Source of the DNA: Candidatus Methylomirabilis limnetica
GTDB lineage: Bacteria; Methylomirabilota; Methylomirabilia; Methylomirabilales; Methylomirabilaceae
Length of the DNA: 32,000 nucleotides
Reading direction: 5' to 3'
Assembly: GCF_003044035.1 (NCBI RefSeq)
Contig: NZ_NVQC01000022.1
Span: 90,001-122,000 of the forward strand
Shown here piece after piece: positions 1 to 32,000 of this stretch (its first letter is position 1; each line of letters begins with the position of its first letter). Below the pieces are notes generated by a model. That model was not told the origin of the DNA, ran no database searches, and saw only the letters and a list, made by a program, of their open reading frames with translations. Position numbers and translations under genes: made by a program.

Positions 1-159
1 CGCGGTGAGCGGAGTCCGCTTCGGGGCTGCGCCTGAGCACGGCGTTCCCACACGCTATGCCGGGAAGCAGACGGTTCTCGGCCATCTCATCGGGAGGGTG
101 GTCGGAGAGGCGACCACCCAGAGTGTGAAGACATGGACACGTACGCGAGGGGTCGGCAG

Positions 160-723
160 ATGAGCGACGAAACCAGGATCGTATTGATCGGGGGAGGAGC
201 GCGGTCTGGCAAGAGCGCCTTCGCCCTCTCGCTGGCACGGCGCCTCGGCGCGCGGCGCGCGTTCGTCGCGACCGCGCAGGCCATGGATGAGGAGATGAAG
301 GAGAGAATCGCGGACCATGCCCGCACACGCGGTGCCGACTTTCGGACCGTCGAGGAACCACTCGCTCTGGCTGAGAGGTTGCTCGATCTTTGCGATATCG
401 ACGTCGTCGTGATCGACTGCCTGACCCTGTGGCTTTCGAACTTGCTTCTCCGGGACGAGTCGGAGACGAGGATCTTGGAGCAGGTGCAAACCCTTGTCGG
501 CGTCCTGGAACGGCGGGCGTTTCACGCCGTCATCGTGACGAACGAGGTGGGGATGGGCGTGGTGCCCGAGACGCCGCTCGGAAGGGCCTTCCGGGACGTT
601 GCGGGCCGCGCCCACCAACGACTCGCTGGCGTCGCAGATGAGGTCTATCTGGCGATCCTCGGGTCGGTCCTGCGCATCCGACCCGAGCCCGTGTCGGTTC
701 GAATCCTGGAAAGCGCATTATGA
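160..723 (+). CDS. cobU: Adenosylcobinamide kinase / adenosylcobinamide-phosphate guanylyltransferase (CobU/CobP family)
   Basis: ORF 133..723. N-terminal P-loop IVLIGGGARSGKSAFA and family-typical VIDCLTLWLSN and TNEVGMGVVPE segments. The ATG at 160 has GAGGGG about 7 nt upstream and gives the usual short N-terminus, so it is preferred over 133. The stop overlaps the cobT start (ATGA). Confidence 0.85.
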   Translation: MSDETRIVLIGGGARSGKSAFALSLARRLGARRAFVATAQAMDEEMKERIADHARTRGADFRTVEEPLALAERLLDLCDIDVVVIDCLTLWLSNLLLRDESETRILEQVQTLVGVLERRAFHAVIVTNEVGMGVVPETPLGRAFRDVAGRAHQRLAGVADEVYLAILGSVLRIRPEPVSVRILESAL

Positions 724-1778
724 GCAAGTTGACCGAGATCTGTTCCCGTATCAGAGAGCCCGACCATCGCATTGCAGAAGCAACGCAACGACTACTAGAC
801 ATCAAGACCAAACCGCGGAGGAGTCTCGGTCGGCTCGAGGACCTTGCCTGCCAAGTGGCGGCGATTCGCGGCACGAACGCGCCTGATCCTCCCCAGAAGG
901 CCATCGTAGTTATGGGGGCTGACCACGGCGTGGCCGAGGAGGGCGTCAGCGCCTATCCGCAAGAGGTCACCGGCCAGATGCTGCTCAACTTCGCGCGTGG
1001 CGGCGCGGCGATCAACGTGTTGGCGCGACATGCCGGTGCCCGGGTCGTAGTCGTGGACATGGGCGTGAAGGCGCCGCTCTCCGCGGCACCGGAGATCCGG
1101 GCGCACCGAATCGGGTCCGGCACGCACAACTTCACAAAAGGGCCCGCGATGACGCGAGAAGAAGCCATCGCGGCCGTCGAAGTTGGCATTCAGATCGCTG
1201 AGGAGCTGGTGCGGGATGGGGTGACCCTCCTGGGCATCGGCGATATGGGCATTGGCAACACGACCGCCGCGAGCGCCCTGGCCGCGGTGTTCACAGGAGC
1301 GCCTCCGGAGGACGTCGCAGGACGAGGCACCGGCATTGACGATGTGGCCCTCAAGCGGAAGGTTGACGTCATTCGGCGAGGGCTCTCGGTCAACCGGCCT
1401 GATCCACAGGATGGCGTCGATGCCCTGGCCAAGGTAGGGGGATTCGAGATCGCCGGGCTCGCCGGCGTAATCTTGGGTGGAGCGGCGTCCGGGATTGCAA
1501 TAGTGGTCGATGGATTCATCTGCGGCACCGCGGCGCTCGCCGCGACGCGAATCGCGCCGGTTACGGCAGAGCACCTCATTGCCTCGCACCGCTCTGCGGA
1601 GGTTGGACACCGGCTCGTGCTCCAAGCACTCGGCACCACGCCCCTGTTCGATCTGAATCTGCGTTTAGGCGAAGGCACCGGCGCGGTACTAGCCATGAAT
1701 CTCGTCGAGGCAGCGCTGTGCATCCTTCGCGAGATGGCGACATTCACCTCGGCGGGGGTGAGCGATAGTGGCGCCTAG
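720..1778 (+). CDS. cobT: Nicotinate-nucleotide--dimethylbenzimidazole phosphoribosyltransferase
   Basis: 352-aa ORF with typical CobT blocks: LGRLEDLA, MGADHGVAEEGVSAYPQEVT, NFARGGAAINVLA, GDMGIGNTTAASAL and RLGEGTGA. Translationally coupled to cobU. Confidence 0.9.
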   Translation: MSKLTEICSRIREPDHRIAEATQRLLDIKTKPRRSLGRLEDLACQVAAIRGTNAPDPPQKAIVVMGADHGVAEEGVSAYPQEVTGQMLLNFARGGAAINVLARHAGARVVVVDMGVKAPLSAAPEIRAHRIGSGTHNFTKGPAMTREEAIAAVEVGIQIAEELVRDGVTLLGIGDMGIGNTTAASALAAVFTGAPPEDVAGRGTGIDDVALKRKVDVIRRGLSVNRPDPQDGVDALAKVGGFEIAGLAGVILGGAASGIAIVVDGFICGTAALAATRIAPVTAEHLIASHRSAEVGHRLVLQALGTTPLFDLNLRLGEGTGAVLAMNLVEAALCILREMATFTSAGVSDSGA

Positions 1779-1875
1779 TTGTGTAGCAAGCAGCGATGGA
1801 GCCATCCCTCGCCATGTTCGCGCATGATCATCTCATGGGCGCTCTCCGTCAGGAGCTAGACCGCTGCTGGCGCCC

Positions 1876-1975
1876 ATGATTATGGGCTAAGGCACAGCAT
1901 CGTCCGTGGGGAAGAGTCTTCTGATCACAGCGCTCTGCCGTTTCTTCCGCCGAGGCAGGGTGAGTAGAACCGGTT
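1876..1975 (+). pseudogene. Short remnant resembling the N-terminus of cobyric acid synthase (CobQ), with an in-frame TAA
   Basis: Reading from the ATG at 1876 gives M-I-M-G-stop-G-T-A-S-S-V-G-K-S-L-L-I-T-A-L-C-R-F-F-R-R-G-R-V. This resembles the conserved CobQ N-terminus (IMVQGTxSxxGKSxLxxALCRxxxxxGxxV). The TAA at 1888..1890 sits where Q (CAA) is expected. Similarity is lost after about 30 codons and cobS follows. Confidence 0.45.
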
Positions 1976-2050
1976 GGACGCTACGGTTTGAGCGCCCATC
2001 GACTGCGAGTTGCCCTGGCGTCTCGCTCGCCTGCGTTCATCTTCGCCGTG

Positions 2051-2797
2051 ATGAAAATGCTTCGATCGCTCGCCATCGCCTTCGGTTTCTTGACACGACT
2101 GCCGGTGAAGAATGCGCTGGTCGAAGAGGCCGACTTAGGTCGTTCGCTATCGTGGTTTCCCATCGTCGGGATGGCGCTGGGACTCGCGCTTGTCGGAACG
2201 GAGCGGCTCCTGCGCGGCTATCTGTCCTCAGACCTGGTGGCAGTTGGCCTCGTTGCGCTCCTTGCGGCGCTTACGGGCGGCCTTCACCTGGACGGGTTGG
2301 CCGACGTATCGGACGCTCTTGGCGGGGGACGTGGGGATCGCCTGCGCATGCTCGCAATCATGAGAGACAGCCGCATCGGAGCCCATGGAGCTACGGTCCT
2401 CTGCCTGTTTTTGATCGCGAAGGTGTTCACCGTCATGATGGTGCTCCGGCATGACGCCGTATGGGAACTGTTCGCCTTTCCCATTCTGGCACGATGGGCG
2501 GTGATTCCACTGGTAATCTTCTTCCCGTACGCGCGGGTCGAAGGCCTGGGGAGGCTCTTTCACTGGCACGGGCGCCCACTCCATTTTGCTATGGCGACGT
2601 GCCTGACGTCGGCCTTGGTAGCCTGGACGGGCGTGCGTGTCATCGTACCGGGAGTTTCCGCACTCGCCGTTGCCCTGGGGATGGGTCTGTGGCTGAAGCG
2701 TCGCCTCGGCGGTCTCACGGGTGACGTCTACGGCGCCACGATCGAGTTGTCAGAAATCGTCTTTCTCGTTGTCGCAGGGCTCGGAGATGGACGGTAG
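2051..2797 (+). CDS. cobS: Adenosylcobinamide-GDP ribazoletransferase (cobalamin synthase)
   Basis: ORF 1988..2797. Polytopic membrane protein with the typical CobS N-terminus MKMLRSLAIAFGFLTRLPV and the LHLDGLADVSDAL motif. The ATG at 2051 is preferred because it gives the family-typical start. Confidence 0.85.
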   Translation: MKMLRSLAIAFGFLTRLPVKNALVEEADLGRSLSWFPIVGMALGLALVGTERLLRGYLSSDLVAVGLVALLAALTGGLHLDGLADVSDALGGGRGDRLRMLAIMRDSRIGAHGATVLCLFLIAKVFTVMMVLRHDAVWELFAFPILARWAVIPLVIFFPYARVEGLGRLFHWHGRPLHFAMATCLTSALVAWTGVRVIVPGVSALAVALGMGLWLKRRLGGLTGDVYGATIELSEIVFLVVAGLGDGR

Positions 2798-2944
2798 TGG
2801 TCAAGTCTTCCTCCGAGGATTGGGAGATTTTTGTTACGGAGCAGATGTGAGCCGGATCTTTGCTGCAGTGGAATGGGTAACAAGCTTGAAAGGGGGTGAG
2901 AGAGGCCAATACGGGTAGTTCAATGTGATAAGTCGAACTGGGCG

Positions 2945-3197
2945 CCCCTGGATGTAAGGGAAGCTGGTGTGTCCTGCCATATGCTGCGACAGGGTAAAGC
3001 CAGCACGGTCCCGCCACTGTGAGTGGGGAGTCACTCTGCACAATGCCACTGTCCAAAGTAATGGTTTCGAGTTGCGAGTTTTGAGTTTCGAGTTCTAGGA
3101 CCCGAAACTGAAGACTCAAAACTAGAAACTCAAAACTGGTTGGATGGGAAGGCGCAGGGTCGATAACGATCCACGAGTCAGGAGACCTGTCCAGGGG
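2945..3197 (+). promoter_or_regulatory. Cobalamin (B12) riboswitch aptamer upstream of the TonB-dependent receptor
   Basis: Core elements appear in canonical order. They are TAAGGGAAGCTGGTG (2956..), GGTCCCGCCACTGT (3007..), GCCACTG...GGGAAGGC (3045.. / 3146..) and the B12 box AGTCAGGAGACCTGTCC (3176..3192). A 7-bp closing helix pairs CCCCTGG (2945..2951) with CCAGGGG (3191..3197). It lies directly 5' of a btuB-like gene. Confidence 0.8.
3064..3139. repeat. Heptamer-periodic inverted repeat (long imperfect hairpin) embedded in the riboswitch
   Basis: The left arm has 5 tandem 7-mers: GTTTCGA GTTGCGA GTTTTGA GTTTCGA GTTCTAG (3064..3098). A GAC turn follows. The right arm has 5 complementary 7-mers: CCGAAAC TGAAGAC TCAAAAC TAGAAAC TCAAAAC (3102..3136). 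Confidence 0.85.
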
Positions 3198-3235
3198 AGG
3201 ACGAGAACGCACCACCTTCGCGGATAAGGGGGCGA

Positions 3236-5248
3236 ATGATGAAATGCTGGAGTAGTTTGGTCAAGAGGTGGTTGTGGGTGGCAGTTCTGTGGGCTTGCGG
3301 ACTGGGGAGCGCGTCAGGGCAGATGCTCAGACTCACTCCTGAAGAACCGGTAGAGCTTGGGCCGGTCGTAGTGACGGCGACTAAAACCGAAGTTCCCGTA
3401 ACGCAAATCACTGCATCTGTAACGGTCATCACGAAAGAGGAGATCGAAACTCGTCAGGTCACTCAGGTTTCAGACCTTCTCCGGGATGTGCCGGGGTTGA
3501 GTGTTACACAGATAGGGAGTCGCGGCGGCACCGTCTCGGTCTTTCCGAGGGGTGGCGAATCCCGCTTCAACCTCGTTCTGATCGACGGGGTCAAGGTGAA
3601 CGATGCCGGCGGCTTCTTTGACTTCAGCGACCTGAGCACTGACAATATCGAGCGGATCGAGATCGTCCGGGGGCCGCACAGCGCGCTGTACGGTTCCGAT
3701 GCTATGGGATCGGTGATCCAGATCTTCACCAAGCGAGGGAAGGGGGCCCCGCGAGTCGAGGCCTCGTTCGCGGGCGGGAATCTGAAGACCTTTGAAGAGA
3801 AGTTGAGTCTGGCTGGTGGTAGCGGAAGAGTCGGCTACTCGTTGAACGTAGGCAGGACCGACACCGACGGGAGCCTACGCACCAACAACGACTTTCGTGA
3901 AACAACCGTCAGCGGTCGCGTGGACTACGCCGTAGAGAAGGCGCTGGACCTCAACCTTGTCGTCCGGTTCACCGACAGTCTCTTCGAGTTTCCCACCGGC
4001 GATGCCGGCAACCTCTTCGGCCCGCTTGATCCGAGACAGTCCTCCGATCAGAAGCGGCTACTCGTTAGCGGTAAGGCCAGTCACACGCTGACGCCCTGGT
4101 GGCAGCAGACGGTGCAGGTCGGCTTCTACCGCCATCAGTCGGCCTTTGACGATCCATTCGACCCGGTAGATCCTCGCACAGGGCAGCTCATTGATTTTTC
4201 CGCCTTCCACAGCACCAACGAGGAACGCCGCGTATCTGCGGACTACTTCTGGAACCTGACTGCCCCGACCGTTTTTGATGTCTCCAGTCTCTTTACCGCC
4301 GGCTTCGCCTTTGAGCGGGAGGAGTTCGAACAGCGCGCTGCCGCCACAGAGACCGATTTTCCGTTTTCAAGCGCGAATGAGGCAAGCAGAGATAATAAGG
4401 CCGGCTATCTCCAGGGCCAATTCGACTGGAAGAAGCAGCTCTTTCTCACGGCGGGATTTCGGGTCGATGGGAACAGCACATTCGGGACTGAGGTGACCCC
4501 CCGCGTGTCGGGAGCCTACATCCTCCCATTCCTCGGGACTAAGCTCAGGGCCGGCTACGGCAAGGGGATCAAAGCGCCAACCTTCATCCAGAACTTCGGG
4601 ATCGGGAGTCAGTTTGTCATCGGCAATCCCAATTTGAGCCCAGAGCGATCAAAGAGCTGGGAGGTCGGATTCGACCAGCCGCTGCTCAAGGGCCTGGTCG
4701 AGTTGAATGCTACCTACTTTCACAATCGGTTCACCGACCTGATCGCTTTTGTTGGTGGATCGCCGAGCTTCCGGAATGTCCAGTCGGCCAGGGCAAAAGG
4801 GATCGAGGCCGCCGCCAGGGTGCATCCAGGGTTCGGCCTGACCGTGGGCGGCACCTACACATTCTTGGAGAGTAAGGTTCTCGACAATGGCGGCGTTGGA
4901 GGGACTGAACTACCGGTCGGCGCACCGCTGATCCGGCGACCGAAGCACAGGGGATCGCTTTCTATCGACCATGTCTGGGAGCAGCTCCACACCAACCTGA
5001 CGGCGACCTTTGTCGGCGCTCAGGAGGACCTCGACTTTCGTACTTTCCCCTCGCCACGGGTGACGCTCCCCGGCTACACCATCGTCGATGTTGCCTTCGC
5101 CTACCTCCTGCTCAAGGATCGCCTCCACCTGAGGGAGGTGTCACTCTTCGGAAAGGTCCAGAACCTCTTTGATGAGGGGTTTCAGGAGACCTTCGGTTTC
5201 TCTGCCCCGCGGATTACCTTTCTGCTAGGTTTTAAGGGCAGCCTATGA
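3236..5248 (+). CDS. btuB: TonB-dependent outer-membrane receptor, cobalamin/BtuB-like
   Basis: 670-aa ORF with a signal peptide, a TonB-box-like LGPVVVTATK, plug-domain blocks (IEIVRGPHSALYGSDAMGSVIQIFTKRG) and a long beta-barrel region. AAGGGGG RBS before the ATG. Preceded by the B12 riboswitch and followed by btuFCD-like genes. Substrate is inferred from context. Confidence 0.85.
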   Translation: MMKCWSSLVKRWLWVAVLWACGLGSASGQMLRLTPEEPVELGPVVVTATKTEVPVTQITASVTVITKEEIETRQVTQVSDLLRDVPGLSVTQIGSRGGTVSVFPRGGESRFNLVLIDGVKVNDAGGFFDFSDLSTDNIERIEIVRGPHSALYGSDAMGSVIQIFTKRGKGAPRVEASFAGGNLKTFEEKLSLAGGSGRVGYSLNVGRTDTDGSLRTNNDFRETTVSGRVDYAVEKALDLNLVVRFTDSLFEFPTGDAGNLFGPLDPRQSSDQKRLLVSGKASHTLTPWWQQTVQVGFYRHQSAFDDPFDPVDPRTGQLIDFSAFHSTNEERRVSADYFWNLTAPTVFDVSSLFTAGFAFEREEFEQRAAATETDFPFSSANEASRDNKAGYLQGQFDWKKQLFLTAGFRVDGNSTFGTEVTPRVSGAYILPFLGTKLRAGYGKGIKAPTFIQNFGIGSQFVIGNPNLSPERSKSWEVGFDQPLLKGLVELNATYFHNRFTDLIAFVGGSPSFRNVQSARAKGIEAAARVHPGFGLTVGGTYTFLESKVLDNGGVGGTELPVGAPLIRRPKHRGSLSIDHVWEQLHTNLTATFVGAQEDLDFRTFPSPRVTLPGYTIVDVAFAYLLLKDRLHLREVSLFGKVQNLFDEGFQETFGFSAPRITFLLGFKGSL

Positions 5249-6141
5249 GGTCCCGAGGATGCCTGCTGTCATTCATCTTGATAATCGCGGTGTGGGCTTC
5301 GGCCGACGCGTCTCCCCTTACTGTTGTAGATGATACAGGGCGGTCCGTCACACTGGACGGGCCGCCCAAGCGGATCATGAGCTTAACGCCGAGTAATACC
5401 GAGATCTTGTTCGCCCTGGGCGCTGAAGACCGAATTGTGGCCGTGGACCGGTGGAGCGACTTTCCGACCGCCGCAAAAGCCAAGCCTCGAGTGGCTCCTT
5501 TTAATCCCAGCCTGGAGCAGATTGTGAGCTTCGGTCCGGATCTGATTCTTTCGACCTATGGGGGCGCCGAGCCGCTTTTGTCGCTCGATCGACAGGGGAT
5601 CAGGGTGATGGTCTTTGCGCCACGGACGCTCGACGACATCTACCGTAACATCCTCCTAATCGGGCGGATCGTGAACGCCGAGAGACGAGCCGAGGGTCTG
5701 GTTCGCGCCATGCGGCAGCGTGTAGCCGCCGTCGTGGCGAAGGTGCGGGACGCCCCCAGGCCCAAGGTCTTCATCGAGTTTGATGGCAGCGACCCGAGCC
5801 GCCCTTTCACGGCCGGTCCTGGTTCATTCATCGATGTCCTCGTTCAACTCGCAGGTGGGGCAAACGTCGCTGCGCGCTCGCGAACGGCTTGGCCTCAGTT
5901 CAGCCTGGAGGAACTGATCAGAGCCGACCCCGATCTGATCATCCTGAGCGACGCCAGCGCGCCGATCAACCCGCAGACCCCGGAGCTCGTAGCCAGCCGC
6001 TCAGGATGGAGTCACCTGCGGGCGGTGCGTCTGGGAGCGATTGCTGCGATCGATTCGAACGCGATCAGTCGTCCTGGACCCAGGATCGTTGAGGGCCTCG
6101 AGCTGTTGGCTGGACTGCTCCACCCGGATCGATTTCGATGA
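5245..6141 (+). CDS. btuF: ABC transporter periplasmic binding protein, BtuF/cobalamin-siderophore type
   Basis: 298-aa ORF with a signal peptide and the typical IMSLTPSNTEILFALGAEDRIVAVDRWSDFP block of Peripla_BP_2-type proteins. ATGA overlap with the receptor stop. Confidence 0.8.
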   Translation: MRSRGCLLSFILIIAVWASADASPLTVVDDTGRSVTLDGPPKRIMSLTPSNTEILFALGAEDRIVAVDRWSDFPTAAKAKPRVAPFNPSLEQIVSFGPDLILSTYGGAEPLLSLDRQGIRVMVFAPRTLDDIYRNILLIGRIVNAERRAEGLVRAMRQRVAAVVAKVRDAPRPKVFIEFDGSDPSRPFTAGPGSFIDVLVQLAGGANVAARSRTAWPQFSLEELIRADPDLIILSDASAPINPQTPELVASRSGWSHLRAVRLGAIAAIDSNAISRPGPRIVEGLELLAGLLHPDRFR

Positions 6142-7244
6142 GGCGGAGCCTGCACCTCGCACCCCAAATCCCCCCGTGCCCCCCTTTTATAAAGGGGGGG
6201 TGGGGGGATTTCGCACCCCGCATCTATGTTGCCTTGTCAGCCTTACTCCTGTTGGCGCTGCTCATTGGTGTCATGCAGGGCGCGGTCGCGTTGTCGCCCA
6301 TGACCATTCTCAAGATCCTCCTTCGATCGGTGGGCATTCCGGTCGGCCCGGTGACCTGGCAGGCGGCGGACGAGACGATCCTGCTGGAACTCAGGCTGCC
6401 CAGAGTCCTGGGCGGGGCGCTGGTGGGCGCGGCGCTGGCGACTGCCGGCGTCCTGTTTCAGGGGTTACTTCGCAACCCGCTTGCCGATCCGTATATCATT
6501 GGTACGTCGGCTGGTGCAGGCCTTGCGGCGACGGTGGCCATCCTTGTCCTACCCACGGCCTCCGTCCTCGGCTTTGGATCGGTGGCGCTCTCGGCCTTCG
6601 TCGGCGGCCTGCTGGCGGTACAACTGGTCTACCGACTTGCACGGGTGGATGGGCGCAACTCGCCGGCGACCCTGCTGCTCGCGGGCGTGGTTGTCAACGC
6701 GGTTCTCGGCTATTTGGGCTCCTTGAGCATCTTGCTCTTCGAGGGGAGCGAGTTTCGACTTCGTCACATCTTCACCTGGCTCATGGGTGGGATCGCGGTG
6801 AATGATCCGCGACAACTGTTGGCGACGGGGCCGATCATTGTCGTAGGGATTGTCGTGGCGTATGGGTTTGCGGTCCCACTCAATGCCCTGACGGTTGGCG
6901 AGGAGGGGGCGCAAGCCCTGGGAGTAGATCTGAATCGGGAGTTCAGAAGGATCATCGCGCTTGGGGCACTGCTGACGGGTGCCGCAGTCAGCATCAGTGG
7001 TCTGATCGGGTTCCTGGGGCTTGCCGTCCCGCACATTCTGCGCCTCCTGATTGGGCCCGACCACCGACGGCTCCTGCCGGCGTCCGCCTTGGCCGGTGCG
7101 GCCATTCTGGTGTTGGCGGATACGGCGGCACGCTCTATTGCCGCCCCGACAGAGCTTCCCGTAGGGATCTTTACAGCGCTGCTCGGTGGTCCGCTTTTCC
7201 TCTTCTTGCTTCGGCGCAACGGGCGAGAGACGGGGTGGCGATGA
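6138..7244 (+). CDS. btuC: FecCD-family ABC permease (BtuC-like)
   Basis: 368-aa polytopic ORF with FecCD blocks: LRLPRVLGGALVGAALATAGVLFQGLLRNPLADPYIIG and GLIGFLGLAVPHILR. ATGA coupling to btuF supports the ATG at 6138. Codons 10-27 come from a palindromic insertion (see the repeat at 6166..6211). A TTG at about 6232 is an alternative start. Confidence 0.85.
   Translation: MRRSLHLAPQIPPCPPFIKGGWGDFAPRIYVALSALLLLALLIGVMQGAVALSPMTILKILLRSVGIPVGPVTWQAADETILLELRLPRVLGGALVGAALATAGVLFQGLLRNPLADPYIIGTSAGAGLAATVAILVLPTASVLGFGSVALSAFVGGLLAVQLVYRLARVDGRNSPATLLLAGVVVNAVLGYLGSLSILLFEGSEFRLRHIFTWLMGGIAVNDPRQLLATGPIIVVGIVVAYGFAVPLNALTVGEEGAQALGVDLNREFRRIIALGALLTGAAVSISGLIGFLGLAVPHILRLLIGPDHRRLLPASALAGAAILVLADTAARSIAAPTELPVGIFTALLGGPLFLFLLRRNGRETGWR
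6166..6211. repeat. 46-bp G/C-tract palindromic element flanked by an 8-bp direct repeat (MITE/REP-like)
   Basis: AAATCCCCCCGTGCCCCCCTTTTA / TAAAGGGGGGGTGGGGGGATTT is a near-perfect palindrome. CGCACCCC occurs immediately on both sides (6158..6165 and 6212..6219). Palindrome plus one flank copy is 54 bp, or 18 codons, and stays in frame in btuC (translated QIPPCPPFIKGGWGDFAP). Confidence 0.75.
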
Positions 7245-8077
7245 GACCAGGGATCCGTCTCCAAGCCGTTCATTTTACTTATCCGAGCGGCTTCGGGCTT
7301 GCGAGGATCGAACTGTTCATTGAACGGGGCGAGCGAGTGGCGATCCTGGGCCCGAATGGCTCGGGAAAGACGACCCTCCTGAAGTTGATGCTAGGCCTGT
7401 TACACCCAAGGGAAGGGGAGGTCTCCTTCGAGGGTAACCCCCTGGAGAGGATGAGTCGGGCAGAGCTGGCGCGGGCAATCGCTATGGTTCCCCAGGAGCT
7501 ATTGCTACCCTACGCCCTCACAGTGAGGGATGTGGTGCTGCTTGGACGTACACCGTATCTACATCGCTACCGGGGTCCTACTTGCGAGGACCTGGAGGCA
7601 ATACAGGAGGCGATGACCTCCACCGATCTCCTACCTTCCGCGGGCCGTTCGTACAACGAGCTCTCTGGAGGGGAACGCCAGCGGGTCATCCTGGCGATGG
7701 CGCTGGCACAAAAGCCGCGCCTACTGCTGCTCGACGAACCAACTCGTTCTCTCGATCTTAGCCATCAGCTCCGGATCCTCTCGCTGATCAGGGGTCTCAA
7801 CGTGAAGTACGGTCTGACGGTTATCTCATCCATGCACGATCTGAACCTGTCTTCGCTCTATTTCGACCGTCTGGTTCTTCTATCATCGGGTCGCATCGTT
7901 GCGGATGGCCCCCCGGACGAAGTCATTCAGCCAGATATAATCCAGGAGGTCTTTGGCGTGTCCGTACTTGTAGAGCAGCATCCCAAGCGCAGTATTCCAT
8001 GGGTGACCCTCTTGCCAGACAAACTCGACCTCTTCTTCGCCCGCGAAGACGCCTCCGCAGAGACGATCAATCCTTGA
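7241..8077 (+). CDS. btuD: ABC transporter ATP-binding protein (BtuD/FecE-like)
   Basis: Walker A GPNGSGKTT, signature LSGGERQRV and Walker B LLLLDEPT. The ATG at 7241 overlaps the btuC stop (ATGA). The ORF track starts at a GTG at 7235. Confidence 0.85.
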   Translation: MRPGIRLQAVHFTYPSGFGLARIELFIERGERVAILGPNGSGKTTLLKLMLGLLHPREGEVSFEGNPLERMSRAELARAIAMVPQELLLPYALTVRDVVLLGRTPYLHRYRGPTCEDLEAIQEAMTSTDLLPSAGRSYNELSGGERQRVILAMALAQKPRLLLLDEPTRSLDLSHQLRILSLIRGLNVKYGLTVISSMHDLNLSSLYFDRLVLLSSGRIVADGPPDEVIQPDIIQEVFGVSVLVEQHPKRSIPWVTLLPDKLDLFFAREDASAETINP

Positions 8078-8147
8078 CAAATTTAGTGGCCGCAGACTAT
8101 TGTAGCTTGCAGTGCTAAGAGTCAAGGTTCAAGATTTCTGGTCGCGA

Positions 8148-9080
8148 ATGATGTCTGCTGAGCATCCGCAGATCCGCAACTTCATCGTCTTTTCGCTGCT
8201 AGCCCATCTAATTTTTGCCGGCCTGCTCAGCGCAATGCAGCTTTTTGCCCGGCTACCTGCGGATCGGCCGCTCCAGGTCCGGATTCTCAATCGATCTGTT
8301 CGGACGCGGGTCCCGCCTACGCGTAACCACATGATTCCGGAGAAGTCCGCTGCGCGTACGCAACGGTCTGCGAAAAAGGTGGGTCCGTTGAGAACGCCGA
8401 AACGTGTAAGTCGCCCGAGCGTAAAATCGGCCCCCCTCCCCACAGCAAGCTTGGCTCATCCACCCGCATCGGCGGCGATAGCGAGATCCGACGCCCCTTC
8501 TGCTCATCGTGCCGCGCTCACCCCTTGGGTGCCGACCCCGCTGCAGTCGTCGCCTGGGCTAGCCGTCTCCCCAAGCCCGAAGGTGGCTCAAGTAGAGCCG
8601 CTTGAGGGCGAGAGTGTCGGTGGATCGACCCACCCATCCGATCTCCGGGGTCAACTAGCCATGCTTTGGAAAAGCCTCGATGCCAAGCAGTACCCTGACC
8701 AGGCGGCTGATACGATGGAGGAAGGCGATGCCGATTCTACTACTGGGCCAACCGTCTCATTGGACAGCCAGGATTCCCGGTTTGCGCCCTATCTGCTTGG
8801 GGTAAAAAAGCGAATCGAGGGTGTGTGGGGTTACCCTCCGGGGGCGCGAGGCCTGACCGGAAATCTCGTGGTGACCTTTGGGATCACCCGCGATGGCCAC
8901 TTGAGCGACTTGCAGCTCACGCAGACTTCTGGTATCGCCCCACTGGATAACGAGGCGATTCGGGCAATACGACAAGCCACCCCCTTCAGCCCCTTCCCTG
9001 AGCGGATGCACTTTGAACGGCTGAATATCCGAGCGGCCTTTTACTACCATGTCAGCCGTGGAGGCCTTGGGGATCGATGA
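8148..9080 (+). CDS. tonB: TonB-family energy transducer
   Basis: One N-terminal TM helix (IRNFIVFSLLAHLIFAGLLSAM) and a long Pro/Ser/Ala-rich linker. The C-terminal TonB_C-like block is GYPPGARGLTGNLVVTFGITRDGHLSDLQLTQTSGIAPLDNEAIRAIRQATPFSPFP. The start could also be the GTG at 8112. Confidence 0.75.
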   Translation: MMSAEHPQIRNFIVFSLLAHLIFAGLLSAMQLFARLPADRPLQVRILNRSVRTRVPPTRNHMIPEKSAARTQRSAKKVGPLRTPKRVSRPSVKSAPLPTASLAHPPASAAIARSDAPSAHRAALTPWVPTPLQSSPGLAVSPSPKVAQVEPLEGESVGGSTHPSDLRGQLAMLWKSLDAKQYPDQAADTMEEGDADSTTGPTVSLDSQDSRFAPYLLGVKKRIEGVWGYPPGARGLTGNLVVTFGITRDGHLSDLQLTQTSGIAPLDNEAIRAIRQATPFSPFPERMHFERLNIRAAFYYHVSRGGLGDR

Positions 9081-9192
9081 GCGTCACTATCCGGATACGT
9101 GTCGAAGCGCCTGCCGTTACGTGGAATTAGGCTCTTGCGGAGAGACGGCAGAAGGTTTTGACGGCTCACAGGGTCCGTGGTATAAACAAGAT

Positions 9193-10281
9193 ATGGCAAG
9201 CTGGCTGAACCCGGAAGAGGACGCCCTCTTTTTTCTTGAACGGGAGATGGCGGGTGTCTTTGCGATCACTGAGTCGCACCTGCTTGACGGGACGATTCGT
9301 TTCAAAGGAACATTGCTGGTCGATCCCGATAAGGCTGTAGCTGAGCTGACGGAACGACTTGTCCCCCACGGCTACTACCCGCTGCTTCAAAGCGAGGAAG
9401 ACCTGACGATCCTCCGGGTAATGCCCTCAAAACGTCAGTTTCGTTCAGGCCCGTGGCTGAACATCCTGCTCCTGCTGGCTACCCTCGTCACCACTGTGTT
9501 CGTGGGTGCCACCAACCGCGGCGCCCATCCCTTGACGAATCCTTGGTCGGTGGTGCAAGGACTTCCCTTCGCAATCACGCTCCTTTCAATCCTTGGTGTC
9601 CATGAGCTCGGACACTACTTTACCGCTCGACGGTATGGCATCACTGTCACGCTCCCCTATTTTATCCCTGCCCCGGTTGGGCTCGGGACCTTCGGGGCGT
9701 TCATCAGGATGAAGTCGCCGGTTACTGATCGCAGGGCGCTCTTCGACGTCGGAATCGCAGGACCGCTTGCAGGGCTTTGCGTGGCACTCCCTGCCATCGT
9801 CGTGGGACTGCGCTGGTCGGAACTGATACTCACAGACTCAGCGGGACATGTTGGCATCGCCCTTGGGATACCGCTCATGTTTTCGCTCCTGCAGTGGTTG
9901 ACGCTGGGACCGATACCCCAAGGAGGCGACGTACTGTTGCACCCGGTGGCTTTCGCCGGCTGGATCGGTCTGCTCGTGACAGCGCTGAATCTGCTCCCGA
10001 TCGGTCAACTGGATGGTGGCCACATCGCGTATGCGCTGGTAGGTAAGCATCACCGGAAGGTGGCAATCTTCGCCCTGATCGTGCTGGTCGGCATGGGGAC
10101 CCTGTACTGGCCAGGGTGGCTGTTCTGGGCATCCCTCTCCCTGATTCTGGGCCTGAAGCATCCTCCTCCCCTGAACGATGTGACCCCGCTGGATAAACGC
10201 AGAAGGCTGGTGGGCTTCGCATCGCTACTACTTTTGCTAAGCGTGATCACGCCCTCCCCCTTCAATTTCTCGGAGCCATAA
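9193..10281 (+). CDS. Site-2 protease family (M50) membrane metalloprotease
   Basis: HELGHY zinc motif and NLLPIGQLDGGH second motif in a polytopic protein. The ATG at 9193 avoids the 32-nt overlap with tonB that the 9049 start would create. Confidence 0.8.
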   Translation: MASWLNPEEDALFFLEREMAGVFAITESHLLDGTIRFKGTLLVDPDKAVAELTERLVPHGYYPLLQSEEDLTILRVMPSKRQFRSGPWLNILLLLATLVTTVFVGATNRGAHPLTNPWSVVQGLPFAITLLSILGVHELGHYFTARRYGITVTLPYFIPAPVGLGTFGAFIRMKSPVTDRRALFDVGIAGPLAGLCVALPAIVVGLRWSELILTDSAGHVGIALGIPLMFSLLQWLTLGPIPQGGDVLLHPVAFAGWIGLLVTALNLLPIGQLDGGHIAYALVGKHHRKVAIFALIVLVGMGTLYWPGWLFWASLSLILGLKHPPPLNDVTPLDKRRRLVGFASLLLLLSVITPSPFNFSEP

Positions 10282-10289
10282 GTCCCTCG

Positions 10290-11090
10290 ATGAAGAGGAA
10301 GGAACGATACGGGATGTTCAAGCAGTTACTGTACCGTCTGTACGAAGGGCGGCTGTTTCAGGAAGTTCGAGGCGGAGAGCTGCCCCGGCACATCGGTCTG
10401 ATCCTTGATGGCAATCGGCGATACGCCAGAGAGTACGGGTATTCCACCATCCTTGAAGGACACCGGATGGGAGCGGAGAAGCTGGAAGAGGTCCTGAACT
10501 GGTGCGAAGAGCTTGAGATCAGGATGGTGACCGTGTGGATCTTTTCCACTGAAAACGTATCCCGAAGCCAAGAGGAGGTGGACGACCTCCTGGCGCTGAT
10601 CGAGAAGAAGATGCGCGACATTGCCAGGGATCCCAAGGTGCACCGAAAGCGGATGCGGATCAGAGCTATCGGCAAGATGGAACTTCTCCCCCCGTCCACG
10701 GTGAAGGCGATTCACGAGGCTGAGGAGGCGACGCGGGACTACGATGCCTTTTACCTGAATGTCGCAGTGGGATATGGCGGGAGACAGGAGATCGCGGATG
10801 CCATCGCGGCCATGCTCAGGGACAAATCAGCGAAAAGTGTCCCACTGGAGAAGATCATCGATGATATTTCCATCGACGAGATTGGCAAGTATCTCTATAC
10901 ATACGATCTGCCAGATCCTGATCTCATCATCCGGACCAGCGGTGAAGTTCGGCTGAGCGGGTTCCTGCTCTGGCAGAGCGCATACAGCGAGTATTACTTT
11001 TGTGACGCCTACTGGCCGGTTTTCAGAAAGATCGACTTCTTTCGGGCCATTCGAAGCTTTCAGCAACGCGAGCGCCGATTTGGGGTATGA
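10290..11090 (+). CDS. uppS: Isoprenyl transferase (cis-prenyltransferase, UppS family)
   Basis: HIGLILDGNRRYA, FSTENVSRSQEEV, RTSGEVRLSGFLLWQSAYSEYYF and a C-terminal RERRFG are hallmark cis-IPPS blocks. The ATG at 10314 has a better purine-rich RBS and is an alternative start. Confidence 0.85.
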   Translation: MKRKERYGMFKQLLYRLYEGRLFQEVRGGELPRHIGLILDGNRRYAREYGYSTILEGHRMGAEKLEEVLNWCEELEIRMVTVWIFSTENVSRSQEEVDDLLALIEKKMRDIARDPKVHRKRMRIRAIGKMELLPPSTVKAIHEAEEATRDYDAFYLNVAVGYGGRQEIADAIAAMLRDKSAKSVPLEKIIDDISIDEIGKYLYTYDLPDPDLIIRTSGEVRLSGFLLWQSAYSEYYFCDAYWPVFRKIDFFRAIRSFQQRERRFGV

Positions 11091-11297
11091 AATGTAGGGG
11101 CGCTGCTTGCTGCGCCCATGTCTGGTGCGGAGTGCGAGGTGAGGAGTGAAGGGAAAGCGGCTTGCGAGAGAACCGGAACTGCGGAGGTAGGCGGTAACTT
11201 GTCTACCTTCCCTCGTCGTCGTTGTCAATCCGTGGGGTAGCCGCGCAATGCGCTTCGGAGACGGCAGGGCGGCTCCCCTAACCTATTGGAGGCACCA

Positions 11298-11696
11298 ATG
11301 AACATGACCTTGCGGGGTATTTTGCTTGCGCTTGTGATGTCGATGGCCCTCACCACCCAGGCCGTTGCCGGGGAACTGACCAGCTCCTCGCCGGGCCAGA
11401 AGGCTCTGAGAGGTGTCGCCAATCTGACCCTTGGTCTGTTTATCGAATGGCCGAAGACGATCTGCTATGAGGCGCGAGAACAAGGGCCCCTTCTTGGGAT
11501 CCCAGCCGGCTTCCTTGCTGGTTTTGGCCTCGGCTTGATGCGGACTGTCGTTGGAGCGTATGAACTAGCTACCTTCCCGATCTCGATCCCGGACGATTAT
11601 AGACCGATCTTGAGCCCACGCTATCCTTTTGAATCAGGACGGACGGTGGTATCACCCGCGCTCATCGCGCGCCCTCGGGTAGGCGATAGGCCCTAG
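11298..11696 (+). CDS. Small secreted protein resembling the exosortase system-associated TIGR04073 family
   Basis: Signal peptide MNMTLRGILLALVMSMALTTQAVA, then ALRGVANLTLGLFIEWPKTI and GLMRTVVGAYELATFPI, which I recognise as that family pattern. GGAGG RBS 5 nt before the ATG. The ORF track starts at a TTG at 11286. Confidence 0.6.
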   Translation: MNMTLRGILLALVMSMALTTQAVAGELTSSSPGQKALRGVANLTLGLFIEWPKTICYEAREQGPLLGIPAGFLAGFGLGLMRTVVGAYELATFPISIPDDYRPILSPRYPFESGRTVVSPALIARPRVGDRP

Positions 11697-11731
11697 CCAC
11701 GATGTCGCCGAGCGTCCCCAGTAAACTTCGT

Positions 11732-12136
11732 TCACTGGCCTGAGCTCTTTGCCAGTGTTAGTGCGACTGAATTGATACAGTAACGGAGGTGTGTCGGCGG
11801 TGGTCCGTCAGCAAAGACGTGGCCCAGGTGCGCGTCGCACCGGCTGCACCGCACCTCGGTACGCCGTATCAACAGATCGGCATCCTCCACAGTCTCGATC
11901 TGCTCAGGAGCCAGAGGCGCCCAAAAACTAGGCCACCCGGTCCCCGAGTCGAACTTGGTCTCGGAGCCAAACAATTCATTACCGCAGCTGACGCAACGGT
12001 AGATCCCGTCTACTTTGCAGTCGGAGTATTCACCAGAAAACGGTCTTTCAGTCCCCTTCTGCCGACAGACGTAAAACTGCTCCGGCGTGAGCCGCTGTTT
12101 CCATTGCTCATCTGACCTGATCAGCTTATCGGTCAT
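11732..12136 (-). CDS. msrB: Peptide-methionine (R)-S-oxide reductase
   Basis: 134 aa with two CxxC pairs (CVSCGNELF, CSRCDAHLGHVF) and the catalytic RYCINS motif. Confidence 0.92.
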   Translation of the reverse strand: MTDKLIRSDEQWKQRLTPEQFYVCRQKGTERPFSGEYSDCKVDGIYRCVSCGNELFGSETKFDSGTGWPSFWAPLAPEQIETVEDADLLIRRTEVRCSRCDAHLGHVFADGPPPTHLRYCINSVALTLAKSSGQ

Positions 12137-12308
12137 GACAGATCCTCACTTGCTCAGTCTTTTGAAAATCTTCTTGCGAAGAGCTGTGCAGGAAGGCTAC
12201 GTTAAGGAGAATTCGGCGGCCAGACACGAGAGATCGATAGGTTGCGGAGAGAAGGAGTAAAAGACGAAAAACCCAGCTAATCCGAGGTCTGCAACTCCGT
12301 AAGTCTAG

Positions 12309-12395
12309 TGGTGCCGAAGCGGGGACTCGAACCCCGATGAGCATACGCCCACTGCGCCCTGAACGCAGCGCGTCTACCAGTTCCGCCACTTCGGC
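12309..12395 (-). tRNA. tRNA-Leu (anticodon CAG)
   Basis: The reverse complement reads GCCGAAGTGGCGGAACTGGTAGACGCGCTGCGTTCAGGGCGCAGTGGGCGTATGCTCATCGGGGTTCGAGTCCCCGCTTCGGCACCA. It has a 7-bp acceptor stem, a long variable arm, a CAG anticodon loop (TTCAGGG), a GGTTCGAGTCC T-arm and encoded CCA. Confidence 0.93.
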
Positions 12396-12477
12396 ACGGT
12401 ATGTAGTAAGCTGCTTACGCTCACTACTTGTAGATGGTCAACGCTGAAAAGTCAACGGAAAAGCACAAGAAGAACCT

Positions 12478-12876
12478 ATGGATTACGAAGACGATCATAT
12501 GTGTTTTGTCTGCGGCAAGCAGAATGGAGCCGGTCTGCAACTCGAATTCGAACTGATCGGTGATGATCGCATTCGGACCGAGTTTACCCCACCGAAGCGG
12601 TTTCAGGGCTGGAAGGACGTCTTGCATGGGGGTATTATTGCGACCATTCTCGATGAGGTGATGGTCAACGGCGCCTACTTGCGACAGATCATGGCCGTCA
12701 CCACCAAGCTCCAGATTACGCTTAGGCGCCCAGCCGCTATCGGAGAGCGGTTGATTTTCTACGGGCAGATTCTGAATCATGGCGCCAGGACTGTCAACAT
12801 GAAGGCCTGGGCCGAGGGGGAGGATGGGAGGGTCGTTGCCGAGGCCACCGGCCTCCTGATGAAGATCCGAGGGTAA
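12478..12876 (+). CDS. Hotdog-fold acyl-CoA thioesterase (PaaI-like)
   Basis: 132 aa. The N-terminal CFVCGKQNGAGLQLEF and HGGIIATILDEVM blocks are typical of PaaI/4HBT-type hotdog thioesterases. Confidence 0.7.
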   Translation: MDYEDDHMCFVCGKQNGAGLQLEFELIGDDRIRTEFTPPKRFQGWKDVLHGGIIATILDEVMVNGAYLRQIMAVTTKLQITLRRPAAIGERLIFYGQILNHGARTVNMKAWAEGEDGRVVAEATGLLMKIRG

Positions 12877-12877
12877 G

Positions 12878-13705
12878 ATGGGGGATCAGGCACGGCGGGT
12901 CGTCACGTTGCTGACGGATTTCGGGTTGAGCGATCCGTTCGTCGGTATAATGAAAGGGGTAATTCTCGGCATCAACCCCCATGCGGTGATCGTCGATCTG
13001 TGCCATGGTGGCAAGGCCTACGAGCCCTCCGAGGCGGCGTTTGCTCTCATTACGGCGTACCGCTACTTCCCTCAAGGCACGATCCACGTCGCGGTGATTG
13101 ATCCGGGGGTCGGCGGGCCTCGCCGCCCAATCCTGGTTACCTGCGACGACCATCTGTTCATTGGTCCGGACAACGGACTTCTGGCCCCGCTCGCAGAGAA
13201 GGCCGGATCGTCGGGCGTCAGAGCCATCACTGCTACCCGGTATTTCCTCCATCCGGTCAGCGCCACCTTTCACGGCCGCGACGTCTTTGCGCCGGTGGCA
13301 GGCCACCTGTCGCTCGGGGCCAAGCCTGCCGAGTTTGGAGTACCAATAGATGACTATGTCCGCTTGGCGCTCCCCCGCGCGACGCTATCCGGAACCTCGT
13401 TGATCAAGGGGGAAATACTCCATATTGATCGGTTCGGTAACCTGGTGACGAACGTTACCCGTACCGACCTGGAACATTTGGCGGCCGGAGATTTCCCGAT
13501 GACATTCTTCGTTCGTATTGCCGGACAGGAGGTTCCGGTTGTTGCCTATTACGGCCAGGTCGCCCCTGCCGCACCTGGCGCCGTCATTGGAAGTACGGAC
13601 TATCTGGAGATTTTCGTGAATCATGGGGATGCGTCCCGGCTCCTCGGCGCAGGACGAGGATCTGGGGTCGTAGTCGGCATGAAGGATGCCGGCGATCGGG
13701 GGTGA
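12878..13705 (+). CDS. SAM hydrolase / SAM-dependent halogenase family protein (DUF62, S-adenosyl-L-methionine hydroxide adenosyltransferase-like)
   Basis: 275 aa. The N-terminal VVTLLTDFGLSDPFVGIMKGVIL, VIDPGVGG, DNGLL, FHGRDVFAPVAG and IDRFGNLVTN blocks match this family. Confidence 0.8.
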   Translation: MGDQARRVVTLLTDFGLSDPFVGIMKGVILGINPHAVIVDLCHGGKAYEPSEAAFALITAYRYFPQGTIHVAVIDPGVGGPRRPILVTCDDHLFIGPDNGLLAPLAEKAGSSGVRAITATRYFLHPVSATFHGRDVFAPVAGHLSLGAKPAEFGVPIDDYVRLALPRATLSGTSLIKGEILHIDRFGNLVTNVTRTDLEHLAAGDFPMTFFVRIAGQEVPVVAYYGQVAPAAPGAVIGSTDYLEIFVNHGDASRLLGAGRGSGVVVGMKDAGDRG

Positions 13706-13876
13706 ATCCCCCGCTTGATCCTTCCCCAACGCCTCCCTTGCTAACGTTGTCCTGGTCTTCCGGCCGCTTCCCTGTCTTTGACAATCCGTAAAATACTGTG
13801 TTAGGCTCTAGCAACATAGCAGCCCGGCTTGTTCATAACGCACGTGGATGCTGGATTAACGCGCAGGTGAGACACG

Positions 13877-14737
13877 GTGGCGAAAAGATCGTTCGCGCAT
13901 TTTTACAAAGGGGTCTCCGACGACGCTCTAGGCGCCTATCTGAAGCGGATTGCCCAGGTTCCACTCCTGAAGAAAGAGGATGAGCTTCTCCTGGGAAAGG
14001 CGGCTCAACGTGGGGATGAGGGGGCCTTGAATCAACTGGTGGAGGCCAACCTCCGTTTCGTGGTCAAGGTAGCCCTCCGCTATCGCGGGTGCGGTCTGTC
14101 GCTATCAGACCTGATCAACGAAGGCAATATCGGCATGCTCGAAGCCGCGCGCCGCTACTCCCCGGAGTATAACGTTAAGTTTATTACCTATGCAGTCTGG
14201 TGGATCCGGCAAGCGATCATGCAGGCCTTGGCCGCAGGCGGAGGGGCTGTGAGACTTCCGCTCCGTAAGGCTCGCCTCGCATCGCAACTGAACGACATCC
14301 GCGCCGATCTCTCCCAGCAGTTGCAAGCTGAGCCGACCGACTCGGAGGTGACGGAGGAATTAGACCTTAGCGCGAGCGACCTGGAGGGGGCATTGCACCG
14401 GGCTGGTCAACTGGCTTTTTTCAGCGATGAAATCAGCCTTGAACAACGGATTGGCATGGAGTTATACGCATCGAAGCAGATCCCTCCTGTTGACTACGAA
14501 CTGATCCGGAGGTCGTTCCGTGAAGAGGTGGAGCGAATGCTTGGCAACCTCACATCCAGAGAGCGACTCATTGTGGAGCTGCGCTTCGGTTTGGGGAAGG
14601 AAGATGCGATGACCCTCAAAGAGGTTGGCAAGCGACTTACGCTCTCGCGGGAGCGGATCCGACAGATCGAGGAGCATGCCAAGCAGAAACTGCGTGTCAT
14701 GGCCAAAACCAGGCATCTGAGAGATTACTTAAATTAG
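13877..14737 (+). CDS. RNA polymerase sigma factor, sigma-70 family (regions 1.2-4, no region 1.1)
   Basis: GTG start. Seen are YLKRIAQVPLLKKEDE (region 1.2), NLRFVVKVALRY / DLINEGNIGMLEAARRY / FITYAVWWIRQAI (region 2) and LTLKEVGKRLTLSRERIRQIE (region 4.2). Confidence 0.85.
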   Translation: MAKRSFAHFYKGVSDDALGAYLKRIAQVPLLKKEDELLLGKAAQRGDEGALNQLVEANLRFVVKVALRYRGCGLSLSDLINEGNIGMLEAARRYSPEYNVKFITYAVWWIRQAIMQALAAGGGAVRLPLRKARLASQLNDIRADLSQQLQAEPTDSEVTEELDLSASDLEGALHRAGQLAFFSDEISLEQRIGMELYASKQIPPVDYELIRRSFREEVERMLGNLTSRERLIVELRFGLGKEDAMTLKEVGKRLTLSRERIRQIEEHAKQKLRVMAKTRHLRDYLN

Positions 14738-14973
14738 ATCTCCTCATCTACCGAACAACCCACCGTCACAAGAAGGGTGGGATGTTTCGCTTGAAAATAG
14801 ATGCGGTTGGATCGATAAGCCCTGACCTTTTACCGGAGATCGGGGCTTTTGTTTTTACCCGGTGTGGCCTGCAGCTCTTTACCCGGCAGTCGCGTAATGA
14901 GAAATTGTGAAGCCCAACATGGTTACTTCACCCTTGTCTAGATCTTCAGTCTGATTGTTTCAGGGGATGCACA

Positions 14974-15636
14974 ATGGACGACCAATATGAAAGCGCGGAG
15001 GCAGCGCGATGGCGGATGGTAGAGCAGCAGCTCAGGGCCAGAGATATCGTCGATGAGCGGGTCCTCACGGCGATGGGGAGGGTCCCACGCCACCTGTTCG
15101 TAGAGCCGGCCATGGAATGTTTCGCCTACGAAGACCGTCCTCTCTCTATCGGTGCCGGACAGACCATTTCCCAGCCCTATATTGTTGCGCTAATGATCCA
15201 ACTCCTCCGGGTGCAACCGTCGCATCGGGTCCTTGAGATTGGGACCGGTTCGGGCTATCAGGCCGCTATCCTGGCCGAACTGGCGGCCGAGGTCTATACC
15301 GTCGAGATCATCCCATCGCTAGCGGAAGGAGCCTGCGCCCACCTGGAGGCTCTCGGATACCGCAATGTGCACGTCAGACATGGGGACGGATATGAAGGAT
15401 GGCCCGAGTTTGCTCCCTTTGACGGGATCGTGGTCGCTGCCGGCGCTCCGCGGATCCCGTTACCGCTGATCGAGCAGCTACGCGAGGGGGGGCGAATAGC
15501 GATCCCGGTAGGGAGTGCGAGGGAAACGCAGGATCTGATCCTCGGAGAGAAGCGTGGCGGGCAATTCATGGTCCGCTCGATTGCACCCGTACGCTTCGTG
15601 CCGTTGACTGGAAAGGGAGGCGCCGAGGACTGGTGA
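14974..15636 (+). CDS. pcm: Protein-L-isoaspartate O-methyltransferase
   Basis: 220 aa with GAGQTISQPYIVALM and the SAM-binding VLEIGTGSGYQAAILA. Confidence 0.9.
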   Translation: MDDQYESAEAARWRMVEQQLRARDIVDERVLTAMGRVPRHLFVEPAMECFAYEDRPLSIGAGQTISQPYIVALMIQLLRVQPSHRVLEIGTGSGYQAAILAELAAEVYTVEIIPSLAEGACAHLEALGYRNVHVRHGDGYEGWPEFAPFDGIVVAAGAPRIPLPLIEQLREGGRIAIPVGSARETQDLILGEKRGGQFMVRSIAPVRFVPLTGKGGAEDW

Positions 15637-15638
15637 TA

Positions 15639-15813
15639 GTTCAAGGTTCAAGGTTCGGAGTTCAAGGTTCAAAGTTCAAAGTTCATCGTGTTTGCAGATT
15701 CAGATCTCCTACGCCTGGCATAGTAAGTAGAACGCAATCGTATTTTCTCTATGAACCTCGAGCTCCGAACCTTGAACCTTGAACCATGAACCTTGAACCA
15801 TGAACCTTGAACT
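15639..15813. repeat. Inverted arrays of tandem heptamers (GTTCAAG-type) filling the pcm-rhomboid intergenic region
   Basis: The left array has 7 units at 15639..15687: GTTCAAG x2, GTTCGGA, GTTCAAG, GTTCAAA x2, GTTCATC. A 63-nt unique spacer follows. The right array has 9 complementary units at 15751..15813: ATGAACC TCGAGCT CCGAACC TTGAACC TTGAACC ATGAACC TTGAACC ATGAACC TTGAACT. It starts 3 nt after the pcm stop and ends 3 nt before the rhomboid ATG. Confidence 0.9.
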
Positions 15814-15816
15814 ACT

Positions 15817-16509
15817 ATGATCCCACTCAGGGATAACATCCCCTCCCGTCGCACCCCCGTTGTTACGGTTGGGCTCATCGTCGCGAACATCCTTGTCTAC
15901 GTGAGCCAGTTGATGTTGCCGCCACAGGAGGCGGTACAGTTTATCCACCTGTATGGTCTCATCCCACTGGAGATCAGCGGTGGCGATCTGCTGGTGCCGC
16001 ACCCCGTTCCGCTCTACGCCACCGTCTTCACCTCAATGTTCGTACATGGGGGCCTGTTCCACCTTGGCGGCAACATGCTCTACCTCTGGATCTTCGGCGA
16101 TAACGTAGAAGATAGGATTGGACGGCGAAAGTTTCTGGTCTTTTATTTGCTCTCCGGACTGGCGGCAGCGGCTACCCAAATCTGGACTGATCCCGCTTCA
16201 AAGATCCCAATGGTCGGGGCCAGCGGGGCGATCTCCGGCGTGCTGGGAGCCTATCTCTTCCTTTTTCCCCATGCCCGTGTCCTCACCCTTATACCGCTCG
16301 GCTTTTTCTACCGGCTCGTCGAAGTCCCGGCATTGATTGTTCTGGGGTTCTGGATCATCGTCCAGGTACTGAACGGCGTGGGAACACTGGGCGTTCAGGT
16401 GGGGGGCGTCGCCTGGTTCGCCCACATCGGGGGGTTCGTCGCAGGCCTCGGTATGGTAGTGCTGTTGTCAGGCGGTCGCAAGTGGCTTCACTGGAGGAAT
16501 CGGCTATGA
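15817..16509 (+). CDS. Rhomboid family intramembrane serine protease
   Basis: Polytopic 230-aa protein with HGGLFHLGGNMLYLWIFG, catalytic GASGAISGVLGAY and the catalytic His in FAHIGGF. Confidence 0.88.
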   Translation: MIPLRDNIPSRRTPVVTVGLIVANILVYVSQLMLPPQEAVQFIHLYGLIPLEISGGDLLVPHPVPLYATVFTSMFVHGGLFHLGGNMLYLWIFGDNVEDRIGRRKFLVFYLLSGLAAAATQIWTDPASKIPMVGASGAISGVLGAYLFLFPHARVLTLIPLGFFYRLVEVPALIVLGFWIIVQVLNGVGTLGVQVGGVAWFAHIGGFVAGLGMVVLLSGGRKWLHWRNRL

Positions 16510-16904
16510 TGAGCGCGGCAAAGCGACGAATGGCCCTGAGTCGCCAGGAGTTCCGTCAACTGGTCTCTCAGGCGATCGCGTCCCTTCCGCCGCTTGTCAT
16601 GGATTGCCTCACGAACGTAGAGGTCGTGGTGCAGGATCAGCCCACGCACGAGGAGTTGGCGGTGGCCGGGACCGATCCAACGGAGACCCTCCTTGGCCTC
16701 TACGCCGGCATCCCGCTGACCAAGCGGAGCAGTTCCTACGGAATGGTCTTACCCGATAAGATCACCCTGTACCAGCGATCTATTGAGGAAGGCTGCCGAA
16801 CCAAGCAAGAGATCCAAGAACAGATCCGCACGACCCTGTTGCACGAGATTGGTCACCATTTTGGCCTCTCTGAAGACGAACTGGAAAAGGCCGGGTACAA
16901 GTAA
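16506..16904 (+). CDS. Zincin-like metallopeptidase family protein (DUF1025/Zincin_1-like)
   Basis: C-terminal LLHEIGHHFGLSEDEL, preceded by the family-typical LLGLYAGIPLTKRS and LPDKITLYQRSI. The ATG at 16506 overlaps the rhomboid stop (ATGA). Confidence 0.7.
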   Translation: MMSAAKRRMALSRQEFRQLVSQAIASLPPLVMDCLTNVEVVVQDQPTHEELAVAGTDPTETLLGLYAGIPLTKRSSSYGMVLPDKITLYQRSIEEGCRTKQEIQEQIRTTLLHEIGHHFGLSEDELEKAGYK

Positions 16905-17174
16905 CGATTTGACTCGCGATTTCCGTTGACAAGAGTCTGGTTCGACGTAAAGTATAACAAGAAGCTCGATACTTGGTTGCGTGCATTGATGATAAATTGT
17001 GACGAACAGGTTAGGATCCGATAGATGTTCTGCCCAAATGGGTTTTGTGCGAATTCTGCTTGACAAGAAGGGGGAGAGGGAATGGCAAGAAGGACACGCC
17101 CCCTGCGAGCCGGAGATGAGGAGACTGCGATGCCTGAGACACAGAGTCTCGTAAAGGAAGGGAGTGGAACTTAG

Positions 17175-18416
17175 ATGAAGCGCCTGCTATTGAGATCGGT
17201 AATTGGGGTCATCTGCCTTCTAACCATGCAATCTTTCACCGTCGTGTCGGCGCAGCAGCCGTCTGCGACATTCCCCGTAATCGTGGTCTTCGCCGATAAC
17301 GCCCCTTTTCACAATTTCCAAGCCTTCTATCGTGCGGACGACCGAGCCCGCGCGAACCCTACAGCGTGGGAATACCTCGATCCGGGCGTCTCCGGAGCCG
17401 TGCAGGCAATTGAAGCGAGGCATGGCTTCCGCTCAGACCACGTCTACAGCGCAAGCTTGCGAGGCTTTGCCGCCCGTCTGACGGCGCGGCAGATTGACGC
17501 GCTCGAGAACGAGCCCATGGTCGCCTATGTCGAGGCCGACGGCACAATGCACGCTATCGCCCAGACGCTTCCCTGGGGTATCAATCGAATCGACGCGGAC
17601 AGCAGCTCGACAAAGGCCGGGGACGAGGAGGGCGCCGTTACGAACGTTAACGTCTACATCATCGATACCGGGATCGCGACACACTCCGACCTTAATCTGG
17701 TCAAAAATGTGAACTTCGCCGGAGGAAAGAACACCGACTGCAACGGCCATGGGACACATGTGGCCGGCACCGTAGCAGCCAAAGACAATCTGAGCGACGT
17801 GGTAGGGGTCTCTCCCGGCGCGCCGCTCACTGGCGTGAAGGTGCTCGGGTGCAGCGGGAGCGGGACGATGTCGGGCGTTACCAAGGGCGTGGACTGGGTG
17901 ACGGCCGACGCCAAGTTGCTAGCCAACGCCACGAAGCGGGCTGTCGCCAACATGAGCCTTGGCGGTGGGGTGAGCGAAGCTCTGGACACCGCGGTGAAGA
18001 GGTCGGCCGATAGCGGCGTCTTCTACTCTATCGCAGCAGGAAACAGCGGGGCGGATGCCTGCAACTCCTCGCCGGCCCGCGCGGGCATGTATGACGGCGT
18101 CATGACGGTCGCTGCCACCGACAGTACTGACCATGAAGCTTCCTGGAGCAACTATGGCACTTGCGTGGACGTTTGGGCGCCAGGCGTAAGCATCCTGTCA
18201 ACGAGAAAAGGTGGGGGAACGACGACCATGTCTGGCACGTCGATGGCCGCACCCCACGTCGCCGGGACGGGTGCCCTCTATCTGTCGACCCCTGCCAATG
18301 CAAGCGCTAGCCCCTCCGCCGTCGAAATACAGCTCAAGGCCGACGCCACCAAGAACACGGGCACCTTTAGCAAGGACGAACAGCCCATCACGCTGATCCA
18401 CGCTGGGGGATATTGA
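17175..18416 (+). CDS. Secreted subtilisin-like serine protease (peptidase S8) with N-terminal I9-type propeptide
   Basis: Signal peptide and an inhibitor-I9-like region ([26 protein letters not shown]). Catalytic triad contexts are [12 protein letters not shown] (Asp), GHGTHVAGT (His) and [12 protein letters not shown] (Ser). Confidence 0.9.
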
Positions 18417-18681
18417 TCTGACTATAAACATACCGCGTGGATTAGAGCGAGGGGAGACTCGGCGACAAGCATTTTCAGAGTTCAGAAAATATCACCATCA
18501 GCATCAACTAGACGCGCCGGCCTCTTGCCATGTCTCCGCGTTCCCTTCTATTAATCTTGGGGTGGGCGTTCGCCTCGTTCCATAACAATTCTTCCTGAAT
18601 TCCTCTGTGGGTACTCAGCTCCAGCCTTCTCTTTCCGGCTGGCTTCACCAGGTCTGCTCATACTGAAACCCTGGAAAACTC

Positions 18682-18711
18682 TTGACACTTTCGGGTAACC
18701 CCCGATAAGAT
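18682..18711 (+). promoter_or_regulatory. Candidate sigma-70-type promoter upstream of the ThrC-like fusion gene
   Basis: TTGACA (18682..18687), an 18-nt spacer, then TAAGAT (18706..18711), about 40 nt upstream of the ATG at 18753 (GAGGAGG RBS). Pattern match only. Confidence 0.35.
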
Positions 18712-18752
18712 CGCGCCGGTCTTGCGTCTACACTGAGGATTGAGGAGGATCG

Positions 18753-20609
18753 ATGGCTGCGAGAGGACGGCGTGGGGAGGCTAGGTTTTACGAGCTCTAC
18801 TGCATCGTGTGCGGCAAGACCTGCACCGAGCAGGAGAGCAGTACGCGTTGCATCAGTTGCGGCAAGCCGCTCGGCGTACGCTATGACTACACCTATATCA
18901 GAGCTCGCCTGAATCGATACTCGCTCAAGACCTCTCCGATCAAGGCACTTAAATATCTCGACTTCTATCCCATTCTCAACCTCGATCTGGTGGTCTCTCT
19001 TGATGAGGGCGGGACGCCGCTGTACCGGTGCCATAGACTAGCGGAAGAGTTGGGGATCAAACGGCTCTACATTAAAAACGAAGGGTTGAATCCGACCGGT
19101 GTCTTCAAGGATAGAGGAACGCTCGTGGAGATCACCAAGGCCAAAGAGCAAGGCGCCAAGGCGATCTGCGTGGCGTCCACCGGGAATATGGCCGGTTCCG
19201 TCGCTGCCTACGCCTCGATCGCCGGGCTGCCGTGCTATGTGGCGGTGCCGGAGGGGACCCCGATCGGAAAGATGGCCCAGGCCCTCTCCTACGGAGCCCG
19301 GGTCCTCCAGATCCGAGGGACGTATAACGATGCGGCATCCATCGCCGAGCAGATGAGCCAGCGCTATAGGTTTTATCTGGCGGGCGATTACGCCTTCCGC
19401 ATCGAAGGCCAGAAGTCGCAGGCGTTCGAAATTGTGGAGCAATTGGACTGGCAGGCCCCCAGCGTCGTCATTGTCCCAATGGGTTGCGGCACGAACATCG
19501 CCGCCCTCTGGAAGGGATTCAAAGAGTTTCATGAGCTGGGCTTGATCTCGTCTCTGCCGCGGATGATCGGCGTCCAGCCGGTAGGCTGTCAGCCGATCGT
19601 GACCGCGTTTAATCAGGGGAGCGATGACACTGTACCGGTAAAAAAACCGGAGTCGGTTGCCTCTGCGTTGATCGCAGGCGATCCACTGGACGGGCTGAAG
19701 GCGCTGGCGGCACTCCGCGAATCGGGCGGATGCGCCCTGTCGCTCAACGATACCGAGATCTTGGAGGCCCAGCAGCGGCTCGCGCGCCAGGAGTCGATCT
19801 TCGTAGAACCGTCCGGGGCGCTCCCGGTCGGGGCGCTAGCGCTGCTGCTTACCAGCGGACGCGTGAGGGCGGACGAGTCAGTAGTCTGCCTCGCGACAGG
19901 GAACGGGCTCAAGGATCCCCGGGCAGCGCTGCGAATTCTGCCGTCCCCGGCCACTATCGACCCCTCGATGCAGGAGGTCGAGAAGTTCCTGAAGCTGCGG
20001 CTCTACGAGATCAGGGCCGCCGGGGCTAAGAACGGCGATAAGAACCTGTTTGAGCAAGTCCCGTCGGCGGCCGAGGTCGTCACGAAGGTCCGGCAGGAGT
20101 TCGGGGTGAAGCTCACTGCGGAGTACGGGGGCAAGGTGCGGTCTCTGATCGAGGAGTTTGTGAAGAAGGGGAAGCCGATCACCAAGGCGGACCTTCAGTA
20201 TATCGTGGAGAATGTTCTCAAGGGGCTTTCGGCCCATAAGCTCGTCCTCGCGGTAGAGGATTTCAGGGTCTCGACGTCGCTCCATGGCCAGGCGGAGGCG
20301 GCCGTTTGGGTCCTGTTCGATGGGGAGAAGGTCGAGGCCACCTCCGTGGGTGTCGGGCCGGTGGATGCAGTCATTAACGCCCTGAAACAAGCCGCTTTGA
20401 CCAGCGGTAAGCTCTTCTTTGAGCTGATCGACTATAATGTACAGATCAACTCGCCTGGGACCGCTGCCGCAGTCGAGACCACCATTGTCATGAAGGACGC
20501 CGAAGGCAACCGGGTAGTCGCCATCGGGACCTCCCCCGACATTATCGTCGCCTCGGTGAATGCCTTCATAGAAGGCTATAACCTGCTTTGGCTACGACAG
20601 AAGCGGTGA
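18753..20609 (+). CDS. Threonine synthase-like PLP enzyme fused to the C-terminal linker and regulatory (LeuA_dimer-type) domain of isopropylmalate/citramalate synthases
   Basis: One uninterrupted 618-aa ORF. It has an N-terminal zinc ribbon (CIVCGK...CISCGK), the ThrC-type PLP lysine context NPTGVFKDRG, ASTGNMAGSVAAYA and GNGLKDP. From about nt 20089 come GVKLTAEYGGKVRSLIEEFVKKGKPITKADLQYIV, then VGVGPVDAVINALKQA ... DYNVQINSPGTAAAVETTIVM ... GTSPDIIVASVNAFIEGYN. These resemble the LeuA/CimA C-terminal allosteric domain. Confidence 0.75.
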   Translation: MAARGRRGEARFYELYCIVCGKTCTEQESSTRCISCGKPLGVRYDYTYIRARLNRYSLKTSPIKALKYLDFYPILNLDLVVSLDEGGTPLYRCHRLAEELGIKRLYIKNEGLNPTGVFKDRGTLVEITKAKEQGAKAICVASTGNMAGSVAAYASIAGLPCYVAVPEGTPIGKMAQALSYGARVLQIRGTYNDAASIAEQMSQRYRFYLAGDYAFRIEGQKSQAFEIVEQLDWQAPSVVIVPMGCGTNIAALWKGFKEFHELGLISSLPRMIGVQPVGCQPIVTAFNQGSDDTVPVKKPESVASALIAGDPLDGLKALAALRESGGCALSLNDTEILEAQQRLARQESIFVEPSGALPVGALALLLTSGRVRADESVVCLATGNGLKDPRAALRILPSPATIDPSMQEVEKFLKLRLYEIRAAGAKNGDKNLFEQVPSAAEVVTKVRQEFGVKLTAEYGGKVRSLIEEFVKKGKPITKADLQYIVENVLKGLSAHKLVLAVEDFRVSTSLHGQAEAAVWVLFDGEKVEATSVGVGPVDAVINALKQAALTSGKLFFELIDYNVQINSPGTAAAVETTIVMKDAEGNRVVAIGTSPDIIVASVNAFIEGYNLLWLRQKR

Positions 20610-21278
20610 CTCCTTCGGCAGGTCGTAACGGAGGGGGCAACTGTCACAGAGCGGCGTTTTCCGGCAGTAGGTCTTGCCGACGGCCACCAGCAGGGCGTGA
20701 TACTCGTTGAAGAGCGTCGGGTTAGCCGGCAGGTGTGTCATGAAGAGACGCTGGATCGCACCATAGGGAGTTTTCTCCGTACTCAGTCCGTGCCGCTCCA
20801 GTACCCGACGGGTGTAGGCGTCCACTACAAAGATCGGTCGGCCTCCCGCGTACAGTAGGATCGAGTCGGCCGTCTCCTCGCCAATCCCTGAAATTCCCAG
20901 CAGCTCTGGCCGCAATCTCTGTAGCTCCGCTCGACACATCCGCTGTAGACTTCCGCTGTAACGCGTTTGCAAGAACTGCGTGAACTGTTTCAGGCATTTG
21001 GCCTTCATGTTATAATACCCTGACGATCGGATGAGCTGGGCGAGTTGCTCCTGTGGCGCGGCATCGATCCCACGGGGGTTGAGCAGTCGCGCACCCCGCA
21101 TCGCCGCGATGGCTCGCTCGACGTTGACCCAGGCGGTGTTCTGAGTAAGGATGGCGCCGACGATGACCTCAAACCGAGAGCGGGCCGGCCACCAGCGCTG
21201 TGGTCCAAAATGTCGGAAGAGATGCCGGTAAAGGGAGATGAGCCGACGTTTGGTTGCTGTCTGTGGCATGCCGATCAT
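20592..21278 (-). CDS. Endonuclease III-like HhH-GPD base-excision DNA glycosylase family protein
   Basis: 228 aa with ILTQNTAWVNVERAI, the helix-hairpin-helix LLGISGIGEETADSILLYA, VVDAYTRRVL and a C-terminal Cys cluster (CRKTPLCDSCPL). The 3' end overlaps the ThrC-like gene convergently by 18 nt. Confidence 0.75.
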   Translation of the reverse strand: MIGMPQTATKRRLISLYRHLFRHFGPQRWWPARSRFEVIVGAILTQNTAWVNVERAIAAMRGARLLNPRGIDAAPQEQLAQLIRSSGYYNMKAKCLKQFTQFLQTRYSGSLQRMCRAELQRLRPELLGISGIGEETADSILLYAGGRPIFVVDAYTRRVLERHGLSTEKTPYGAIQRLFMTHLPANPTLFNEYHALLVAVGKTYCRKTPLCDSCPLRYDLPKESPLLS

Positions 21279-21322
21279 TGTGACTGGTTTTTCTGAGAGG
21301 TCAAGGGGAGAGTCAGCGAGCA

Positions 21323-21757
21323 GTGACGCGATACTTGGGGATCGATTTTGGGACGCGGCGGATCGGGGTGGCCGTAAGTGATGAGTTGGGACTCACAGCC
21401 CAGCCCCTGCCATCACTCGAACCATCTTCAGAGCAGGAGGCCCTCAGCGTCATTCAAGGGCTGATTGACCAGTATGGTGCACTCGAGGTGGTCGTCGGCC
21501 TGCCAAAGAACATGAACGGCTCCATCGGCCCTGCCGCCGAGGCGGCCATGGCGTTTGCCAGGCGACTGGAAGAGGGTGGGACGGCAAAAGTGACGATGTG
21601 GGACGAGCGGCTGACCAGCAGGGAGGCTGAACGCCTGCTGATCGAGGCCGATCTGTCCAGAGCCAAGCGGAAGCGGCACGTCGATCAGATGGCCGCCGTC
21701 CTTATCCTGCAGGGCTTCCTCGATCGTTACCATCGTCAGCAGGAGCGCTCCTCGTGA
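21323..21757 (+). CDS. ruvX: Holliday junction resolvase-like nuclease RuvX (YqgF)
   Basis: GTG start. YLGIDFGTRRIGVAVSD at the N-terminus, GLPKNMNGSIGP and DERLTS blocks. Confidence 0.88.
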   Translation: MTRYLGIDFGTRRIGVAVSDELGLTAQPLPSLEPSSEQEALSVIQGLIDQYGALEVVVGLPKNMNGSIGPAAEAAMAFARRLEEGGTAKVTMWDERLTSREAERLLIEADLSRAKRKRHVDQMAAVLILQGFLDRYHRQQERSS

Positions 21758-22773
21758 GCACAACACTCTCATCACCTCCACTGCCGCCGCGAGCGCTTAC
21801 CCTATGCCTCTGTCTCCTGGTGGGAGGAGGTATCTTGTGGTACATTATGGGCGGACCGGCACCGTCAACGAACGAGACCACACGTGCCGTTGTCATCAGG
21901 CCGCAGACGGGAGCCTTCGATATCGCGAGGACGCTGAAAGAGGCGCGTGTGATCCGCAGTCGTTTCGCCTTCCTGGCTGTGGCTGTCGCCCGTGGCACAC
22001 AACGACACCTGCTTGCCGGAGAGTATGAGTTTGCCTCTGGCCTCAACCTGCTTGAGGTTATCCGCCGGCTCGAGCAGGGGAAAGGGTTCGTCCATCAGGT
22101 GACGATTCCCGAGGGGTTCGCCGCCCAACAGATTGCCGAAACGCTTCAGAAAAAGGGGCTGGTCGATCAGAAACGGTTCATGGGTCTTCTGCGGGACCGT
22201 CAGTTGCTGGCGCGGTACAGGGTGGATGGTGAGTCGCTCGAAGGCTATCTGTTCCCAGATACTTATCGCCTCGTCAAGGGGCTGAGCGAAGAGGCGATTA
22301 TCGGGCGAATGGTTCAGCGATTTGGTGAGGTGTTCGGTCCTGCAGAACGGGCACGCGCCATGGAGATGAAGATGTCAGTGGCAGAGGTGGTGACCATCGC
22401 TTCCCTGATCGAACGGGAAGCGATGGCGGAAGAGGAACGGCCGCTCATCTCGGCGGTGTTCTATAATAGGCTGCGGCTGGGGATGCCGCTGCAATCCGAT
22501 CCTACTGTGCTCTACAGCCTATCGCGGTTTAGCGGCAAGCTCACCAGAGCGAACCTGCAGGCGCCCTCGCCATACAACACGTACCTTCACCGGGGCCTGC
22601 CGCCCGGTCCGATCGCAAGCCCTGGACGCGCCTCCGTCATGGCCGCCCTACATCCCGCCTCCTCCCGATATCTGTATTTCGTGTCGAAAAATGACGGGAC
22701 GCATGCCTTTTCGAATACGCTGGGCGAGCACAACGCTATGGTAAGGCGGTATCAGATCAGGAGGGCGGGATGA
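21754..22773 (+). CDS. mltG: Endolytic murein transglycosylase MltG (YceG family)
   Basis: N-terminal TM helix, then EGYLFPDTY, ASLIEREA, LQSDPTVLY, SPYNTYLHRGLPPGPIASPG. GTGA overlap with ruvX. Confidence 0.88.
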   Translation: MSTTLSSPPLPPRALTLCLCLLVGGGILWYIMGGPAPSTNETTRAVVIRPQTGAFDIARTLKEARVIRSRFAFLAVAVARGTQRHLLAGEYEFASGLNLLEVIRRLEQGKGFVHQVTIPEGFAAQQIAETLQKKGLVDQKRFMGLLRDRQLLARYRVDGESLEGYLFPDTYRLVKGLSEEAIIGRMVQRFGEVFGPAERARAMEMKMSVAEVVTIASLIEREAMAEEERPLISAVFYNRLRLGMPLQSDPTVLYSLSRFSGKLTRANLQAPSPYNTYLHRGLPPGPIASPGRASVMAALHPASSRYLYFVSKNDGTHAFSNTLGEHNAMVRRYQIRRAG

Positions 22774-23522
22774 GGAAGGGTCTAATCATAATCGTTGCGC
22801 TTAGCGGTCTGCTCGCCGCCTGTGCCACAGAGCAGATGGCGGTGAAACAGGAAAAGGCCGACAGCCATTATCATCTTGGTGTCGCACGCCTGGCCAATGG
22901 GGACGCGAAGCAGGCCATCGGGGAGTTCAGTCAGGCGATCGATGGCGCCTCAGACAATTCTGCCTATCATAACGCCTTGGGGTTAGCGTACCTGATGGAT
23001 CGTCGGCCCGATCTGGCCATTGCCTCCTTGCAACGGGCTGTCGAGCTCGATTCGAAATTCTCCGATGCCTACAATAATCTCGGTTCGGCTTATGTCCAGC
23101 GAGCGGAGTACGATCAGGCCATCAAGGCCTTCAGGCAGGCCCTTTCAAACCCTGCCTACCTGACACCCGAGCAGGCGCGCCTGAACCTGGGGAATGTCTA
23201 CGTCGTCCAGGGTCGGGCTGCCGATGCGGTTGTGGAGTTTAAGCGTGCGCTGGATATCGCTCCCGATTTCACCGAGGCCCATAATCGGCTGGGGCACGTC
23301 TACCTGGTGCAAGGACGGTTGGAACTGGCGATAGCCGAGCTGACACTGGCCGTAAAACAGGACCCTGATCTCGCCACTGCATACCAGAGCTTGGGCTTTG
23401 CCCATCTGTCGGCTGGTGAGAAAGACCGGGCCAAACAGGCATTTCAGAAGGTCGTGGAACTGAGCCCCACAAGCGAGATGGCAGCCGAGGCGATGCGTCA
23501 GCTCAAACTACTTAGCCAATAG
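22770..23522 (+). CDS. TPR-repeat lipoprotein (PilF/PilW-like by architecture and rlmN adjacency)
   Basis: Lipobox LSGLLAAC, followed by about 6 TPR units (AYHNALGLAYL, AYNNLGSAYV, AHNRLGHVYL, AYQSLGFAHL). The pilus assignment is inferred from context only. Confidence 0.55.
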   Translation: MRKGLIIIVALSGLLAACATEQMAVKQEKADSHYHLGVARLANGDAKQAIGEFSQAIDGASDNSAYHNALGLAYLMDRRPDLAIASLQRAVELDSKFSDAYNNLGSAYVQRAEYDQAIKAFRQALSNPAYLTPEQARLNLGNVYVVQGRAADAVVEFKRALDIAPDFTEAHNRLGHVYLVQGRLELAIAELTLAVKQDPDLATAYQSLGFAHLSAGEKDRAKQAFQKVVELSPTSEMAAEAMRQLKLLSQ

Positions 23523-23559
23523 CTGCGGCACATCTCCTTCCTATCCATTGAGTGAGAAA

Positions 23560-24627
23560 ATGTCCAATATAATTGACCTCAAAGGGCTGAGCCTTGAGGA
23601 GATGGAGCGTTTTGTTTCCGACCACGGCGAGCCGGTCTACCGTGGCCACCAGCTCTTCCACTGGATCTACGGGCGCGGCGCACGTACGTTCGCGGAGATG
23701 ACCGATCTGCCGATCGCGTTACGCGAGAGGCTGGCCGAGCGGGCGCGCATTGGCACCCTCGCTTCTCTCGGCAGAGAGGTCTCCCGGGACGGCACGCGGA
23801 AATACCTGTTTGGCTGCGCGGATGGGCGAGCTATTGAGGCGGTGCTGATCCCCGATGAGGGGCGGCTGACCGCTTGTCTTTCCACCCAAGTAGGTTGTGC
23901 TCTGGCCTGCGCCTTTTGCCTGACTGGAACAATGGGGTTCGTCCGGCACTTGCAGGCGGCTGAGATCGTCGATCAGACGCTCGCGCTCCAGCGGGATCTT
24001 CTGCCAGGAGAACGAATCGGCAATCTGGTGTTGATGGGGATGGGGGAACCACTCCATAACTACGACGCCACTGTGAAGGCGCTCACGATCCTGACTCACC
24101 CCCTGGGCCTTGCGTACCCTCCGCGTCGGATCGCCATCTCCACCGTCGGCCTGGTCCCAGAGATCGTGCGGCTCGGCCAAAGTGGACTTCTGGTGAACTT
24201 GGCCGTGTCGCTCCATGCGGCCACTGATGAGCTTCGCGACCGTCTGGTTCCGGTCAATCGCCGCTACCCGCTTAAGGCATTGATGGCGGCACTCAGGGCG
24301 TATCCGATTCCGTCGCGCCGCCGTCTCACCTTTGAGTATGTGCTCATCAATGAGGTGAACGACCGACCGGAGGATGCCCGTGAGCTGGTAAAGCTGCTGC
24401 GTGGCCTTCGGTGCAAGATCAACCTCCTGGCCTTAAATGAGGCCCCTGCCATCCCATTTCGCCGACCTTCACGGGAGCGCGTCGAGACCTTCCAACGTAT
24501 CCTGAAGGCAGCCGGCCTCCTGACCACCATCCGCGAGAGTCGCGGCATGGACATCTCGGCCGCCTGTGGCATGTTGGTCACCGAGACCAACCAGAAAAAA
24601 CTTGACACTGCCGGGCATCTTGCCTAA
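23560..24627 (+). CDS. rlmN: Radical SAM 23S rRNA/tRNA adenine-C2 methyltransferase RlmN
   Basis: CALACAFCLTG radical-SAM cluster motif, MGMGEPLHNYD, ISTVGLVP and a C-terminal DISAACG. The ATG at 23560 is preferred over the TTG at 23548. Confidence 0.9.
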   Translation: MSNIIDLKGLSLEEMERFVSDHGEPVYRGHQLFHWIYGRGARTFAEMTDLPIALRERLAERARIGTLASLGREVSRDGTRKYLFGCADGRAIEAVLIPDEGRLTACLSTQVGCALACAFCLTGTMGFVRHLQAAEIVDQTLALQRDLLPGERIGNLVLMGMGEPLHNYDATVKALTILTHPLGLAYPPRRIAISTVGLVPEIVRLGQSGLLVNLAVSLHAATDELRDRLVPVNRRYPLKALMAALRAYPIPSRRRLTFEYVLINEVNDRPEDARELVKLLRGLRCKINLLALNEAPAIPFRRPSRERVETFQRILKAAGLLTTIRESRGMDISAACGMLVTETNQKKLDTAGHLA

Positions 24628-24635
24628 GATGTCTT

Positions 24636-24714
<79 letters not shown>

Positions 24715-24723
24715 ATAATCGAT

Positions 24724-24754
24724 GGGTTAGGCGTTCTCGCCTAGCCCTTTTTTT
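24724..24754 (+). terminator. Rho-independent terminator after tRNA-fMet
   Basis: The GGGTTAGGCG / CGCCTAGCCC stem (one G-T pair) with a TTCT loop is followed by 7 T residues. Confidence 0.75.
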
Positions 24755-25036
24755 ATGCACCATGTCCAGTAGGCCCATAGTAGGCCCAGCTTATTAAGTC
24801 CGCCTCACTTGGAAGCCCTTCAAGGTTGGCCCTTCACATTCGCGAAGTCGAGTGATCGAATCCCCTATACGATGTAGCTCGTAAAGGGATCATATGAGAT
24901 GCGCTCAGGGCTGACCGCAGACAAGACAGCCTAGCCGCCTTTCCGATGCCTACCCTTGCCATCGTTATCAGTTTTCCTGCCTTGTGAAGTCGTGGGGAGA
25001 ACAGCCCATGGAAGTCTCGCTTTGGTGAGACCGTTC

Positions 25037-25064
25037 TTGACAGATTCTCGCCTCCTGATATGAT
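25037..25064 (+). promoter_or_regulatory. Candidate sigma-70-type promoter with adjacent palindromic operator for the antitoxin-toxin pair
   Basis: TTGACA (25037..25042), 16 nt, TATGAT (25059..25064). Immediately downstream TTGATCTAGTTATATCAA carries the TTGAT/ATCAA inverted repeat, as expected for TA autoregulation. Confidence 0.4.
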
Positions 25065-25096
25065 TGATCTAGTTATATCAACCATGATAGGAGCGT

Positions 25097-25390
25097 ATGG
25101 ACATGGTTAAAAAGGTAAACGCGCTGAATGCGCGAAAGAAGCTCGGCCAGCTCCTCGAGGAAGTGTACTACAAGGGTGACCAGTTCGTCATCGAGCGCGC
25201 GGGTCGCCCCATGGCGGCCGTGGTGCCGGTCTGGCAACTGGAAGAGCGAGCGACGCGTAAGGAGCGCCTCCTCGGGACGGTCGAAAAGGTGTGGCAGCAG
25301 ACGAAGCATCTAAAACCAGGGATCGTCGAGCGAGAGGTGAAGCAGGCTATCAAGGCCGTTCGGGAGAGGGCCGGGCGCCGGAAGGCATGA
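25097..25390 (+). CDS. Type II antitoxin, Phd/YefM family
   Basis: 97 aa. The N-terminus VNALNARKKLGQLLEEVYYKGDQFVIERAGRPMAAVVP is typical of the Phd/YefM fold. The stop overlaps the toxin ATG (ATGA). The start may be the ATG at 25103, which has better spacing from AGGAG. Confidence 0.75.
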   Translation: MDMVKKVNALNARKKLGQLLEEVYYKGDQFVIERAGRPMAAVVPVWQLEERATRKERLLGTVEKVWQQTKHLKPGIVEREVKQAIKAVRERAGRRKA

Positions 25391-25820
25391 CTCGGGCGGT
25401 GCTTGATGCCAATGTGTTGGTGGGTGCCATCCTCAGCCCAAAGGGCACCCCCGCGAAGGTCCTCACTGCCTGGCAGGCCGAGCAGTTTCATCTGGTCCTC
25501 TCCGAGGCGGTCCTCGACGAGATCGACCGCGTCTTGCGCTACCCAAGGATCGCTAGGCGCCACGGCTGGTCCGAAGAGCGGCTTCAGGCTTTATCGAGGA
25601 TCTCGCCCATCTCGCGATTATGACGCCAGGTGTGGTCTGCCTCACTGTGATCTCAGAAGATCCACCGGATGACCACTACCTAGAATGTGCGATTGAAGGG
25701 GATGCCGACTATATCGTGAGTGGTGATCAGCATCTCCTCGAGCTGGGGGAATACCAGGGGATCAGAATCCTCACGCCGCGAGCATTCCTGAATATTCTGA
25801 GAAGACAACCGAGGCCATAG
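25387..25820 (+). pseudogene. PIN-domain (PIN_3-type) toxin interrupted by a frameshift
   Basis: Frame A (25387..25623) reads MTRAVLDANVLVGAILSPKGTPAKVLTAWQAEQFHLVLSEAVLDEIDRVLRYPRIARRHGWSEERLQA. Frame B, open from 25557, continues FIEDLAHLAIMTPGVVCLTVISEDPPDDHYLECAIEGDADYIVSGDQHLLELGEYQGIRILTP. Joined near 25588..25592 they give a full-length PIN_3 toxin, which implies loss of 1 nt. Confidence 0.65.
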
Positions 25821-25859
25821 AAGAAGGGCGATTTTCGCTGAGTGAAGTTCGTCGGTGGG

Positions 25860-28286
25860 TTACCGCAGGACGTAGCCCAGCGCTCGGTACCCGGCCTGCC
25901 GCCTCGCCGCCATCCGCGCCAGCACCGGAACAGCCATATCGGCATAGTCATAGACGATCACCTCGCTCTTGCCCTCGTGACCGCGGTGCAGGCGGCCGAC
26001 GTATTGCGCGAGCGTGCCCTTCCAGGAGATGGGCATGGCCAGAAACAGGGTGTCAAGACGAGGATCGTCGTAGCCCTCGCCGAGATAGCGGCCGGTCGCC
26101 AGGATAAGGCGCTCCTGGCCGATCGAAGAGCGTAGGACGATTTCGGCGGAGCGGCGTTCGGCGGTTGCCATGCCGCCTCGCAGCACCACCAGATTTCGGG
26201 TGAAGCCCTTGAAGCGGGCCTGGAGCGTCTCGAGATGGTCGCGCCGCTCGGTCAGGACAAGGGGACACCGGCCTGCCGTCAACGCCGTCAGCACGTCGTC
26301 GGAGATGAGCGCGTTGCGCGCCTCGTCTTGCGCCAGGGCGGCGTAGAGTGCCGAAATCGAGAGGCGATCCCCTTCCATTCCCGGCGGTAAGCGGAAGCTC
26401 GTCTCGCGTAGGCACACGCGATGTTTGAAACCCCGCTGTGCGGCCTGGGACTTGGGATCGACCCGGTGCCGCACCGGACCACACTGCATGAAGATGATCG
26501 GGTGGTGTCCATCTTTCCGGGCGACCGTCGCGGACAGCCCAAGGACGTACCGGGCCTTTGACCGTCGGGCCACCAATTCGAAGCTCACGGCGGACAGGTG
26601 ATGACACTCATCCACGATGAGCTGCCCATAGCCCGCGATCAGGTCCGACACTTCGCCCTTGCGCACCAGGCTCTGTATGAGCGCCACGTCGAGACGACCC
26701 GTCGGCTTGCGGCGACCGCCGCCAATGACTCCGATGTCGCAGGCCTCTACCGAGAGGAACGTCTTCAGGCGCTCGACCCACTGGGTGAGAAGCTCGCGTC
26801 GATGCACCAGGACGAGCGTACTGCACCCCCTTTGGGCGATCAGCGCGGCTGCGACCACCGTCTTACCGAAGGCGGTCGTCGCAGCCAACACCCCGAAATC
26901 ATAGCGAGCCATTGCGTGGAAAGCCGCAGCCTGCTCCTCGCGCAGCGTGCCGAGGAAGCGGACGGGAAGAGGTGTGCCGGACTCCCGGCGGTCTTCGACC
27001 TCGGCTTTAATCCCATGTGACCGCAGCAGTTCTCTGGTCTCGTCGAGACACCCGCGGGGCAAAGCAACATGGCGCGGATGCAGCACGGCACAGGACACGA
27101 TGCGCGGCTTGCCGAAGGTCGAGAGCCGCATGGCCTGAGCACGGTAAAACTCGGGGTTCTGAAACGCAGCGAGTCGGACGAGCCGCACCACCATCGAGGG
27201 TGGCAGGCTGGAACGGTCGATGTAGAGCTCGTCCGCAAGCACCACGCTCACGTGGCTCGGCAGCGGACCGGTGACCGCCGCCGGCTCGCGCCGCCGCGAT
27301 GGCGACATCCGCCATGGCTGATCTGCGCCCTCATCCTCGACCGGCATCCTGACGCCGAGCACACTGCCACAGGCTTCTGCCTCTGCGACCCGCTCGAAGA
27401 CGGCGTCGGCTTTCATCCGGGAAACTGACGAGAGAAAGGTCCACTGGTCTTCGTATGGCCGAAGATCGTTGTCTACGAAGACGCTGTTGCCGCGTTCTCG
27501 GACGCGCCGCTGAAGCGGCAATGCGATGAGGTTGCCGAAGCCGCCGGTCGGCATGGTGTCTTGGCTCGGAAAGAACCGATCATAGGAGGCAAAGCCGATC
27601 TCCGGCCGACGCTCCATCGTCTCAGTCAGGAGAAGGGCACCAAGCTGCCGGGCGTCACGCGCCGGCACCGGCTCGGAGAAGAAGATCCAGACATGGCCTC
27701 CTTCGCCTGAGCGGGACCGTTCAAGAGCCGCCGGCACGTCCCTGGCACGGCAGGTGCCCATGTAGGCGAGCGCGTCGGCGGCCCAGCCCTCGCCGTCAAA
27801 GTCGGCCGCCAGGAACCAGCAGGTCTCGTCGGCGAGAAGCGGATACACGCCGGCAACAAAGTCGGCGGCCCGCGGTCGCATCCGGTCCTTCCCGCGAAGG
27901 TGGCTCTCGATCACCTCGTCGGACACGGGGATGAATGCTTGGTTCGGGCATTCTCCGCACTTCACCTGCGGCTTGCCACAGACGCCCTTCACCCATTCGT
28001 TGGCGCATGCCGGCGCGTACCCTGATCGCCCTGTCTTGGCATTCTCCCAGCGCAGTGGGTACACGTCCTGGCGACCCGCGAACAGACGGCGGAACAGGGT
28101 GACCTTATCCGTTGCTCCAGCAGTGCTTGTCGCCTGACCGGCATCGACGGTGGACATCGGAGCTGCCAGCGGGGGCCGGCTCAGCAGGTCCGCTAGCCGT
28201 CTTTCCAGCGAAACCCGCTCCGCCTCAAGATCGGCAAGTCGACCCTGTATCCGCGCGACGTCTTGGTCAGCCTCTTGCTCTGCCAT
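25860..28286 (-). CDS. Archaeo-eukaryotic primase (PrimPol-like) domain fused to an SF2 DEAD/DEAH-type helicase
   Basis: 808-aa intact ORF with a GAGG RBS. It has an N-terminal coiled coil, a Cys cluster CANEWVKGVCGKPQVKCGECPN, and AEP motifs FLAADFDGE (DxD), SRSGEGGHVWIFF (sGxH) and YDRFFPSQD...GGFGNLIALPL. Helicase motifs are ATTAFGKTV (Walker A), VDECHH (motif II), LSAT (III) and QYVGRLHRG (VI). Confidence 0.85.
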   Translation of the reverse strand: MAEQEADQDVARIQGRLADLEAERVSLERRLADLLSRPPLAAPMSTVDAGQATSTAGATDKVTLFRRLFAGRQDVYPLRWENAKTGRSGYAPACANEWVKGVCGKPQVKCGECPNQAFIPVSDEVIESHLRGKDRMRPRAADFVAGVYPLLADETCWFLAADFDGEGWAADALAYMGTCRARDVPAALERSRSGEGGHVWIFFSEPVPARDARQLGALLLTETMERRPEIGFASYDRFFPSQDTMPTGGFGNLIALPLQRRVRERGNSVFVDNDLRPYEDQWTFLSSVSRMKADAVFERVAEAEACGSVLGVRMPVEDEGADQPWRMSPSRRREPAAVTGPLPSHVSVVLADELYIDRSSLPPSMVVRLVRLAAFQNPEFYRAQAMRLSTFGKPRIVSCAVLHPRHVALPRGCLDETRELLRSHGIKAEVEDRRESGTPLPVRFLGTLREEQAAAFHAMARYDFGVLAATTAFGKTVVAAALIAQRGCSTLVLVHRRELLTQWVERLKTFLSVEACDIGVIGGGRRKPTGRLDVALIQSLVRKGEVSDLIAGYGQLIVDECHHLSAVSFELVARRSKARYVLGLSATVARKDGHHPIIFMQCGPVRHRVDPKSQAAQRGFKHRVCLRETSFRLPPGMEGDRLSISALYAALAQDEARNALISDDVLTALTAGRCPLVLTERRDHLETLQARFKGFTRNLVVLRGGMATAERRSAEIVLRSSIGQERLILATGRYLGEGYDDPRLDTLFLAMPISWKGTLAQYVGRLHRGHEGKSEVIVYDYADMAVPVLARMAARRQAGYRALGYVLR

Positions 28287-28418
28287 CTAGACCTCGTACG
28301 ATTATCGAAACTGGCCGCAGTCTATACCCCTACCTACTATAAGCCATACGTAGGCGCAGGCAGTACCTCCTCAATCGCCGCCTCCGTCTGTTCAAAGGGG
28401 CCGTGTCTTCCTGGCAGG

Positions 28419-28665
28419 TCACACGCCTTGGGGCTCGCCTCTATTGCTCATCCGAAAGCGGGTGTACTCTTCGACGCTCAGCTCTAGGTCTCGCAGGACC
28501 TTTCGTAGAAGAGGCCGGACGATGACCTGTGAGCCGCGGTCAGGGATCACCACGATGCGTCTCTGACTCCGTTGTGCGACATCCTATCATAGCGCTTGAT
28601 GAGAATCCAATGACCAGGAGATGGGTATGATACCCGATCTGACACTCACGCGTCCGGGAGATACT
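28419..28665 (-). pseudogene. Degenerate HicA-like (YcfA family) toxin remnant
   Basis: The minus-strand frame reads ...SVSPGRVSVRSGIIPISWSLDSHQAL-stop-stop-DVAQRSQRRIVVIPDRGSQVIVRPLLRKVLRDLELSVEEYTRF. The C-terminal half matches the HicA pattern (..tvPvh..kel..GlLrkILrdlgLsveEf). There is no start codon, and there are two in-frame stops (TGA TAG). Confidence 0.45.
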
Positions 28666-28736
28666 GACGAATCTCCCGAGGAATTTGGAGCCGGTGAGGC
28701 TGTTGCGGGTGGGGGTAGCTAACTGCTTAGATACGT

Positions 28737-28791
28737 TGGTGCCGGAGGCGGGAATTGAACCCGCATAGGCCGAAGCCCGCAGGATTTTAAG
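28737..28791 (-). pseudogene. 3' half of a tRNA-Leu (UAA anticodon loop to CCA); probable integration scar (att)
   Basis: The reverse complement is CTTAAAATCCTGCGGGCTTCGGCCTATGCGGGTTCAATTCCCGCCTCCGGCACCA. That covers anticodon loop, 3' anticodon stem, long variable arm, T-arm, acceptor 3' strand and CCA. The sequence 5' of the loop (…CTGGGCGGT) cannot pair with TCCTG, and no D-arm or 5' acceptor strand is present. Confidence 0.7.
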
Positions 28792-28910
28792 ACCGCCCAG
28801 CGAGGACCCAGCAAATCCGCGCCCAGAGCCACTTTATCAGGATTAACGCGGAGTTAGCGATCGTCTATCATACCGATGGAGTATGACACAATGCGATAGT
28901 TTCCGACCAC

Positions 28911-28933
28911 CTACTAGCACCGCTACTAGCACC
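28911..28933. repeat. Tandem 11-mer CTACTAGCACC x2 (12-bp period) near the tRNA fragment
   Basis: CTACTAGCACC G CTACTAGCACC lies about 120 bp from the tRNA-fragment breakpoint. Its position is compatible with recombinase arm-type binding sites. Confidence 0.5.
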
Positions 28934-29276
28934 AACGCCGAAACCCTATACCCGCATGGCTCCTAAGTCGAGGAGGTGCCATACACCCTTCAGCCAAGAC
29001 GAGACGGAGGCCCCGACCGGGGGGCCAGGGGCCAGACTCAACCACGTTAGAGTGCCCTTTTCTTACGCATCTCATACAAAAGAGTGTGCCCCCAAATAGA
29101 CCGCCGTTGGACCGTGTCTGGACAGAGTTTGGACACAGGCGACGGGCGGAGGGGAGCCAGACAACTCACTGTCACCGAATGGGAGTTGACGACACCCCGC
29201 ATCAGGTGGGAGACCGTAGGCGGAGCGTGGGTGCTTTGGTTTTCGTGAGTTGGACCATGAAAAAGGAGCGTCACGC

Positions 29277-29492
29277 ATGGATGACCGGCTCTTAAGCGCG
29301 CAAGAGGTGGCGGCCCTGCTCAACCTGAAGGTCTGCACGGTGTATGACTTGGTGGCGAGGGGCGACCTGTCAGCAAGCCGCTTTGGGAGAAAGCTACGGA
29401 TTCGGCCTGGCGCGGTGGATGCCTTGGTGGTGGCACGAGAACAGCCCGAGGCCTCGCATGATACGGGTGGCCGGATGCAACGATTCGAGTAA
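29277..29492 (+). CDS. Excisionase-family / MerR-like helix-turn-helix DNA-binding protein
   Basis: 71 aa. LLSAQEVAALLNLKVCTVYDLVARGDLSASRFGRKLRIRPGAVDALV matches the excisionase-family HTH pattern. AAGGAG RBS about 9 nt before the ATG at 29277. The ORF track starts at 29250. Confidence 0.75.
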   Translation: MDDRLLSAQEVAALLNLKVCTVYDLVARGDLSASRFGRKLRIRPGAVDALVVAREQPEASHDTGGRMQRFE

Positions 29493-29564
29493 TCTGTGGC
29501 ATGCACGATCATGACAGCTAACACCATGAATTATCACGATAATAGTGTCTGTCCCTATTTTACT
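29457..29564 (+). repeat. Direct repeat copy 1 (about 108 bp), covering the last 11 codons of the excisionase gene plus 72 bp downstream
   Basis: Ungapped hand alignment with 31709..31816 gives 98 of 108 identical positions. It contains GCATGC and an imperfect inverted repeat AATAGTG-TCTGT-CCCTATT (29541..29559). Confidence 0.9.
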
Positions 29565-29755
29565 ATTTTACGATGCGCAGACGCCGGATTTATCACGCAG
29601 CCTCGCCCAATGATGTAACCCGCGTTCACCAAAGCCCGTGGATATACGCGAAGTACGTGACGAAAGGGCAGCCATAAACTGGAAGGTTGGGGTCTATCTT
29701 GGGACAAGGGGTCACTCGATCCCTTCTCCCTGCCACTCCTCCAATCTTGATCGAG

Positions 29756-31417
29756 TCAGTAGATGAGATTCCCCCCGAATTGGGGGGTCCCTCCCGACTT
29801 AATCGTCTGTATCCAGCGCTCCAAGAGGTCCTTCTCGTAGCCCCAGAACTTCTTGCAAAGCTCCAGATACTCGATGACGCTTTCCCTTTCGCCCCGTTCC
29901 AACAGTTCCTTCGCAAGGCTCATGCTGGGGCCAAAAGAGGTCAGCGTGCCCCCACCGAGTGTGTGCCCCGCCTTTATTAAATACGCCTTCGCCTCCTGTA
30001 TGTTGCCCTGTCTTAACGCAAGCTGCCCCAGGATCATGTTGCCGTCATGCACTGCTGGTCCGTACTCCTCCTCACCCGTGTGCCGAGATGCGATTTCAAG
30101 CAACTCAGTCGCAAAATTCTCAGCTTTCTTCAGCTCCCCAGCTTCAACTGCGGCTTTCGCAGCGTCACCCAGTATCATGGACCTCCACCCCTCATCAGGC
30201 GCGCCTGGTATCGCTTGTTCCCACTGTGCCAGTTCTTTCTTGGCAAATTCGGTTTTTGCTTCAGTTGACTGAGCGCGCAGCCGCTCAAGCTTGTAGTGCC
30301 GCCCTAAGCTCATGGCGTTCGACCCAGATCCTCCAGACCGTTTGAGGAGTTCCTCCGCGAGACCACGGTAATCCTGCTTGCTCAGCCCCGTCCCGTAAAT
30401 CATGGACCCATATTGAGAAAGAGTACTCCCGGCCGCTAAAATAAGCGCGGCGTCTGATGATCTCCGCAGCTCTTCCCTGGCTTTTTTCGCAAACGCTCCG
30501 GTCGTTTCAGCTGGATCCACAGATGTTGGAAGTCCGTTTTGATTCAGGCCATTCACGCCCATAATTCCCAGCGCGTAGAGATAGCCCAGGCTGGCGGACC
30601 ATTCAGGGTTCTTCGGCTCAAGCACCTGCGCCCGCTTCAATGCGCTCTCCGCCAGTTCTTTGTCCGGAAGTTGAAAAAACTTCGCGGCGCTCCTCATCAC
30701 TTTTGTGCTCGTCTTGTACCCCTCGACCTGCTTAAGCCACAGCGCCTTTGCCTGCCGATAGCCCTCCGGGTCCGCTAATGAGTGCCCTGCTGGGTCGATC
30801 GTTGCCGCCGGCGTGCCAGCCAATTCGGCCTCTGGGCGGTTTTGGATGAGCCAGAGGATGTGCCGCCGGCGTGCCTCCAGCGTCACGGCCGCCCCGGACA
30901 AACGGAGTGACCGCGCAAAATAATAATCGAGCAGGCGTGCCCGGGCATCCAGATCCTCCGGATTACGCTTCAGCCCGTCCTCCAACTGTTGGGCGTCTTC
31001 CCTGGACAAGTGCCGCCGCGCCTCCCTGGCCACCGTCTCCACTGCTGGCCCAGGAACACCTTGCTGTTTTTCCTGCCGAACGACATTCGGCTGGCCACGG
31101 TCTGGCGGCTCGGGCTCGAGGTCGTCGCAGCGCACGTAGCCGGCCCTTCGCGGCGAGGCCACCTCCGTGACTCGGCACCAGTGTCCCTGGGCATTGAGGA
31201 GGGCAAAATCGACCTGCACGATCGCGTCTCGCGCGAGAGCACTCAGCACCTTGCTCGTGGTGGCCATCTGGGCATAGAGGGGCACCCCGTCACGCTTCAC
31301 GGTTGCCCGTCCAGATAGCGCGTCCGCCTCCACCGTCCAGCCAACCGCGCCCGTCATGAGCCCGCACACAATGGCCCAGCGCAGCGCATGTACCCACAAT
31401 CGCCATGGCTCCTTCAT
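29756..31417 (-). CDS. Secreted or membrane-anchored protein with N-terminal SH3b-like domain and long TPR-like helical-repeat region; function unknown
   Basis: The ATG at 31417 is preceded by AGGAGG (7 nt spacing). Hydrophobic signal/anchor WRLWVHALRWAIVCGLMTGAVGWTV. SH3b-like segment ATVKRDGVPLYAQMATTSKVLSALARDAIVQVDF...GHWCRVTE...GYVRCDDL. The rest is Ala/Leu/Glu/Lys-rich helical repeats ending ...WIQTIKSGGTPQFGGNLIY. Confidence 0.7.
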   Translation of the reverse strand: MKEPWRLWVHALRWAIVCGLMTGAVGWTVEADALSGRATVKRDGVPLYAQMATTSKVLSALARDAIVQVDFALLNAQGHWCRVTEVASPRRAGYVRCDDLEPEPPDRGQPNVVRQEKQQGVPGPAVETVAREARRHLSREDAQQLEDGLKRNPEDLDARARLLDYYFARSLRLSGAAVTLEARRRHILWLIQNRPEAELAGTPAATIDPAGHSLADPEGYRQAKALWLKQVEGYKTSTKVMRSAAKFFQLPDKELAESALKRAQVLEPKNPEWSASLGYLYALGIMGVNGLNQNGLPTSVDPAETTGAFAKKAREELRRSSDAALILAAGSTLSQYGSMIYGTGLSKQDYRGLAEELLKRSGGSGSNAMSLGRHYKLERLRAQSTEAKTEFAKKELAQWEQAIPGAPDEGWRSMILGDAAKAAVEAGELKKAENFATELLEIASRHTGEEEYGPAVHDGNMILGQLALRQGNIQEAKAYLIKAGHTLGGGTLTSFGPSMSLAKELLERGERESVIEYLELCKKFWGYEKDLLERWIQTIKSGGTPQFGGNLIY

Positions 31418-31708
31418 AGCTTTCCTCCTGAGATGCCCCTGCCAACGCACCAAGAATCACCCCCTGCGACCTATCTTCCCATCACTCATCTCCCCCTGAG
31501 CGCTTCACTTTCAGTGATATATGGACAGTCACTCTCCCTTGAAATCCTTTCTTGGTCTTCCCCTCTGCAACATGCGTATTACTCGTCTAGTTTCCTGCGC
31601 ACCTCCCAGATGAACCCGTCTCTTCCGCAGCGGCCGCTATGTCATCGTGTGCCTTCGAATCGCGGTCGTGCCGAACGATCGCCAGGTGATCATTCCTTCG
31701 GTGCCTTA

Positions 31709-31816
31709 CATGATACGGGTGACCGAATGCAACGATTCGAGTAATCCGTGGCATGCACGATCATGACCGCGAACACCACGAATTGTTACGATAATAGTGT
31801 CTGTCACTATTTTATT
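31709..31816 (+). repeat. Direct repeat copy 2 (about 108 bp)
   Basis: Matches 29457..29564 (98/108 identical). It retains the codons ...HDTGDRMQRFE-stop without an upstream HTH, and carries the perfect inverted repeat AATAGTG-TCTGT-CACTATT (31793..31811). Confidence 0.9.
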
Positions 31817-31853
31817 GTGTGCATTATGGCCAGTAGGCCCAATTGTTGTCACC

Positions 31854-31897
31854 GGTCATGAGAAACTGTACCAGGAATGGTCATGAAAAGTGTACCA
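31854..31897. repeat. Tandem iteron-like direct repeat GGTCATGA(G/A)AA(AC/-)(T/G)TGTACCA x2
   Basis: GGTCATGAGAAACTGTACCA (31854..31873) and GGTCATGAAAAGTGTACCA (31879..31897) are separated by 5 nt, about 40 bp after direct-repeat copy 2. Confidence 0.55.
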
Positions 31898-32000
31898 CCT
31901 TTAGGGGGCATTTCTCGTAAAAAAGCCGTACCATCGATCCCTCACACGAAACCAGGAGGGATGCGATGGAGGGAGTCGGAGTAGGAATTGATGATTAATT

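Follow-up and report, generated by a model that had tools for sequence, protein, structure and literature searches.

An intact primase-polymerase/XPB-like helicase fusion gene in a tRNA-bounded segment of Candidatus Methylomirabilis limnetica, a candidate enzyme of nucleic-acid-directed conflict

Locus and gene layout

The window analysed here is the whole 32,000-nucleotide stretch of Candidatus Methylomirabilis limnetica DNA, and its minus strand contains a single uninterrupted reading frame with an ATG start that encodes an archaeo-eukaryotic primase (AEP) primase-polymerase fused to an XPB-like SF2 helicase, 808 aa in total and identical to WP_107562370.1 of the same organism (Table 1). We found the gene within a 4-kb segment bounded, as originally predicted, by a tRNA-fMet and a fragment of tRNA-Leu(UAA). 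The former shows the initiator features on direct reading (C1:A72 mismatch, GGG/CCC anticodon stem), and its 3' end has no second copy within 3 mismatches that could mark an att site. The latter, where neither ARAGORN nor Rfam calls a tRNA, corresponds, with one mismatch, to the final ~55 nt (3' end) of an intact tRNA-Leu(UAA) located ~5.5 kb farther along the source contig, beyond the window; the Rfam scan of 24000-32000 returned nothing besides the tRNA-fMet. This fragment marks the attR-like end of a degraded integrative element that lies alongside and comprises HTH_17, a 565-aa ORF (29756-31453) and a RES-Xre pair just outside the window. The 565-aa ORF and the RES-Xre pair are both intact, which contradicts the earlier view of the fusion gene as the only large gene preserved in the islet.

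The PIN_3 toxin beside the fusion gene is frameshifted, its two halves matching profile positions 1-76 and 88-115, and the same split recurs in independent metagenome contigs (L082-L085). The degenerate HicA toxin that had also been read from the sequence is less secure: the window fragment has no Pfam match, and its closest relative, which closely follows a HicB-like gene in the homologue locus L095, reaches HicA_toxin below threshold (E 0.23). L095 is also the only locus that the window flanks match.

We observe no iterons or partition genes in the window, no origin-like repeats near the fusion gene, no adjoining integrase, and no full-length match in 50,697 phage genome records, in agreement with the proposal that the gene stands outside any replication module. 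Additionally, there are no cas genes among the window neighbours and no CRISPR-array-like repeats in the window, and scanning upstream of the gene for promoters on the minus strand gave no convincing candidate. The gene has a GC content of 65% versus 58-59% in the flanks, and its product shares 66-73% identity with proteins from Alpha- and Gammaproteobacteria, Eremiobacterota and Verrucomicrobia. We interpret the gene as horizontally acquired, carried in by a mobile or defence islet.

Table 1. Coordinates of the features at the locus, with supporting evidence or conservation (A2, alignment of 60 homologue sequences, 43-82% identity)
Feature	Position in window	Strand	Evidence or conservation
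tRNA-fMet, CAT anticodon, one segment boundary	24636..24712	+	ARAGORN; Rfam tRNA 66.9 bits
Phd/YefM antitoxin	25097-25390	+	Pfam
PIN_3 toxin, frame-split	25291-25623 and 25620-25820	+	Pfam
AEP primase-polymerase/XPB-like SF2 helicase fusion, short form without nuclease tail	25860..28286	-	ORF list, Pfam
Stop codon of fusion gene	25860-25862	-	
XPB/Rad25-like SF2 motor, two RecA lobes, residues 446-808	25863..26951	-	Pfam, PDB, Foldseek
Motif VI, Q761-R768 (QxxGRxxR)	25983-26006	-	Q761, G764-R765, R768 invariant in A2
SAT (585-587) and RED-like R590-K-D592	26511-26534	-	A586-T587, R590, D592 invariant
DECH motif, 559-562	26601-26612	-	D559-E560-C561-H562 invariant in A2
Walker A, F473-GKT476	26859-26870	-	GKT 474-476 invariant in A2
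Beta/alpha domain before motor core, residues 344-445	26952..27257	-	AlphaFold secondary structure, pLDDT
Disordered linker, residues 297-343, ahead of beta/alpha domain			AlphaFold secondary structure, pLDDT
AEP (Prim-Pol) catalytic domain, Pfam AEP-TOTE, residues 60-296	27399..28109	-	PF22548, PADLOC, Foldseek
AEP motif III, S234-Y-D236-RFFPSQD243 (YDRFFPSQD)	27558..27587	-	S234, Y235, D236, R237, P240, Q242, D243 invariant in A2
AEP motif II, S193-GEGGH198-VWIFF203 (SGEGGHVWIFF)	27678..27710	-	G194, H198, W200 invariant in A2
AEP motif I, metal-binding DxD, D162-F-D164 (AADFD)	27795..27803	-	Invariant in A2
Cys4 zinc-ribbon-like insert, residues 94-113 (C94, C103, C110, C113)	27948..28007	-	Invariant in A2
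N-terminal coiled-coil-like single helix, residues 1-36	28179..28286	-	AlphaFold, heptad-like sequence
3' fragment of tRNA-Leu(UAA), other segment boundary, attR-like	~28737-28792	-	Alignment to intact gene

The primase-polymerase domain

In the AlphaFold model residues 2-36 form one long helix (pLDDT ~69-87), and the first 36 residues read directly as a heptad-like sequence, which supports the coiled coil noted earlier; this modelled helix is likely a dimerisation element. The AEP domain that follows fits the Pfam AEP-TOTE profile over nearly its whole length (PF22548, positions 1-227 of 230; E 3.9e-98; 328.1 bits, where the cut-off is 27) and the PADLOC PrimPol model PDLC01465 (E 4.7e-87). 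Its core is modelled with a pLDDT of 80-95, and Foldseek aligns it to the Prim-Pol domain of the CRISPR-associated Prim-Pol CAPP with a TM score of 0.75-0.82, normalised to the target, and an E-value of ~1e-12.

The domain is homologous to that of CAPP (Zabrady et al. 2021, PMC8211822; 7NQD/7NQE/7NQF/7P9J), specifically to the MpCAPP Prim-Pol domain in 7nqd/7nqf. Both proteins have the N-terminal 'LFxGRxDV', the DxD, the GxH-WIFF and the FPxQ...GGxGNLIxxPL elements, with motif I aligning to the CAPP 'YDID' site and motif II to 'NRGYHIWIFF', whereas outside the motifs identity falls to ~22-24%. The three catalytic motifs read from the letters are present: their residues D162, D164, H198 and D236 align with the CAPP motifs and are invariant across the 60-sequence alignment. 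MpCAPP is a demonstrated primase-polymerase, and the CAPP D177A/D179A mutant is inactive (PMC8211822). The fusion protein has an intact AEP active site, from which primase/polymerase activity is predicted.

In contrast to MpCAPP, the window protein lacks TPR and PriCT domains and, alone of the two, carries the Cys4/His zinc insert, which coincides with a gap in the CAPP alignment. The Cys-rich segment of the original prediction is confirmed; H129 and C156 lie near the insert, and all six Cys/His residues are invariant in A2. The window locus further differs from CAPP loci in having neither cas1/cas2 nor a CRISPR array.

The helicase motor

Pfam matches ResIII at residues 448-589 and, weakly, Helicase_C at residues 671-768, as well as DEAD, so that the profile searches proposed earlier found the expected families, and NCBIfam gives partial XPB and RadD matches. 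SF2 motifs I, II, III and VI are all intact, and the RED-like R-K-D after motif III is shared with XPB/Rad25. Over residues ~345-808 the best sequence and fold match is XPB, comprising TFIIH XPB and archaeal XPB-Bax1 (6P4F/6P4O/6P66): the best PDB match is XPBII 6p4f (E 6e-20), followed by AfXPB, deposited as RAD25 (E 1.3e-14), and the top 14 Foldseek matches are all XPB, led by TFIIH XPB and archaeal XPB-Bax1 (E 2e-18). Against complete XPB chains, the Foldseek alignments cover ~490-500 columns, with the beta/alpha domain before the motor core occupying the place of XPB's N-terminal, damage-recognition-like domain in the AlphaFold and Foldseek comparisons. Unlike XPB, the motor is fused to a primase-polymerase and its gene moves horizontally instead of belonging to the core repair or transcription genes. 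On sequence and fold grounds, the motor is a monomeric XPB-type SF2 enzyme and not a hexameric SF3/SF4 replicative helicase, and the fusion protein as a whole is predicted to be an active, self-contained DNA enzyme.

The replicative primase-helicases of plasmids, satellites and phages (pRN1 ORF904, P4 alpha and D5-like proteins) carry hexameric SF3/SF4 helicases and lie near origins. The window protein resembles them in having a priming domain on the same polypeptide chain as a DNA motor driven by NTP, and they too are often borne by mobile elements; it differs from them in its XPB-type SF2 motor, in the lack of origin-like repeats around its gene and in its absence from the phage genomes searched.

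Family size, spread and forms

The family is very large: no fewer than 8,000 clusters formed at 90% identity match at E<=1e-10, a lower bound, and ~3,600 clusters formed at 50% identity match at E<1e-30 when helicase-only relatives are included. Its distribution is patchy across phyla and clearly horizontal, with several copies per genome or plasmid in some hosts. The fusion gene is under purifying selection, with dN/dS of 0.08-0.19, and it has been kept by selection as originally suggested.

Upon examining the full-length representatives, we observed a C-terminal PLDc_2 domain with intact HxKx4D in 54 of 122 (~44%), and DUF559/Vsr-like endonuclease motifs in the tail of 4, the latter read from the sequence without Pfam confirmation. 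PNP_UDP, GNAT and FMN_red domains are occasionally fused at the N-terminus, and a Bles03 tail also occurs. The pairing of motor and nuclease in the long forms parallels XPB-Bax1, with the difference that the nuclease is a fused PLD domain and not a Bax1 partner.

The gene, earlier put forward as a candidate for an uncharacterised system, is not new in the sense of being unrecorded: the family is already catalogued, named in Pfam and RefSeq and mentioned in PMC8211822 as 'CAPP-helicase'. Kazlauskas et al. 2018 do not describe the fusion architecture. The window copy is an ordinary representative. It brings no new biology of its own and provides a clean example, in the NC10 phylum, of a family whose breadth (large, cross-phylum and under strong purifying selection) is the reason for interest.

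Relation to TOTE systems

The RefSeq name that had been suggested, TOTE conflict system archaeo-eukaryotic primase domain-containing protein, is indeed carried by family members P0069, P0075 and P0085. In the passage of PMC12458937 that cites Aravind et al. 2022, TOTE is defined as TPR, OB, TBP and Effector. The Pfam and RefSeq names and that definition would fit a fusion protein acting as the effector of a canonical TOTE system, with its partners nearby or lost in this copy. The naming partners are, however, absent. Pfam finds no TPR-OB (S1/CSD) gene adjoining the fusion gene in the window, and no TPR or CSD family is among the 25 commonest families listed for the neighbouring ORFs of 82 loci (135 at +/-1 and 121 at +/-2, 256 ORFs in all). 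Similarly, no TBP-domain gene was found next to the fusion gene in the window, among those commonest families at +/-1 and +/-2 or in annotated contigs, and annotated homologue contigs contain no TPR-OB or TBP gene. The nearby 565-aa ORF has only sub-threshold TPR matches and an N-terminus that resembles a signal peptide. The window subfamily is a solo gene, and we regard membership in a canonical TOTE system as extremely improbable; for this subfamily the reading, and with it the TOTE identity raised in the original prediction, is largely refuted.

Gene neighbourhoods of homologues

Clustering by BLAST of ~1,370 ORFs from 81 loci and the window revealed no conserved partner gene, the top cluster besides the fusion gene drawing on at most 16 sources, and in an HMM re-search of the neighbours the most widespread family, tyrosine recombinases, reached 21 of 82 loci. 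Close short-form homologues lie among AbiEi/AbiEii, ParE, Gp49/HTH_37, HicB, PIN, GNAT/TacA and RES-Xre modules, sometimes with an SNF2 helicase as neighbour, and seven SNF2 proteins dominate the PADLOC tally of neighbours. The long forms adjoin AAA_15/AAA_21+RloB, DUF4143 ATPases, AAA-ATPase_like+PDDEXK_9, Fic and MazE, the PLD-tailed ones occur beside PARIS-like loci, and one long-form relative adjoins a type II-A Cas9-Cas1-Cas2-Csn2 locus. Nucleotide similarity ends ~0-26 nt from the ORF ends in 95% of 3,849 locus pairs, an abrupt loss that says nothing on the mobile unit because synonymous sites are saturated.

In the neighbourhood survey proposed at the outset, homologues occur in toxin-antitoxin and defence islands, and at least one third of the close homologues lie inside ICEs, conjugative plasmids or mobilisable elements. 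The fusion enzyme might therefore benefit the element rather than the host, by priming and opening the DNA of the mobile element that carries it, with the window copy as a leftover. Complementary-strand synthesis after conjugative entry, the task of the plasmid primases Sog and TraC, and replication of an excised circle would be examples. Several observations point this way. DUF736 is the commonest immediate neighbour (14 of 135 ORFs), integrases come second (9), and a recombinase lies within 10 kb in 12 of the 35 loci with full flanks. A full-length copy is present on 98 plasmids, and 91 of 166 matching plasmid records are predicted to be conjugative. Element-borne homologues adjoin DUF736, strawberry-notch, relaxase, TniQ and recombinase genes. 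In pDSHI01 the gene lies beside DUF736, DUF6878 and a strawberry-notch gene and in pMl1 beside TniQ and near relaxase and coupling-protein genes; at L098 the homologue adjoins a relaxase and a serine recombinase. Such ICE and plasmid contexts fit priming after transfer, or anti-defence, and the window copy itself lies in a tRNA hot-spot with element remnants. Non-CRISPR CAPP homologues, most of which have a helicase domain, are likewise typically found in MGEs (PMC8211822).

Against service to the element, the motor is not of the SF3/SF4 type found in known replicative primase-helicases, the phage records searched lack the gene, and a large number of the loci are merely short islets flanked by housekeeping genes, without transfer or recombination genes. 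A priming role does not sit easily with the PLD or Vsr-like nucleases fused to about half of the family members, and in the window purifying selection has acted on the gene while the element genes of the locus decayed. We consider service to the carrier element, its two examples included, unlikely though worth retaining. Of the earlier suggestion of a host-beneficial function, the selection is confirmed, and the benefit to the host is qualified by the many close homologues on mobile elements.

Proposed role of the fusion enzyme

We favour, with about even confidence, a role in nucleic-acid-directed conflict, either defence or competition between elements, over replication of the carrier element, because nuclease fusions occur in about half of the family and homologues occur in defence islands. 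XPB opens DNA in TFIIH and with Bax1. In the conflict role, the fusion protein would dimerise through its coiled coil, its XPB-like motor would bind duplex DNA and open it by ATP-driven translocation, and the AEP domain would prime and extend DNA on the strand laid bare. Where the DNA is that of an invader, whether a phage, a plasmid or another element, this unscheduled opening and priming could give rise to branched or displaced structures that keep it from being replicated or packaged or make it accessible to host nucleases, and in long-form relatives the fused PLD nuclease would cut the DNA directly. Conflict rather than replication also fits the plasmid carriers, which among the matches listed range from 78 kb to 1 Mb, are mostly conjugative and have their own replicon types, with the gene in an accessory, MGE-rich region on both plasmids inspected. 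The homologue neighbourhoods rich in toxin-antitoxin, defence and mobile-element genes, and the absence of a copy from the phage records searched, are in keeping with conflict, whereas the lack of a nuclease or other obvious effector in the window protein, and the ~70% identity across phyla, unlike a component in a fast arms race, speak against it.

AEP, XPB and nuclease plausibly also make up a repair toolkit. Along the lines of XPB-Bax1 and LigD-type multi-domain repair proteins, the fusion enzyme could serve DNA repair or damage tolerance and have spread horizontally; the motor would open DNA at lesions or stalled forks, the Prim-Pol would re-prime, fill gaps or join ends, and the nuclease tail of long forms would incise. 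We judge this quite improbable. In structure the motor comes closest to NER/TFIIH XPB and archaeal XPB-Bax1, the protein sequence is strongly conserved, and MGE-borne Prim-Pols with repair activities are documented in AgaPP (PMC11724360), all of which favour repair. The patchy, horizontal spread, the placement in variable islets whose other genes are of toxin-antitoxin and defence and not of repair type, the lack of a ligase or Ku partner and the several copies per genome or plasmid in some hosts do not.

Within the preferred conflict role, the short form could be a one-protein immune system with priming itself as the effector, an idea that we advance as a doubtful one. The XPB-type motor would open invader DNA and the Prim-Pol would begin unscheduled synthesis, which would jam replication or packaging, or yield a DNA product that triggers neighbouring toxin-antitoxin modules; no nuclease, NAD or nucleotide depletion, or membrane effector would be involved. 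To our knowledge, no characterised system combines DNA priming de novo with DNA opening of the XPB type. As a defence enzyme, the protein would represent a one-gene system whose effector follows a new logic and would bring CRISPR-associated Prim-Pols, DRT7 primase domains and XPB-nuclease machines under one theme; in the service of mobile elements, it would give the plasmids and ICEs of rhizobia and roseobacters an establishment factor of a new kind.

Among catalogued defence systems, the PADLOC search suggested earlier produced matches to accessory PrimPol models (PDLC01465, PDLC01101) and partial helicase matches to PbeA, type IV REase and HamB, but none to a system-defining model of PADLOC-DB v2, and PADLOC treats the PrimPol domain as a Cas-associated accessory. 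A precedent for a conflict role is DRT7/UG10, a defence reverse transcriptase whose N-terminal, PriS-like AEP primase domain is required for anti-phage activity (bioRxiv 10.64898/2026.02.16.706125). The window protein differs from DRT7/UG10 in having an SF2 motor instead of a reverse-transcriptase domain, and resembles it in placing an AEP primase domain within a single-protein enzyme and in a weak PADLOC match to RT_UG10_large at residues 196-274, with a marginal E-value of 1.3e-3.

Protein architecture and conservation

We found that the AEP-helicase gene is a single uninterrupted ORF of 808 codons with an ATG start, and every element of the originally predicted position and protein description was confirmed by Pfam, alignments, AlphaFold and Foldseek. 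The profile searches proposed at that stage matched AEP-TOTE (PF22548; 328 bits, cut-off 27), ResIII/DEAD and, weakly, Helicase_C. The NCBIfam profile search returned no equivalog for the protein, with partial matches to CRISPR-associated Prim-Pol type A1, XPB, RadD and UvrB, and PADLOC hits were confined to its accessory 'PrimPol' models (PDLC01465, E 4.7e-87) and to pieces of defence helicases. When residue conservation was scored in an alignment of 60 homologues (43-82% identity), the AEP motif residues D162, D164, H198 and D236, the zinc cluster C94, C103, C110, C113, H129 and C156, and the helicase residues GKT 474-476, DECH 559-562, AT 586-587, Q761, G764-R765 and R768 were all invariant, and the broader alignment of 122 representatives agrees. 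The AEP catalytic residues align with those of CAPP, the CRISPR-associated Prim-Pol, as do the DxD, GxH-WIFF and FPxQ..GGxGNLIxxPL motifs; the CAPP mutant D177A/D179A, equivalent to the DxD site, is inactive (PMC8211822). Both predicted catalytic centres are shown by these alignments to be intact and conserved.

The AlphaFold model (mean pLDDT 79, pTM 0.69) resolves into the segments listed in the table. Its top Foldseek matches in the PDB are the TFIIH XPB and archaeal XPB-Bax1 complexes (E about 2e-18), and the Prim-Pol domain of the Marinitoga CAPP is matched with a TM of 0.75-0.82 normalised to the target; PDB sequence searches agree (XPBII, 6e-20; CAPP, 1.7e-11). The folds are thus shown to be those of a primase-polymerase and an XPB-type DNA-opening translocase, and every test run places the window protein in the AEP superfamily, in PF22548 and among the XPB-like SF2 helicases. 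The gene has a GC content of 65%, against 58-59% on both flanks, and its family is under strong purifying selection, with dN/dS of 0.08-0.19 in ten pairwise comparisons (dS 0.56-2.5).

Family size and prior naming

A search with the AEP-helicase at E<=1e-10 yields at least 8,000 clusters (90% identity level), the best 120 of which show 69-92% identity and have lengths of 710-962 aa. Scanning 1.84 billion representatives exhaustively gave 3,630 proteins at E<=1e-30, helicase-only relatives included. The identical protein, WP_107562370.1 of Candidatus Methylomirabilis limnetica, is annotated as 'restriction endonuclease subunit R'. The name suggested in the original prediction, 'TOTE conflict system archaeo-eukaryotic primase domain-containing protein', is indeed among the RefSeq/UniRef names of three homologues (P0069, P0075 and P0085). 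TOTE is glossed as 'TPR, OB, TBP, Effector', after Aravind, Iyer and Burroughs 2022, in a passage of PMC12458937, and non-CRISPR CAPP homologues are typically found in mobile elements, with a helicase domain most often present (PMC8211822). From these names and the CAPP paper, the architecture has already been observed and named. The earlier family assignment holds, and its presentation as an unseen system was overstated; no experiment on the architecture was found in the literature. The window protein is best described as a fresh member of a known, computationally predicted family, of which this copy is an ordinary representative, and it is the family that merits experimental work.

Variable termini and a possible defence role

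Among the 122 full-length representatives, 54 carry a C-terminal PLDc_2 domain of about 150 aa with the HxKx4D motif intact (long forms), 64 end like the window protein (short forms), and four have a tail with DUF559/Vsr-like endonuclease motifs, judged from sequence, for which a Pfam scan of one such protein gave no confirmation. A few N-terminal fusions were also seen, to PNP_UDP phosphorylase, GNAT and FMN_red-like domains. Conflict systems typically exchange nuclease and small-molecule domains in this way, at the ends of a core that stays conserved. The PLD forms are common in Clostridia and placed in defence-island-like locations, with AAA_15/AAA_21 and RloB, an AAA-ATPase_like/PDDEXK_9 protein, or Fic and MazE nearby; one is followed directly by a complete type II-A Cas9-Cas1-Cas2-Csn2 locus. 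A DUF4143 ATPase (AAA_14/DUF4143) lies directly upstream of PLD forms in three contexts, two of which have common downstream genes, and the pair may constitute a two-gene unit.

Given the nuclease-tail swapping and the placement of the PLD forms, the conflict or defence role originally suggested is plausible, and we put at about an even chance the reading that the AEP-helicase is a defence enzyme opening and priming invader DNA. It would dimerise through its coiled coil, its XPB-type motor would open duplex DNA, and the AEP domain, aided by the zinc insert, would prime and extend along the exposed strand. Acting on invader DNA, these steps would block replication or packaging or pass the DNA to nucleases, fused in the long forms and host-encoded in the short forms. 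An AEP primase domain is required in DRT7/UG10 defence (bioRxiv 10.64898/2026.02.16.706125).

As side observations, the DUF4143 ATPase gene is co-oriented with the Clostridia long form and about 20-37 nt from it, DUF4143 ATPases flank 3 of 82 short-form loci, and three proteins about 70% identical (P0066, P0080 and P0104) add to the core a C-terminal Bles03-like domain of ~150 aa (PF08939), a third kind of tail besides the PLD and Vsr-like ones.

Neighbours of homologues

We sampled 80 loci with homologues of 58-73% identity from GTDB species genomes, together with eleven contigs or plasmid regions whose annotation had been precomputed or deposited. Clustering of all ORFs gave no gene family, besides the query family, in more than 16 sources. 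By Pfam, the neighbours at +/-1 (135 ORFs) include DUF736 (14), Phage_integrase (9), ResIII (8), SNF2-rel_dom (7), AbiEii (6), Resolvase and DUF4143 (3 each), and Fic, Gp49, HTH_37 and GNAT (2 each), and those at +/-2 (121 ORFs) Phage_integrase (7), AbiEi (4) and HTH_37 (3). Cluster-built HMMs searched over whole loci found, in the 35 loci with full 10-kb flanks, a recombinase in 12, an SNF2-SWIM helicase in 8 (directly downstream and co-oriented when adjacent), DUF736 in 7 and AbiEii in 7. The window protein's nearest relatives show the same pattern: ligA and an MFS transporter gene enclosing a ParE pair and a MarR-like gene (L094, 81% identical), HicB and an SNF2-SWIM helicase (L095, 82%), AbiEi/AbiEii with Gp49/HTH_37 (L086, 79%), HTH_17 with PIN_3 plus an HD-domain protein (Labrys), and relaxase, TacA/GNAT, serine recombinase and Phd (L098). 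The subfamily is a solo gene in variable islets rich in toxin-antitoxin and mobile-element genes; the expected toxin-antitoxin and defence-like islets were found, but so were mobile-element and conjugative-plasmid settings.

No TPR, CSD/S1 or TBP family occurs among the 25 commonest Pfam families listed in either tally. From the tallies and annotated loci, the TPR-OB/TBP partners that define TOTE systems are absent beside short-form genes, and despite the RefSeq naming it is very improbable that the AEP-helicase is a canonical TOTE effector.

Separately, in about 10-12% of short-form loci (L008, L009, L015, L017, L019, L025, L028 and L095) the next gene downstream is co-oriented and encodes an SNF2 helicase of ~830-930 aa that has a SWIM-like zinc finger, with a recurrent AbiEi-AbiEii-AEP/helicase-SNF2 block in L009, L015 and L019. 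Two gene copies occur in L004, in one Mesorhizobium genome (L029 and L071) and on plasmid NZ_CP096256.1; one copy is split into two ORFs in L004, L067 and L070, so pseudogenisation occurs in the family.

Phages, plasmids and replication

In a tblastn search of 50,697 phage genomes, no record covers 80% of the protein, and the matches are distant SF2 helicases only (C-terminal half, <33% identity). Full-length copies are present on 98 of 72,556 plasmids; most of these replicons are alphaproteobacterial, with sizes, among those listed, between 78 kb and 1 Mb, and 91 of all 166 matching plasmid records are predicted to be conjugative. On Dinoroseobacter pDSHI01 the gene lies amid DUF736, DUF6878, a strawberry-notch gene and a recombinase-in-trio insertion, and on S. 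meliloti pMl1 a TniQ gene precedes it, with VapBC, integrase and transfer genes nearby. No iterons, partition genes, cas genes or CRISPR array were found in the surroundings of the window gene, and its motor is of the XPB-type SF2 class, unlike the SF3/SF4 motors of replicative primase-helicases. An ordinary replicative primase-helicase does not fit these results, in line with the initial view that the gene stands outside a replication module. They leave room for a function in the service of conjugative elements, and that the enzyme establishes or replicates its carrier element is a lesser, rather unlikely possibility. A horizontally spread repair enzyme seems improbable, and some other role takes the remaining probability beside the defence reading.

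A defining feature was tested for each of TOTE systems, CRISPR-associated CAPPs, replicative primase-helicases and PADLOC systems, and by these tests the window protein belongs to none of the four; for CAPP the feature is the CRISPR association.

Genomic setting of the window copy

The source contig (L082) extends past the window. In the AEP-helicase orientation its order is thrC; tRNA-Gly, tRNA-Cys and tRNA-Leu(UAA); an Xre-RES toxin-antitoxin pair; a 553/565-aa ORF with sub-threshold TPR matches only and an N-terminus that reads as a signal peptide; an excisionase-like HTH_17 gene; a tRNA-Leu(UAA) 3' fragment; a HicA-like remnant; the AEP-helicase itself; a split PIN_3 with Phd/YefM; tRNA-fMet; and rlmN. 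The tRNA fragment aligns, with one mismatch, to the terminal ~55 nt at the 3' side of the intact tRNA-Leu(UAA), and the two therefore resemble the attL/attR of an integrative element of ~5.5 kb. The Xre-RES pair, 553/565-aa ORF and HTH_17 gene between them look like a degraded element without an integrase. The AEP-helicase gene lies outside it, in a 4-kb segment from the attR-like fragment to tRNA-fMet, and the 3' end of tRNA-fMet was not found again elsewhere in the window.

The decaying islet originally described stands in outline, but since the 565-aa ORF and the RES-Xre pair are intact, the AEP-helicase is not the only large gene preserved there. The PIN_3 toxin is frame-split in two, and the split recurs in independent metagenome assemblies. 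The HicA call is weak, yet at the DNA level the remnant matches a hicB/hicA-like block of a related contig with 76-81% identity.

Coordinates of the AEP-helicase segments, its surroundings and related loci
Feature	Position	Remark
AEP-helicase ORF	window 25860..28286 (-)	
Single N-terminal helix	residues 2-36	AlphaFold model
AEP-TOTE (PF22548)	residues 60-296	Pfam
AEP core	between N-terminal helix and linker	AlphaFold model; well folded
Disordered linker	residues ~297-343	AlphaFold model
Beta/alpha domain	residues 344-445	AlphaFold model
ResIII/DEAD	residues 448-590	Pfam
Two RecA lobes	C-terminal to beta/alpha domain	AlphaFold model
Helicase_C	residues 671-768	Pfam
tRNA-Leu(UAA) fragment and intact copy	window 28737-28792 (-); L082 3895-3981 and 9487-9550	pair ~5.5 kb apart; intact copy outside window
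HicA-like remnant	window 28425-28622 (-)	aligns with L095 3115-3176 and 3687-3818
112-nt direct repeat	window 29451-29562 and 31703-31814	90% identical; 2.25 kb apart
30-nt repeat	window 31812-31841 and 24748-24777	80% identical
Heptamer arrays	window 15638-15685 and 15752-15812	between ORFs 14974-15636 and 15817-16509
DUF4143 ATPase gene	L087/L088/L089 6682-7980; L096 6682-7980; L097 6603-7964	beside Clostridia long forms

Relative to the AEP-helicase gene, the HicA-like remnant is upstream in the window, and in L095 (82% identical) the hicB/hicA block, whose hicA is split as well, lies downstream on the same strand; such a permuted order might arise through a circular intermediate, by tandem duplication, or because toxin-antitoxin modules were shuffled independently. 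The first copy of the 112-nt repeat includes the HTH_17 3' end, and the 30 nt after the second copy recur 36 nt downstream of tRNA-fMet; these repeats may have been left behind when related elements integrated in tandem, or may represent arm-type or att-like sites. Elsewhere in the window, two heptamer arrays of about 6-7 repeats, one AGTTCAA-like and the other of the reverse complement (GAACCTT-like), face each other and may form a regulator-binding array or a long hairpin.
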